Assembly (NCBI GenBank): GCA_003552075.1
Contig: PUOJ01000056.1
Span: forward strand, 1-60,455
Origin: Bacteroidales bacterium
GTDB lineage: Bacteria; Bacteroidota; Bacteroidia; Bacteroidales; UBA7960
Length of the DNA stretch: 60,455 nt
Direction: 5' to 3'
Shown here piece after piece: positions 1-60,455 of the stretch (the first letter of the stretch is position 1; each line of letters opens with the position of its first letter). The notes beneath the pieces are model-generated. The model saw nothing but the letters and a program-made list of their open reading frames with translations, did no database searches and had not been told where the DNA came from. The translations under genes were made by a program, and so were the position numbers.

Positions 1-1823
1 CGCAGGTTGATCGCCGGCGTGCCGTGCCCCAATTCATGTATACCTCTACCATGCACGGCGATGAGACCGCCGGATTTATCTTGTCCCTGCGCCTCATCCA
101 TTACCTGCTGACGAATTATGGAGAGGATAAGGCCATCACCGAACTCATGGACAACGTGGAGATATGGATCTGTCCGAACGAAAACCCCGACGGCACCTAC
201 CGGTACGACAATTCAACGTTGGCTGGTGCTACCCGGGGAAACATCAATGGCGTAGACCTCAACCGCAACTACCCCAACCCCGTAAATGACCCATGGCATG
301 AAGAACAGCCCGAAACCACAGCCATGATCAATTTTGCCGATACCATGAATTTTATCATGTCAGCCAACATGCATGGCGGCATCGAACTGGTGAACTTTCC
401 TTTTGATAGCTGGATATCTGATGAAGATAATAATGGTAATCGACACGCTGACCACGACTGGTGGGATTTGGTGATGTACGAATACGTAGATACCGTGCAC
501 GCCCACAGCCCTCCCGGTTACATGACAGGCATGGGAGACGGGGTGACGCACGGCGGCGACTGGTATTTGATTTATGGCAGCCGCCAGGACTATTTTAATT
601 ATTACCTGAGCTGCCGAGAGTTCACCCTGGAGTTGAGTAATCAAAAGCTACTTAATCCGGAACTTTTACCGGCACATTGGGAATACAACTACAGATCCTT
701 GCTCAATTATATCCATCAATCCACCTATGGCATCCATGGAACGGTATATGACAACAGCACGGGTGAGCCACTGATCGCAGAAGTTTCGTTGCCTGGCCAC
801 GATTCCAACAACTCGGAAGTCCTGACGGCCTTGCCACATGGCAACTACAACAGGCCCCTGCTGCAAGGGAGTTACGATGTCAGTTACAGCGCAGATGGAT
901 TTGATCCGGTCAACCTGGCCGACGTGGAGGTGTTTAACTACGATACCCGGTTCATTCACATCGGCCTTGGGAATGAAGTGGCTGACGAACTGGTGGAGGT
1001 GCAGATTCAACGCGAAGGCGAAGGTGGCCTGGTCCTTCCCTATACGGGTACGGCATTCTTCAATGATGGTGCGCGCGTTTTCCTGAATGCAGAATCGGAG
1101 AGTGTCTGGCAGTTTGACCATTGGGTCATCAACGGCACGTCGTATGACGATGCGGAAATAACCCATGTATTGGATGGGGATGCAGAGATCACCGCCCACT
1201 TTGTTTCCACGGAAACCGCATTGATTCAATTAAGTCCTGATTCGATGGACTTTGGTGAGGTGCACGTGGGAGAAACCAGCGAAAAAACATTGACCGTATC
1301 CAATACGGGGAAACGGCCTTTAACCCTGGCAGGCTTGCAGCATGAACCCGGTGTATTCTCTTTCAGTGACGTGGATTTTCCGGTAACCGTTGATTCTGAT
1401 GACAGCCTGTCTTTCGTGGTGAGCTATTCGCCCGAATCGGATGGCGAGGATAGCGATGAGGCCATATTTTTCAGCGATGCCGACAATGATGCCGAAGCCG
1501 TGTTTTATTTGGAGGGCACTGGCGTCGACCCCACGCATATTGCAGACCATCAGGCAAGTGGACCGTCACTAGAGGTTCATCCAAACCCGATTGAATCCGG
1601 ATCAAGGATTTTTGTGCGTACCATTAAGGCAACAGCAGATGCAGAGATATTGGTCTATAATGTTCACGGGACGGTCGTAAAGGTCTTGCACAGGGGACGT
1701 ATCCCGGCAGGAGATTATTCTTTTGAGCTGAACGGTGGTTTTGACCTTTTGCCTGCAGGGATTTATCTTTTGGTCTTCAAGACACCCGAGGCGCAAGCCG
1801 TTGAGCGTGTTATGAAGTTTTAA
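1..1823 (+). CDS. M14-family zinc carboxypeptidase, 5' end cut by the window edge, with a C-terminal T9SS sorting domain
   Basis: The frame is open from base 3; the listed start at 24 is only the first GTG. It has the HGDE (HxxE zinc ligand) motif at the N-terminal edge plus GVDLNRNYP and ANMHGG motifs typical of M14 peptidases. The last 84 aa look like a Por/T9SS CTD. Confidence 0.8.
   Translation, partial: QVDRRRAVPQFMYTSTMHGDETAGFILSLRLIHYLLTNYGEDKAITELMDNVEIWICPNENPDGTYRYDNSTLAGATRGNINGVDLNRNYPNPVNDPWHEEQPETTAMINFADTMNFIMSANMHGGIELVNFPFDSWISDEDNNGNRHADHDWWDLVMYEYVDTVHAHSPPGYMTGMGDGVTHGGDWYLIYGSRQDYFNYYLSCREFTLELSNQKLLNPELLPAHWEYNYRSLLNYIHQSTYGIHGTVYDNSTGEPLIAEVSLPGHDSNNSEVLTALPHGNYNRPLLQGSYDVSYSADGFDPVNLADVEVFNYDTRFIHIGLGNEVADELVEVQIQREGEGGLVLPYTGTAFFNDGARVFLNAESESVWQFDHWVINGTSYDDAEITHVLDGDAEITAHFVSTETALIQLSPDSMDFGEVHVGETSEKTLTVSNTGKRPLTLAGLQHEPGVFSFSDVDFPVTVDSDDSLSFVVSYSPESDGEDSDEAIFFSDADNDAEAVFYLEGTGVDPTHIADHQASGPSLEVHPNPIESGSRIFVRTIKATADAEILVYNVHGTVVKVLHRGRIPAGDYSFELNGGFDLLPAGIYLLVFKTPEAQAVERVMKF
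1569..1820 (+). other. T9SS C-terminal sorting domain of the carboxypeptidase
   Basis: LEVHPNPIESG...ILVYNVHGTVV...LPAGIYLLVFKT is the beta-sandwich pattern usual for TIGR04183-type CTDs. Confidence 0.65.
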
Positions 1824-1868
1824 GACCACAGGAAGTGGTGAGGTGCTCCCGGGAGCGGCGTTTGGATA

Positions 1869-4502
<2,634 letters not shown>

Positions 4503-4868
4503 GTGTTATCTCATTTGATTAAATCGGTCAGATGAACCGAGCACTTTGCGAGCTCGGCGAAGCCAAACTCGCCATGGAATAATCATCCTCCTGTTCCTTA
4601 ATCCGTTGGCATGGCTTGGCTCATGTCATCGAAATCAATATTTGATTTACAAAAAAACCCGACAAAGTTATATACAATTGGTTAAAAAAAATTCAAAACT
4701 TGCATATTTTGTTGATAAAATTCTGCCACATGTACCATGTGCTTGCTCTGCCGCTTATTCAACTGAAGCTGTATCTGTTACCTTACTTGCACACATGCTA
4801 TGTTCCTGATAGCAAATGATTATCTTACCCTGGCCTGGCAAATTGATGGCTTTTTCATATATTTGTTA

Positions 4869-5744
4869 ATGTCTGGTCATCAGGAAAAGCACCTCAAGCC
4901 CATGGCAGACAATGGCAGGCATAAAGATAAGGAAGACAGGGGAAGTCAGCATGACGTGGTTTCTTCCTACCAGGCTTTTTCCCGCCTTGATACCAAAAAA
5001 AGAAGGGAACTTGCCCGAAACCTCGAAGATCCAAAACTGCTGGCTGAAATTATACACAAAGATCCTGAGCAAACAGTCCGGCTGGTTGCGGTGGAGAAGA
5101 TCACAGACGTCCAAGTGCTTAATGAAATTGCTGCAAGTGCCCCTTTTTATTATCTAAGACATGCTGCTGTCAGAAAAATCCGGGATCCTCGGGTGCTTGC
5201 AAATATTGTGATGCACAATCAGCATGATTATTATCTCTGCAAGGATGCCATATACCACATCACAGATCAGGATATGCTTGCCAGCTTGCTGGAGGCTTTG
5301 ACAGACAGGGACATGAAGACGGCGGTAGTCCGGCAGATTCAGGATCAGACTGTGCTGGCTGACATCGCCTGTTGTAACAGCGATTTTTACGTGCGATGCG
5401 ATGCATTGAAAAAGATCACTGACGAGCAGATCCTTATCCATATTGCCCGCAACGACAGCGATTATTATGTAAGGGCCATGGCTGTTCAGCAAATCCATGA
5501 CCAGGATATTATCAGGGAGATTGCCCTGCGTGATGCAGACCATTATGTGCGGGCACAGGCAGTATCGCGCATCTATGATGCCACCATCCTAAAAATCATC
5601 ATAAGCAAGGATCAGGATTTTGACGTTAGAAAGCGTGCACTTGCCAATATCAAAGATGCAAGCCTGTTGCGCGATCTGGAAAAAGAGCTCACAGACGCGT
5701 ATATCCTCAGAAAGATACGTGTCTCCCTTGACAATCTGGAATAA
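4869..5744 (+). CDS. alpha-solenoid repeat protein (HEAT/LRV-like, about 9 tandem 26-27-aa repeats)
   Basis: The repeating unit is D-x-x-[VIL]-L-x-x-I-[AI]-x-x-D-x-D-x-Y-V-R-x-x-A-V-x-x-I. The start is uncertain: the ORF opens at 4800, and I prefer Met at 4869 (MSGHQEK) or 4902. Confidence 0.6.
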   Translation: MSGHQEKHLKPMADNGRHKDKEDRGSQHDVVSSYQAFSRLDTKKRRELARNLEDPKLLAEIIHKDPEQTVRLVAVEKITDVQVLNEIAASAPFYYLRHAAVRKIRDPRVLANIVMHNQHDYYLCKDAIYHITDQDMLASLLEALTDRDMKTAVVRQIQDQTVLADIACCNSDFYVRCDALKKITDEQILIHIARNDSDYYVRAMAVQQIHDQDIIREIALRDADHYVRAQAVSRIYDATILKIIISKDQDFDVRKRALANIKDASLLRDLEKELTDAYILRKIRVSLDNLE

Positions 5745-5747
5745 GCC

Positions 5748-6728
5748 ATGCATTTTATCTTGCACCATTCTCACGAACCCCATTTTAACCTTGCACTTGA
5801 GGAATATCTGCTGCACCAACATACTGATGAGGTGGCCATGTTGTGGTGGTCATCACCTGCCGTGATCATCGGCAAACACCAGAATGCATTTGCCGAGGTT
5901 AACCTTCCGTTTTGCCGGCGCAACCAAATTCCGGTTATCAGGCGTTTATCCGGCGGAGGAACGGTGTTTCATGCACCTGGTAACCTAAACTTTACCTTCA
6001 TCCTGGAAGGGGAGCCCGGCGACATGGTCAATTTCCGCAAATATACCGCCCCTGTAATTGACTTTCTTAATGAAATCGGTGTGCCGGCCCGCTTTGAAGG
6101 GAAAAACGACATCCGTGCAGGTGGGCTTAAGATTTCGGGGAACGCTGAACATGTTTACAAAAAAAGGGTCCTTCATCATGGCACCCTCTTGTATAATGCT
6201 GACCTGGAAGTTCTGCGCGAAGCCATCAGGGTGGAGCCTGAAAGGTACCAGGACAGGAGCGTGCAATCCGTGCGCAGCGAGGTGGCAAACATAGCTGAAA
6301 TGCTTGATAAAGCTCCGTCTTTTGATGAGTTCAGGGAGATGCTTTATGAACACCTTACTTCTTATTTTGATCCGGTGGCTCCATATACTTTGACCGGAAA
6401 GGATGTGGATGCGGTAAAGCAACTGGTCAGCGATAAATATGAGCGACAGGAATGGAATTACACCTGGTCGCCGACAAAATACCGCTTTACCGGACAAGTC
6501 AGCTTGAACGGGCATCCAAGGAAGCTTGAACTTAATGTAAAAAACGGTACCATTGAGTCAGCAAGGTTCTCTGGCAGGGTGGTTGACCCTGTCTGGCGCA
6601 GGCTGGAGCAAATTTTGCCCGGCACGAAGCACCTGCCCGGTGAAGTTGCGCATGTGCTGAACACGCAGGGCCTCCTGCCCGCCCCGGATGAAGAAATACC
6701 CGATGAGCTGCTGCCCCTGTTTTTCTAA
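5748..6728 (+). CDS. lplA: lipoate--protein ligase
   Basis: 326 aa. N-terminal HEPHFNLALEEYLL, RRLSGGGTVFHAPGNLNF and GLKISGNA motifs of the LplA family. Confidence 0.85.
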   Translation: MHFILHHSHEPHFNLALEEYLLHQHTDEVAMLWWSSPAVIIGKHQNAFAEVNLPFCRRNQIPVIRRLSGGGTVFHAPGNLNFTFILEGEPGDMVNFRKYTAPVIDFLNEIGVPARFEGKNDIRAGGLKISGNAEHVYKKRVLHHGTLLYNADLEVLREAIRVEPERYQDRSVQSVRSEVANIAEMLDKAPSFDEFREMLYEHLTSYFDPVAPYTLTGKDVDAVKQLVSDKYERQEWNYTWSPTKYRFTGQVSLNGHPRKLELNVKNGTIESARFSGRVVDPVWRRLEQILPGTKHLPGEVAHVLNTQGLLPAPDEEIPDELLPLFF

Positions 6729-6784
6729 AACCCCGCCAAGGGTTCAACACGAATAGGAACCCCGCCAGGGGTTCAACATGAATA
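6729..6784. repeat. 29-bp tandem duplication, each copy carrying a short GC hairpin (AACCCC-GCCA-GGGGTT); probable bidirectional terminator between the convergent lplA and rnz
   Basis: Copy 1 is 6729-6755 and copy 2 is 6758-6784, differing at 2-3 positions. Copy 2 overlaps the last codons and stop of rnz. Confidence 0.6.
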
Positions 6785-7699
6785 ACGAATGGGAATTACA
6801 TCACCTTCTTCGGCCAGCAGGGTGTTCGGGAATACGGTTGCCGATTCTTTTCTGAATTCTTCCAGTTCTTTATACCTCGCGCTATAATGGCCAACAAGCA
6901 GTTTTTTGGCACCGGCCTTTTTTGCGAGCGTAGCGGCCTCTATGGTGGTGGAATGGGTCTTTTCCCTTGCAATCACCGCCTTGTCGTGCATGAATGTAGC
7001 CTCATGGTAGAGCAGGTCGACGCCCTCAATCTGCTTGAGAAAAGATTCAGTATACAAGGTGTCTGAGCAGAAGGCATATGCCCTTGGCTCGGGTGGGGCA
7101 AGGGTGATCTCCTTGTTGGGAATCTTTTGGCCTGAAGGGCTAATAAAGTCTTCACCGGACTTTATGGCTTGCATACAATCCTGGGGAATATTGAACTTTT
7201 GAATTGCCTTTTTCCGGATATTCCTTGGCCGGGCTTTTTCCCTGATCAAAAAACCAAAAGTGGGAATGCGATGCACCATCTCAATGCTTTCGATGGTCAA
7301 CCTGTCGTCTTCATAGAGCACTTCTTCTCCTTTGGTGAGATCATGATATTGGATATCAAATGACGGTTTAAGCTGTGACAATTCGTATTGCAGGTCGATG
7401 ATCTTTTGCATGCCTGGTGGGGCATAAATGTGCAGCGTGTTTTCACGCCCCAGCAAATGGTAAGTGAAGAGGAGGCCGGGAAGCCCCAGGTAATGATCGC
7501 CGTGCAGGTGGCTAATGAATATATGTGCTATTTTCATGAGCGGTAACTTAAACCGTCTCAATTGCATTTGTGTCCCTTCAGCACAATCCAGCAGGAAGCG
7601 CTTATTATGGTATTGTACTACTTGTGCGCTTGTATGGCGCAATGAGGTGGGGATGGCGGCACTTGATCCCAGGATGGTGGTATGAAATTGTTCGGCCAT
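6773..7699 (-). CDS. rnz: ribonuclease Z (MBL-fold tRNA 3' endonuclease)
   Basis: 308 aa. HLHGDHYLGLPGLL metallo-beta-lactamase motif; N-terminus ILGSSAAIPT typical of RNase Z. Confidence 0.85.
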   Translation of the reverse strand: MAEQFHTTILGSSAAIPTSLRHTSAQVVQYHNKRFLLDCAEGTQMQLRRFKLPLMKIAHIFISHLHGDHYLGLPGLLFTYHLLGRENTLHIYAPPGMQKIIDLQYELSQLKPSFDIQYHDLTKGEEVLYEDDRLTIESIEMVHRIPTFGFLIREKARPRNIRKKAIQKFNIPQDCMQAIKSGEDFISPSGQKIPNKEITLAPPEPRAYAFCSDTLYTESFLKQIEGVDLLYHEATFMHDKAVIAREKTHSTTIEAATLAKKAGAKKLLVGHYSARYKELEEFRKESATVFPNTLLAEEGDVIPIRYSC

Positions 7700-7701
7700 G
7701 C

Positions 7702-9024
7702 TTATTGGAAAAGGCGAAGCACATCATTGAGATTAACAAGTAAGATCAGTGTCAGAAGCAGCAGCATGCCTACCATTTGTGCGTACTCCATGAACTTTTC
7801 CGGTGGCTTTCGGCCTGCAATGATCTCATAAAGCAGAAATATGACGTGTCCGCCGTCCAGTGCCGGGATTGGAAGGATGTTCATTACAGCCAGGATGATG
7901 GAAAGAAAGGCTGTCATGGTCCAGAAATGCACCCAGTCCCAGCTTGGTGAGAAGATACCCCCGATGGTAATAAAGCCGCCGAGGCTGTCCCGGGCACTGA
8001 CTTCAGGCCTGAACAGCAACCCCAGGTCACGGAAGTAATCCCTTGTAGTGGTATATGCCTTGGACACACCTGCCGGAATGGAGTTTAGCAGGGAGTAATC
8101 CCTGGTCTCTGTAACAAAGAGCTCTCTGGGGTCTTTAACATAGGCTCCAACACGACCTTCTTCTGGTATCCTGACATCGAGGTTGAGCGTTTCGCCATTG
8201 CGTTGCACCGTAAGAGTGGTTTCCTTACCAGCATAGTCAACTACTTTTTTGGCAAACTGCTGAAAACTCCAGGTCTCTTCATCTCCAATGCCCTTGATGT
8301 GGTCGCCTTCCTTTACTCCGGCTTCTTTGGCTGGTGAGTCATCAAGAAATCCGGTCACGATAAACGGGAACCTGATATCAATGAAATCCTGCCCACGGGC
8401 GGCAATGATCTCTCCAAAAAAGGCTTCCGGCACGTCGATATGGAAAACACTATCGTTTCGCTTCACCTTCAATTCGGTGATCTCCCCTCGGAAAAACCCT
8501 TGCATCATGGATGACCAATCTTCCGGTTCCTGGCCGTTCAGGGCAAGGATATGATCACCGGAATGAAGGCCTAACTCCTGCCCAAGTTTTTGGGCCTCAA
8601 TTCCATATTCAAGATTTTTCACTGGCAGGTATTCTTCTCCGATGGAGAATAACATCATCACATAAATAAGGGCTGCCAGGATAATGTTAAAAAACACCCC
8701 GCCAACCATCACCAGCAATCGTTGCCAGGAAGGTCTGGAGCGAAACTCATAAGGCTTGGGTGGCTGTTTCATTTGATCTTTGTCCATCGACTCATCGATC
8801 ATGCCGGATATTTTCACGTAACCACCAAGGGGAAGCCACCCCATTCCGTACTCTGTATCCCCGCGTTTTATTTTAAACAGAGAAAACCACGGATTAAAAA
8901 ACAGATAAAACTTCTCTACCCTGATGCCAAATAGCCTGGCAAACAAATAGTGCCCAAACTCATGGACAATAACTAAAATGCTCAGAGCCAGAAAAAACTG
9001 TGCTGCCTGAATGACAATTTGCAT
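7702..9024 (-). CDS. rseP: RIP metalloprotease RseP (site-2 protease)
   Basis: 440 aa. HEFGH zinc motif in the first TM helix, PDZ-like central region, C-terminal NILPIPALDGGH motif. It sits directly downstream of dxr, the common arrangement. Confidence 0.88.
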   Translation of the reverse strand: MQIVIQAAQFFLALSILVIVHEFGHYLFARLFGIRVEKFYLFFNPWFSLFKIKRGDTEYGMGWLPLGGYVKISGMIDESMDKDQMKQPPKPYEFRSRPSWQRLLVMVGGVFFNIILAALIYVMMLFSIGEEYLPVKNLEYGIEAQKLGQELGLHSGDHILALNGQEPEDWSSMMQGFFRGEITELKVKRNDSVFHIDVPEAFFGEIIAARGQDFIDIRFPFIVTGFLDDSPAKEAGVKEGDHIKGIGDEETWSFQQFAKKVVDYAGKETTLTVQRNGETLNLDVRIPEEGRVGAYVKDPRELFVTETRDYSLLNSIPAGVSKAYTTTRDYFRDLGLLFRPEVSARDSLGGFITIGGIFSPSWDWVHFWTMTAFLSIILAVMNILPIPALDGGHVIFLLYEIIAGRKPPEKFMEYAQMVGMLLLLTLILLVNLNDVLRLFQ

Positions 9025-9113
9025 ATGATGACTTGTTTTGTTTCCTGTTTTACAAAAACTTCCTGGTTGGGCATGTTGCCTATTTCAGGATTTCATGATG
9101 ATAAACGGTATTC

Positions 9114-10286
9114 TTATGAAAATGTTTTGATTAGCGCCTTTGCTTTTTCCCGGATTTCGCTGTCGATTTCGAGCAAGTGATCAGGATCATCCGTGTCGCC
9201 CTCCGGAGCCTCTGACATACATTTGCTGATCACCTCCGGGATATCGTTAAATCTGATGATATTTTGCAGAAAAGCTTCAACGGCAACCTCATTGGACGCA
9301 TTCAGCACGCAGGGCATCAACCCATTCTTGTACATGGCTTCCACAGCAAGATCCAGACAAGGATAATCCATTTTATTCACCGGTTCAAAAACCATCTGAT
9401 GCATTTGCTCAACCCGAAGGCGTGGCAGATCTGAATGGCTCCGGGAAGGATAATCAAGCGCAAATGCAATAGGGTGTCGCATGTCGGGGACACCCAGTTG
9501 TGCTTTCATCGAGCCGTCATAAAACTGGACAATGGCATGCACAATGGATTGTGGGTGTATGATGACATCAATTTGCTCAGGTCTGAGCGAAAACATCCAC
9601 CTGGCTTCAATCATCTCCAATCCTTTATTCATCATGGTAGCCGAATCGATGCTGATTTTGTCACCCATGTCCCAGTTGGGATGCTGTAAGGCCTGTTCTT
9701 TGGTCACATCGGAGAGCTCATTGCGTTGCATGCCTCTGAAAGGCCCGCCACTGGCGGTGAGGAAAATTTTTTCCACGTGCAGGGTGTTTTCACCCATCAG
9801 GCATTGAAAGACCGCTGAATGCTCTGAATCTACAGGAATTACTGTGGCACGGTGTTTTTCGGTTAGCCTGGAGATGATGTGACCTGCCACCACGAGGCTT
9901 TCTTTGTTTGCGAGCAGGATCTTTCTGCCCTGGCTTATGGCGTTGAGTGTGGGTGTCAGCCCTGAGATACCTACCAATGCAGTAATAACTGTATCGACAG
10001 GCTCAAGGGTGCAGGCATCGTTGATGGCCTGGGTGCCCCCATGTACTTTTACAGGAAGCCCTTTCAATGCATCTTTTACAAATGTATAATGTGCTTCATT
10101 GCCAATGACCACAGCTTCTGGTTTATGCCTGATCGCTTGTTTTACAAGCAGCTGCGCATTGTTCATGGCAGTCAGCGTCACAATGCGATAACGGTCCTTT
10201 TGTTTGTCTATCACTTCAAGTGCCTGTTGACCAACTGAACCTGTAGATCCCAGTATGGCAATATTTTGGGTTTGTGCAATCGTCAT
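9114..10286 (-). CDS. dxr: 1-deoxy-D-xylulose 5-phosphate reductoisomerase
   Basis: ILGSTGSVG NADPH motif near the N-terminus, plus LANKESLV and HPNWDMG motifs. I prefer the ATG at 10286 (MTIAQTQN), which overlaps the upstream gene's stop as ATGA. Confidence 0.92.
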   Translation of the reverse strand: MTIAQTQNIAILGSTGSVGQQALEVIDKQKDRYRIVTLTAMNNAQLLVKQAIRHKPEAVVIGNEAHYTFVKDALKGLPVKVHGGTQAINDACTLEPVDTVITALVGISGLTPTLNAISQGRKILLANKESLVVAGHIISRLTEKHRATVIPVDSEHSAVFQCLMGENTLHVEKIFLTASGGPFRGMQRNELSDVTKEQALQHPNWDMGDKISIDSATMMNKGLEMIEARWMFSLRPEQIDVIIHPQSIVHAIVQFYDGSMKAQLGVPDMRHPIAFALDYPSRSHSDLPRLRVEQMHQMVFEPVNKMDYPCLDLAVEAMYKNGLMPCVLNASNEVAVEAFLQNIIRFNDIPEVISKCMSEAPEGDTDDPDHLLEIDSEIREKAKALIKTFS

Positions 10287-11167
10287 TGAAAGGAAATATA
10301 TTCTGCAGGATTGACCGGGACTCCATTGAACCATAACTCAAAGTGCAGGTGGGTCCCTGTGGAGTAAAGCCCGGTATCGCCAATGATAGCGATTGGATCA
10401 CCTGCTTCAACCATGCTTCCTTCTTCTTTAAGCAGTTTGCTGTTGTGCTTATAGATGGAAACGATATTGTTCTCATGCTGGACTCCTATGGTGTAACCTG
10501 TTTCCATTGTCCATCCCGAGAAAATCACTGTTCCGGAAAGTGTTGACTTAATGATTTCATCCTGATCGGAAACGATATCCACCCCGTAATGCCCCTCTGC
10601 CGGGTCAAAATGACTGCTAATCATGCCAATGGCTGGGGGGAAAAATGTAAAATACCCCACATCGGCAATGGCTGGCATTTCGGTATTTTCCCAGTAGCTA
10701 TTGTTAAATTGCTCTGTGAGTTCCATTTCTGCCCGCAGCAAAGAATCTTCGCGTGACCGGGGTCTTTCATCAATGCCAGTCACATCGGGGTCGGCTATGG
10801 TATCCGGTATTTCCTCAATGAGATCGCGCCCTTCGGCAATATTGCGGATGTTCATGATGTACAGGTCTTTTTGCCGGAGTTGCTTTTCCAATGTATCTGC
10901 CCTTAATGAAAGCTCCCGCAACACCATGCGCGTATTAAAATCTGCATAACCGGGAATGTACTCTTTCAGAGGCGTAAAGGCAATTAAATAGATGGTAGCC
11001 AACACTAAGAAAATGATCACAGTACCTGACAATATAAACACCCTGAACCGGGTGAGCCGGATATTTAATCGCTCCTCCATCGTATCGTCATTGAGGATCA
11101 CAATACGATACTTGTTATGTAGCTTTTTAAACAAGCCTTTTTCTGTTTCTTTTTCTCCCATATTCAA
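10283..11167 (-). CDS. M23-family peptidoglycan metalloendopeptidase with an N-terminal membrane anchor
   Basis: HYGVDIV and GDTGLYSTGTHLHFELW (HxH) LytM-type motifs, with one TM helix near the N-terminus. Confidence 0.82.
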   Translation of the reverse strand: MNMGEKETEKGLFKKLHNKYRIVILNDDTMEERLNIRLTRFRVFILSGTVIIFLVLATIYLIAFTPLKEYIPGYADFNTRMVLRELSLRADTLEKQLRQKDLYIMNIRNIAEGRDLIEEIPDTIADPDVTGIDERPRSREDSLLRAEMELTEQFNNSYWENTEMPAIADVGYFTFFPPAIGMISSHFDPAEGHYGVDIVSDQDEIIKSTLSGTVIFSGWTMETGYTIGVQHENNIVSIYKHNSKLLKEEGSMVEAGDPIAIIGDTGLYSTGTHLHFELWFNGVPVNPAEYISFQ

Positions 11168-11255
11168 TAATGGTTGAATAAGCGATTAAAAATATATGCA
11201 AAAGTAATCATTTCTGACTGCACTAATGAATTTTTAAAGGCTTGATTGCCGTATA

Positions 11256-13964
11256 ATGTTTTTTAAAAATGAACGTTATCTTTGTGGTTTAATGATGATG
11301 TACATGTATAAAGTCCGGAAAACCCTCATAAGGATCCTGCCATTGCTGGGTCCGGCCATTTTCTTGTTCCTGCTCCAGGGTTGCTCGACCCAGAAAGACT
11401 CTTTTATTAATCGTGCTTTCCATCAGATTAATGCCAAATACAATGGCTATTTTAACGCGAAAGAAATCTACAATGAGAGTCTGAAAACGCTTTCAGAGGC
11501 ACATGTTGATAATTATGAAGACGTGCTGTCTGTTTTTCGTTATGGAACAGAACAGGATGCTGCCTCCATTAGCGGCAATATGGACGTGATATATGAAAAG
11601 GCGAGCCTGGTTATCCGGAGACACTCCATGGACATCAGGGGCGAAGAGCACAACAAATGGATTGATGAGACTTACTACCTGATCGGTCGCTCACATTTTT
11701 TCAAGCATGATTTTACGCTGGCCATTCTTACTTTTGAGTATATCATCAGGCAATATGATACCAGACGAAGCCATGATGCCAAAGTGTGGATTGCCAAATC
11801 ATATCACGAACAGGAAAGGTATGAACAGGCGCTCAGGTTGTTGGAGACATTGGAACGGCGTTACAGGGATGGTTTACTTAAAGACGAGACTGTGGCAATG
11901 TTTCGCAAGGCGTATGCTGATCATTTTATCAGGCAGGATATGTATGAGCGGGCTGCGGCACAACTGGAAGCCGGATTGCCTTATGTAAAGGGTCGGAACG
12001 AGAGGGCAAGGCTCACTTTCATCCAGGCGCAGCTTTATCAGCATTCAGGCCAATTTGCACGTGCCCAGGAGACATATGAACGGGTGCTGGATATGCGTGC
12101 AAGCAGGGAGATGCGTTTTCAGGCACGCATAGGCATGGCACAAGCCTATGATCCATCTGTGGGCGGCAGTGATTTTATCAGAGATGAATTGATGGACATG
12201 CTGGGCCAAAGCAGATACGAAGAGTTTCAGGACCAAATCTACTATGCATTGGCTCAGTTATACATGCGTCAGGACGATGAAGAAAGCGCAATAGAGCACT
12301 ACCTGATCTCCACAGAGGTCAGCCGTGACAATAATTTACAAAAAGGACTCTCTTTTCTGCGTCTTGGGGAGATATATTTTGAGCAGCCGGATTATGAACA
12401 GGCCAATCTCTATTACGACAGTGCAAATACTTTTTTACCTGCTAGTTACGACGAGATTGAAGTGGTGAGGGAGCGTCAGCAGGTATTATCGGGCCTTGCG
12501 CAGCTAAGTGAAGTAATTGCGGTTGAGGATAGCCTTCAACACCTGGCCTCACTTTCTGATGATGAGCAGCAAGCCATTGTGGCAGAGATTATAAAAGATT
12601 TAGAGGAGCAAGAACGCCAACGCCAGGAGGCTGAGCGGCAAAGACAACAGGAAATGCGGGAAGCTGGCAGAATGGCCAGAGAGGGGCAGCGCGGTGCAGG
12701 GGGGAGCAGGCAAGGTGGTGGATGGTACTTCTATAACACCAGCGCCATGTCCAACGGGGAGATGGAATTTTTCAGCAACTTTGGCGAAAGACCCCTGGAG
12801 GACCTTTGGCGAATCAGCAACAGGCAAATGGCAGCTGCTGATTTTGGCGATTTTGGAGAAATGGAAAGCTTTGATGACTTACTGGCTGGCGAAGAGGATA
12901 CCTTGGACCTGGATGAGCACGATCCGGAGACCTACCTCAGAAACATCCCAAACTCTGAAGAACAAATGGCATTGTCTGTCGAGCGACAGGTGCAAGCCTA
13001 TTTTAACAAGGCCATGCTTTTCAGGGATAGATTGAATGACCTGGAAAATGCCATCCAAAGCTTTACGGAGCTTGTCAATAACTTCGATGGGTCAGGTAAA
13101 GAAATGCAAGCCTACTACTATCTCTACCACATGCATCGCGAAACAGGCAATCATGCTGCCGCAGAACAAATCAAAAATACTCTGCTCGAAAACTACCCGG
13201 ACAGTGAGTATGCCATGATCATTGGCGATCCTGATTATGCAGAAAACATAAGACAAAGGCAAAACCTTGCCAATGAACTGTATGAACAAAGCTATAGCGC
13301 GTTTTTTGCAGGCAGGTACGATATTATCAGCCAGAACAGGGCAGCATTGGATACCCTGGAAGTGGAACGCGAACTGAAAGCCAAATTTTCTTACCTCCAT
13401 GCCATGGCCCTGGGAAAAAATGATGACCATGAGTTGTTTTTGACAGAACTGCAGTACGTGGTAGATAATTATGAGGGAACACCGGTACACCAGCCAGCTT
13501 CTGTTTTACTTGCATCCCTCCATGAGGAGCAGGAGGAACGCCTGGCGGCTGCACCAGAACAAGTTAGCCGCCCAGAGAGAGATCCCATTGAAAGCCCCTA
13601 TGACTATAATCCCGATGCAGTGCACTTTTTTTTGCTACTTGTCCAAACCGAACACCAGGATCCGGCAAGGGTAAGCAATGCCATCACATCCTTCAATGAA
13701 GAGCATTTTGAAGAAGAAAGTCTTTCTGTAAACAATGTGTATTTTGAAGAAGGTAAACAGCTGCTGACCATCACAAACTTTCAAAACATGGAAAGCGGAT
13801 TGGATTATTTTCTGCAATGGCAGGAACACGAACAACTTGAAACCGTTCGATCAGAGCACATTGAGCCATTTGTAATATCTGTAAATAACTATCCAACATT
13901 TTACCAGGATAAGAAAGTTGAGGATTATCGCGTCTTTTTTGATTATTATTATTTGGGAATCTGA
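11256..13964 (+). CDS. porW: TPR-repeat lipoprotein, likely T9SS component PorW/SprE
   Basis: Lipobox LLQGC-STQKDSFINRAFH...YNGYFN at the N-terminus and TPR-like helices. A central charged coiled region is followed by GGWYFYNTSAMSNGEMEFFSNFGERPLEDLWRISNRQ, which I recall as characteristic of SprE/PorW. The true start is probably one of the Met codons at 11292-11304. Confidence 0.65.
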   Translation: MFFKNERYLCGLMMMYMYKVRKTLIRILPLLGPAIFLFLLQGCSTQKDSFINRAFHQINAKYNGYFNAKEIYNESLKTLSEAHVDNYEDVLSVFRYGTEQDAASISGNMDVIYEKASLVIRRHSMDIRGEEHNKWIDETYYLIGRSHFFKHDFTLAILTFEYIIRQYDTRRSHDAKVWIAKSYHEQERYEQALRLLETLERRYRDGLLKDETVAMFRKAYADHFIRQDMYERAAAQLEAGLPYVKGRNERARLTFIQAQLYQHSGQFARAQETYERVLDMRASREMRFQARIGMAQAYDPSVGGSDFIRDELMDMLGQSRYEEFQDQIYYALAQLYMRQDDEESAIEHYLISTEVSRDNNLQKGLSFLRLGEIYFEQPDYEQANLYYDSANTFLPASYDEIEVVRERQQVLSGLAQLSEVIAVEDSLQHLASLSDDEQQAIVAEIIKDLEEQERQRQEAERQRQQEMREAGRMAREGQRGAGGSRQGGGWYFYNTSAMSNGEMEFFSNFGERPLEDLWRISNRQMAAADFGDFGEMESFDDLLAGEEDTLDLDEHDPETYLRNIPNSEEQMALSVERQVQAYFNKAMLFRDRLNDLENAIQSFTELVNNFDGSGKEMQAYYYLYHMHRETGNHAAAEQIKNTLLENYPDSEYAMIIGDPDYAENIRQRQNLANELYEQSYSAFFAGRYDIISQNRAALDTLEVERELKAKFSYLHAMALGKNDDHELFLTELQYVVDNYEGTPVHQPASVLLASLHEEQEERLAAAPEQVSRPERDPIESPYDYNPDAVHFFLLLVQTEHQDPARVSNAITSFNEEHFEEESLSVNNVYFEEGKQLLTITNFQNMESGLDYFLQWQEHEQLETVRSEHIEPFVISVNNYPTFYQDKKVEDYRVFFDYYYLGI

Positions 13965-13987
13965 TAACCGTAATCTGAACTTTTTCT

Positions 13988-13995
13988 TACTTTTG
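13988..13995 (+). promoter_or_regulatory. candidate Bacteroidota -7 promoter element TAnnTTTG upstream of the bactofilin gene
   Basis: TACTTTTG lies 63 nt upstream of the ATG at 14058. Confidence 0.3.
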
Positions 13996-14057
13996 TTTAT
14001 CGTATGCCTGTAAGCCGATAAGGGGAAACGATTAATCTTTAAAATTTAAATGATATC

Positions 14058-14438
14058 ATGGTCAAACAAAAAGAAACAGATCATACGGCGATCAATCTGG
14101 TAGGTTCAGGAACTACCATTAAAGGTGAAATCGAATCAAAGGGAGATATCCGTGTGGATGGGAAAATCATTGGATCAATACGTACCAAAGGAAAGATTGT
14201 TCTTGGTGAAACCGGGGAGATTGAAGGAGATCTGTATTGTGCCAATGCTGACTTTTCGGGCAAGGTCGAAGGAAGGGCAGATGTGTCGGAATTGCTCTCC
14301 TTAAAAGAATCAGCAATTTTCAAGGGTGATATCATTACCAATAAATTATCCATAGAACCGGGTGCGAAGTTTTCGGGTACTTGTTCAATGGATCAGGATA
14401 TAGCTAAGACTGCACAGGATCCCAAAAAAGGTAAATAA
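14058..14438 (+). CDS. bactofilin-family polymer-forming cytoskeletal protein
   Basis: 126 aa. Repetitive beta-helix pattern (G-x-I-x-G-x-I/V ...) typical of the bactofilin/CcmA domain. Confidence 0.78.
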   Translation: MVKQKETDHTAINLVGSGTTIKGEIESKGDIRVDGKIIGSIRTKGKIVLGETGEIEGDLYCANADFSGKVEGRADVSELLSLKESAIFKGDIITNKLSIEPGAKFSGTCSMDQDIAKTAQDPKKGK

Positions 14439-14516
14439 AAGCAGATTGAATTCAAGGGTTCCTTTCAGCCGGTTACAGGGGTTATAAATGAATCCTCATG
14501 AAAGTACATCAAAATC

Positions 14517-14909
14517 ATGTACAAAAGACTGATTCCCTTTGTCAGAAATCTTGCCATTTTATCCATCGTCCTTGTTGCAGTTTACGGTGTATTGATCTTT
14601 TTGTTACCGGATCATTTTGTGACTGATGCATATTATGCTTTTATTCCCTTTTTCTTTTTTGTAACCCTGGCAAGCAGACTGATACTGAACTGGCAGCAAG
14701 CTAAATCCAACCAGGCTTTTGCAAATGGTTTCATTTCGGTGACGATGGTTCGTTTTATGGTATATGTGGCTGTATTGTTGCTCTATTCTTTTAGTTTTCC
14801 TGATGATGCCATTGCTTTTATCATCACCTTTTTTGTGTTCTACTTTATTTATTCTCTTTTTGAGGTATTCCACCTGTATCATAATTTGAAAAATAAGCGT
14901 TATTTTTAA
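14517..14909 (+). CDS. small integral membrane protein in the AtpI/AtpZ position upstream of atpB
   Basis: 130 aa with 4 predicted hydrophobic helices. The assignment is positional only. Confidence 0.4.
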   Translation: MYKRLIPFVRNLAILSIVLVAVYGVLIFLLPDHFVTDAYYAFIPFFFFVTLASRLILNWQQAKSNQAFANGFISVTMVRFMVYVAVLLLYSFSFPDDAIAFIITFFVFYFIYSLFEVFHLYHNLKNKRYF

Positions 14910-14968
14910 GCCGATAAAGCATTTTGCCAATCGATGATTGGCAATGAAAGCTTAAGTTCAAAACCGAT

Positions 14969-16108
14969 ATGATCATTGTGTCTGTAAGCCTGTATGGGGA
15001 TAGAAAAATGGTACGGCATCATTGCCGGATGTGCTTGCTGGCAGTGATGTTGCTGTTTACCCATTTGGCAGCATATGGTGCTGAAAGGGATGTGACTGCA
15101 GGTCAGGCTGAAAAATACGAGCTGGATGCGCGAAAAATCATCGTTGACCATGTGCTTGACAGTTATGAATGGCACCTCTTTGACATAGGTGATCGGAATG
15201 TATCCATTTACTTGCCGGTGATCCTGTTTTATGAAAATGGTTTTTATTTGTTTTCCAGTAAAAGGCTGGCTCATGGCACCAAAGCATATAAAAACTTTGC
15301 CATTGCGCAGGAAGGTCCACATAAAGGACGAATCATCAGAGTACTTGACGATGGATCAACACCCGACCCGCATGCTTCATATATTGTTGACCTGTCTATT
15401 ACAAAAACTGTACTGGCTGTTTTTATTGCCTCCCTGCTTATTTGTCTTCTTTTTGTGAAAGTCGGGGCCAAATACCGGAAAGCAGAGACCTACCATACCC
15501 CAAGAGGACTGCCACTGTTTTTTGAACCAATCATTATGTTTGTAAGAGACCATATTGCCATTCTTGCCATCGGACCTGATCGGTATCACCGCTTTATGCC
15601 TTATCTGCTGACTGTTTTCTTTTTTATTTTTATTAATAACCTGCTGGGACTGGTACCTTTTTTCCCGGGTGGTGTAAATGTCACTGGAAACATCAGTGTA
15701 ACTTTTGTGCTTGCCATGTTTACTTTTTTTACCACTCATTGGTATGCCAACAAAAGTTACTGGAAACACATGTTCAACATGCCTGGTGTGCCTGCCTTCC
15801 TGAAGTTTCCGATACCCGTTATGCCAGTCATCGAAATAGCCGGAGCCTTTATTAAGCCTTTTACCTTGATGATCAGGCTTTTTGCCAACATGACTGCCGG
15901 ACACATGGTTATTCTTAGCCTGACAACGTTGATATTTGTCCTTGGATCAGTAAGCATGGTCATGGGCTATTCCATATCGCCACTGGCAGTGCTGTTTCTG
16001 GTGTTTCTGAACTTCTTGAAAATTCTTGTTTCTTTTTTACAAGCATATATTTTTACGCTTTTTAGTGCGTTCTTTTTCGGGATGGCTGTTCCGAAAGAAA
16101 GCCATTAA
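14969..16108 (+). CDS. atpB: F0F1 ATP synthase subunit a
   Basis: C-terminal LMIRLFANMTAGH motif (the essential Arg) and multiple TM helices, with the long N-terminal extension common in Bacteroidota. The start may instead be the Met at 15008. Confidence 0.9.
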   Translation: MIIVSVSLYGDRKMVRHHCRMCLLAVMLLFTHLAAYGAERDVTAGQAEKYELDARKIIVDHVLDSYEWHLFDIGDRNVSIYLPVILFYENGFYLFSSKRLAHGTKAYKNFAIAQEGPHKGRIIRVLDDGSTPDPHASYIVDLSITKTVLAVFIASLLICLLFVKVGAKYRKAETYHTPRGLPLFFEPIIMFVRDHIAILAIGPDRYHRFMPYLLTVFFFIFINNLLGLVPFFPGGVNVTGNISVTFVLAMFTFFTTHWYANKSYWKHMFNMPGVPAFLKFPIPVMPVIEIAGAFIKPFTLMIRLFANMTAGHMVILSLTTLIFVLGSVSMVMGYSISPLAVLFLVFLNFLKILVSFLQAYIFTLFSAFFFGMAVPKESH

Positions 16109-16132
16109 GGGTAATCACTAAAACCAAAGACC

Positions 16133-16393
16133 ATGAATTATTTATTTGTTTTGCTTGACAGTGTGGGCATTGCGCATGAATGGATGAAACTGGGTGCGGC
16201 ATTAACAGGGGTAATCGCTGTTTTTGGAGCTGCATACGGAATTGCCTCTATCGCCAAAAGTGCCATCGACAACATTGCGCGTCAACCCGAGGCGGGTAAC
16301 GATCTGCGTTCATCCATGGTAGTGGCTGCAGCGCTTATTGAGGGTATCACCTTTTTTGCGCTGGTTATCGTGCTGCTTACCTTGTTCGTATAG
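16133..16393 (+). CDS. atpE: F0F1 ATP synthase subunit c
   Basis: 86 aa hairpin proteolipid with ARQPE loop motif and a conserved carboxylate (LIEG). Confidence 0.92.
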   Translation: MNYLFVLLDSVGIAHEWMKLGAALTGVIAVFGAAYGIASIAKSAIDNIARQPEAGNDLRSSMVVAAALIEGITFFALVIVLLTLFV

Positions 16394-16511
16394 CAGACAA
16401 TGACTTGAGATGATATTGATTGGATATCGATGATCCTACCTGTGCAAGGCACAATGACTTTAGCACTTAAGATTTTTGTCAATCCGGTCGTAACATGTTA
16501 AAATCTTGCTT

Positions 16512-17006
16512 ATGGAACTATTGATGCCTGGTTTGGGACTTATTTTCTGGATGACCGTTGCTTTTGGCATCGTGTTGTTCATTCTGAAAAAATATGCCTG
16601 GGAGCCAATATTGCAGGTGATGTATGCACGTGAACAGCAACTGGAAAAGACATTCACCGACGCAAAGCGGATAGAGCATGAAATGACACAGCTTGATACC
16701 ATGAAAAGCACAAAAATTGCTGAGGCTGAAAAGGCTTATGACGAGATGATTGCCAAAGCCCATGCTGATGCTGAAAAGATCATATCGGAGGCCAGGGAAA
16801 AAGCAGCGGATGAAGCACGCGAGATAGGTGAAAAAACTGAGGAGATGATCGAAAAATATAAAGAGGAAGCTTTCAGGCAGATCAAGTCTCAAATATCCGC
16901 GCTTTCTATGGATATTGCGGAAAAAGTATTGACGGAAGAACTTAGCGACCGCAATAGAAACTCGCACTATGTCAGCAAGTTGCTTGATGAAATTAAAGTC
17001 AACTGA
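16512..17006 (+). CDS. atpF: F0F1 ATP synthase subunit b
   Basis: A single N-terminal TM helix followed by a long charged helix; position in the operon. I prefer the ATG at 16512 over the TTG at 16506. Confidence 0.88.
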   Translation: MELLMPGLGLIFWMTVAFGIVLFILKKYAWEPILQVMYAREQQLEKTFTDAKRIEHEMTQLDTMKSTKIAEAEKAYDEMIAKAHADAEKIISEAREKAADEAREIGEKTEEMIEKYKEEAFRQIKSQISALSMDIAEKVLTEELSDRNRNSHYVSKLLDEIKVN

Positions 17007-17023
17007 CCAGGAAAGCAAATGCC

Positions 17024-17566
17024 ATGCAGCAGCATCACCATATCCTGCATAAACGCTATGCGAAAGCTTTACTTGCACTGGCAGAGGAAAATAATATCCT
17101 TGAAAGGTCCTATGCCGATATGAAATTGGTGTACGGGGCTTTTGCCGGTAACAAGGAGCTTGCGGCCATATTGAAAAGTCCCGTCACACGATTATCTAGA
17201 AAGAACCGGATCATCAGCAGGTTGTTCGAAAATCGTGTACATCCCCTGATATTAAAATACATACAGATCATCATGCGTAAGCAGCGGGGTTTCATGCTTG
17301 AGGGTATTGCTGCTGTTTATCAGGAGGTGTATAAAGAGCATCTCGGGATAGCACGCGTAGACGTAATAACGGCGGTTCCCATGGATGACGTGCTCAGGAG
17401 GCAGGCCATTGATGCAGCCAGGCGCCTTACGGATCATGAAATAGAGTTTAACGAAAGCGTCAATCCTGCCATCATGGGAGGTTTTATCATCAGAATTGGT
17501 GAAAAACAATACAATGCCAGCGTTTATGACAGACTCGTCAAGCTGAAAAAACATTTGAACTTTTAA
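17024..17566 (+). CDS. atpH: F0F1 ATP synthase subunit delta
   Basis: 180 aa, OSCP-like ([12 protein letters not shown]...), positioned between atpF and atpA. Confidence 0.88.
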
Positions 17567-17568
17567 TC

Positions 17569-19176
17569 ATGTCAGACCTGAAACCTTCTGAAATTTCTGC
17601 CATTCTGAGACAGGAGATGGCTGGTTTTCAGCCATCAGCTGAACTGGAGGAGACCGGCACCGTGCTTCAGGTTGGTGATGGAATAGCCCGGGTATATGGG
17701 TTAAGTAACGCCTGGGCAGGTGAGATGGTCCACTGCAATGACAGTGGGCTTAAAGGCGTGGTGCTTAACCTGGAAGAGGACAATGCAGGTGTGGTGCTGT
17801 TGGGCGACTGCCGTGGCCTGAGGGAAGGAGACATTGTAAAGCGTACGGGTCAGATTGTTTCTGTTGGTGTGGGCGAGGGTTTGCTTGGGCGAGTGGTCAA
17901 TACGCTTGGACAACCCTTAGACGAGAAGGGAAAAGTAGAAGGTCCTTTATATGATATGCCACTTGAGCGAAAGGCCCCCGGTGTCATCTACCGTCAACCG
18001 GTAAATGAACCATTGCAAACCGGGATCAAAGCCATAGATGCTATGATTCCCATTGGACGCGGACAACGTGAGCTGATCATTGGCGACCGGCAAACCGGGA
18101 AAACTGGGATGGCGGTAGACACCATTATTAATCAGCGGCGACATTACGAGAAAGGTGAACCTGTTTATTGTGTCTATGTGGCTATCGGTCAAAAAGGATC
18201 CACCGTGGCAGGGGTGGCAGAAAAGCTGGAACAACACGGGGCTATGCCATACACCGTGGTGGTAGCTGCTCCTGCCAGCGCACCTGCATCCATGCAATTT
18301 TTTGCACCTTTCACGGGCATGGCCATCGGAGAGTTTTTCAGGGATACCGGGCGCCATGCCCTGGTGTTTTTTGATGATCTTTCAAAACAAGCGGTGTCCT
18401 ACAGGGAAGTATCCCTGCTGCTTCGCAGGCCGCCAGGAAGGGAAGCTTTCCCGGGTGATGTGTTTTATCTGCACTCCAGACTGCTTGAAAGGGCTGCAAA
18501 AATTATTGCCTCTGATGATATCGCAAAAGAAATGAATGACATCCCCGAATCGATTCAGGATATGGTGCGGGGTGGAGGTTCGCTTACAGCCATTCCCATG
18601 GTGGAAACGCTTGAAGGGGATGTGTCGGCCTATATCCCCACAAACGTCATATCCATAACTGACGGTCAGATCTTTCTCGAAACAGACCTTTTTCATGCTG
18701 GGGTGAGGCCTGCGATCAATGTCGGGGTGTCTGTCAGCAGGGTGGGAGGAAACGCCCAAATGAAAGTCATGAAACGTGTGGCTGGCACGCTTAAGATAGA
18801 CCAGGCACAATATCGCGAACTTGAAGCTTTTTCACGCTTTGGCTCCGATCTGGACCCGGATACGCGCTATGTGCTGGATAAAGGCGTTCGAAACATGGAG
18901 CTGCTGAAACAGCACCAGTATGACCCCATGCCGGTTGAAGAACAAGTGGTCGTGCTCTATTGTGGATCAGAGGGCATGCTGATGGAGCTTCCGGTCTCAA
19001 AAATAAAAATGTTTGAAAAAGAGATTCTCGGATATATGCATGAAAAGCATCCGGATGTGCTGGAGCATCTTAGAAATGATGTGATCACCTCCGAAATACT
19101 GGATGCCATCAAGGATGCGGCCAAGGTGATCCTGGCAAAGATGGTCAGAGAATCACAGGCATCGAGCGGGGCATAA
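17569..19176 (+). CDS. atpA: F0F1 ATP synthase subunit alpha
   Basis: Walker A GDRQTGKT; strongly conserved alpha-subunit sequence throughout. Confidence 0.97.
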
Positions 19177-19206
19177 CCTGCGAATACCTATAAAGACAAG
19201 AAAAAC

Positions 19207-20100
19207 ATGCCAGGCCTGAAAGAAGTCAGATCAAGGATCGCATCTGTGCAATCTACCAAGAAAATCACTGGTGCCATGAAAATGGTTGCCGCTTCCAGGC
19301 TTAGACAGGCACAGAATCAGATCTCTCACCTTCGTTTCTATGAGAAAAAGCTGGCCAGAATCCTGCATGACATCATGGAAGTCTTGCCTGTCGAATCTTA
19401 TCAGCACCTGATGATCCCCCCTGACAGTAATGATATGCTTATCATTTGCATTGGATCCAACCGGGGAATGTGTGGTGTGTATAATGCCATGGTTATCAAG
19501 CATACACTAAAGGAAATTCAACGATTTGAAGACGAAGGCTATCGGATAAAGCTTATGACTGTCGGGAAAAAACCATTTGATTTTTTCAGGAAATTACAGT
19601 ATCCCATCCTGATGGCTGATGAAAAGAGTCTAGAAAAATTGAATGCAGAGAAGGCCGCGGTCTTTGCAGATCATGTGAGGGAGGGCTATCTGAAACATCA
19701 TGTGGCGGGTGTGGTAATGATTTATCATCAATTCCGGAATGCCGCTGTGCAAGACTTACGTGTCGAAAAGCTTTTACCGCTTAATATAGAAGAAATGCCT
19801 GCCACACCTTTGGTGAGGCAATGGGATGCAGACGAGCCCGAGCCATTAATTTTAGAACCTTCACCAGAGGAGGTGTGGCATTATATGACATCCAAGTATC
19901 TCCATAACCATTGTTTCAGAATTTTGCTTGACGCTGCTGCATCTGAGCACGGCAGCAGGCTGACAGCCATGCACCAGGCTACGGACAATGCAGACAAGCT
20001 GCTCAGAAATTTGTCATTGTCTTATAACAAAGCCAGGCAGGCTGACATCACCCGGGAGCTTATGGATATCATGGGTGGCGTGCAGTCGGGGATGGGCTGA
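19207..20100 (+). CDS. atpG: F0F1 ATP synthase subunit gamma
   Basis: N-terminal LKEVRSRIASVQSTKKITGAMKMVAASRL and C-terminal ITRELMDI motifs of the gamma subunit. Confidence 0.93.
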   Translation: MPGLKEVRSRIASVQSTKKITGAMKMVAASRLRQAQNQISHLRFYEKKLARILHDIMEVLPVESYQHLMIPPDSNDMLIICIGSNRGMCGVYNAMVIKHTLKEIQRFEDEGYRIKLMTVGKKPFDFFRKLQYPILMADEKSLEKLNAEKAAVFADHVREGYLKHHVAGVVMIYHQFRNAAVQDLRVEKLLPLNIEEMPATPLVRQWDADEPEPLILEPSPEEVWHYMTSKYLHNHCFRILLDAAASEHGSRLTAMHQATDNADKLLRNLSLSYNKARQADITRELMDIMGGVQSGMG

Positions 20101-20104
20101 TTGA

Positions 20105-21067
20105 TTATTTCTCCTTGTTTTTTCTCCTGATTACCTCGGCCATTATGCTGACAGCAATTTCAGCGGGCGTCTCACTCTCTATGGCAACCCCCATGGGCGC
20201 ATCTACCTTTGCCAGTGCCGTCTCTTCGAAGCCTTTGATACGCAGGTTTCCAAAAATGGCATCTACTTTTTTTCGGCTGCCGATCATACCAAGGTACTTT
20301 AATGACAGCGGCAGCAACTGCTCCAGGATGAGCTGGTCAGACGCATGGGAAACCGTCATGATACAGACAAAGGCATTGTCAGGCACCTTCACTTGTGCTG
20401 CAGCATCGCGGTAGGAGATGATTTGTTTATGGTCAGCATCATTGTTATTTTCCAGGGTGGGAAGACCTTGACGGTCGTCGTATACCTCCACGCGAAACCC
20501 CAGCACCTTTGCAACCTTGGTGACGGGGATGCTTACATGACCCCCACCAAAAACAAATAATACAGGCTGCGGATGCAGAACCTCCTCGTAAATCCATTCA
20601 CTGGCAGGGGCGTTCTCCCGATCAGCCTCTTGCTTGCCTTTAAGTGCAGGCGCAAACTGTAACCCCGTCGCATGAATAGTCAGATAACCTGATTGCCCGC
20701 CAGAGAGCGTGGATACGATTTCTGCAATGACCGGTGCATCAGCCTGACCCAGCTTGATGAAAGCATGATGCTGTTCGCCGGCGCAGATTAGCCCTGAAGC
20801 CTGCTCACCGGCATCGGCCGAGTGAATAAGGCGTTTGGTAAAGGCCTTCGGGGCATCGGTTAAAAGGCTTTTCAAGGCCAGCTTCTCTAATGAAAACTCC
20901 ATTGGCCCCCCACCAATGGTACCATATTTCTCACCATGGCTTCCCACGGCCATCTTAAACCCCTTCTTGCCAGGGCTGCTGCCGCGTACCCCGGTAACCA
21001 CTATCAACATGACCGGTTCCTGCCGGTGCAGTTTGTCTTGGATAAATTGCCAAAATTGATTATGCAT
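20105..21067 (-). CDS. XdhC/CoxI-family accessory protein
   Basis: N-terminal XdhC_CoxI-like region (VVTGVRGSSPGKKGFKMAV...GTIGGG) plus a C-terminal Rossmann-like XdhC_C region (VFGGGHVS...). I prefer the Met at 21067 to the ORF start at 21202. Confidence 0.7.
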   Translation of the reverse strand: MHNQFWQFIQDKLHRQEPVMLIVVTGVRGSSPGKKGFKMAVGSHGEKYGTIGGGPMEFSLEKLALKSLLTDAPKAFTKRLIHSADAGEQASGLICAGEQHHAFIKLGQADAPVIAEIVSTLSGGQSGYLTIHATGLQFAPALKGKQEADRENAPASEWIYEEVLHPQPVLFVFGGGHVSIPVTKVAKVLGFRVEVYDDRQGLPTLENNNDADHKQIISYRDAAAQVKVPDNAFVCIMTVSHASDQLILEQLLPLSLKYLGMIGSRKKVDAIFGNLRIKGFEETALAKVDAPMGVAIESETPAEIAVSIMAEVIRRKNKEK

Positions 21068-21326
21068 GGATCCACTAATTGATTTATGATACCATAACTT
21101 TTGCGTGTTCTGTGTGGTCTGAATTTCGATTGAAGGAAGCCATTGCACTGTATTGCGCTCCTGCCCCCTATGCAACAAGTTTTCACAAAGCTCCTGAAGC
21201 AATCAGGTCAGTCATACCCAGCCCGTTTCCAAAGATTTTTCCATGTGTAAACATGCGTAAAGTTAGGCATTCCTTCAGTTTCACAAAAAAAACTATCTTT
21301 ATGGCAAATCAAAAAAAGGACTTTTT

Positions 21327-22511
21327 ATGGAGCAATTTTCTGCAATTAATCAATTGGCTCGCCAATATAGCGATTATACGGCTGAAAATCTTTCCCGCCT
21401 GGTGCGTTGCAAATCCCTCAGTCTTGACGAAGAACAGGTGCAACAGGAACTGATACGTCAGATGCAGAAGGCAGGATTCGATGAAGTACGAATGGACCCC
21501 CTCGGTAACGTGATTGGCAGGATAGGGCAGGGCAGTCGCATCCTGGCATTTGATGCGCATATGGACACTGTGGATCTGGGCAACCCGGAGGACTGGGATT
21601 TTGATCCCCTATGTGGCGATGTTCGCGATGGCTTTGTGCTTGGTCGTGGCACCGTAGATCAGAAAGGTGGCGCTGCAGCTTTCGTGACAGCTGGTCGCAT
21701 CCTCAGGGAGCTTGCTTTTGACAGGGACCTGACCATCTATTTTATTGGCAGCGTCATTGAAGAAGATTGTGACGGGCTTTGCTGGAAGTTTCTGGTGGAA
21801 GAGGAAGGGATAAGACCTGATGCTGTCGTGGTAACTGAACCTACCAACCTGAATATCTATCGTGGGCATCGCGGGCGTATGGAGATGCAGGTGAGCTTCT
21901 ACGGCTTATCCTGCCATGGATCTGCACCTGAACGCGGCCAAAACGCCATCTACATGGCTTCAAAAGCTGCACTGGAGATCGAAAAACTGAACGAAAGACT
22001 GCATCATGACGACTTTCTGGGTAAAGGCACCATCACCATATCTGAATTCATGTCGAAAAGCCCTTCATTATGTGCCGTAGCGGATTTCGCAAGAATCCAC
22101 CTTGATCGCAGGCTCACCTGGGGTGAAACAAAGGAGAGTGCGGTAGCTGAAATACAGGAGCTGATCAATGGAATGAAAGCAAAGATAGAGGTGTTGCATT
22201 ATGAAGAAAAGTCCTTTACCGGGCTTACTTATGGAATGGAAAAATATTACCCCACCTGGCAGATCCCCGAGGACCATGAGGTCATTCAGAAAGGGGCAAA
22301 GGTGTTTTCCGGGTTGTTCGATAAACAACCAGCCGTGGATAAATGGACGTTTTCCACCAATGGGGTGGCTATCAATGGCCTTTATGATATCCCTGTCATT
22401 GGCTTTGGCCCGGGGAATGAAGTGCTGGCACATGCACCCAATGAGAAAATCCCTGTGGAACACCTGGAAAAGGCCACCGCATTCTATGCAGCACTGGCCT
22501 ATGCTTTCTGA
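21327..22511 (+). CDS. ygeY: YgeY-family M20 hydrolase (selenium-metabolism-linked hydrolase family)
   Basis: 394 aa. M20 motifs (AFDAHMDTV, TVDQKGG, EEDCDG) and overall resemblance to E. coli YgeY. It lies directly upstream of a ygeW homologue. Confidence 0.78.
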   Translation: MEQFSAINQLARQYSDYTAENLSRLVRCKSLSLDEEQVQQELIRQMQKAGFDEVRMDPLGNVIGRIGQGSRILAFDAHMDTVDLGNPEDWDFDPLCGDVRDGFVLGRGTVDQKGGAAAFVTAGRILRELAFDRDLTIYFIGSVIEEDCDGLCWKFLVEEEGIRPDAVVVTEPTNLNIYRGHRGRMEMQVSFYGLSCHGSAPERGQNAIYMASKAALEIEKLNERLHHDDFLGKGTITISEFMSKSPSLCAVADFARIHLDRRLTWGETKESAVAEIQELINGMKAKIEVLHYEEKSFTGLTYGMEKYYPTWQIPEDHEVIQKGAKVFSGLFDKQPAVDKWTFSTNGVAINGLYDIPVIGFGPGNEVLAHAPNEKIPVEHLEKATAFYAALAYAF

Positions 22512-22542
22512 CAACCATTCTTATAATAACCAACCCTGCAAA

Positions 22543-22576
22543 TTAAAAAGGCCTGAAGAGGTTAAAAAGGCCTGGA
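22543..22576. repeat. direct repeat TTAAAAAGGCCTG, 2 copies, 19-bp period, in the ygeY-ygeW spacer
   Basis: The copies are at 22543-22557 and 22562-76, with 13 identical nt each. Confidence 0.7.
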
Positions 22577-22600
22577 ATCATGACAACAAATTTTTAACAT

Positions 22601-23797
22601 ATGAACGCCACATTATTACGGGACATTGAACTTATTGACAGCCTGGAGAGCGGATTGCATCAAAAGGATTTTTTATTGACCTGGGAAAAACAGGAAGGCG
22701 ATCTGCGTACCATCCTCCATGTTGCATCGGTGTTGAAACAGATGCGTGATCAGCATATTTCACCACGGGTGTTTGACTCCGGCCTGGCCGTGTCCAATTT
22801 TCGTGATAAATCTACACGCACGCGCTTCTCGTTTGCTTCGGCAAGCAATATGCTTGGCCTTGCCGTGCAGGATCTCGACGAGGAAAAGTCGCAGATATCG
22901 CATGGTGAAACCGTTCGTGAAACGGCGGCCATGATATCCTTCCTGACAGACTTCATTGGCATCCGGGACGACATGTACCTGGGCGAAGGCAATAAATACA
23001 TGCGTGAGATAGCAGCCTCGCTCGATGAAAGTTTTGCCGAGGGCATCTTGCCGGTAAGGCCGGGTGTCATTAACTTGCAATGCGACATGGACCATCCGAC
23101 CCAGTCGCTGGCTGACCTGATGCACTTGCAGAAAATCTATGGGTCACTTGAAGCCTTGCGTGGCAAGAAGTTTGTCATGAGCTGGGCATATTCGCCAAGT
23201 TACGGTAAGCCTTTGTCTGTGCCGCAGGGGATCATAGCGCTGATGACACGTTTTGGCATGGACGTGCAACTGGCTTATCCGGAGGGCTATGAGCTGATCC
23301 CGGATGTGCTGGAAAAGGCAGAGCTTTTTGCCAAACAGAGCGGCGGCTCATTCCGGGTGAGCCACGATATGCAGGAGGCCATGCAGGATGCCGAGATCGT
23401 GTATCCAAAAAGCTGGGCGCCTTATCATATCATGGAGAAAAGAACAGATCTTCTGAAAACCGGTGATAAGGCTGGTTTAGATGCCCTCGAAGAGGAATGC
23501 CTCGCAAAGAATGCACAACATGTGGACTGGGAGTATGGTGTTGCGCATAAGGCAGCTACTTTGAATGGCAATGCCCGGTACATGCACTGCTTGCCGGCAG
23601 ACATCAGTGGGATTTCCTGCCCGAAAGGCGAAGTGGAGGCGGATGTGTTTGAAGCTTCCCGCCTTGAGACATACCAGGAGGCGGGCTATAAACCCTACAT
23701 CATAGCCGCCATGATGATTTGCAATCGCTTTGCGAACCCTGCTGCCCTTTTTAAAAAGCTTATTGAGCGCAACAGACCAAGGGTTTCCCACGTTTAA
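22601..23797 (+). CDS. ygeW: knotted carbamoyltransferase YgeW
   Basis: 398 aa, near-colinear with E. coli YgeW as I remember it. Shared stretches include KDFLLTWE, FRDKSTRTRFSFASA, SQISHGETVRETA, NLQCDMDHPTQSLADL, WAYSPSYGKPLSVPQGII, YPKSWAPY and YMHCLPADISG. Confidence 0.88.
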   Translation: MNATLLRDIELIDSLESGLHQKDFLLTWEKQEGDLRTILHVASVLKQMRDQHISPRVFDSGLAVSNFRDKSTRTRFSFASASNMLGLAVQDLDEEKSQISHGETVRETAAMISFLTDFIGIRDDMYLGEGNKYMREIAASLDESFAEGILPVRPGVINLQCDMDHPTQSLADLMHLQKIYGSLEALRGKKFVMSWAYSPSYGKPLSVPQGIIALMTRFGMDVQLAYPEGYELIPDVLEKAELFAKQSGGSFRVSHDMQEAMQDAEIVYPKSWAPYHIMEKRTDLLKTGDKAGLDALEEECLAKNAQHVDWEYGVAHKAATLNGNARYMHCLPADISGISCPKGEVEADVFEASRLETYQEAGYKPYIIAAMMICNRFANPAALFKKLIERNRPRVSHV

Positions 23798-23814
23798 GGA
23801 TAAAACGAGCAAAT

Positions 23815-25488
23815 ATGAAGTCAAAATCATTGATATGGATGTTGCTGCTGGCTTTTTCCGCAGGCATGTTGTTTGCAGGCCTGGGTAACGGCATCAACGT
23901 GGACATGCTACGCCAGGCTGGCAAGCTGCTGGGTTTCTCATTCAGCCAGGAGCAATTGGAAATCATGATGCCATCGGTCAGGGTGCACATGCAAAGCGCT
24001 GAAGCCCTGCGTGACATGGAGCTTAACAATGATGTACCACCGGCATGGTCTTTTAGCCCGTTGTTTGGTGAATATAAAATCCCGCCAGATGAGGGAAAAA
24101 CAGCATGGAGCATTCCCGGGGACGTGCCATTGCCGGAAAACAAAGATGAGCTTGCCTTTTATAGCATTCCGGAGTTGGCTTCTCTGATCCATCAGCAAAA
24201 AATCAGCTCCGAAGAGCTCACCTTGTTTTTTCTTGAGCGTTTGGCGCGTTATGATGACACCCTGCAGACGGTAGTAAGTCTGACCAGTGAGCTTGCCCTG
24301 GAACAGGCGAGGCATGCTGACGACCTGCTTGCTGCCGGAGAGTCACGCGGCATCCTTCATGGCATCCCTTATGGTGTAAAAGACCTGCTGGCAGTTGAAG
24401 GGTATCCCACCACCTGGGGAGCTGAGCCCTTCCGTGACCAGCAAATCGAACAAACCGCCAGTGTGGTAAAGCAGCTGGATGAGTCCGGTGCCGTTTTGGT
24501 AGCTAAGCTCAGCCTGGGTGCCCTGGCCATGGGGGATGTATGGTTTGACGGGCAGACCAGGAACCCCTGGAACCTGAAACAAGGGGCCAGCGGTTCATCA
24601 GCCGGCTCCGCAGCTGCGGTTTCTGCCGGATTGCTGCCCTTTGCCCTGGGCTCAGAAACACTTGGAAGCATTGTATCCCCTTCATCCCGATGCGGTGTTA
24701 CCGGACTCAGACCATCATGGGGGCGTGTCTCCAGGGATGGCGCGATGGCGCTCAGCTGGACAATGGATAAGATAGGTCCCATAACAAGGAGCGCGCATGA
24801 TGCCGCGATTGTATTTGAAGCAATCCACGGTCCGGATGGCATAGACAATACCTTGATACAGGCCGGTTTTAACTATGATGATGCAGTGGATGTGTCTTCA
24901 CTGCGAGTAGGTTATATCTCGGAATTCTTTGATGAAGATTACGCAGGAAGGGGCCTCGACAGCCAGGTACTTGCTGACTTGCAGGCCATGGGAGTAGATC
25001 TTCAGCCTGTTGACTGGCGATTTACTTTGCCGGTGAATGCCCTGCGCATCATATTATATGCAGAGGCTGCTGCGGCCTTCGACGAACTGACCGTCTCCGG
25101 TCGCGACTCATTGCTCCTGAACCAGTCCGTAAATGCCTGGCCAAACTTTTTCAGGGCAGCCCGTTTCATCCCTGCCGTAGAATATATCAATGCCAACAGG
25201 GTGCGGCAAATGCTTGTCCGCGAGGTCAATGCACTGATGTCGCAGTATGATGTCATCGTTACGCCCTCCTTTGGGGGAAACCAACTGCTGGTCACCAACC
25301 TTACCGGTCATCCTTGCGTGGTGATGCCAAATGGGATCACCGAAGCAGGAACCCCGTCCAGCATTACATTCATGGCTCCGCTCTTTCAGGAAGCAAACCT
25401 CTTGGCGCTGGCCTCACAATGGCAGCTAACCAGCAATCATCATAAAGTCAGGCCCCCATTGTTTGACCCCGATCACACAGGAGAATAA
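23815..25488 (+). CDS. amidase-signature family amidase with an N-terminal signal peptide
   Basis: GSSAGSAAAV (AS signature), catalytic Lys context GVKDLL, and a hydrophobic signal-like N-terminus. Confidence 0.8.
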   Translation: MKSKSLIWMLLLAFSAGMLFAGLGNGINVDMLRQAGKLLGFSFSQEQLEIMMPSVRVHMQSAEALRDMELNNDVPPAWSFSPLFGEYKIPPDEGKTAWSIPGDVPLPENKDELAFYSIPELASLIHQQKISSEELTLFFLERLARYDDTLQTVVSLTSELALEQARHADDLLAAGESRGILHGIPYGVKDLLAVEGYPTTWGAEPFRDQQIEQTASVVKQLDESGAVLVAKLSLGALAMGDVWFDGQTRNPWNLKQGASGSSAGSAAAVSAGLLPFALGSETLGSIVSPSSRCGVTGLRPSWGRVSRDGAMALSWTMDKIGPITRSAHDAAIVFEAIHGPDGIDNTLIQAGFNYDDAVDVSSLRVGYISEFFDEDYAGRGLDSQVLADLQAMGVDLQPVDWRFTLPVNALRIILYAEAAAAFDELTVSGRDSLLLNQSVNAWPNFFRAARFIPAVEYINANRVRQMLVREVNALMSQYDVIVTPSFGGNQLLVTNLTGHPCVVMPNGITEAGTPSSITFMAPLFQEANLLALASQWQLTSNHHKVRPPLFDPDHTGE

Positions 25489-25506
25489 TCGAAAAAATAT
25501 TATCCC

Positions 25507-26643
25507 ATGGACGAAAGATTTCCACTGTACATAAAAATTCCCATGGTGCTGCTGACCATCGTGCTGACAGTATTCATCATGATCACTGCCAAAAGTGTGC
25601 TTGTGCCGCTGCTGATAGCCGGCCTGCTGGCCGTATTGATCAGCCCGCTTTCATCCTTTCTTGAACAAAACGGCTTCCCGAAACTGCTTGCCGTGGCCAT
25701 CAGTGTGATTGCCCTGCTGGCTTTCGTATTTGGCCTGGCCTACTTTTTTTACAATCAACTCATCGGGTTCGCTGACGAAATTGGCCATCTCGAGCGAAAA
25801 GTAAATGAATGGATTGAAGCGTTTAATGCATTCAGTGAAAGGCATATCGATGGTGCCGTACCCATCTCCTTTGAAAATGTACAAAGTGCCATTTTCCGGT
25901 ATATCCGGGAAAATGTGGCTACCCTGACACAAGGTGTGATCGCAACTGCAACCACAATAACCATTGTGTTTATTATTCCGATATACATTTTCCTCTTTCT
26001 CTATTTCAGACATTTTCTCATTGCATTTGTCATGCGTGCATTCCCTGAGCGTCATCAGGACAAAGTCAGCTCTGTGGTGCACAAGGTCAAACTGGTTGTG
26101 CAAAACTACATCGTCGGCATGTTTATCGTGATCCTGATCCTTGCAACACTGAATAGTATCGCGCTCTTCAGTCTGGGGATCAGACACGCCATGCTCTTTG
26201 CCGTGTTTGCAGCCATCCTGAATGTCATTCCCTTCCTCGGACCATTTATCGGCGCCACCTTGCCCATCGTGTATGCACTGCTAACCAAAGACTCCTTATG
26301 GTATCCATTTGGCGTCTTTGCCGTTTTTTACGTCATTCAGCTGGCTGAAAGCAATATCTTTACGCCAAAGATTGTGGGTGGAAAGGTCAGCATGAACCCC
26401 CTTATGACCATCATTGCCCTCTTCATAGGTAACTTTATCTGGGGACTTACTGGTATGATCCTCTTCATACCTGGCATGGCCATCATGAAGGTGATCTTTG
26501 ATGAAACGGAAGGCATGGAACCCTATGGCTTTCTTTTGGGAGACACCAAATCTTCAAACATCTCACCGGCAAGGCAACGCTTCCGTGCAAAGAAAATGAA
26601 GGCGCTTCGGGATAAAATCAGGGCAAAGAAAAGCAGTGAATAA
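25507..26643 (+). CDS. AI-2E family transporter (PerM/YhhT-like permease)
   Basis: 378 aa with about 8 TM helices. NVIPFLGPFIG and conserved C-terminal motifs of the family. Confidence 0.78.
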   Translation: MDERFPLYIKIPMVLLTIVLTVFIMITAKSVLVPLLIAGLLAVLISPLSSFLEQNGFPKLLAVAISVIALLAFVFGLAYFFYNQLIGFADEIGHLERKVNEWIEAFNAFSERHIDGAVPISFENVQSAIFRYIRENVATLTQGVIATATTITIVFIIPIYIFLFLYFRHFLIAFVMRAFPERHQDKVSSVVHKVKLVVQNYIVGMFIVILILATLNSIALFSLGIRHAMLFAVFAAILNVIPFLGPFIGATLPIVYALLTKDSLWYPFGVFAVFYVIQLAESNIFTPKIVGGKVSMNPLMTIIALFIGNFIWGLTGMILFIPGMAIMKVIFDETEGMEPYGFLLGDTKSSNISPARQRFRAKKMKALRDKIRAKKSSE

Positions 26644-26663
26644 CCTGCATTATTCAATGTTGG

Positions 26664-27476
26664 CTAAGGATTCTGGGCGTGGCCTTTCCGCCCCGCCGGA
26701 TGATGCCCCTCAAACAATTTGCCGGGGTATTCAATGTGAGCCAGGTGCAATCCGCGGGCTGGCGCGGAATAACCTGCACGGGAACGGTCCCTGGCCGCTA
26801 TGATCTTATTAAAATCATCCACGCTGATCTTTCCAAGGCCAACATCTGTCAATGTCCCTGTAATGGCACGAACCATGTTTCGAAGGAAACGATCAGCACG
26901 TATGCGGAAACGCAGTATATGGGATGCGGCTTCCCATTCTGCGGTATCTACCTGACATATGTTGGTTTTTACCTGGGTGTTAGACCTGGCAAAACTTCCG
27001 AAGTCGCTATGCTGCAACAATAGTTGGGCCGCTTCCTGCATGCGGTTGATGTCCAGCCTGCGTTCGTAAACCCAGGCCCTGTCCTGCCAAAACGGATCCT
27101 TTTTGGTGCTGATAAAATAATGATAAGTCCTTTGAGTGGCATGAAAACGGGCATGAGCCTTGGGATGTACCGGGAATATCTCATATACCGCAATGGTGGG
27201 TGGCAGGATGCGATTGCATTTAAATGCCAATGACATGGATGCCAGTTGGTCTGGTGAATGCTGGCTGTCAAAATGTGCATAAAAACACTGCGCATGCACC
27301 CCGGTGTCCGTTCGACCCGCACCCGTGAGTTGCACCGGCTCTTTCAGCAGCAGGCTTAATGCGCGCGCTGTGTCACCCTGGATGGAAGGTGCGGAGGACT
27401 GCACCTGCCAACCGTGATGGTGCGTACCCATATAGGCCATCCTGATGAAATAACGGTATGTTGGTTGATCATCCAT
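26664..27476 (-). CDS. truA: tRNA pseudouridine(38-40) synthase
   Basis: YDGTxxxGWQ-like start (YMGTHHHGWQVQ) and catalytic GAGRTDTGVHA motif. Confidence 0.9.
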   Translation of the reverse strand: MDDQPTYRYFIRMAYMGTHHHGWQVQSSAPSIQGDTARALSLLLKEPVQLTGAGRTDTGVHAQCFYAHFDSQHSPDQLASMSLAFKCNRILPPTIAVYEIFPVHPKAHARFHATQRTYHYFISTKKDPFWQDRAWVYERRLDINRMQEAAQLLLQHSDFGSFARSNTQVKTNICQVDTAEWEAASHILRFRIRADRFLRNMVRAITGTLTDVGLGKISVDDFNKIIAARDRSRAGYSAPARGLHLAHIEYPGKLFEGHHPAGRKGHAQNP

Positions 27477-27649
27477 GATTACACAGTTTTACCGGACTAA
27501 TCGTTCATTTTATTGCAAAGTAATGGAATATCATGAATCAACTGAACTTTTGCTTGCGGTTTTTTATCTCAGGACATGGTTTTCTATGAGATTAAATAAA
27601 TTTGTTCATATTTTTTGAAAATCATGGTGATTGAACCGGGGTATTCTTT

Positions 27650-27657
27650 TATTTTTG
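27650..27657 (+). promoter_or_regulatory. candidate TAnnTTTG -7 promoter element upstream of hpt
   Basis: TATTTTTG lies 30 nt upstream of the ATG at 27687. Confidence 0.3.
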
Positions 27658-27686
27658 TAGTTTATGACCGGTTAAAAAAAATCTCA

Positions 27687-28223
27687 ATGGAGCGAGTTAC
27701 CATCCTGGACAAAGAATTTGCGCGAAACATCTCTTATGAGCAGATCCTGAAAGTGGTTAAAGAAATGGCTGTTCAAATATCCACAGATTATCGTGACACC
27801 AAACCGCTGTTTCTTTGCGTGCTGAATGGGGCATTCATTTTCGCGGCTGATTTGTTGAAACATTACCAGGGAGATTGTGAGATCAGCTTCATCAGGCTCT
27901 CATCTTATACCGGCACAAAAACGACCGGAGAGGTAAAAACATTGATCGGCCTGAATGATGATATTAAAGGAAGAGATGTGGTTATTCTTGAAGACATTGT
28001 GGATAGTGGCATCACCATTTCGCATTTGGTGAATGACCTTTCCACTTATTTGCCGAAAAGCGTGCGGGTAGCTACCCTGTTGTTAAAACCGGATGCTGTG
28101 CAAAAAGATGTAAAACCCGATTATGTGGGTATGGAGATCCCGAATGATTTCATTGTAGGTTATGGCCTGGATTATAACGGCTATGGCCGCAATTACAAAG
28201 ATATTTACAAGATCGTTGACTAG
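27687..28223 (+). CDS. hpt: hypoxanthine phosphoribosyltransferase
   Basis: PRPP-binding motif VVILEDIVDSGITI and GYGLDY near the C-terminus. I prefer the Met at 27687 (MERVTILDKEF). Confidence 0.88.
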   Translation: MERVTILDKEFARNISYEQILKVVKEMAVQISTDYRDTKPLFLCVLNGAFIFAADLLKHYQGDCEISFIRLSSYTGTKTTGEVKTLIGLNDDIKGRDVVILEDIVDSGITISHLVNDLSTYLPKSVRVATLLLKPDAVQKDVKPDYVGMEIPNDFIVGYGLDYNGYGRNYKDIYKIVD

Positions 28224-28275
28224 TCATTGCAATTTACCAACACCTATTGATCGTACCCGGATAACATTTTACATT

Positions 28276-28878
28276 ATGCTAAATATCATCATTTTTGGCC
28301 CTCCAGGGTCGGGAAAAGGCACACAGTCGGCCAGAATTGTGGAAAAGTATGACCTGATACACCTTTCTACAGGTGATCTCTTCCGTGAAGAGATGGAAAA
28401 AAACACGCCATTGGGTCAGGAGGCTCGCAAATACATTGACAAAGGCCTCTTGGTTCCTGACGATATCGTATTAAGGGAGCTGTATAGCCGGGCATCCGCA
28501 CATATGGATTCGCCCGGTTTTATTTTTGATGGCTTCCCCAGAACGATTGTGCAGGCTGAAGCGCTGGATCAGATGCTTGACAAGAACGGCATACCTATTT
28601 GCCTGGTGATCGCCGTGGAGGTGGAAAGGAATGAATTGTTCAAACGCATCCTGGGTCGTGGTGAAGATTCAGGCAGGAGTGATGACTCTGAAAAAATTGT
28701 TCACAGGCGCTTACAGGTCTATGAGGATCAAACCATGCCGTTAATATCCTATTACAGGGAACAGGGTAAATTTGTGTCCATAAATGGTATGGCGCATGTG
28801 GATGAAGTATTCAATAAGATATGCCTTGCCATCGACACTTACCTGGAAAGCGAGAAGGTCATTCATCAGATAGACTAA
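28276..28878 (+). CDS. adk: adenylate kinase
   Basis: P-loop [10 protein letters not shown] directly after the Met at 28276, plus DGFPRT and RSDD motifs. Confidence 0.93.
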
Positions 28879-28900
28879 TAGCTTTACTGACCTCCTGTAT

Positions 28901-29911
28901 ATGAATGCCAACTTCATCGATTACATCAAAATTCAGTGCCGATCTGGTAAAGGCGGAGCCGGTTCAGCTCATCTGCGCCGCGAAAAGTTTGTGCCCAAAG
29001 GCGGTCCTGATGGTGGTGATGGCGGAAGGGGCGGTCATATCATCCTCAAGGGCAACAGTCATCTCTGGACTTTGCTGCATTTAAAGTACACCCGCCACCT
29101 GAGTGCGGGCGCTGGTGAGCCAGGGGGCAGGCAGCGCAGCACCGGAGCCTCAGGAAAAGATGTAGTCATCGAAGTTCCCCTGGGTACGGTTGCAAAAGAT
29201 GCAGGCACCAATGAGACCCTGAAAGAGATTACGGAGCATGGAGAAACCTTTGTGTTGCTCCGCGGTGGTAAAGGCGGTCGCGGCAATGTGCATTTTAAGT
29301 CCAGTACGCGGCAAACTCCACGCTATGCTCAACCCGGTGAGGCCGGTCAGGAAAAATGGTTCGTCCTGGAACTGAAAGTGCTCGCCGATGTGGGCCTTGT
29401 CGGATTTCCAAATGCCGGAAAGTCCACCCTGCTGTCGGTGGTGAGCGCCGCCAAACCTGCCATCGCCGATTACCCTTTCACCACGCTCGTACCCAACCTC
29501 GGAATGGTTGCATACCGCGACGACAGGTCTTTTGTGATGGCAGATATCCCCGGAATTATCGAAGGCGCCCACAAAGGGAAAGGGCTTGGTCATCGTTTCC
29601 TTAAACACATCGAAAGGAATGCGCTGCTGCTGTTTATGATTCCGGCCGACAACCAGGATATTGCGGCCGAGTACGAAATCCTGCTTCGCGAGCTCAAAGC
29701 CTTTAACCCTGAGCTGCTCGATAAGGAACGCCTGCTGGCAGTGACCAAAATGGACCTCATGCCCCCTGACTTGCGCGATGAGTTTCAGTCGAGCCTGGAA
29801 GCTGATCTCCCGGAGGTGCCCAAAGTGTGCATATCATCCCACACCCAGGAAGGGATCCTGCAGTTGAAAGATACCCTTTGGCAAATGATGAATCGCGACG
29901 TTGAAGATTGA
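28901..29911 (+). CDS. obg: GTPase ObgE/CgtA
   Basis: Glycine-rich Obg fold (GGDGGRGG), G1 GFPNAGKST and G3 DIPG motifs. Confidence 0.94.
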
Positions 29912-29994
29912 ATTCGCCGGAAGCAAAATAGGGTAGATGTCATGCTATCTTGCAGCAGGTCGCATGATGCCCTTTATCAGGCCATTCCCGGAGG

Positions 29995-30459
29995 CTAAAA
30001 GTAGCCCGAAAGCTTACCTTCAATTTTAGATACCTCTATGGTATATATTGTGACATTATTGATGGCGGGGGCGTTGTACGAGAAGTCCTTGCCGGTATAT
30101 TTTTGCATGGTCACGTTCATGATGCGCACTTTTTCATCGTAATCCGCTATCTTCACAGCCTTGCCATATGCCAGCACACTCCGGTACTTCATGCCGTAAC
30201 TGCAAGCCACCGTTTCATGCCGGTGAAAAAGTTCGTGGTCAGTGGAAAAAGCTACACAAACTTCCGGATGCTTTGGCAGTATATCGTTCTTTTTCCCTGA
30301 AGGCGCCATGTGCAGGTATATCCTGCCATCTTCATATCCAAAATTGAAAGGCAGCACATAAGGTTTGCCCGCCTCATCAACCATGCCTACATAACAAGTG
30401 TCGCACTTGTCAATGATCTATCTGATCTTGTCCGGATTGTTGATCATGTTTGTTGCCAT
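29995..30459 (-). pseudogene. pyridoxamine 5'-phosphate oxidase (PNPOx-like, Pyridox_ox_2) family gene interrupted by an in-frame TAG at 30418-30420
   Basis: The intact ORF 29995-30384 begins at MVDEAGKPYVLPFNFGYE. The same frame upstream reads MATNMINNPDKIR*IIDKCDTCYVG, the expected N-terminal helix of this roughly 155-aa family. Confidence 0.5.
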
Positions 30460-30655
30460 ATGCAATGTGTTTAACCGTGATATTTTTAACAAATTTATGG
30501 AAAATGTAACCCGGTTTTTGATCTTTTCACTTTTTGACATGCATGGTAACCTGTTGCACAGTTTATGCGTTTCCTGTTATGCGTTTCCTGGATGCATTGT
30601 CACGCGTTGCCAGACTTTGCAATGCCTGGCGTTGCATAGGGTGTCAGCAACCGCG

Positions 30656-32245
30656 CTATATTACACTGAGGATTTGTGAAAAGATGATCATCAGCACGAT
30701 CGCCAGCGGGTACACGGTAGCATAGCCCACGGAGGCTGCATCGCTCTCGGTTTTGGCGTCGGCCGCGGCCAGGGCCGGTGTGCTGGTCATACTGCCCGAA
30801 ATGACACCAAGCAACGTGGCAAAGTTGATCTTCAGGATTTTGTGTCCAATCAGTGCAGTAGTGGTCATGGGGATGATTGTGATGATCATGCCGGTGTACA
30901 GGATGGTCCAACCATAATCTGTCAGGGCCTCCACGATATGAGCACCGGCATGTGTGCCTACCGTGGCAAGAAACATTAGCAGCCCCAGTTTGCGCAACAG
31001 GTTGTTGGCCCCGCCAGACATGTTCCAGATGATGGGACCGGTTTTCCCGATTTTACTTAATACAATTGCCGAGATCAGCACACCTCCGGTGATGCCCAGC
31101 GAAAACTCAAAAAGACCAAAAAAAGGAAAGTTGATGGCACCCAGTAATACCCCGATGACGATGCCTAAACTGATTGGCAGGAAATTGGTTTCACTGAGGC
31201 GTTTTTCATTGTTGCCAAGCAGCTGCATGACCTTTGGCATGTTTTCATCATCTGCCGCCAGTAAGACCTTATCCCCAAAACGCAACGCGGTATTGCCTCT
31301 TGGAGAGATATCTATGCCGCTGCGCCGGATGCGGGTCACTGTGGCGTTGTATAGTGCAGTCAATCTCAGTGCGTTCAGGCTTTTGTTGACCACGTCCTTG
31401 TTGGTTACAAGGAGCCAGTTGATCTTGTAGCCAGAGGCCTGAGGGATCTTTTCATCGGTCGGTGGTCCGATCATGAGCGCAATCTTCTCCAGGGATTCTT
31501 CCGTGCCAACAACCTTAACCACATCCCCGAGGTAAAGCCGCGCATTTTTGGCAGGAGCATATACCATGTCACCATGTTTTACCCTGCTGATCACCGCATG
31601 GGTCATTGTTCCCACCTCCAGTTCACGGATCGTTTTGCCGTCAATGTTCTTGTTGGCCACCACAAAATTTTTGTCGGTCACGTCCGGATGGTCTTCATGC
31701 AACTGTTCATGATAATTTTCTTCTTCTTTTTTCATGTTCACCCGCATGATGACTGGCAAGAGGTGTATGGTGAGGATGGCAAGAATGGCTCCGGCCGGAT
31801 AAACCACACCATAGCCCACTGATGGTATTGTGGATTCGGATATGTCAATGGCGGCCGCGAGGCCAGAGGTACTCGTGAGTGCACCGTTAAAAATGCCTAC
31901 CGCAAGCAGGGGGTTGATGTCTAACATCCTCCCCAGGGTAAAACTGATCATCGCTGCCAGTCCGACGAGCAACAGGCACACACTTAGAAACTGCCTGCCT
32001 GTCTTCTTAAAGGAATCAAAAAATCCCGGACCAGCCTGGATGCCTACAGTAAAAATGAAAAACATCAAACCGATGGTCTGGAAAGCCTCCGGCACCATGA
32101 TTCCATAGTGCCCCATAATCAGTGCCACAAACACCACAGCTGAAAGGTCCAGCGAAAAGCCTCTGAACCTGACATTGCCAAGCATAATGCCCAATGTGAT
32201 GATCAGGAAAAGCGCAAAATACCCTTCGTATATCAATTCAGTCAT
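30656..32245 (-). CDS. YidE/YbjL-type duplicated transporter (aspartate:alanine exchanger family) with two central TrkA-C/RCK_C domains
   Basis: 529 aa. Two homologous membrane halves flank two soluble RCK_C-like segments (GKTIRELE..., VNKSLNALRL...). Confidence 0.75.
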   Translation of the reverse strand: MTELIYEGYFALFLIITLGIMLGNVRFRGFSLDLSAVVFVALIMGHYGIMVPEAFQTIGLMFFIFTVGIQAGPGFFDSFKKTGRQFLSVCLLLVGLAAMISFTLGRMLDINPLLAVGIFNGALTSTSGLAAAIDISESTIPSVGYGVVYPAGAILAILTIHLLPVIMRVNMKKEEENYHEQLHEDHPDVTDKNFVVANKNIDGKTIRELEVGTMTHAVISRVKHGDMVYAPAKNARLYLGDVVKVVGTEESLEKIALMIGPPTDEKIPQASGYKINWLLVTNKDVVNKSLNALRLTALYNATVTRIRRSGIDISPRGNTALRFGDKVLLAADDENMPKVMQLLGNNEKRLSETNFLPISLGIVIGVLLGAINFPFFGLFEFSLGITGGVLISAIVLSKIGKTGPIIWNMSGGANNLLRKLGLLMFLATVGTHAGAHIVEALTDYGWTILYTGMIITIIPMTTTALIGHKILKINFATLLGVISGSMTSTPALAAADAKTESDAASVGYATVYPLAIVLMIIFSQILSVI

Positions 32246-32399
32246 GCCATTTGATGTTGAAGATTCTTGCCTCTCGCGCAGGCAAAGTGCCTGCTTTATT
32301 GTATCTTTATGTCAAACATCAGCCGCAATTCCATCGTACCGGCTGTTGCAAAGGTAAAGGTTCTTTGGTTCCGTTAAAAACATAATCACAAATTATTTA

Positions 32400-33677
32400 A
32401 TGATGCCAGCACACCCTGCCATTTATGCTCTGCTTGCTCTTGCTGCCTGTAGCCTCTACGGATACAGTGGCTTGAAGAGATTGTTTGCCAAAAGGTCACT
32501 TCGCCCTTACAAAAGGTTGGCAATATTGGTTTTCTGGTTGCTGGATGTGTTTTTTATAATTTTCTCATTGAGTTGGTTATTCTATATCCGCGGAAAAGAT
32601 ATCCCGGATTTCACCCTTTATCGTCTTCATTTTTATTTGGTTGGCGCATACATGCTGGTTTTTTTGCCTAAGCTGCTTTTTGCCCTCTTTGTGTTGATAC
32701 ATGATCTGAAAAACCTTTTAGCTGATTTTTATATCCGTCTGCACCGTTCTGTAACCGCGCCGTCAAAAGCAATCCATGCTTTATTACATTCAAAGATAGT
32801 ATTGGTTGCCGGGGTGTTTGCTGCTGTGATTATCTTTTCCTGGACGCTGTATGGTTTAACTATCGGTCGTCACCAGTTTCAGGTCGAGACAGCCGACTTG
32901 TATTTTGAAGATCTTCCCAGCTCTTTTGATGGATACAGAATTGTTCATTTTTCTGATACCCATCTGGGTAGCTTTCCTCGTAAGCGTCCTGTGATTCAGG
33001 GCCTTGAAATGATCAGCCGGCTTGAAGGGGATGTTGTTTTATTTACTGGTGATCTGATGAATAACCACCCTGATGAAGCAGCACCTTATGTGCGGTATTT
33101 TCGTGCCATTCAGCCTCCTGATGGCAAATTTGCCGTGTTGGGAAATCATGATCTGGGCGATTATCGCACCTGGTCAACGATTGAAGACCCTGAAGCAGAA
33201 GTGCACAAGGTCGAAGAGCTTTATCAGAAGATGGGATTTCAGCTTTTAAGGAATGACCACTTTTTCCTGCAAAGAGCCAATGACTCCATCATGCTGGCCG
33301 GTGTGGATAACTGGGGACTTGATCCATTTACTCAGCATGGTGACCTGAAAAAAGCACTGGGAGACTATGAAGGCTATCCGTTTCAAATTATGTTGTCACA
33401 TGATCCTTCTCACTGGCGTGAAGAAATTATTCCCAAAACGCAGGTTGAGCTTACCCTCAGCGGCCATACACACGCCATGCAAATGGGTATCCAAACACCC
33501 CTTTTAAGCTGGAGTCCTTCTGCGTGGATGTATTCTGAATGGGCTGGTATTTACCGGGAACAGGATCAAAAGATTTACGTGAACAGAGGTTTTGGTTTTC
33601 TGTCACTGCCCGGAAGGATTGGGATGCCCCCTGAAATAACCAAAATCATCCTGCACAGAAAGCATGACGACTTATAA
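32400..33677 (+). CDS. membrane-anchored metallophosphoesterase
   Basis: N-terminal TM helices followed by calcineurin-like motifs HFSDTHLG, GDLMN, GNHD and SGHTH. Confidence 0.82.
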   Translation: MMPAHPAIYALLALAACSLYGYSGLKRLFAKRSLRPYKRLAILVFWLLDVFFIIFSLSWLFYIRGKDIPDFTLYRLHFYLVGAYMLVFLPKLLFALFVLIHDLKNLLADFYIRLHRSVTAPSKAIHALLHSKIVLVAGVFAAVIIFSWTLYGLTIGRHQFQVETADLYFEDLPSSFDGYRIVHFSDTHLGSFPRKRPVIQGLEMISRLEGDVVLFTGDLMNNHPDEAAPYVRYFRAIQPPDGKFAVLGNHDLGDYRTWSTIEDPEAEVHKVEELYQKMGFQLLRNDHFFLQRANDSIMLAGVDNWGLDPFTQHGDLKKALGDYEGYPFQIMLSHDPSHWREEIIPKTQVELTLSGHTHAMQMGIQTPLLSWSPSAWMYSEWAGIYREQDQKIYVNRGFGFLSLPGRIGMPPEITKIILHRKHDDL

Positions 33678-33738
33678 ACCCTTGATTAATCGGTTTTCTA
33701 TAGCCCGATATTTCTCATAAAAACGGAATTTTTGACAT

Positions 33739-35043
33739 ATGTATGCATTGACAATATTCTGGTTCCGCCGTGACCTAAGGATTGAAGACAACAAAGGCCT
33801 GTATTTTGCACTGAAAGAAAGTGAAAGGGTCATTCCGTTATTTGTTTTTGATGATGACATCATTGATGTCCTGCCTGCAGACGACCATCGGGTGTCCTTC
33901 ATCTACGATGCACTTGCGGGGATGAATCGACGGCTTACGCAGATGGGCAGCGGGCTGCATGTGGAAAGGGGCAAGCCCCTGGAGGTGCTGCGGTCAATCT
34001 GTGAGAAACTTCCGGTGCATGCTGTCTACTGCAACAGAGACCATGAGCCGTATGGCATAAAGCGTGACGAGGAAGCAGCCCGGTTTCTGAAAAGCAAAGG
34101 CATTGTCTTCAGGCAATTCACAGACCACCTCATCATGCATGCTGATGAAGTGCTGAAGAAGGATGAAACCCCTTACCATGTATTTACCCCCTACAGCAAG
34201 CGCTGGCTGGAGAAGCTTACGGATGAACACCTGGAAACATATGACACACGCGATATGGAAGCGCATTTTGCTGATGGGAAATATGCCCGTTTCCCCAGCC
34301 GGGAGGAAGTCGGATTGAAAGAGGCTAAGTTGAAAGCACCCGAGTTGAAACTCGACAAGCAGTTGATCAGCTCGTATGACCTGCATCGCGACTACCCGGC
34401 AAGTGAGGGTACCAGCAGGTTGGGCGTGCACCTGCGATTTGGTACCATCAGCACGCGCGAGGTGGTCAGACAAGGGATCAAGTGGAATCAGACTTTTGTG
34501 AATGAGTTGATATGGCGGGAGTTTTATGCCATGATCATGCATCACTATCCGGAGGTGGTGACCCGGTCATTTAAGCCAGCCTACGATCGCATCCAATGGC
34601 GGAATGATGAAAACGACTTTGCCCGGTGGAAAAAGGGCATGACTGGTTTTCCCATGGTAGATGCCGGGATGCGGCAGCTGAGCCAGACAGGGTATATGCA
34701 CAACAGGCTCCGCATGCTCACGGCAAGCTTTCTTAGCAAACATTTGCTGATCGACTGGCGATGGGGCGAGGCCTGGTTTGGGGAAAAGCTTTTCGATTAT
34801 GAGCTTTCCTCCAACAATGGTGGCTGGCAGTGGAGCGCTGGTACCGGTTGCGATGCGGCACCATATTTTCGTATCTTTAACCCGGAAACGCAACAGAAAA
34901 AATTTGACCCGAAAGGAGCGTTTGTGAAGGCATGGATCCCGGAACTGGATACGCTTGATTACCCGGGCCCCATTGTAGATCACCGGGAAGCCAGGGAAAG
35001 ATGCCTGAGGGCTTATCGTGAAGCCCTGGATCAACCGATTTGA
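33739..35043 (+). CDS. phr: deoxyribodipyrimidine photolyase / cryptochrome family protein
   Basis: N-terminal FWFRRDLRIEDN; FAD-binding region TSRLGVHLRFGTIS, WREFY, GYMHNRLRM and NNGGWQW. Confidence 0.88.
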   Translation: MYALTIFWFRRDLRIEDNKGLYFALKESERVIPLFVFDDDIIDVLPADDHRVSFIYDALAGMNRRLTQMGSGLHVERGKPLEVLRSICEKLPVHAVYCNRDHEPYGIKRDEEAARFLKSKGIVFRQFTDHLIMHADEVLKKDETPYHVFTPYSKRWLEKLTDEHLETYDTRDMEAHFADGKYARFPSREEVGLKEAKLKAPELKLDKQLISSYDLHRDYPASEGTSRLGVHLRFGTISTREVVRQGIKWNQTFVNELIWREFYAMIMHHYPEVVTRSFKPAYDRIQWRNDENDFARWKKGMTGFPMVDAGMRQLSQTGYMHNRLRMLTASFLSKHLLIDWRWGEAWFGEKLFDYELSSNNGGWQWSAGTGCDAAPYFRIFNPETQQKKFDPKGAFVKAWIPELDTLDYPGPIVDHREARERCLRAYREALDQPI

Positions 35044-35097
35044 TGCGATCAGGCGATCGAAAGCAATGCATTTACAAATAAAAATGGCTGTTGACAA

Positions 35098-35736
35098 GTG
35101 AAGTTTCATCCTTTTATCCGGCATCTGAGCAATTATGGTTTTGATGATCTTCCGGGCCAGGAGGCGCAATTGGTGATGGCTCCCAGTATCAGGCAGGAGG
35201 AGATCCGAAGCATGGGTACCGGCAACGATCCTGTAAAAAGCGGTGTGATTATTTTGGTTTATCCGGGCAGTGGGAGTGAGGCGCATACCGTTTTCATCCG
35301 ACGCCCGCAATATGATGGGGTACATAGCGGACAGATTGCTTTGCCGGGCGGCAGATACGAAGAGGATGACAACGATATGATGGAAACGGCTCTGCGGGAA
35401 GCAGAGGAGGAAATAGGCATTGCAAGGCAGGATGTGCAAGTAGCCGGGAAACTCACCGACCTGTACATTCCGCCTAGCAATTACCTGGTGAGTCCGTTCA
35501 TAGGAATCATTCCCGACAAGCCGGTGTTTTACCCGGACAACAATGAGGTTGCGCAAATCATTGAAGTACCTCTGCGCATATTCGTTGAGGATACCTACCG
35601 CACCCGGGTTCCCATCACCATGGCTACCGGCGAATGCATGGATACACCCTGCTACCTGGTAGATCATCATACCATCTGGGGAGCTACAGCCATGATCATG
35701 GCCGAGTTTGTGGCAGTGATCCGAAAAATGGTTTAA
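35098..35736 (+). CDS. NUDIX hydrolase, CoA pyrophosphatase-like
   Basis: Nudix box LPGGRYEEDDNDMMETALREAEEEIG; the GTG start at 35098 is consistent with family N-termini (LPG..AQ..MAP). Confidence 0.75.
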   Translation: MKFHPFIRHLSNYGFDDLPGQEAQLVMAPSIRQEEIRSMGTGNDPVKSGVIILVYPGSGSEAHTVFIRRPQYDGVHSGQIALPGGRYEEDDNDMMETALREAEEEIGIARQDVQVAGKLTDLYIPPSNYLVSPFIGIIPDKPVFYPDNNEVAQIIEVPLRIFVEDTYRTRVPITMATGECMDTPCYLVDHHTIWGATAMIMAEFVAVIRKMV

Positions 35737-35740
35737 TGAT

Positions 35741-36808
35741 ATGATGGCTTTTAATAAACACATGGCATGCACATGGCTTCTGCTGCTGCTTTGGTCAGGA
35801 GTTTCAGCTAACTCGTCTGCCCTGGACTCTTTGCTGGCCACAGGCAACGTTTCCCCTGACTATACTGAGATCAAGCTCCATCAATACGACGATAAGGGCC
35901 GTAAAGAAGCTGTCTGGGTTTTTGGACCTGACAGAAGCCTGGAGAAGCGCACCGCATATGATTACGATGCGCGCGGAGAAGAATCGCAACAAATCATATA
36001 CGCTGCGGATGATGAAGTAATCAGCCGCAAAGTCATGCGCTATGATGACCGTGGTCAGTTGATAGATCAGATAGTGTATGATGCCATCGGGCGGGTTTTG
36101 AAGCGCGACGTCTATCGCCACAGAGATAGGAAGCTCGTGGAATGGCAACACTATACTGAACACAACAGGCTTAAATGGATCCGGATTTATGCTTATGACC
36201 AGCAGGGCAATCGCCTGGAAGAGCGGTGGCTGGACTCCTGGGGCGCACTAAGCAGACTTTATGTGTGGGATTATCATGAAACGGGGTTGATGAAAGGCTA
36301 CAATGTTTATGGGCACCGCGGACAGCTTAAGTGGCGGTATGCCTATGGCTATGATGAGCTGGGCAGGCGCATTGCCACACGATGGTACAATGAAGATAAT
36401 GAGCTGCAGTGGGTTCGCACAAACAGTTATGATGAGAATGGTTACATGACCGGGCAAAGCAGATACACTACCTACCGGCGATTATTTTCCCGTCGCAAGG
36501 ACTTTCAGTTGAGGCACCGCAAGGAATTCGGCTATGATAACAGAGGCAACCGCACACGGAAGCGTGTGTTTGATCACAGGGGAAGGGTATTCTGGGATAT
36601 TGAGATGGATTATGATGCACAAAGCAACCTGGTCAGCTATGTGAATTATGACCACCGTGGCCGTGTGGAGTACCGTTATGAGATGGCTTATGATGAGCGT
36701 GGTTTACAAACACATTGGCGATGGTATGAAGGTGATGAAAAACTCATTTGGCAAAGACAGTTTATCTATGACAAACATGGCCGGCTAACTTGGGAAATAT
36801 ACCATTAA
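35741..36808 (+). CDS. secreted YD/RHS-repeat-like protein (repeats only, no toxin or core domain)
   Basis: A signal peptide followed by about 14 units of a roughly 22-aa [YF]D-x-x-G-[RNQ] repeat (YDYDARGE, RYDDRGQ, YAYDQQGN, YGYDELGR, GYDNRGN, NYDHRGR, AYDERGL, IYDKHGR ...). Confidence 0.55.
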   Translation: MMAFNKHMACTWLLLLLWSGVSANSSALDSLLATGNVSPDYTEIKLHQYDDKGRKEAVWVFGPDRSLEKRTAYDYDARGEESQQIIYAADDEVISRKVMRYDDRGQLIDQIVYDAIGRVLKRDVYRHRDRKLVEWQHYTEHNRLKWIRIYAYDQQGNRLEERWLDSWGALSRLYVWDYHETGLMKGYNVYGHRGQLKWRYAYGYDELGRRIATRWYNEDNELQWVRTNSYDENGYMTGQSRYTTYRRLFSRRKDFQLRHRKEFGYDNRGNRTRKRVFDHRGRVFWDIEMDYDAQSNLVSYVNYDHRGRVEYRYEMAYDERGLQTHWRWYEGDEKLIWQRQFIYDKHGRLTWEIYH

Positions 36809-36810
36809 AA

Positions 36811-36841
36811 CAAAAAAGGGAGGATCGTTTTATATCCTCCC
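36811..36841 (-). terminator. rho-independent terminator of the thrS-infC-rpmI-rplT operon; also closes the convergent YD-repeat gene
   Basis: Perfect 8-bp stem GGGAGGAT/ATCCTCCC (36818-25 / 36834-41) with an 8-nt loop. On the minus strand it is followed by TTTTTTG, 27 nt after the rplT stop. Confidence 0.7.
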
Positions 36842-36867
36842 TTCCTGATGTTCATTATGCTTATTGA

Positions 36868-37212
36868 CTATTTGACAGAATCAACAATGGCTTTAAATGC
36901 ATCCGGGTGATTCATGGCCAGATCGGCAAGAACTTTACGGTTGATCCGGATGTCCTTGGCATTTAATTTGCCTATAAATTGAGAATAATTCATATCGTAC
37001 TGTCTGACAGCCGCATTGATACGCTGAATCCAAAGTTTTCTGAATTCCCTTTTCTTGTTGCGTCTGTCGCGGTAGGCATAAAGCAAGCCTTTTTCCCAGG
37101 TATTCTTCGCTACCGTGTACACGTTTTTCCTTGCACCAAAATACCCTTTGGTGAGCTTCAGGATCTTTTTTCTTCTCCGCCTTGCGGCGACTTTGTTAAC
37201 GGCTCTTGGCAT
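36868..37212 (-). CDS. rplT: 50S ribosomal protein L20
   Basis: 114 aa, [26 protein letters not shown]..., canonical L20. Confidence 0.96.
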
Positions 37213-37322
37213 AGTTCTGTGTGGTTGTTTGCTAAGCGCTTTCCACCATCACGGGGAAAGACTTTTTTTGCTTAAACAAAGGTTTGAAATAATTTAAGTA
37301 ATGATTTGTGATCGTGTGATAA

Positions 37323-37517
37323 TTACATGGCCAGCATGGACTTGATGTTCTTTTCATCAGCCTTGTGGACATAAGCTGTTTTGGTCAGGTTTCTTTTCCT
37401 TTTCTTATGCTTTTTGGTCAAAATATGACTTTTGTAAGCATGTTTCCGCTTTATGCGGCCGGAAGCGGTAACAGCAAACCGCTTTTTTGCTCCGGATTTG
37501 GTCTTCATTTTAGGCAT
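37323..37517 (-). CDS. rpmI: 50S ribosomal protein L35
   Basis: 64 aa, [14 protein letters not shown]..., canonical L35. Confidence 0.95.
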
Positions 37518-37554
37518 TCTTCTCGCAATTTACAGGTTTATATCATAATGAACA

Positions 37555-38124
37555 TTAGTTTTTCTTTCCGGGTGCTTTCTTGGGCGAGACAAACATGATC
37601 ATCCGTTTGCCTTCCATTTTGGGCATTTGTTCTACCTTGCCGTATTCCTCAATTTCCTGGGCAAAGCGCAGCAGAATGAGTTCACCCTTCTCTTTGTAAA
37701 TGATGGTACGCCCTTTAAAAAACACGTATACCTTAAGCTTGGCGCCTTCCTGGAGGAATTTGATGGCATGTTTCAACTTAAAGTTAAAGTCGTGTTCATC
37801 CGTGTTGGGTCCAAGCCGGATCTCTTTTACCACAACCTTTGCCGCATTGGCCTTGATCTCTTTTTGTTTCTTTTTCTGCTCATAAAGAAACTTTTTGTAA
37901 TCCATGATCTTGCATACCGGTGGATTTGCCGTAGGAGCAATCTCTACCAGGTCAAGGTTCCGGTCATCGGCCATTTTGATGGCATCTCTGATGGGATAAA
38001 TGTCTGACTCCACATGTTCACCTACCACACGTACAACAGGTGCCGTGATGCGCTGGTTGATGCGGTGCGGGTCTTCTTTCTTTACAAATCGTTTTCTTCC
38101 TCGGGGTCTGAATGGTGTTGCTAT
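37555..38124 (-). CDS. infC: translation initiation factor IF-3 with a non-AUG start (ATA at 38122-38124 proposed)
   Basis: The listed ORF (GTG at 38028) would cut off the conserved N-domain. The frame stays open upstream to the TAA at 38161-63 and encodes ...[20 protein letters not shown]. There is no ATG, GTG or TTG in that stretch. An ATA is preceded by GAGGAGGAAGG 8 nt upstream. Confidence 0.8.
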
Positions 38125-38164
38125 GTTACCTTCCTCCTCTCTTTTGGTTTGTATCTTGATTTAT

Positions 38165-40105
38165 TTAAGCTTCTGGTATGAGCCGTTGGATTTCCTGCTC
38201 AACCAGGTTAACAAACGCTTCAATGTCATAGGTTCCGAGATCGCCTTCTCCGTGTTTACGGACTGAGACGGTTCCTTCGGATTCTTCTTTTTCTCCGACT
38301 ATCAGCATGAATGGGATTTTGCGCGTTTCAGCATCGCGAATTTTCTTTCCCGTTTTTTCACTGCGCTCATCGATTAGCGTGCGAATTTCGTAATTATTCA
38401 GCAAAGTTAAAACTTTTTTTGCATATTCTTCATATTTCTCGCTGATAGGCAATATAATAGCCTGATCGGGAGTGAGCCACAAGGGGAAGTTTCCGGCGCA
38501 ATGTTCGATCATTACCGCCACGAAACGTTCCATGGAGCCAAACGGTGCCCTGTGTATCATCACCGGGCGATGCTTCTGGTTGTCGCTGCCAATGTATTCC
38601 AGCTCAAAACGATCAGGCAGGTTGTAGTCCACCTGGATGGTGCCCAGCTGCCAGCTGCGTCCCAGGGCATCCTTCACCATGAAGTCAAGCTTGGGACCAT
38701 AAAACGCAGCCTCCCCGGTGACAATCTCTGCCTCCAACCCTTTTTCCCTGGTGGCTTCTATGATGGCCTGCTCCGCTTTGTCCCAGTTTTCATTGCTGCC
38801 AATGTATCTGTCCATGTTGTCCGGGTCACGCAAAGAGATCTGTACGCTGTAATCCTGAAAGTCCAGGGCTTTGAAGATAAGCAAGACGATGTCGATCACG
38901 GCAATGAACTCTTCTTTTACCTGGTCGGGACGGCAGAAGATGTGTGCATCATCCTGGGTGAATCCGCGAACACGGGTGAGTCCGTGCAGTTCGCCACTTT
39001 GTTCGTAGCGGTAAACAGTGCCGAATTCAGCGAAGCGGATGGGCAGATCCCTGTAAGAGTATTGCTTGTTTTTGAAAATCTCGCAGTGGTGCGGGCAATT
39101 CATTGGCTTCAGGAAAAACTCTTCTCCTTCTGATGGTGTGGCAATGGGCTGGAACGAGTCTTCGCCATATTTGTCGTAGTGGCCACTGGTTACATACAGG
39201 TTCTTGTTACCAATATGCGGCGAGATCACCGGCTGATATCCGGCTTTTCGCTGTACCCGCTTGAGAAACTTTTCAAGGTTTTCGCGCAACTCAGCACCTT
39301 TGGGAAGCCAAAGCGGTAAGCCCTGACCCACCTTATTGGAAAAGGTGAACAGCTCCAGCTCTCGCCCGATCTTTCTGTGGTCACGTTTTTTTGCTTCTTC
39401 CAGCATCTCCAGGTATTCCTTCAGCATCTTCTGTTTTGGAAAGCTGATGCCATACACCCTGGTGAGCTGTTTCCGGCTTTCATCGCCCCGCCAGTAAGCT
39501 CCGGCAGTGTTCAGGAGCTTTACTGCCTTAATCGGGCTGGTGTCCACCAGGTGCGGGCCACGACACAGATCCGTAAAATTGCCCGACTCATAAAAGCTGA
39601 TGGTGCCGTCTTCCAGGTCGTTGATCAGGTCTACCTTATACTCGTCACCCTTATCCTGGTAATAATGAAGTGCTTCACTCTTTGGGATCTCTTTGCGGAC
39701 AAAAGCTTCCTTGCGGCGCGCAATCTCAAGCATCTTTTGTTCGATCTTGTCAAAGTCATTGCTGGAAATGCTTTTGTCACCCAGGTCGATGTCATAATAA
39801 AAGCCATTCTCCACATCAGGCCCGATGCCAAACTTGGTGCCGGGATACAACTCTTCAATTGCTGCTGCCATGATGTGCGCAGATGAGTGCCACATCGTAG
39901 CGCGGCCTTCCTTGTCATCCCATGTGTTTAACTTAATCCTGGCATCTTCATAGATCGGCCTGTCCAGATCCCACACTTCGCCGTTGACCGTGACAGACAA
40001 TACCTGGCGAGCGAGGCCCTCTGAAATGCTTTTGGCAATATCAAGTCCGGTCGCCCCTTCCGGAAATTCCTTAACAGACTGATCTGGCAGTGTAATGCGT
40101 ATCAT
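38165..40105 (-). CDS. thrS: threonine--tRNA ligase
   Basis: TGS-domain start [14 protein letters not shown] at 40105, editing-domain motif, class II motifs and a C-terminal anticodon-binding domain. Confidence 0.95.
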
Positions 40106-40260
40106 CAAAATCAAAATTGCTGGCTGCCTGCGCGCGATGTGTGGCTGCGCACTTGCAGACAATCATTTAACAAAGGTGCAAAGGTACAAAAAAATCTCAC
40201 CCCCGTGTAACAGCAGATGAAGGTGTTAAGTTCAGCAGGCAAGCTTGGTTTTTCGATGTG

Positions 40261-41037
40261 TTAATGGTGCATCCGCCTAATCAGTCGCAATGGATGGGAG
40301 TATTTTCCGGAAAGGGGATTGAAGATCCCCTGGTGGTCGATCATGTCTATGCGCACACTGCCGTGTGCATGGATCACACGGGCATCAGGCAACAATATGC
40401 CCACGTGGTTGATGTTTTCCTCTGCATCATCAAAAAAAACAAGATCGCCAGGCCGGGCTTCGTGGATGAGGTGGACAGGCTCGCCCTGGTTCGCCTGGAC
40501 GGAGGCATCCCGTGGAAGCGGGATGCCAGCCATCTTAAAAACGACCTGTACAAAACCAGAGCAGTCGAATCCAAAGGCTGAGCGGCCACCCCAGAGATAA
40601 GGAGTCTGTAGAAATTCCCGGGAAAAATCGGTGACCTGCCCGGGTTTTACATCTTTTGGGCGGATACTGCTGTCATCAAAAGTAAAGGTTTTTGATCCCA
40701 CTGCCATCTGATTGCCTTGCAGATACAGCGTACTTCCACCGCTGATCAGGAAGGACTCCCCGGTAGCTGCATCCGTGATCTGGCTGAATCTGGATTTACA
40801 GCAATGCTTGTCTACGCTTTCCAGCTGCTCAAATTGCGTTTCATCCAGAAGTGTTACCTGGTTGTTGGCGATCCAGCCCTGGTAGTGGTCATGGCTTAGC
40901 TCGACATGATACCAGTTGGTGCTGTGCTCAAGGATATAAAAACGCTCTCCAAAAAGAAGCTGGGACACCATCTCGCTTTTATGATCAGGGTGCATGCGCA
41001 GCGCTGCAGCTGCAATAAGACATATGCCGTGTTTCAT
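40261..41037 (-). CDS. C40 (NlpC/P60) family peptidase with an N-terminal SH3b-like domain
   Basis: Catalytic Cys context GFDCSGFVQVVF and His context INHVGILL. N-terminus MKHGICL...SEMVSQLLFGE is typical of this family, so I prefer the Met at 41037. Confidence 0.8.
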   Translation of the reverse strand: MKHGICLIAAAALRMHPDHKSEMVSQLLFGERFYILEHSTNWYHVELSHDHYQGWIANNQVTLLDETQFEQLESVDKHCCKSRFSQITDAATGESFLISGGSTLYLQGNQMAVGSKTFTFDDSSIRPKDVKPGQVTDFSREFLQTPYLWGGRSAFGFDCSGFVQVVFKMAGIPLPRDASVQANQGEPVHLIHEARPGDLVFFDDAEENINHVGILLPDARVIHAHGSVRIDMIDHQGIFNPLSGKYSHPLRLIRRMHH

Positions 41038-41191
41038 GTGTTTATAATTTTTATATTTCGGGCACATGGAACTCGCCATTACATAATCATTCTCGTGTGT
41101 GTCAATAGATTGGCATGGCTCGTTTCATATGTTTATATTTTTTCAACTAGTTGGCTATCTGGCGTTTGTGTTTTCATACGAAATGCAGTTT

Positions 41192-41250
41192 GCTATTGGC
41201 TCTTGGCTTTTAGCTTTCATCAAACCTCAATCCCTCAAACCTTAAAACCC
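41192..41250. repeat. two adjacent heptamer arrays, (GCTNTTR)x4 then (TCAAWCC)x4
   Basis: GCTATTG GCTCTTG GCTTTTA GCTTTCA / TCAAACC TCAATCC c TCAAACC TTAAAAC. The block 41192-41214 matches the reverse complement of 46861-46883 at 21 of 23 positions. Confidence 0.75.
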
Positions 41251-41397
41251 TCCATTTAGCTATGCATGGAATCATAAAATTAGGGAAATTTTCCCTGCCT
41301 AAAAACAATTCTGGTCTTTTATTTGTAAATTCGTTACCCGTTGCCGGAGAAAAACAATTTATGGTCTTCACTGTCCCGCATTAATCGTGAAACAGAA

Positions 41398-43479
41398 ATG
41401 ATGACAAGACTCTTTCATTGGTTGCAAAAGCAATATGCCAATATTTACAAGGGCTTTTTGGTTATTCTCAGCATCGTGTTGCTGGTGCAGTTGTTCCCGC
41501 GTCAGCCTGGCTTTGAATATGAATATCAGCAAGCCAGGCCCTGGATGCATGAGGATTTGATTGCGCCTTTTACTTTTGCGGTGTTGAAAACGGATCAAGA
41601 GCTGGAAAGGGAGCGCGAACAGCTTAAAGAGGAGTTTGTGCCATTTTTTGAACGTTTGCCTGAGGTAGAATCATCCATGCTGGAGGGCTTCCATCAACGA
41701 TTTGATGAGGCTTGGGAGGAGGCTTATCCTGAAGACACGCAACCGGATAAGCGGGAAAGGAGCAGGGCGTTGGGTGAAGAGACCCTCCGCCACCTGTATG
41801 ATGCCGGTATTATTTTTCTTGATGAAGATTTTCGTGATAAGCCCGGCAACTTTGAATTGCGTGTTGTAGAGGACAATGTGGCCCGCACACGCGTGCTGGG
41901 CGGCTTATACACCATTCAGGAGGCATATATTTATGTGGTTTCTGTACTTGAAGATCATGCCGATCGTGTGGATATGGAGTTGTTGCAGCCGATTCTTGAA
42001 GAATCCCTCACCCACAATGTAGTGTATGATCCGGATCTGTCGGAGCGTAACATGCAGGCCATGCTTGACGACATTTCTGTGACCCGCGGCATGGTTCAGG
42101 AAGGCGAAAAAATCGTTTCAAAGGGGGAGCTGATCAGCCAGGAAACCTACCAGATACTTGAATCGTTCCGGGCTGAATACCAGCGGCAGATTGGCGATAC
42201 GGCACTTGAGACCCTCATGTATGGTGGTCAGTTTGTGCTTGTCAGTATCAGCATGATCGTGTTGCTGCTGTTTTTGTACTTTTTGCGTAAGGATGTGTTT
42301 TTTGATAATAGGAAAGTATTGCTCATTCTTTTGTCCATTCTCCTCATGGTATTCATGACCAGTTTGGTCATCAGGCACAACATCGACTATCTCTACCTGG
42401 TTCCGGTATGCCTGGTGCCGGTAATCATCCGCGCATTTTTCGATAACAGGCTGGCATTGTATATCCACATCATTACCATTATCCTGATTGGCTTTTTGAT
42501 TCCGCGAAGCTTTGAGTTTGTCTTCCTGCAGTTTGTAGCAGGCATCATTGCCATCCTTAGCATGGTAAGCCTCAGGCGCCGCTCCCAGCTATTTATTACG
42601 GTCGTGCTGATCTTTGCCACCTATTCAGCGGTTTACTTTGGCCTGAGCCTGGCCCACACTGGTTCGTTTGAAAACCTTTACTGGGCTGATTTTGGGTATT
42701 TTGCTGGTGGTGCTTTCCTTACACTGTTTGCTTATCCGCTGATCTTCCTTTTCGAACGCATGTTTGGGATGCCCACCGACTTTTCTCTTCTCGAACTGGC
42801 AGACACGAATAATACCCTTCTACGTAATCTTGGAATGACGGCACCCGGCACCTTCCAGCACTCACTCCAGGTGGCAAACCTTTCTGAGGAAGCGATCATT
42901 GCCATCGGTGGCAATAGTTTGCTTACACGCACCGGTGCACTATATCACGATATCGGAAAGATGAAGAATCCCCAATTCTTCACGGAAAACCAAACCTCCG
43001 GGGTAAACCCCCATGATGAGATCTCTTTTAAGGATAGTGCGCGCATCATTATATCCCACGTGATTGATGGCATTGAAATGGCAAGAAAACACAACCTGCC
43101 TGAGTATATCATAGATTTTATACGCACACACCATGGGACGACCACTGCCCGCTATTTTTACAATATGCAGGTGCAAGAAAATGAGGATGGCGATGTGGAA
43201 AAGGCGAATTTCATTTATCCCGGCCCGCGACCGTTCAGCAAGGAAACCGCCGTGGTAATGATGGCCGACTCCGTGGAGGCTGCATCGAGAAGCCTTGGAA
43301 AGCCTGATGAGAAGAAAATCAATGCACTGGTCGACGGCATCATCGACACGCAGGTGCAGGAAAAGCAGTTCGACAATGCCGATATCACCTTTAAGGATAT
43401 CACTACGGTGAAAAGCATCTTCAAAAGGATGCTGCTGAATATCTATCACGTGCGCATTGCTTATCCGAGTCTGAGCTGA
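41398..43479 (+). CDS. 7TM-receptor-type HDIG-domain phosphohydrolase (PgpH-like)
   Basis: Extracellular N-domain, 7 TM helices, then an HD domain (HSLQVANL...LYHDIGK...HHGT). The start is uncertain (TTG 41341 or ATG 41398). Confidence 0.8.
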   Translation: MMTRLFHWLQKQYANIYKGFLVILSIVLLVQLFPRQPGFEYEYQQARPWMHEDLIAPFTFAVLKTDQELEREREQLKEEFVPFFERLPEVESSMLEGFHQRFDEAWEEAYPEDTQPDKRERSRALGEETLRHLYDAGIIFLDEDFRDKPGNFELRVVEDNVARTRVLGGLYTIQEAYIYVVSVLEDHADRVDMELLQPILEESLTHNVVYDPDLSERNMQAMLDDISVTRGMVQEGEKIVSKGELISQETYQILESFRAEYQRQIGDTALETLMYGGQFVLVSISMIVLLLFLYFLRKDVFFDNRKVLLILLSILLMVFMTSLVIRHNIDYLYLVPVCLVPVIIRAFFDNRLALYIHIITIILIGFLIPRSFEFVFLQFVAGIIAILSMVSLRRRSQLFITVVLIFATYSAVYFGLSLAHTGSFENLYWADFGYFAGGAFLTLFAYPLIFLFERMFGMPTDFSLLELADTNNTLLRNLGMTAPGTFQHSLQVANLSEEAIIAIGGNSLLTRTGALYHDIGKMKNPQFFTENQTSGVNPHDEISFKDSARIIISHVIDGIEMARKHNLPEYIIDFIRTHHGTTTARYFYNMQVQENEDGDVEKANFIYPGPRPFSKETAVVMMADSVEAASRSLGKPDEKKINALVDGIIDTQVQEKQFDNADITFKDITTVKSIFKRMLLNIYHVRIAYPSLS

Positions 43480-44147
43480 TGCTGATTCAGTTCTGCCGCC
43501 TTTTCCAGGTATGATTTTGTGTCGGGTCCCACGTGAAACAGCAGGTCGATGATGCTTAAATTCGGTTTAAAGCCGTGCACATCTGAAAAAACCTGGTAGT
43601 ATGCAGGCCATTGGTCTGCTGCAGGGTGGCTACGCCGGTGAAGCTTAGGAGTCAGCTCTTCACGAAGGTCCGGGCAAGCGATCTCTTTCTTGAAAGCTGT
43701 AGTTTCTGTGTGTTTTGTTTCAATGGCGATTTCATCAAGCAATGTTTGCATCAGCTTTTTATTAAACTTCCAGATTTTACCTGATGGTGGAGCGATATAG
43801 AAAGGCGCAAGCAGGTCGCTATAATACATAAAAAATGGGGCGTTTTGGTATGCTGCACAGATGGCACGCCAGTGCCTTTTATGCCATGACTCATGGTCGC
43901 TGATGTCAACATCTCTTGTGATGGTACTGTTGCCGCTGGGCTTTGAGACAGGAACCACCAGGTCAAGCAAGCCATTCGCTGTCATGATGCTGCACCGGTT
44001 GCGCCAGGTCTGTTTTGGCCATGTCTCATGCAGTTCAATCCGAACGGTGCGGGCACGGACAAGGTACAGCATGTACTCCAGTGGTGGCAGATATGCTGTA
44101 GGCAGATACAATTCATGACAATTCCCTGTGTGCGTTGATGCTGACAT
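43461..44147 (-). CDS. WbqC-family protein
   Basis: 228 aa. LPPLEY...IELHETWPKQTWRNRCSI..ANG...L.VPV pattern of the WbqC-like family. Its 3' end overlaps the convergent HDIG gene by 19 bp. Confidence 0.7.
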   Translation of the reverse strand: MSASTHTGNCHELYLPTAYLPPLEYMLYLVRARTVRIELHETWPKQTWRNRCSIMTANGLLDLVVPVSKPSGNSTITRDVDISDHESWHKRHWRAICAAYQNAPFFMYYSDLLAPFYIAPPSGKIWKFNKKLMQTLLDEIAIETKHTETTAFKKEIACPDLREELTPKLHRRSHPAADQWPAYYQVFSDVHGFKPNLSIIDLLFHVGPDTKSYLEKAAELNQHQLRLG

Positions 44148-44337
44148 AAGACTCCAGATTATTAAGGTAAGCGTTGTGATTCCGGCAAAAAGGCAGTATC
44201 TTTGAATACAAGACGCTTAGCGGCAGTTTTCTGACCATATGCTCTTGCGCCATTTGTTGTACATGCAATACCTGGCTGCCGTTAATCCCTGCATGCAAAG
44301 CTACGCATCACGACAACAATTACAAAAACCCGATGTC

Positions 44338-45852
44338 ATGAAGATCCTTCAGGCTGCACAAATCCGTGAAATTGACCGTTATACCATTGAAAATGAACCC
44401 GTGGCCTCTATTGAGCTGATGGAGCGTGCAGCGAAAAAGTGTTATGAGTGGATTCGGCGACATATGAAACACAAAAGGCAGGTCCGGGTGTTTTGTGGCA
44501 TGGGCAACAATGGTGGAGATGGCCTGGTGATCGCCCGGATGCTTGCGGGCACCGGACATCAGGTCACGGTATATAAAGTACAACATACCACCACGGCTTC
44601 AGAAGATTTCACGATGAACGAAAAACGGCTTGCCGGCGTAAAAAACCTACATTATCAGACCATTCATGAGGGAGAGCCATTTCCGGAAATAGCAGATGAC
44701 GACCTGGTGATTGATGCCCTTTTGGGAAGCGGCCTTGCCAGGCCCCTTGAAGGCCTTTTGGCAGCTGTGGTGCAACACATCAATTCAGCTCGTGCCGTGG
44801 TCATTGCCATAGACTTTCCTTCAGGTCTCTTTTGTGAAGATAACAGGGAAAACAATGAAAAGCATATTATCAGGGCGGACTATACACTGACTTTCCAACT
44901 GCCTAAACTGGCATTTATGTTCGCTTCCAACGAACAGTACATTGGTTTCTGGTACCTTATCGACATTGGACTGCATCCTGATGCTATTCGCAGGGCAGAA
45001 ACCAAATACCATTATTTGCAGGCTTCCGATATCCGCAGTCTGTATCGCGGGCGAAAGCGGTTTGCGCACAAGGGGCATTTCGGACATGCATACCTGATGG
45101 CGGGCAGTTACGGAAAGACTGGTGCTGCTGTGCTGGCAGCGCGTGGAGCCATTCGCTCAGGACTTGGTCTGCTTACGGTGCAATTGCCATCCTGCGGCTA
45201 CGACGTAATTCAGACGGCCGTGCCTGAGGCCATGTGTGTACCTGATGAACAAGCGCATTTTGTATCGGAGGTGGCTGACCTGGAAGGCTTCCATGTGGTG
45301 GGCACTGGTCCGGGCATAGGAACCAATGAGCAGACCGCACGTGCACTTAAACTGCTCATTCAAAACACAGCCGTCCCCATGGTGCTGGATGCAGATGCCC
45401 TGAATATTCTGTCGGAAAACCTCACCTGGTGCGGGTTTTTACCCAAGGGATCGGTCTTTACACCCCATCCGGGGGAGCTTGACAGGCTGGCAGGAAAATC
45501 CGGTAATGACCATGACCGGCTGGATAAGGCTGTGGAACTCGCCCACCGCTTCCAGGTGCACATCGTGTTAAAAGGAGCGCATACTGTCGTGATCGCTCCT
45601 GATGGCCGCTGCTACTTTAATTCTACTGGCAATCCGGGCATGGCTACCGGAGGTAGTGGCGATGTGCTTACGGGGATGATCATTGCCTGGCTTGCGCAAA
45701 ATTATTCCACATTGCACAGCTGCCTGATGGCTGTATATCTCCACGGCAGAGCCGGAGATCTTGCTGCCAACAGGAAGGGCTACGAGGGCCTGATTGCTGG
45801 CGACATCATCGAACAGATTCCCAAGGCAACCAAGACCACCCTCCGGAAATAA
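44338..45852 (+). CDS. nnr: bifunctional NAD(P)H-hydrate epimerase / ADP-dependent dehydratase
   Basis: YjeF_N start MKILQAAQIREIDRYTIE, GMGNNGGDG, and C-terminal carbohydrate-kinase motifs (HKGHFGH, GNPGMATGGSGDVLTG). Confidence 0.9.
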   Translation: MKILQAAQIREIDRYTIENEPVASIELMERAAKKCYEWIRRHMKHKRQVRVFCGMGNNGGDGLVIARMLAGTGHQVTVYKVQHTTTASEDFTMNEKRLAGVKNLHYQTIHEGEPFPEIADDDLVIDALLGSGLARPLEGLLAAVVQHINSARAVVIAIDFPSGLFCEDNRENNEKHIIRADYTLTFQLPKLAFMFASNEQYIGFWYLIDIGLHPDAIRRAETKYHYLQASDIRSLYRGRKRFAHKGHFGHAYLMAGSYGKTGAAVLAARGAIRSGLGLLTVQLPSCGYDVIQTAVPEAMCVPDEQAHFVSEVADLEGFHVVGTGPGIGTNEQTARALKLLIQNTAVPMVLDADALNILSENLTWCGFLPKGSVFTPHPGELDRLAGKSGNDHDRLDKAVELAHRFQVHIVLKGAHTVVIAPDGRCYFNSTGNPGMATGGSGDVLTGMIIAWLAQNYSTLHSCLMAVYLHGRAGDLAANRKGYEGLIAGDIIEQIPKATKTTLRK

Positions 45853-45861
45853 CTTGCCGGA

Positions 45862-46473
45862 TTAGACGCAGAACCCCCGCACACCGAAAGGAACCTTGTC
45901 GTGGTTCGCAACTACCAGGGTTTGATCGGTTTCCCAGTTGGCATCCAGTCCGGCATTGACCCGGACACGACAAACCTTATCCAGTTCGGCTTTGGCCATC
46001 AACTTGTTTTTTTGGTAGAATGAAAATTCTGCCTCGCGTGCATAAAATGTTTCCGTTACCACAAAACGGTTGTTGATTTGCCTCCACCTGCCCCGCCGAT
46101 CAACCCGCCGCAAGGCATTAAGCTTGGGGTGCAAAACGATTTGTGACATGTTAAGCGAAGCGCCCCGGATGTCCGTGATGGACATGTGTGCCATTAAGTC
46201 CGCCCCATAACCGCCGGAAACATTTACAATACCCAGTAAACTCACCCTCCCGTGAATTTTCCTGTCATAGCTGATTGTTCCGTAAAGCATGCTGGCCTTT
46301 GACTTGGTGTAACTCCATGCACCCTGGGGCTCTTCCGTCAGGATGTCACGGCAATGACCCAAATAACGCAACTTGTCAGGGTGTAAGATGGCTCCCGGCA
46401 CATAATTTTCCAGCGATATGGCCAGAAGCCGCAATCCGGGAATGTGTCTGCTTATAAAGTGATGCAAATTCAT
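45862..46473 (-). CDS. hypothetical 203-aa beta-rich cytoplasmic protein; possible gasdermin-N-like domain (see findings)
   Basis: Clean ORF with ATG start and its own TAnnTTTG motif upstream. No signal peptide or TM helix, and no family I can name with certainty. Confidence 0.5.
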   Translation of the reverse strand: MNLHHFISRHIPGLRLLAISLENYVPGAILHPDKLRYLGHCRDILTEEPQGAWSYTKSKASMLYGTISYDRKIHGRVSLLGIVNVSGGYGADLMAHMSITDIRGASLNMSQIVLHPKLNALRRVDRRGRWRQINNRFVVTETFYAREAEFSFYQKNKLMAKAELDKVCRVRVNAGLDANWETDQTLVVANHDKVPFGVRGFCV

Positions 46474-46501
46474 TTATGTAGCACTTTTAATGTTTTCCGT
46501 A

Positions 46502-46509
46502 CAAAAATA
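46502..46509 (-). promoter_or_regulatory. candidate TAnnTTTG -7 promoter element for the 203-aa gene
   Basis: The minus strand reads TATTTTTG, 28 nt upstream of the ATG at 46473, inside a very AT-rich tract. Confidence 0.35.
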
Positions 46510-46816
46510 AAATAAAAATTATAATATAAAACTTTATTTTGTGGTCAATAGGCTTTAAAAAATAGATTAGTGGGTTTCAGCTCTTGTCTTGCACCTTGCA
46601 TGCTTTTTTGCTGCCAGGTTTTTTTTAATTTTGCATGCTGGCTTCAACCCGAATAATTCAGGCCACCTGAATCGTTGTGAAAGCCTTGCAAAAGCTTACT
46701 TTGTCGGTGTTTTTCATTGCCTGGCGTCCGACCTGAATCATGCGCATGAAACCTCCATGCAAAAGAATTGACACACAGGAGGATGATTATTGTCATGGGG
46801 GCATATAGACTAAGTA

Positions 46817-46886
46817 AGCAATTAGCTGTTGGCTATTGGCAAGAAAGCCAAAAGCTAAATGCTAAAAGCCAATAACCAATAGCAGT
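46817..46886. repeat. heptamer array (AGCNNTT/GGCTATT then AAGCYAA x5) arranged as an imperfect 16-bp inverted repeat
   Basis: The arms GCTGTTGGCTATTGGC (46825-40) and GCCAATAACCAATAGC (46868-83) are complementary at 14 of 16 positions. The 27-nt spacer is itself made of heptamers. Confidence 0.7.
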
Positions 46887-46982
46887 CTTGTTCATACCAT
46901 AAACACCAGACAGCCAATTAGTTGAAAAATTACATTCACATGAATATTGGATAAATACGTTTCAGAAACCAGTGAAATAGAT

Positions 46983-47357
46983 ATGGAAATTAGTGGCAAC
47001 ATTATCAGGATATTACCTGAAAAAAGCGGTGAAGGGCGAAACGGACCCTGGAGAAAGCAGGAGTTTATTGTGGAAACGGAAGGGCAGTATCCCAGGAAAG
47101 TCTGCATAGCAGTATGGGGGGATAAAATAGACCAGTTTGCCCTGAAGGAAGGGGAGCGGGTTACAGCCTCCGTCAATATTGAAAGCCGTGAATTTAATGA
47201 GCGTTGGTACACCGATGTAAAGGCCTGGAAGATCGAAAGGGAGGCGCAGGGCGGTGCGCTTTCTGGTGACCCGCAGAGTACCCCGCCACCCTTTGATGCG
47301 CCTCCGCCCACAGAAGAACCCCCAGGGGTGCGGGAAGAGGACGATCTGCCTTTCTGA
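46983..47357 (+). CDS. DUF3127-family OB-fold protein with a Pro-rich linker and acidic DDLPF C-terminal tip
   Basis: MEISGNIIRILPEKSGEGRNGPWRKQEFIVETEGQYPRKVCIAVWGDKIDQF...ESREFNERWYTDVKAWKIE is the typical DUF3127 pattern. I prefer the Met at 46983. Confidence 0.75.
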   Translation: MEISGNIIRILPEKSGEGRNGPWRKQEFIVETEGQYPRKVCIAVWGDKIDQFALKEGERVTASVNIESREFNERWYTDVKAWKIEREAQGGALSGDPQSTPPPFDAPPPTEEPPGVREEDDLPF

Positions 47358-47501
47358 TTCATTTCCTGTGCGGTCAGACCTGAATATGAAAACCTCTCAT
47401 GTGTTTTGATCGTGCGCAATTTAACCTTCGGATTGATCCCACCGGATTATCCGGGTATATCCTTGCAGCAATGTGATTCCCAGTGTTGACATGCTACCAG
47501 G

Positions 47502-47532
47502 TTGATGCTTTTGATGACACGCAAAGCATCAA
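47502..47532. terminator. 10-bp perfect hairpin between the convergent DUF3127 gene and cvpA (possible terminator, no U-tract)
   Basis: TTGATGCTTT (47502-11) pairs with AAAGCATCAA (47523-32) across an 11-nt loop, 21 nt after the cvpA stop. Confidence 0.3.
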
Positions 47533-47552
47533 GGGAGGTTGCGCAAATCTTT

Positions 47553-48092
47553 TCATTGCGATGTGAGCTGGCTGTTTGACTCCCTCAGCGAATCCAGGTT
47601 CTCCGGGAGATGATCAAAGCCTGTTGCGTCGGTGATGTAGGCATATAAAAATTCCAGCTGGGGAATAAAGAAACTTTTCTCACGCATTTCAGCTGTGATC
47701 AGGCGGCTGCCATGGTCGAAAAACTCCACGACCATCAGGAAGACTGCAAGGATCAGCCCCCATTTTAGCAGGCCTGTCATAAAACCGGCAAGGCGGTTGA
47801 TAAACCCCAACATCAAGGCTTTGAAAAGTTGTGTCATCAGGGTGCCAAGTACCCTGATCAGCCAGGCTATAAAGATAAAGACAATGATGAAGGTCACGAT
47901 TTTTACCGCCCGGACATCCCAGTCGACCAGCTGTTCAGCCATGGCCCCTACAAGATTAGTGGCCAGGATAGCGATCAGTACGCCGAGGATCAAGCCTGCG
48001 AGCGTGGCTACCTCATGAAAGAAACCCTTCTGGTAACCCCTGATGGCTCCCAGAAACAAAATAACCCCAATGACGAGATCTACCATATGCAT
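47553..48092 (-). CDS. cvpA: CvpA-family membrane protein
   Basis: 179 aa. 4 TM helices with an N-terminal pattern typical of colicin V production protein homologues. Confidence 0.78.
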   Translation of the reverse strand: MHMVDLVIGVILFLGAIRGYQKGFFHEVATLAGLILGVLIAILATNLVGAMAEQLVDWDVRAVKIVTFIIVFIFIAWLIRVLGTLMTQLFKALMLGFINRLAGFMTGLLKWGLILAVFLMVVEFFDHGSRLITAEMREKSFFIPQLEFLYAYITDATGFDHLPENLDSLRESNSQLTSQ

Positions 48093-48120
48093 GATTATTT
48101 ATGTATACGTTGGATCCGCG

Positions 48121-48528
48121 TCATTGGTTACCCATTTCCACTATGGCATCAAATTCTTCCCTTTTTAAAGGCATCACGGATAGGCGGGCTTGCCTAACCA
48201 GGGCAATGTTTTCCAGGCGCGGGTCCTTTTTTATCCGGTCAAGGCTTACCGGCTTGGCCAGCTCTTCCTCCGGCACCATGTCGGTCACTACCCAGCGGTC
48301 ATCATCCGTTGTAGGATCAGGGTAATACGCGCGCACTACGCGGGCGATACCGATCACTTCCTTGGCCTTCACACTGTGATAAAAGAGTACCAGGTCACCC
48401 ACTTTCATTTCTTTTAAGTTGTTGCGCGCCTGGTAATTGCGTACGCCATCCCAATGGGTGCGTCCATCCTTCACAAATTGCTGCCAGGAATATTCCGACG
48501 GCTCGCTTTTAACTAACCAGTAGTTCAT
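48121..48528 (-). CDS. EVE (PUA-like) domain protein
   Basis: MNYWLVKSEPSEYSW...ARNNLKEMKVGDLVLFYHS pattern of EVE domains. I prefer the Met at 48528. Confidence 0.82.
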   Translation of the reverse strand: MNYWLVKSEPSEYSWQQFVKDGRTHWDGVRNYQARNNLKEMKVGDLVLFYHSVKAKEVIGIARVVRAYYPDPTTDDDRWVVTDMVPEEELAKPVSLDRIKKDPRLENIALVRQARLSVMPLKREEFDAIVEMGNQ

Positions 48529-48602
48529 GATATTTTTGTCTAAATGTCTAAAAGTCAAAAGGTCAGCCCCTCTGCGCACTTGCTGTTCATTCCACTTGCA
48601 GT

Positions 48603-49610
48603 TCAGTTAAGGATGTGGTAGGTAAGCTCCTTGAGGAGCTCTCCATGATCTGTTGTTTCATTGTCCCAACCCTTCGATTTCATGTCGTATTGGCGCAGCA
48701 AAGAAAATATCCTTATGATCCTGGCCGGGGCATAATTTTTTGCAGCCTGTGCATAATCTTTGGTGAAAAATGGTGGTATGCCCAGCTCTGCGGCCACATT
48801 TTTCTGGCTTCTGTCACGCAGGCTGTGATACAACAATATCTTAGAAAAGTATTGGTATAAAACCGCCGTGGTCATGATGAACGGATGATTTTTGGGATTG
48901 TCGGCAAAATACTTTGCGATCTGGTAAGCCTTCTGGCTGTTTCGTGTGCCAAGCGCGTGCTGAAGTTCAAAAATGTTAAAGTCCTTGCTGATCCCAATGT
49001 GTTGTTCAATCACCTCCGTGGTGATCTCAGATCCCTTTTTCAGGTTGATAAATAGCTTTTTAACTTCATTCACGATTTTGCCCAGGTCGGTGCCCAGGTG
49101 GTCCGCAAGTGTCTGCAATGCTTTGGGTCCGATCTTGTACCCGTGCCTGGTCACATAATCCGATATCCAGCCGGGCACCTGGTTGTCATACAGCTTCTTG
49201 CCTGTGAACACAACCCCCTTTTTGGCAAGGGTTTTAAAAAATTTGGTGCGTTGGTCGAGTGTTTTGTATTTGTAACAAATCACCAGGATGGTTGATTCAA
49301 GAGGGTTTTCGACGTAAGGCAACAGTCCGTCGATCTGTTGCAGATGCTGTGCCTCCCTGACGATTACCACGTTATGGCTGGCCATCATCGGATAACGCTT
49401 TGCTGTGCTGATAACAGAAGGAATATCGGTTTCGCGACCATATAATACGCTCATGTTGAATTCTTTCTCTGTGTCAGTGAGCACAGCGTCTTCAATAAAA
49501 TCCGAGATTACATCAATATAAAAGCCCTCTTCTCCCATCAGGAAATATAACGGGTGAAGCACTTTATTGCGTATGTCCCGGAGGATATTGTAGAAATTCT
49601 TCTCAGTCAT
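48603..49610 (-). CDS. holA: DNA polymerase III subunit delta
   Basis: 335 aa with the conserved N-terminal YFLMGEEGFYID pattern; length and layout fit HolA. Confidence 0.83.
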   Translation of the reverse strand: MTEKNFYNILRDIRNKVLHPLYFLMGEEGFYIDVISDFIEDAVLTDTEKEFNMSVLYGRETDIPSVISTAKRYPMMASHNVVIVREAQHLQQIDGLLPYVENPLESTILVICYKYKTLDQRTKFFKTLAKKGVVFTGKKLYDNQVPGWISDYVTRHGYKIGPKALQTLADHLGTDLGKIVNEVKKLFINLKKGSEITTEVIEQHIGISKDFNIFELQHALGTRNSQKAYQIAKYFADNPKNHPFIMTTAVLYQYFSKILLYHSLRDRSQKNVAAELGIPPFFTKDYAQAAKNYAPARIIRIFSLLRQYDMKSKGWDNETTDHGELLKELTYHILN

Positions 49611-49672
49611 GGCAGCTCATCTTTGATCAAACAAAAATAATGAAAGCTTTTTAAGCCAATGCTTTTTTGGGT

Positions 49673-49680
49673 TATATTTG
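49673..49680 (+). promoter_or_regulatory. candidate TAnnTTTG -7 promoter element
   Basis: TATATTTG lies 36 nt upstream of the ATG at 49716. Confidence 0.3.
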
Positions 49681-49715
49681 TGTAGTAAGGAATGGTGAAA
49701 TAAGGCTGGTGTTTC

Positions 49716-50180
49716 ATGCAGGCATTGAATCTTCCGGAATATCCCTTAAAAATTGAATACAGGGGCTCAAAGGCCTTTGTATTTGATATATTCAGGAAGC
49801 GTACTGTGGCCTTAACCCCCGAGGAGTGGGTCAGACAGCATTTTCTTTGGTGGTTACACAAAGCCAGGGGATATCCGGCATCGCTTATCGTAGTGGAGGC
49901 CTCATTGATCTATAACCGGATGAAGCGAAGGGCTGATGCCATCATATACGACAATACGGGTAAGCCGGTGATGATCATAGAATGCAAGTCTGCCACGCAG
50001 CCCATCAACAAGGATGTGTTTGACCAGGTGGCCCGGTATAATTTTCCTTTTGGTGTCGATTATCTTGTAGTCACCAACGGCATTACACACTTTTGCTGTT
50101 TGCGGGATGAGGCTGCTGGCAAGTGGATGTTTCTTGAGGATGTTCCGGAATATCCGGCCTTGCTGGCAAAAAAACACTGA
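49716..50180 (+). CDS. stand-alone HsdR-N-terminal-like PD-(D/E)xK domain protein
   Basis: 154 aa. PEEWVRQ, D-x(n)-IIECK nuclease-fold motif, VVTNG. It is divergent from holA. Confidence 0.7.
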   Translation: MQALNLPEYPLKIEYRGSKAFVFDIFRKRTVALTPEEWVRQHFLWWLHKARGYPASLIVVEASLIYNRMKRRADAIIYDNTGKPVMIIECKSATQPINKDVFDQVARYNFPFGVDYLVVTNGITHFCCLRDEAAGKWMFLEDVPEYPALLAKKH

Positions 50181-50222
50181 TTTCCTTGCCTGCCTGAATT
50201 TTCTGCCTATAATGACATATGT

Positions 50223-53093
50223 ATGTTAAAAAAACATCTTGCTCTTCTGCTCTTCTGGTGCTTTGCTGTTTCCTGGCCTTCTTTAGCCACAGATGTAACC
50301 AGGGTGCGGGAAGCCATGGATGCCGGTGCCATTTTATCAGGGCATGTGATTTTTAAAATCAGCGAAGCGGCAGCTGCCAGGTCTGAAGACCCCCATTTGA
50401 TACCCCCGGGACTAAAAAAAATTATCGCCACCACAAAAGCAGGAGAACCCCATCGCGTCTTTCCGGATCACAGGCCGCCATCCGAAAGATACCATCATTC
50501 AGGCCGGCCCATGGCTGATCTCAGCCGAATATTTGAAATCGTGGTAGATGATGAAGAACAGATGTGGCAAATCATGGCCGCACTCCATGCCAGTGGACTC
50601 ACGGAGTATGTGCAGCCCCGCTATGTGCCCGGGCTCTTGAAATATGGGGGAGACCAGCAGGGCCATCATCCAAATGATTCACTTCTCAATGAGCAATACT
50701 ATCTTAAAAACATTGCTGCTTTCGAGGGCTGGAACATCACCAGGGGAGACACTTCTGTGGTGGTAGGCATTGTGGATACAGGCGTGGAGCTGGACCACCC
50801 AGACCTGGTCGATGCCATCGCATACAACTGGGATGATCCCATCAACGGAGAGGATAGTGACGGAGACGGGTATGTCGACAATTTCTATGGTTGGGATCTC
50901 GGGGAAGGCGACAATGACCCCACAGTGAACAATTCGGCGCATGGCATCCATGTCTCAGGCATAGCTGCAGCCACGCCCGACAATTATGAGGGGATTGCCG
51001 GTGTGGGCTATTATAGCCGCTTCCTTCCGGTGAAAGTTGATGATGAGCTGGGGCGGCTGACCAAAGCTTATGAAGGTATTGTGTATGCAGCGGATCAGGG
51101 CGTCGATGTGATCAATTGCTCATGGGGCAGCCATTTCAACGCGGGGCCTTTTGGCCAGGATATCATCGACTATGCGGTGTTGAACCACGATGTACTGGTG
51201 GTGGCTGCTGCCGGCAATGCAGATGATGATGTGCCGTTTTATCCTGCTTCTTTTGACCTCGTGCTGAGCGTGGCAGCCACCGACAGCCTGGATAACAAGG
51301 CCGGGTTTTCCAGTTATGGCCCTTTTGTCGATATTGCCGCCCCCGGACACCAGGTCAAGTCGACCTGGGTCAATGCTTCCTATATGCGGGGAAATGGAAC
51401 TTCCATGGCTTCGCCCGTGGTTGCCGGTGCTGCAGCCCTCTTGCGGTCACGATTCCCGGAACTGAGTGCCCTGCAGATCAAGGCGATGCTCAAAGTGACC
51501 GCAGACCCCATTGATCAGTTGGAGGAAAACCTGCCGTATGCCAGCCAGCTTGGGAATGGCCGCCTGAATATATTCCGGGCACTCACCGAAACCCACCACA
51601 GCTATATTCGAATCGCAGAACACCTGACCTCTGCGGAAGCCTTGGGCAATGTAGGGCCGGAAATGACATTCAGCCTGGAGATGTTTTTGCAAAACATGCT
51701 GGCACCACTCCAGACCCTGCGCGCCGTGCTGACCACCGATTCCGACAAGCTGAATGTGCTTACGGATACCTTGTTTTTCGACAGCATTGACAGCCTGCAG
51801 GTCTTCGATAACCGGGATGATCCATTGCTGGTTGAAACAAGCGCCGCTTTGCCGGATAGCCACCACGTGTTATTTACCCTGCATTTTTATGATGAACACG
51901 GGCAGCAAATTGGCCGCAGGTCCTTCCGGCGTGTGCTTAACCGCGACTACCTGAACGTCGAAGCTGGTCCCATCAAAACAACCTTTAGTGGTTACGGCGC
52001 TTTGGGCTTCAATTACCCGGATTATTCCCAGGGTTGGGGCTTGACTTATGAAGATGGCTACACCGTACTGCGTAACGGTGGCTTCCTGTTTGCCAACAGT
52101 GCTTCCAGGGTGGTGGACAATGTATACGGCAGTGAAGCTGGTACATTCAGTGACAAACTAATTATTGCAGACCCACCGGTATTGCATACTGATCATATGC
52201 TTGCACCTCTTGTGGTCAGTGGACGATTGCAGGACCATGATGCCAATGGAGGCCCTCCACTGGGTTTGGATATCCTTTGGCACGCTTACCTGTGGGATTA
52301 CCAGGAGCCTAAGGATTACTTCATCCTGCATTACCAGGTAATCAATCAGTCTGAACAAACCTATGAGGATTTTTATGCAGGCTTTTTTGCCGACTGGGTT
52401 TTGCGAAACAACAAGATGCATCGTGCCACCATCGACGTGTCTTCACGCATGGCCTACGCCTATTCTGATGAAGGCGGGCATTACACCGGCATTCAGCTTT
52501 TGTCAGCAGGGGGCATGCGCCACTATGCCTTCGACAATCAGGGAGCCAAAGGAAGCATGCGCATTGATGATGGTTTCAGTGACGTGGAGAAATATGCGGC
52601 ACTCACGAATAACAGACTATATGCAGGCTTTTATGATGCAGACAATGACATTTCCTCACTGATAAGCCACGGCCCAAACAGAATGCAACCGGGAGATACC
52701 CTTTCGGTCGGGTTTGCAATGCATTTTGGAGATCAGCTGCAGGATATGCGAAACCAGGCCATGGAGGCAGCTTTGTTTTACCAGGCACTGGACGACATCG
52801 AGACACAAATGCCAGATGTGTCGCATAAGCCCTGCGCTGAGCCTTTTTTGGTCTATCCCAACCCATTTCAGTCAGCCTTAACCCTTCGTTTTTGTCCGGA
52901 ACTGAAAGGCCGCTATATGGCCACCATCTATGGGCAGGATGGGAGCATCCAGGCGGCAGAACAGGTAAGGCTGACTCCAGGGCAAAAAGGTGTCATGGCC
53001 TTAGATGTGGGCCTCCTGTCGCCCGGGATGTACTTGCTTCGCCTTCACGGAAAAGGCGTGGACTACAGCCGGATCGTAATGAAGGAGCGGTAA
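50223..53093 (+). CDS. secreted S8 (subtilisin-family) serine peptidase with a T9SS C-terminal sorting domain
   Basis: Signal peptide; catalytic triad contexts VGIVDTGV (Asp), HGIHVSGIAAA (His) and GTSMASPVVAGAAALL (Ser); C-terminal CTD. Confidence 0.88.
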   Translation: MLKKHLALLLFWCFAVSWPSLATDVTRVREAMDAGAILSGHVIFKISEAAAARSEDPHLIPPGLKKIIATTKAGEPHRVFPDHRPPSERYHHSGRPMADLSRIFEIVVDDEEQMWQIMAALHASGLTEYVQPRYVPGLLKYGGDQQGHHPNDSLLNEQYYLKNIAAFEGWNITRGDTSVVVGIVDTGVELDHPDLVDAIAYNWDDPINGEDSDGDGYVDNFYGWDLGEGDNDPTVNNSAHGIHVSGIAAATPDNYEGIAGVGYYSRFLPVKVDDELGRLTKAYEGIVYAADQGVDVINCSWGSHFNAGPFGQDIIDYAVLNHDVLVVAAAGNADDDVPFYPASFDLVLSVAATDSLDNKAGFSSYGPFVDIAAPGHQVKSTWVNASYMRGNGTSMASPVVAGAAALLRSRFPELSALQIKAMLKVTADPIDQLEENLPYASQLGNGRLNIFRALTETHHSYIRIAEHLTSAEALGNVGPEMTFSLEMFLQNMLAPLQTLRAVLTTDSDKLNVLTDTLFFDSIDSLQVFDNRDDPLLVETSAALPDSHHVLFTLHFYDEHGQQIGRRSFRRVLNRDYLNVEAGPIKTTFSGYGALGFNYPDYSQGWGLTYEDGYTVLRNGGFLFANSASRVVDNVYGSEAGTFSDKLIIADPPVLHTDHMLAPLVVSGRLQDHDANGGPPLGLDILWHAYLWDYQEPKDYFILHYQVINQSEQTYEDFYAGFFADWVLRNNKMHRATIDVSSRMAYAYSDEGGHYTGIQLLSAGGMRHYAFDNQGAKGSMRIDDGFSDVEKYAALTNNRLYAGFYDADNDISSLISHGPNRMQPGDTLSVGFAMHFGDQLQDMRNQAMEAALFYQALDDIETQMPDVSHKPCAEPFLVYPNPFQSALTLRFCPELKGRYMATIYGQDGSIQAAEQVRLTPGQKGVMALDVGLLSPGMYLLRLHGKGVDYSRIVMKER
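52845..53090 (+). other. T9SS C-terminal sorting domain of the S8 peptidase
   Basis: FLVYPNPFQSALTLRF...SPGMYLLRLHGKG... pattern. Confidence 0.65.
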
Positions 53094-53250
53094 TTCCTGC
53101 ACAGAAACATATGCGCCTTGAGCTAACCTGATTGCTCTTCATCTTGCAGTCCCCAAAATAGCACAGTTTTTTTGTCAGGATAGGTTAAACAAAGTGAAGG
53201 GCAAACCCATGCTGCAGCAAAGCATCAGGCTTTCTCTCTGTAAAAATCAT

Positions 53251-53258
53251 TACTTTTG
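53251..53258 (+). promoter_or_regulatory. candidate TAnnTTTG -7 promoter element upstream of the cytochrome c biogenesis gene
   Basis: TACTTTTG lies 23 nt upstream of the ATG at 53281. Confidence 0.3.
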
Positions 53259-53280
53259 TTAGAAACAATATTTCTGTTGC

Positions 53281-55668
53281 ATGGACATTCATTATGTTGG
53301 CGAACATCTCTTCTGGGGTTATCTTGGGCGCGCCGCGATCTACCTTGCTTTTCTCACGGCCATTTTTGCTGCATTTGCTTATTTCCGTGCATCATATGAC
53401 GGCCACATAAACTATCGCCTATGGCGTTGTTATGGCCGCAGAGCTTTCAGGCTGCATGCCGGGATGGTTGCTGTGGCTTCCTTTGCCCTGATGTTCATCC
53501 TGCTAAACCAATACTATGAGTACCGGTATGTTTGGGTGCACGTCGAAAACGATCTTTCCCTTGGATATCAAATAGCCAGTTTCTGGGCAGGGCAGGAGGG
53601 CAGCCTCCTTTTTTGGGTGTTGTCACAGGTCGTGTTCGGCCTTATCATCATCCGTGTTTCACGCCGCTGGGAAATGCCCGTGATGACTGTTTTCGCTGTT
53701 TCCCAGGTATTTTTGGTCAGCATGCTGCTCGGGATCAAAACGGGTGGCATCAGCATTGGTTTCGATCCCTTCCAATTGCTTAGGCAAGCTCCTGAAAATG
53801 CCGATAACATTTTCTTTCAGAACCCGGAATACCTCCTGCAAATTACCGATGGGAACGGGTTGAACCCGCTGTTGCGTAACTTCTGGATGCTCTCCCATCC
53901 GCCGGTGACATTCATAGGTTATGCCGCCGTGCTGGTACCATTTTGCTATGCCATTGCCGGACTTTGGAAAGGTAAATATCACGAGTGGATAAAGCCTGCA
54001 CTGCCCTGGACCATCCTTGGCATATTCTTCCTTGGTGCCGGCATCCTTCTTGGCGGAATCTGGGCTTATGAGTCGCTTACATTTGGTGGTTTCTGGGCCT
54101 GGGACCCCATTGAAAACGCCTCGCTGGTGCCCTGGCTCATCCTTGTGGCTGGTCTGCATCTGATGCTGGTATCACTGAAAAAAAGACACAGCTATGCCCC
54201 GGCATTGCTTTTCGTGATCCTGGCCTACATTTTTGTCATATACGCCACCTACCTGACGCGAAGTGGCGTGCTTTCCGACACCTCCGTACATTCATTTGGC
54301 CGGGATGGCATGGGTACGCACATCCTGATCTATCTTTTTGCAGCCCTGGTCACAAGCCTGATCCTGTTTTTCCGGATATACCAAAGGTTGCCGTCCAAAA
54401 AAACTGAAAAAGTGTTTGCCAGGGACTTCTGGTTGTTTGTCGGGGCACTGGTCATGGTGCTTTCCGCTTTTCAGATCATTTTCAGCACATCCATCCCGGT
54501 AATTAACCATTTTTTTGGCACCAAGCTGGCGCCGCCTGCCAACGTGGTTGCGCACTACAATACCTGGCAGCTCCCATTTGCGATAGCCATCGCACTTATG
54601 ATGGGATTCACCCACTTTGTCCGCTGGGGCAACAATTCCTTCAACCTATTCATCCGGCGCATGGGACTTCCAATGACCCTGGCGATTGTATTTTCCATCC
54701 TGGCCGCAGTCACCTACGGCATCCAACGCCCGGATTTCCTGCTGATGATTTTGGCATCTCTCTTTGCCTTGTTTTCATCCCTTGACATGCTGTTGCGATT
54801 CCCAAAAGAATACATCAGCAAAGGCGGCGCCGTCACGCATCTGGGCATGGGAATGTTCCTGCTGGCAATAGTAATCACATTTTCACAGCAGGAAACCATC
54901 TCAAAAAACACCTCTGGCTATCACCTGGGAGAAAGCTTTCCGGAAACAGAAAACCTGTTGCTGATCAAAGATGAGATCCTGCCGATGGGCGACTACCACG
55001 TGACATATGTGGGGTATGCATTCGATGGCGAACGTGTCCATTACCAGGTTGATTTCCTCAAAGAAAACAGGGAAGGTGAGTTTTATAAGGTGTTCAGCTC
55101 TTATCCGGCCGTGCTGCTTAACGAGAGGATGGGCAACGTGTATGAGCCTTATGCCAAAGTGTTTCCCCTCAAGGACATCTTCACCCATGTCACCTATGCA
55201 GACCTTGACCAGGGTGAGATTCCGGAACCTCATCAAAAACTGGAAAGCCTGCGCATCACCGTAGGCGATAGCATCACCCTGGATAACCATCTGCTGGTAT
55301 TCCAGGACATTCTCACCGAACCGCTGCATGACCTGCACGGGGAGGACCAATTGCGGGTGATTGCCGATATGGTGGTACATACACAGTTCGGAGAGCACTA
55401 TCACATCCGTCCTGCATTTGTGTATGCCGAAGGGGAGATCATACATGAAGATGATACAGTGGAAGACATTGAGCTGCGCTTCAGGTTGAAAAGGGCTGCT
55501 GATGAACCGTATACTGTAGATCTGGAGCTGTTTGAAGAGCGCCTGGATTTCATCATCATCAAAACAACCATCTTCCCATTGATCAACCTGCTCTGGCTAA
55601 GTATCATCGTGATGCTTGCCGGGCTCTGGATGGCATACCGGAGCAGAAAAAAGCAGGCCCGGGGCTAG
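53281..55668 (+). CDS. cytochrome c biogenesis heme-handling protein, CcmF/NrfE/CcsA family
   Basis: 795 aa polytopic membrane protein. Trp-rich heme-handling motif GGFWAWDPIENASLVPWL and conserved His residues. Confidence 0.75.
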   Translation: MDIHYVGEHLFWGYLGRAAIYLAFLTAIFAAFAYFRASYDGHINYRLWRCYGRRAFRLHAGMVAVASFALMFILLNQYYEYRYVWVHVENDLSLGYQIASFWAGQEGSLLFWVLSQVVFGLIIIRVSRRWEMPVMTVFAVSQVFLVSMLLGIKTGGISIGFDPFQLLRQAPENADNIFFQNPEYLLQITDGNGLNPLLRNFWMLSHPPVTFIGYAAVLVPFCYAIAGLWKGKYHEWIKPALPWTILGIFFLGAGILLGGIWAYESLTFGGFWAWDPIENASLVPWLILVAGLHLMLVSLKKRHSYAPALLFVILAYIFVIYATYLTRSGVLSDTSVHSFGRDGMGTHILIYLFAALVTSLILFFRIYQRLPSKKTEKVFARDFWLFVGALVMVLSAFQIIFSTSIPVINHFFGTKLAPPANVVAHYNTWQLPFAIAIALMMGFTHFVRWGNNSFNLFIRRMGLPMTLAIVFSILAAVTYGIQRPDFLLMILASLFALFSSLDMLLRFPKEYISKGGAVTHLGMGMFLLAIVITFSQQETISKNTSGYHLGESFPETENLLLIKDEILPMGDYHVTYVGYAFDGERVHYQVDFLKENREGEFYKVFSSYPAVLLNERMGNVYEPYAKVFPLKDIFTHVTYADLDQGEIPEPHQKLESLRITVGDSITLDNHLLVFQDILTEPLHDLHGEDQLRVIADMVVHTQFGEHYHIRPAFVYAEGEIIHEDDTVEDIELRFRLKRAADEPYTVDLELFEERLDFIIIKTTIFPLINLLWLSIIVMLAGLWMAYRSRKKQARG

Positions 55669-55703
55669 CCAGGCTGAACCATCAATGCACTTATTTCTGT
55701 TTA

Positions 55704-56495
55704 ATGAATTTGTCTATGGCAGCGATTCAGAAAATAGTGATTTTAGGCTCCGGAAACGTAGCCAGCCATCTTGGCCATGCTTACAAGCAGGCCGGGCGTG
55801 AGGTGCTCCAGGTTTACAGCAGGCACATTGCACATGCGCAGAAGCTGGCCGATCAGTTGGCTTGCGGCTGCACGGACAGTCCGGAAGCCCTGCACCCGGA
55901 GGCAGATGCCTATGTGATGGCCATCACGGATGATGCGATCGAAGAAACAGCCGCCTCCTTTCCCTTTAAGGACAAATTGCTGGTGCATACCTCAGGTACA
56001 ACGCCAATGGATGCCCTACGTGATGGCAGTTCCCGCCATGGGGTGTTTTACCCCTTGCAAACATTTTCCAGGGGCGTTGCATTGGATTACAGGAAAATTC
56101 CCATTTTCCTGGAAGTAGCCGATGACAGGGATAAGGCCACATTGGAAGAGTTGGCCCGAAGCATCAGCGAAACGGTACAATGGACAGACAGTGCGCAACG
56201 CAGCATGATGCATGTGGCAGCTGTTTTCGCCTGCAACTTCGTGAACCACATGTACGTGGTTGCATCAGACATCCTGGCGGAGAACCAGTTGCCATTCGAT
56301 CTTATAAGACCGCTCATTGAAGAAACAGCCCGAAAGGCATTGCAGCATCATCCTGCAGGCATCCAAACCGGACCAGCCCGACGCAATAACATGAAAGTGA
56401 TCAGCAAGCACCTGGATATGCTGAAGGCTCACCCGGATTTTCAAAAATTGTATAATTTTATCAGTGAAAGCATCCGGAAAAAACACCTGGAGTAG
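55704..56495 (+). CDS. Rossmann-like plus DUF2520 domain protein (putative NAD(P)-dependent oxidoreductase)
   Basis: KIVILGSGNVASHL dinucleotide-binding start and YPLQTF motif. The start may instead be the Met at 55716. Confidence 0.7.
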   Translation: MNLSMAAIQKIVILGSGNVASHLGHAYKQAGREVLQVYSRHIAHAQKLADQLACGCTDSPEALHPEADAYVMAITDDAIEETAASFPFKDKLLVHTSGTTPMDALRDGSSRHGVFYPLQTFSRGVALDYRKIPIFLEVADDRDKATLEELARSISETVQWTDSAQRSMMHVAAVFACNFVNHMYVVASDILAENQLPFDLIRPLIEETARKALQHHPAGIQTGPARRNNMKVISKHLDMLKAHPDFQKLYNFISESIRKKHLE

Positions 56496-56498
56496 GGG

Positions 56499-56565
56499 AT
56501 GAAGAATGAAGAATGAAAAATGAAAAATGAAGAATGAAAAATGAAAAATGAAGGATGAAGAATGA
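56499..56565. repeat. tandem heptamer array (ATGAARA) x9 plus a partial unit
   Basis: ATGAAGA ATGAAGA ATGAAAA ATGAAAA ATGAAGA ATGAAAA ATGAAAA ATGAAGG ATGAAGA ATGA. It starts 4 nt after the TAG stop at 56493-95. Confidence 0.9.
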
Positions 56566-56708
56566 CGCTGGGCTGGAATTGGCTGGATCCTTTTTTTTAA
56601 AAATTGCCCTCAGGGACAGCGCCTGGGCTGTCTGGTCGGGTCAGGAAGGAGCGGTAAAAAGTAAAGAAGGTGACCCATTGATTGTTTCATTAAAAAAGCA
56701 AATACTTG

Positions 56709-57230
56709 ATGACGAATTATAAGCAGTTATTAGCTGATGTAGATACATTTATTTTTGATGTGGATGGGGTGATGACCACTGGGGTAGTATTGCTGACCCA
56801 GGAAGGGCAAATGTTACGCAGCATGAATGTAAAGGACGGTTATGCTTTGCAGCTAGCCGTAAAGAAAGGATACCGCATCATCATCATCACCGGTGGCAGC
56901 TGCGATGCCGTCAAACGACGTTTTCTGCTTCTTGGCATTGAGGATGTATACCTTGGTGTCAGTAAAAAGCTGGAGCTTTTTGAAAAGATCGTAGCGGAAA
57001 AAGGCCTGGATAAAAAGCGCATACTCTATATGGGGGACGACCTCCCGGATTACCAGGTTATGCGGGAAGTCGGCGTACCTGCTTGTCCGGCGGATGCCGT
57101 ACAGGAGGTGCAACACATATCCCGCTATATTTCCGGACGTGAAGGTGGAAAAGGATGTGTCAGGGATGTACTTGAGCAGGTGATGCGTGTGCAGGACAAG
57201 TGGTTTCACAACGATGGTTTTCATTGGTAG
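56709..57230 (+). CDS. kdsC: 3-deoxy-D-manno-octulosonate 8-phosphate phosphatase (HAD-IIIA, KdsC family)
   Basis: FDVDGVMT (DxD nucleophile motif), ITGG and YMGDDLPD motifs. I prefer the ATG at 56709 over the TTG at 56706. Confidence 0.8.
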   Translation: MTNYKQLLADVDTFIFDVDGVMTTGVVLLTQEGQMLRSMNVKDGYALQLAVKKGYRIIIITGGSCDAVKRRFLLLGIEDVYLGVSKKLELFEKIVAEKGLDKKRILYMGDDLPDYQVMREVGVPACPADAVQEVQHISRYISGREGGKGCVRDVLEQVMRVQDKWFHNDGFHW

Positions 57231-57297
57231 ATAAAGCAGTATCCGGATTTACAGAATCCCCGGCTGCTGTCAAGGCTAACCTTAAAGATGTCGAATT

Positions 57298-58245
57298 ATG
57301 CAAGCATTCGTGGTCTCACTTCGCTTGATCAGGTGGGAAAACCTCCTGATTATTATATTGTTGCAATACCTGCTGCGATACATGGTGATTCTTCCCCTGC
57401 TGGGTGGCAGCGGGGTCACCAACCTGCATTTTTTCTTGCTCGTCATGGCAGTTGTGCTCGTCGCCGCTTCACGGTATGCCATTCATGCTTATCATGACGA
57501 ATACGATGACACTTTAAGAAAGCGGGGGCAGCCCTTGCTTTTTAAAAGGCTGAAAAAGATCCGGGCCCTCCAGGCCTTTTGGTTGTTTAATGGCGTTGCG
57601 GTGCTGCTGGCGGCTTATCTGGCGTATCAGTACCAATACCTGCCTTTGATGGCAATCCTGGTGGCCGTTCCTGTGTTGATCTGGCTGCAGGCTGTTCGGT
57701 TGAGGAAATTCATCCTGGCCAGCCATATCTTGTTGACCTTTCTGGCTGCAGCGGTTCCCTTGCTTGTCTGGCTGCTCGAGGTCCGTGCTTTTCACCTGAT
57801 GGAACTGCCACCGGCCAGGTGTTTTTTCATTGCTGGCCCCGTCGTATATGCCTATGCCTTCTTTACCGCCATGGCTACATTGCTCCGGGAAGTATTGAAG
57901 GACCTGGAAGATTATCGCATGGATCTGCGCGCACGCAATCAAAGCCTGCCAGTGCTTATCGGTGTGGGCAATGCCAGGAAGATCAGCGTGTTTCTCGTGG
58001 CCCTGATTCTTGTGGGCATCGCATTTGCCAAGTTGATCATTTTTGGCGAGGACATGTTGTGGCTGAGTGCATACCTGCTGGTTGCGGTGATATTGCCCTT
58101 CCTGCTGGTCCTGTTCATGCTTCTGCGGGTCCCGGCCGACCCGAAATACTGCCAGATCCAGCAAATCGTGAAACTGGCCATGATTACCGGGGTGCTGTCC
58201 ATGTTGGTGCTGCATGTGTACCTTGTGAATGGGGTCATCTGCTGA
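57298..58245 (+). CDS. UbiA-superfamily prenyltransferase (the Bacteroidota family usually annotated as geranylgeranylglycerol-phosphate geranylgeranyltransferase)
   Basis: About 8-9 TM helices, N-terminal LIRWENLLIIILLQYLLRY, and the second Asp-rich motif KDLEDYRMDLRARNQSLPVLIG. The first Asp-rich motif is degenerate (YHDEYDD). Confidence 0.6.
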   Translation: MQAFVVSLRLIRWENLLIIILLQYLLRYMVILPLLGGSGVTNLHFFLLVMAVVLVAASRYAIHAYHDEYDDTLRKRGQPLLFKRLKKIRALQAFWLFNGVAVLLAAYLAYQYQYLPLMAILVAVPVLIWLQAVRLRKFILASHILLTFLAAAVPLLVWLLEVRAFHLMELPPARCFFIAGPVVYAYAFFTAMATLLREVLKDLEDYRMDLRARNQSLPVLIGVGNARKISVFLVALILVGIAFAKLIIFGEDMLWLSAYLLVAVILPFLLVLFMLLRVPADPKYCQIQQIVKLAMITGVLSMLVLHVYLVNGVIC

Positions 58246-58315
58246 ACCATGGACAATCGCATCCCCGGATCTTTTGATTTTTAGACATTTCGACCTTTTG
58301 ACTTTCTTAGCAATA

Positions 58316-58933
58316 ATGAACCCATTACGAATTTTTGACCCCTTTGATATCATCCTGGCCTCCCAGTCGCCGCGAAGAAAGGCATTGCTGGAGGCTGTGG
58401 GCATTCCATTCCGTGTGATGGTAAGGCCCACACCGGAAACCTTTCACAATGACATGCCGCCAAAAGAAGTGGTGGCGCATTTGTGCCGTGAAAAGGCCAA
58501 CTGTTTTTACGACGAACTGGAAAAACCCAATGCGGTGATCATCACTGCGGATACCATCGTGGTGCACCGGGGCCGCATTATCAATAAACCCGGGGATGCG
58601 GCGGATGCCTCGCGGATGATCAGTGAACTTTCCGGGAGCACCCACGAGGTCTATACAGGCGTTTGCATTCGCCACCAGGACAAGGAATGGGTCTTTCACG
58701 ACCACTCGCTGGTCACCTTCCGGGGGCTATCCCAAGAAGAGATCAACTATTATGTGGCTGAATTTAAGCCGTTTGACAAGGCTGGCGCCTATGGCATACA
58801 GGAGTGGATTGGCTATATCGGCATCACAGGTATCCAGGGGTCCTATCACAATGTGATGGGTTTGCCGGTGCATTTGGTGTATCAGCACCTGAAGGAGTTG
58901 GCTGCAGGCAGGGGAAGGGGGAGTGAGGAGTAG
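58316..58933 (+). CDS. maf: Maf-family nucleoside triphosphate pyrophosphatase
   Basis: ILASQSPRRKALLE start, ITADTIV and KAGAYGIQE motifs. I prefer the Met at 58316. Confidence 0.88.
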   Translation: MNPLRIFDPFDIILASQSPRRKALLEAVGIPFRVMVRPTPETFHNDMPPKEVVAHLCREKANCFYDELEKPNAVIITADTIVVHRGRIINKPGDAADASRMISELSGSTHEVYTGVCIRHQDKEWVFHDHSLVTFRGLSQEEINYYVAEFKPFDKAGAYGIQEWIGYIGITGIQGSYHNVMGLPVHLVYQHLKELAAGRGRGSEE

Positions 58934-58984
58934 GAAGTAAGGAGTAGGAAGTAAGGAGTAGGAAGTAGGAAGTAAGAAGTAGGA
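58922..58984. repeat. tandem heptamer array (AGTARGR) x9 overlapping the maf stop codon
   Basis: AGTGAGG AGTAGGA AGTAAGG AGTAGGA AGTAAGG AGTAGGA AGTAGGA AGTAAGA AGTAGGA. The maf TAG (58931-33) lies inside unit 2. Confidence 0.9.
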
Positions 58985-59125
58985 AGACACAGGGTTGTGG
59001 AAGATTGTTTCGTCCTGAAATAGGGTTTCACTTTTTGTTAACAAAAATCAGGACGGGTCAAAGATTTTTGCAGAAAATATAAGCTAGAGGGGGTTTGTTA
59101 AATCGTTTGTTAGGTTTTAAAAGTC

Positions 59126-60455
59126 ATGAAGAGATTGCGTGCGTATGTCCTGGTGTTGCTTTTTGCGGTGTACCCGGTGTTGGCACTGTATGCCCATAAT
59201 ATTGCAGAACTTGCGCTTGCACAACTGCTGATGCCATTGTTGGCTTCGCTGGTTTTGGCCATCCTGGTTTTTGCAGGCTGGCGGATGTATACGCGCAGCA
59301 ATACGCCAGCCGCCATACTTACTGCCACCTTTCTGACAGTCTTTTGGTTTTATGGGATATTGCACGAGGTGTTTCCGTTTTTTTCAACCGGCACGGCGCA
59401 TTGGTTGCTGATTCCATTGGTGTTGGTGCTATACGGATTGGTTGCCCGCCTAATTTTGCGGACAAGCCATGCCGCCACCCTAAACAAGACATCCACGATT
59501 CTTTTGATACCCGTGGCCTTTCTGGTGCTATACAACCTGTTGATCATGTTGCCTGCGGAAGCGGATAAATATCGCACACGGCAGGCTGCCCAACAACCTT
59601 CACCCCCGGAAACACCTCAAGAGGTCGCGGATGCCGGGGATTATCCCGACATTTTCATCCTGGTCTTTGATGAACTTGCCAGCTTACCCAGCATGCAGGA
59701 GGTCTGGCAGCATGATCACAGCGCATTTGCAGAAAGCCTTCGTGATCACGGTTTTTTTGTGGCCGAACAGAGCAAAAGCCGCTTTACCAATACGATCCGG
59801 TCACTGCCTTCCCTGATGAACCTGGATTACCTGGATGAGGATTTGCCGGCAGCAAGTCTCTATCAGAAATATGACAACAACTTTCTGATGAACTTCCTGA
59901 ACCGGGCTGGATACGAGATCTTTTTTATTGATGGATGGGGTAGCTTTGAATATTCTTTCGGCATCGAAGACATTAATTTTTACTGCATGTATAATACCGA
60001 CCCGGAAAACCAGGTGGTGATGGACCCCTTTCACTACCTGGTGCTGCGCCGTTCATTGCTGAGTCCCCTGGCCCCGCTTTTCATCGACGACATCTCCAAC
60101 CTGTATTACCGGGTCAACAAATATTTTCTCGACTTCATCACGCACTTCCCGGATACCTTGCAAACCCGTGAGCATCCCGTGATGTTGTATGCCCACCTGA
60201 TGACCCCGCATCTTCCCTTTGTCTTCGACCGCGATGGGAACTTCATGGAGAATCCAACCAATCATTGGGAATATGAAACCATCAACAATGAAACGAAACG
60301 GGCGCTTTACTTTGAACAGTACCTCTACATCAGCGACAGGATTATCGATATGGTAAACAACATACTGAAGGAGGCTCCCAGGGAACCGGTGATCATGCTG
60401 TTTTCGGATCATGGCGTACGGGAGCCAAGCAGTGGCGTGACCGACCCGGAGCACG
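59126..60455 (+). CDS. membrane-anchored sulfatase-like / alkaline-phosphatase-superfamily transferase (LTA-synthase-like architecture), 3' end beyond the window
   Basis: Not in the supplied ORF track because it has no stop in the window. I read 443 consecutive sense codons from the ATG at 59126. About 4 N-terminal TM helices are followed by YPDIFILVFDELAS, HLMTPHLPFVFD and VIMLFSDHG motifs. Confidence 0.65.
   Translation, partial: MKRLRAYVLVLLFAVYPVLALYAHNIAELALAQLLMPLLASLVLAILVFAGWRMYTRSNTPAAILTATFLTVFWFYGILHEVFPFFSTGTAHWLLIPLVLVLYGLVARLILRTSHAATLNKTSTILLIPVAFLVLYNLLIMLPAEADKYRTRQAAQQPSPPETPQEVADAGDYPDIFILVFDELASLPSMQEVWQHDHSAFAESLRDHGFFVAEQSKSRFTNTIRSLPSLMNLDYLDEDLPAASLYQKYDNNFLMNFLNRAGYEIFFIDGWGSFEYSFGIEDINFYCMYNTDPENQVVMDPFHYLVLRRSLLSPLAPLFIDDISNLYYRVNKYFLDFITHFPDTLQTREHPVMLYAHLMTPHLPFVFDRDGNFMENPTNHWEYETINNETKRALYFEQYLYISDRIIDMVNNILKEAPREPVIMLFSDHGVREPSSGVTDPEH

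Follow-up and report, generated by a model that had tools for sequence, protein, structure and literature searches.

The ORF listing of the window (the whole stretch of DNA analysed, 60,455 nt) contains an ORF on the minus strand at positions 45862-46473, which starts with ATG, ends with a stop codon at 45862-45864 and encodes a protein of 203 aa with the N-terminus MNLHHFISRH. This gene converges with nnr (44239-45852, plus strand; YjeF_N and Carb_kinase domains) at a distance of 9 bp, as had been stated in a preliminary description of the locus and as confirmed by the ORF listing and the Pfam domains. The same 9-bp spacing to nnr was found in a related locus (L007), whose protein is 76% identical to that of the window, and the spacer is too short to hold a terminator or an extension that would code for a tail. 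The features of the gene and its borders are the following:

45862..46473, minus strand: CDS of a tail-less gasdermin-like protein of 203 aa (ORF listing, AlphaFold2 model, Foldseek and profile matches)
45853..45861, no strand: spacer of 9 bp separating the stop codons of two converging genes, nnr and that of the gasdermin-like protein (ORF positions)
46474..46585, minus strand: proximal upstream region, putative conserved promoter/5'UTR, nearly identical to L007 (pairwise alignment A4)
46502..46509, minus strand: TATTTTTG, motif of the Bacteroidota -7 type (consensus TAnnTTTG) at 29-36 nt before the ATG (motif search)

The upstream gap (46474-46946) has a length of 473 bp and a GC content of 36.6%, compared with 48.2% for the window, and includes TATTTTTG, in agreement with the AT-rich gap of about 470 bp with a TAnnTTTG motif reported before. 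Over the whole window TAnnTTTG has 48 matches versus 37 ± 6 in shuffled sequences, which is not a clear enrichment. At most loci of the clade either TAnnTTTG or the one-mismatch form GATATTTG is present at -36 to -38, in both gene orientations, and TATTTTTG probably acts as a promoter element of the gene. The distal part of the gap (46586-46946) is poorly conserved with respect to L007 and no Rfam family was detected in the gap, and on these grounds the gap was rejected as the place of a small regulator or of a tail encoded on its own. In most relatives the gene is located about 100 bp from DUF3127, so that no room is left there for such an upstream element.

Pfam domains assigned to the neighbourhood are 7TMR-HD, WbqC, Nnr, DUF3127, CvpA, EVE, holA and HSDR_N_2. 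The position of the gene beside DUF3127-CvpA-EVE-holA-HSDR_N_2 is fixed in at least 17 species-level genomes of soda-lake Bacteroidales. The window holds a single copy of the gene, its GC and GC3 values are native, and dN/dS ratios of 0.07-0.11 indicate purifying selection. Recent horizontal acquisition or location in a defence island was ruled out by the native GC/GC3 and the conserved synteny; in soda-lake Bacteroidales this is a single, vertically inherited gene amid housekeeping genes.

Searches with the single 203-aa sequence gave nothing significant in Pfam, where DUF538 (E 0.062) was the sole match and was regarded as noise, nothing significant in NCBIfam, and no match by phmmer against the PDB. 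The Pfam family Gasdermin (PF04598) did not match the protein either (hmmscan, E ≤ 10), which is expected because bacterial homologues are less than 15% identical to mammalian gasdermins. The protein had been described as lacking a nameable family, a signal peptide and a transmembrane helix; this is consistent with the Pfam result, with an N-terminus that is not hydrophobic and with a highest 19-residue Kyte-Doolittle mean of 1.18. The five peptide motifs quoted in the same description, for which parallels with mammalian GSDMA3 and GSDMD had been suggested, were all recovered in the translation (aa 13-24, 35-50, 70-102, 134-152 and 193-203), and only the last two of them are backed by HMM alignments, which are to bacterial gasdermins.

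An AlphaFold2 model of the protein was obtained with a pLDDT of 88.4 and a pTM of 0.81. The eight best Foldseek matches of this model in the PDB were bacterial gasdermins (bGSDMs; 7n50, 7n52, 7n51, 9a84 and 8sl0), with E-values from 7e-6 to 3e-4, a probability of 1.0 and moderate TM scores of 0.43-0.55, at a sequence identity to the bGSDM structures of 10-17%. All of the top 11 matches were gasdermins, the bacterial ones being followed by GSDME, TrichoGSDM and RCD-1. The best TM scores were obtained with inactive crystal forms, and a closed state is thus predicted confidently without a tail.

Profile comparisons were based on two alignments, a narrow one of the clade with 37 sequences (A1) and a broad one of the family with 88 sequences (A2). 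The PADLOC bGSDM model PDLC02986 matched the 203-aa protein with an E-value of 2.5e-4, covering aa 135-199 only, and was independently matched by 35 of the 37 close homologues in A1 (best E 6e-9) and by 47 of the 88 members of A2 (best E 3.4e-11). NCBIfam prok_gasdermin was matched by 14 of the 37 close homologues (best E 2.5e-8). With NCBIfam NF051890 the window protein scored 11.5 bits, far below the curated threshold of 100, and by its sequence it is a bGSDM homologue, but one outside the curated NCBIfam equivalog. When the A2 profile was compared with the PDB, the Vitiosangium bGSDM was found (7n51_A, E 1.1e-9; 8sl0_A, E 7e-10), and profile positions 8-206 align co-linearly, over the full length, with bGSDM residues 11-220. 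The gasdermin fold call of the preliminary description, for which profile and structure comparisons had been proposed, is therefore upheld by the predicted structure, the bGSDM profiles and the family profile against Vitiosangium, all of which agree. It is hardly conceivable that the resemblance is due to chance or to an unrelated beta-rich fold and that the protein is no gasdermin homologue. The weak single-sequence results (DUF538, PDB phmmer) and the low identity to bGSDM structures would fit such a view, but two separately built HMM libraries both point to bGSDMs, the profile alignment to the PDB is co-linear and full-length with E-values of 1e-9, the structure search gave the maximal probability for its top eight, and non-gasdermin matches start only at E > 0.01 and are themselves pore-formers (MACPF/astrotactin). 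On the strength of profiles and model, the protein is genuinely related to the bacterial gasdermins, though it has diverged from them widely.

The following features were assigned along the protein:

46444..46467, minus strand: N-terminal basic amphipathic helix, aa 3-10, putative equivalent of the gasdermin alpha1 'thumb' (DSSP on the model, H3-10)
46168..46275, minus strand: first period-2 hydrophobic stretch, aa 67-102, candidate membrane hairpin/finger pair 1 (conservation in A1 and A2)
46081..46113, minus strand: clade-specific basic patch LRRVDRRGRWR, aa 121-131, in the helices between the finger regions (A1 columns)
45934..46038, minus strand: second period-2 amphipathic stretch, aa 146-180, candidate finger pair 2 (AlphaFold2 model and alternation)
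45865..45897, minus strand: terminal strand KVPFGVRGFCV, aa 193-203, at which translation ends (PFGVRGF invariant in A1)

The N-terminal helix has the family consensus FIRKHIPGLR, and the family alignment to Vitiosangium begins at Vitiosangium residue 11. The first hydrophobic stretch aligns with Vitiosangium residues of roughly 70-115; within the second, residues 161-167 form a helix in the model, and the fingers of the Vitiosangium bGSDM arise by refolding of helices (PMC10153256). The alternating hydrophobicity of both stretches, each of about 35 residues, is kept in A1 (37 sequences) and A2 (88 sequences). They may be the counterparts of the gasdermin membrane hairpins, although period-2 hydrophobicity is expected in any beta-sheet with one face buried and is not specific for membrane hairpins. 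In the basic patch R122, D125, R126, R127, G128, W130 and R131 are invariant or nearly so in A1, while only W130 is widely kept in the broader family (W/Y/F at this column in A2); a role of the patch as a lipid-binding site is conjecture. The terminal strand aligns with LVFGFKCFEI of Vitiosangium (211-220) and IVFGVK of Runella.

The protein had been taken for an orphan, and this did not stand: 43 homologues were found at E ≤ 1e-3 in a 90%-clustered database, and an exhaustive search yielded at least 127 clusters at 50% identity. The members are unannotated and mostly 196-232 aa long, are missing from Pfam and PHROGs and are called 'hypothetical protein' wherever they are named, so that defence-system finders and genome annotation currently miss the family. 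A metagenome scan returned two loci. For the clade no match was found among the INPHARED phages or in BFVD and PHROGs, and scans of IMG/VR with the clade alignment and two of the three other subgroup alignments gave nothing; a phage origin of the clade was ruled out on this basis, only the P0168/P0154 subgroup being located on viral contigs. Distant subgroups occupy variable or mobile contexts, namely beside a caspase-fold protease next to a CIS cluster, in lipase-like hydrolase cassettes and on phage contigs. The literature searched (full text of a limited set) does not describe any family of tail-less prokaryotic gasdermins.

To our knowledge, every bacterial gasdermin characterised so far is activated by a protease that cuts off a C-terminal peptide, and relies on a palmitoyl-cysteine at the N-terminus. 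In the family described here, 135 of the 138 full-length members end 6-18 residues past the PFG of the last core strand (family median 6), compared with 51 residues in Vitiosangium. By profile alignment the window protein ends at Vitiosangium residue 220 of 266, about 46 residues earlier, and the inhibitory peptide and the cleavage loop are both absent from it in the alignment to Vitiosangium. In the exhaustive search the match reaches the C-terminus in nearly all 127 clusters. The absence of the tail noted in the preliminary description is consequently a family-wide trait, and a truncation artefact or frameshift was ruled out by the shared end point and by the stop codon 9 bp from nnr. [quoted passage not shown]

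None of the 138 family members carries a Cys within the first 10 residues, and no Cys stands at the place of the palmitoylated Cys3/Cys4 of canonical bGSDMs. The palmitoyl-Cys is critical for the toxicity of the Vitiosangium and Runella bGSDMs and its mutation nearly abolishes toxicity (10.1101/2021.06.07.447441; PMC10153256); lacking it, the family may comprise weak pore formers or none at all. Cys41 is present in 34 of the 37 clade members, and Cys168 and Cys202 are not conserved (A1). A TrichoGSDM-style disulfide via Cys41 was ruled out, since the column holds A/L/I/V in the broader family and three clade members are without this Cys.

The earlier statement that the gene has no partner protease proved correct for adjacent and cytoplasmic proteases, none accompanying the gene in the window or at 27 loci of its clade, but a secreted subtilase is encoded 3.7 kb away. 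No other protease is encoded within 8 kb. The signal peptide of this Peptidase_S8 protein (50223-53093, 956 aa) and its C-terminal sorting domain of the T9SS type indicate export, and it was ruled out as a HET-Q2-like activator on these grounds. The window protein thus lacks the inhibitory tail, the lipid-anchor Cys and a linked cytoplasmic protease, and the absence of a protease suggests that the tail-less gasdermin would be protease-independent.

Among canonical bGSDMs 43 of 50 are linked to a protease of the caspase-like, CHAT, trypsin-like or subtilase type (Johnson et al.). This figure could speak for a protein that is still controlled by proteolysis, by a protease encoded elsewhere in the genome and/or by an inhibitor supplied in trans, with the function of the tail moved to another protein or with cleavage at an internal site. 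A tail-less relative of 32% identity (P0051, locus L033) points in the same direction, as its gene lies 61 bp ahead of that of a cytoplasmic Peptidase_C25/clan-CD protein of 501 aa (score 37 bits, cut-off 23), which has His-Gly and Cys motifs and no signal peptide. A close relative of P0051 (locus L035), however, has an alpha/beta-hydrolase in place of the protease, and neither C25 proteases nor DUF900/LCAT hydrolases nor the shared 383/415-aa ORF were found near the clade genes in the window and all loci searched, which includes any homologue of the L033 protease in the 27 clade loci. Moreover, the sole protease nearby is exported, the protein offers neither a tail nor a linker loop to be cut, and no conserved small ORF was found in the flanks. 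Control by proteolysis is accordingly considered improbable.

The reading that we favour, with some reserve, is that the protein is a divergent bGSDM homologue whose unnamed family, with lengths of about 200-230 residues, has nothing but the pore-forming core, and that it probably acts as a cleavage-independent pore former as proposed below. Even without a tail, the folded protein would be stable in a closed, soluble state. Upon a cue, which could be the expression level, a factor in trans or a membrane or physicochemical signal, the amphipathic stretches aa 67-102 and 146-180 would refold into beta-hairpins, and the protein would oligomerise in the cytoplasmic membrane and permeabilise it. 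The outcome would be a regulated lysis, or death of the cell, that requires no activation by a protease. We infer pore formation, cleavage-independence, trigger and physiological role of the 203-aa protein. Further points speak against a pore former: the roughly 9-17 residues that follow the last strand in the canonical active fragment (Vitiosangium 221-237) are missing, and a fixed housekeeping position with a consensus-type promoter is unusual for a suicide effector.

The same setting can be explained by a domesticated protein that has kept the gasdermin fold, lost lytic pore formation and taken over a non-lethal, lineage-specific role in haloalkaliphilic Bacteroidales, for example lipid or membrane binding, regulated release of solutes or content, or a function in envelope stress. 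Synteny of core-genome type within a housekeeping block in at least 17 species, native composition, strong purifying selection and the consensus -7 promoter at a fixed distance, which suggests ordinary transcription, are in line with domestication, as are the loss of the toxicity-critical Cys and the lack of a partner protease or other conflict-system genes nearby. The alternation of the finger regions is nevertheless kept family-wide, even over the segment modelled as a helix, distant members are found in conflict-type or mobile contexts, and no domain or neighbour suggests an alternative function. Domestication is judged rather unlikely.

With canonical bGSDMs (Runella zeae, Vitiosangium sp. 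and Bradyrhizobium tropiciagri; Johnson et al. 2022, 2024; 7N50/7N51/7N52, 8SL0, 9A84) the window protein has the fold in common. The co-linear core comprises the alpha1 helix, a twisted beta-sheet, two finger-forming regions and the terminal xFGx strand, and the large eukaryotic repressor domain is lacking in both. Described bGSDMs differ in having a C-terminal inhibitory peptide of 17-67 aa, a palmitoylatable N-terminal Cys and an adjacent protease, whereas neither a caspase-like or CHAT protease nor another cytoplasmic one adjoins the window gene, which is also not part of a defence island and is inherited vertically at a fixed housekeeping locus.

Cleavage-independent proteins consisting only of the GSDM N-domain are known in eukaryotes (PMC13475620). 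TrichoGSDM of Trichoplax adhaerens (8JYV/8JYW) and RCD-1 of Neurospora crassa (8JYZ) consist, like the window protein, of the pore-forming domain alone and, as is proposed for the window protein, have neither a cis inhibitory domain nor an activating protease. They are eukaryotic, about 250 aa long and weaker Foldseek matches (E 2.6e-3 and 1.3e-2, respectively). TrichoGSDM is kept inactive by an intermolecular disulfide, whereas no conserved regulatory disulfide is evident in the window family, and RCD-1 requires two antagonistic alleles, while the window has one copy only. Somewhat doubtfully, the window protein can be seen as a prokaryotic counterpart of these two, encoded in the core genome under an ordinary promoter, with no cis inhibitor or lipid anchor and responding to a non-proteolytic cue such as the state of the membrane, a change in ions or pH, or a partner protein. 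If this were true, the wider family of at least 127 clusters would represent a second branch of the bacterial gasdermins that had gone unrecognised before, and the tail-less branch might be close to an ancestral state that preceded the tail-plus-protease systems. We know of cleavage-independent gasdermin control only from a placozoan and a fungus so far. The tail-less family points to an undescribed way of restraining gasdermin-type pore formers in bacteria. Its proteins of about 200 aa could address the minimal gasdermin pore-forming unit, and the family bears on how a tail-less gasdermin stays soluble and on physiological roles of gasdermins beyond anti-phage suicide.

In Gammaproteobacteria, a toxin-like nature has been proposed for bGSDM-like proteins that are joined to cytolysin-like domains, which are Ig-like beta-sandwiches (Johnson et al. 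2024, Extended Data Fig. 9; PMC10153256). These proteins, like that of the window, combine a bacterial gasdermin-like pore-forming domain with the lack of a co-encoded protease, but they carry a C-terminal Ig-like membrane-recognition domain, while the members of the window family have nothing past the core and no signal peptide and are predicted to be cytoplasmic. A functional analogy may also exist with phage holins and other small pore formers of lysis or abortive infection, in which control is exerted at the level of expression or timing rather than by proteolysis. They have no structural or sequence relationship to the window protein, holins being integral membrane proteins of the alpha-helical type. 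One subgroup of the family is phage-borne, and the phage copies lie in a replication/nucleotide-metabolism region, not beside an endolysin.

The open reading frame was found at 45862-46473 on the minus strand, with an ATG start and 203 aa, and all five peptide motifs named in the preliminary description were present in its translation. The surroundings also agreed with that description: nnr is convergent, with just 9 bp (45853-45861) between the stop codons, and the adjoining AT-rich gap (473 bp, 36.6% GC versus 48.2% in the window) carries TATTTTTG at 46502-46509 on the minus strand, the ATG following 29-36 nt further on. The protein has no TM-like segment (maximum 19-residue hydropathy mean 1.18) and is basic (28 K+R, 18 D+E), and its gene, present in one copy in the window, has native GC and GC3 values. 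The main features are:

44239-45852, plus strand, bifunctional nnr (Pfam YjeF_N and Carb_kinase domains)
45862-46473, minus strand, gasdermin-like gene
46947-47357, plus strand, DUF3127 gene (PHROG 4932 'single strand DNA binding protein', E 1e-21)
50223-53093, plus strand, Peptidase_S8 subtilase of 956 aa with a signal peptide and a T9SS-type C-terminal sorting domain

The sequence between the nnr and gasdermin-like gene stops showed no hairpin resembling a terminator. Their transcripts probably run antisense into each other, which could dampen expression of these genes.

The protein had been called an orphan, which proved incorrect. The 90%-clustered database contained 43 homologues, nearly all exactly 203 aa long, all unnamed or 'hypothetical' and all from Bacteroidales metagenome-assembled genomes. 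Across the alignment of 37 close clade homologues, 26 columns are invariant and all sequences end in ...PFGVRGFxV. An exhaustive HMMER search with this profile against 1.84 billion representatives yielded at least 127 clusters at 50% identity (69 at E <= 1e-10), mostly of 196-232 aa; the match typically reaches the last residues of the protein, and among the longer representatives only two fall outside a single BLAST network. When GTDB was scanned with a single genome for each species, the gene turned up in 17 species: 16 'Bacteroidales bacterium' MAGs, mostly from soda-lake sediment series, and one Cytophagales MAG. In the 2473-aa protein P0064, 20 separate stretches match family profile positions 43-87 (overall E 2e-25); these may be repeats of a segment like the gasdermin hairpin, or else a compositional artefact.

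Searched singly, the window protein gave nothing significant in Pfam (DUF538 alone, E 0.062) and no PDB match by phmmer, while the PADLOC bacterial gasdermin (bGSDM) model was matched at E 2.5e-4 and NCBIfam prok_gasdermin at E 0.19. When scanned individually, 35 of the 37 clade members matched the PADLOC model (best 6e-9) and 14 matched prok_gasdermin (best 2.5e-8); the PADLOC model was also matched by 47 of 88 diverse family members (best 3.4e-11). All scores are far below the curated NCBIfam cut-off of 100 bits, consistent with 'hypothetical protein' being the family's only public name. The profile of the diverse members retrieved the Vitiosangium bGSDM from the PDB (7n51_A, E 1.1e-9; 8sl0_A, E 7e-10) in a co-linear alignment of profile positions 8-206 on residues 11-220, and more weakly those of Runella and Bradyrhizobium. 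The AlphaFold2 model built from the clade alignment was confident (pLDDT 88.4, pTM 0.81), and its best eight PDB structural matches were bGSDMs: 7n50, 7n52 (four chains), 7n51, 9a84 and 8sl0 (E 7e-6 to 3e-4, prob 1.0, TM 0.43-0.55), the last two being pore forms. TM was highest to inactive bGSDM crystal forms. GSDME, TrichoGSDM and RCD-1 ranked next, then other pore-former folds, E > 0.01. As the best matches are bGSDMs and no unrelated beta fold, the gasdermin fold proposed by eye holds, and homology of the tail-less family to gasdermins is secure, with very little room for doubt.

The missing tail was likewise borne out: 135 of 138 full-length family members end 6-18 residues (median 6) past the PFG motif, versus 51 in Vitiosangium, and the last residue of the family aligns to residue 220 of the 266 in that protein. 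In Vitiosangium the last 29 aa (238-266) form the inhibitory CTD, and aa 2-229 served as the pore-forming core in structural alignment (PMC10153256); tails of described bGSDMs measure 17-67 aa (PMC13475620), and bGSDMs become toxic upon tail truncation (10.1101/2021.06.07.447441). The family also differs from characterised bGSDMs in lacking an N-terminal Cys, which none of the 138 has within the first 10 residues, whereas bGSDMs conserve Cys3/Cys4, a palmitoylated residue that contributes to toxicity and pore formation (10.1101/2021.06.07.447441, PMC10153256).

Strict period-2 hydropathy alternation was found in two column-averaged stretches of about 35 residues (aa 67-102 and 146-180), and is kept in both the clade and the diverse alignment. 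Since such alternation is expected of every sheet that buries a single face, the pattern is no more than suggestive of a retained pore-forming core. Both stretches match in size and position the gasdermin hairpin pair, the bGSDM fingers being four strands of 17-18 aa each (PMC10153256). The second spans a segment modelled as a helix (161-167), which recalls the helix-to-strand refolding described in Vitiosangium bGSDM (PMC10153256).

Among the readings, most support goes to a pore former of the gasdermin type, the control of which would not depend on a cis tail. The protein would be intrinsically quiescent, as a closed, inactive-like state is confidently predicted without a tail and the lipid anchor is absent, and would be activated by a non-proteolytic cue or high expression. 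This composite explanation is favoured with moderate confidence, because we infer both pore formation and cleavage-independence. Disulfide control as in TrichoGSDM is unlikely, since Cys41 is confined to the clade, at a hydrophobic column. A protease or inhibitor acting in trans is possible, but local support for it is absent. The claim that no partner protease is present stands only in part: the S8 subtilase gene does sit nearby, and many clade genomes keep it syntenic with the locus. Its signal peptide and T9SS-type domain mark the enzyme as exported and therefore an implausible activator, and we regard it as a secreted enzyme that has no connection with the gasdermin-like protein. A full-text literature search found no published description of tail-less, Cys-less and protease-less prokaryotic gasdermins. 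The nearest are 7 of 50 bGSDMs without an adjacent protease, Ig-fused bGSDM-like proteins of Gammaproteobacteria (PMC10153256), and the eukaryotic GSDM-N-only proteins TrichoGSDM and RCD-1 (PMC13475620).

Pfam matches of the window neighbours were 7TMR-HD, WbqC, Nnr, DUF3127, CvpA, EVE, holA, HSDR_N_2, Peptidase_S8 and CcmF. In the 17 species and on other contigs the gene always lies beside the DUF3127-CvpA-(EVE)-holA-HSDR_N_2-S8-CcmF block, mostly about 100 bp upstream of DUF3127 and co-directional. In the flipped arrangement its transcription diverges from that of DUF3127 and converges on nnr. Comparison of window 45862-46946 with clade loci L001-L026 showed gene and promoter inverted relative to the DUF3127-holA block only in the window, L007 (protein 76% identical) and L018, so that a rearrangement breakpoint directly adjoins the gene. 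Given its two orientations, the gene behaves as an autonomous unit. Position is conserved, yet the neighbours are functionally unrelated and orientation varies, which does not fit a defined metabolic operon. In both arrangements most loci have a -7-type motif (TAnnTTTG or GATATTTG) at -36 to -38, and the proximal 100 nt or so upstream are nearly identical in the window and L007. The main alternative is a domesticated, non-lethal role, for which the core-genome setting and ordinary-looking promoter speak. Selection on the gene is purifying (dN/dS 0.11 versus L007, 0.07 versus L018), and its dN exceeds that of adjacent holA by a factor of about three. A second upstream block common to the window and L007, GCATGCAAAATTA...GCAGCAAAA (about 46560-46610, minus strand, some 90-135 nt ahead of the ATG), may be where a regulator binds. 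The most constant neighbour in the clade, the DUF3127 protein, ends in EEDDLPF, an SSB-type acidic tip, and from its sequence looks like a single-stranded-DNA-binding protein.

Unlike those of the clade, the contexts of distant family members look conflict-related or mobile:

L033 8001-11636, tail-less P0051 locus, Bacteroidota MAG GCA_016192075.1
L032 10001-10687 (IMGVR_UViG_3300005077_000010) and L030 8001-8705, phage-like loci
L035 143-9004, L037 6586-8657 and L038 6586-9793, hydrolase-paired loci

Homologues of the partner proteins were found neither in the window nor in the clade loci. Proteins P0168 and P0154 (224-234 aa), which form one subgroup, lie on phage-like contigs, one a 91.6-kb IMG/VR genome, among replication and nucleotide-metabolism genes (Cas4-like exonuclease, dCMP deaminase) with no recognisable endolysin beside them; PHROGs, INPHARED phages and BFVD contain neither. 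P0051 (32% identity) is situated between a contractile-injection-system cluster and, 61 bp downstream, a cytoplasmic 501-aa Peptidase_C25/clan-CD (caspase-fold) protein (37 bits, cut-off 23) with FFNCHGD and AAECCYG motifs and no signal peptide. Unknowns of 83 and 383 aa follow. This module, divergent from the injection-system cluster (sheath, tube, gp19, VgrG, Pvc16) and a LuxR-type regulator, could serve the injection system in lysis or release, or could represent a tail-less gasdermin under protease control. A relative of P0051 in L035 (68% identical) has as neighbours a DUF900 alpha/beta-hydrolase, a 1945-aa ORF that lies 20 bp upstream and carries no Pfam domain, and a conserved unknown that also occurs in L033. 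P0100 is paired with an LCAT/PGAP1-like alpha/beta-hydrolase (L037-L039). Cytoplasmic lipase-like alpha/beta-hydrolases, with no BLAST similarity between the DUF900 and LCAT/PGAP1-like types, thus accompany two different family subgroups. As its flanking contexts differ, the P0100-hydrolase pair resembles a mobile cassette.
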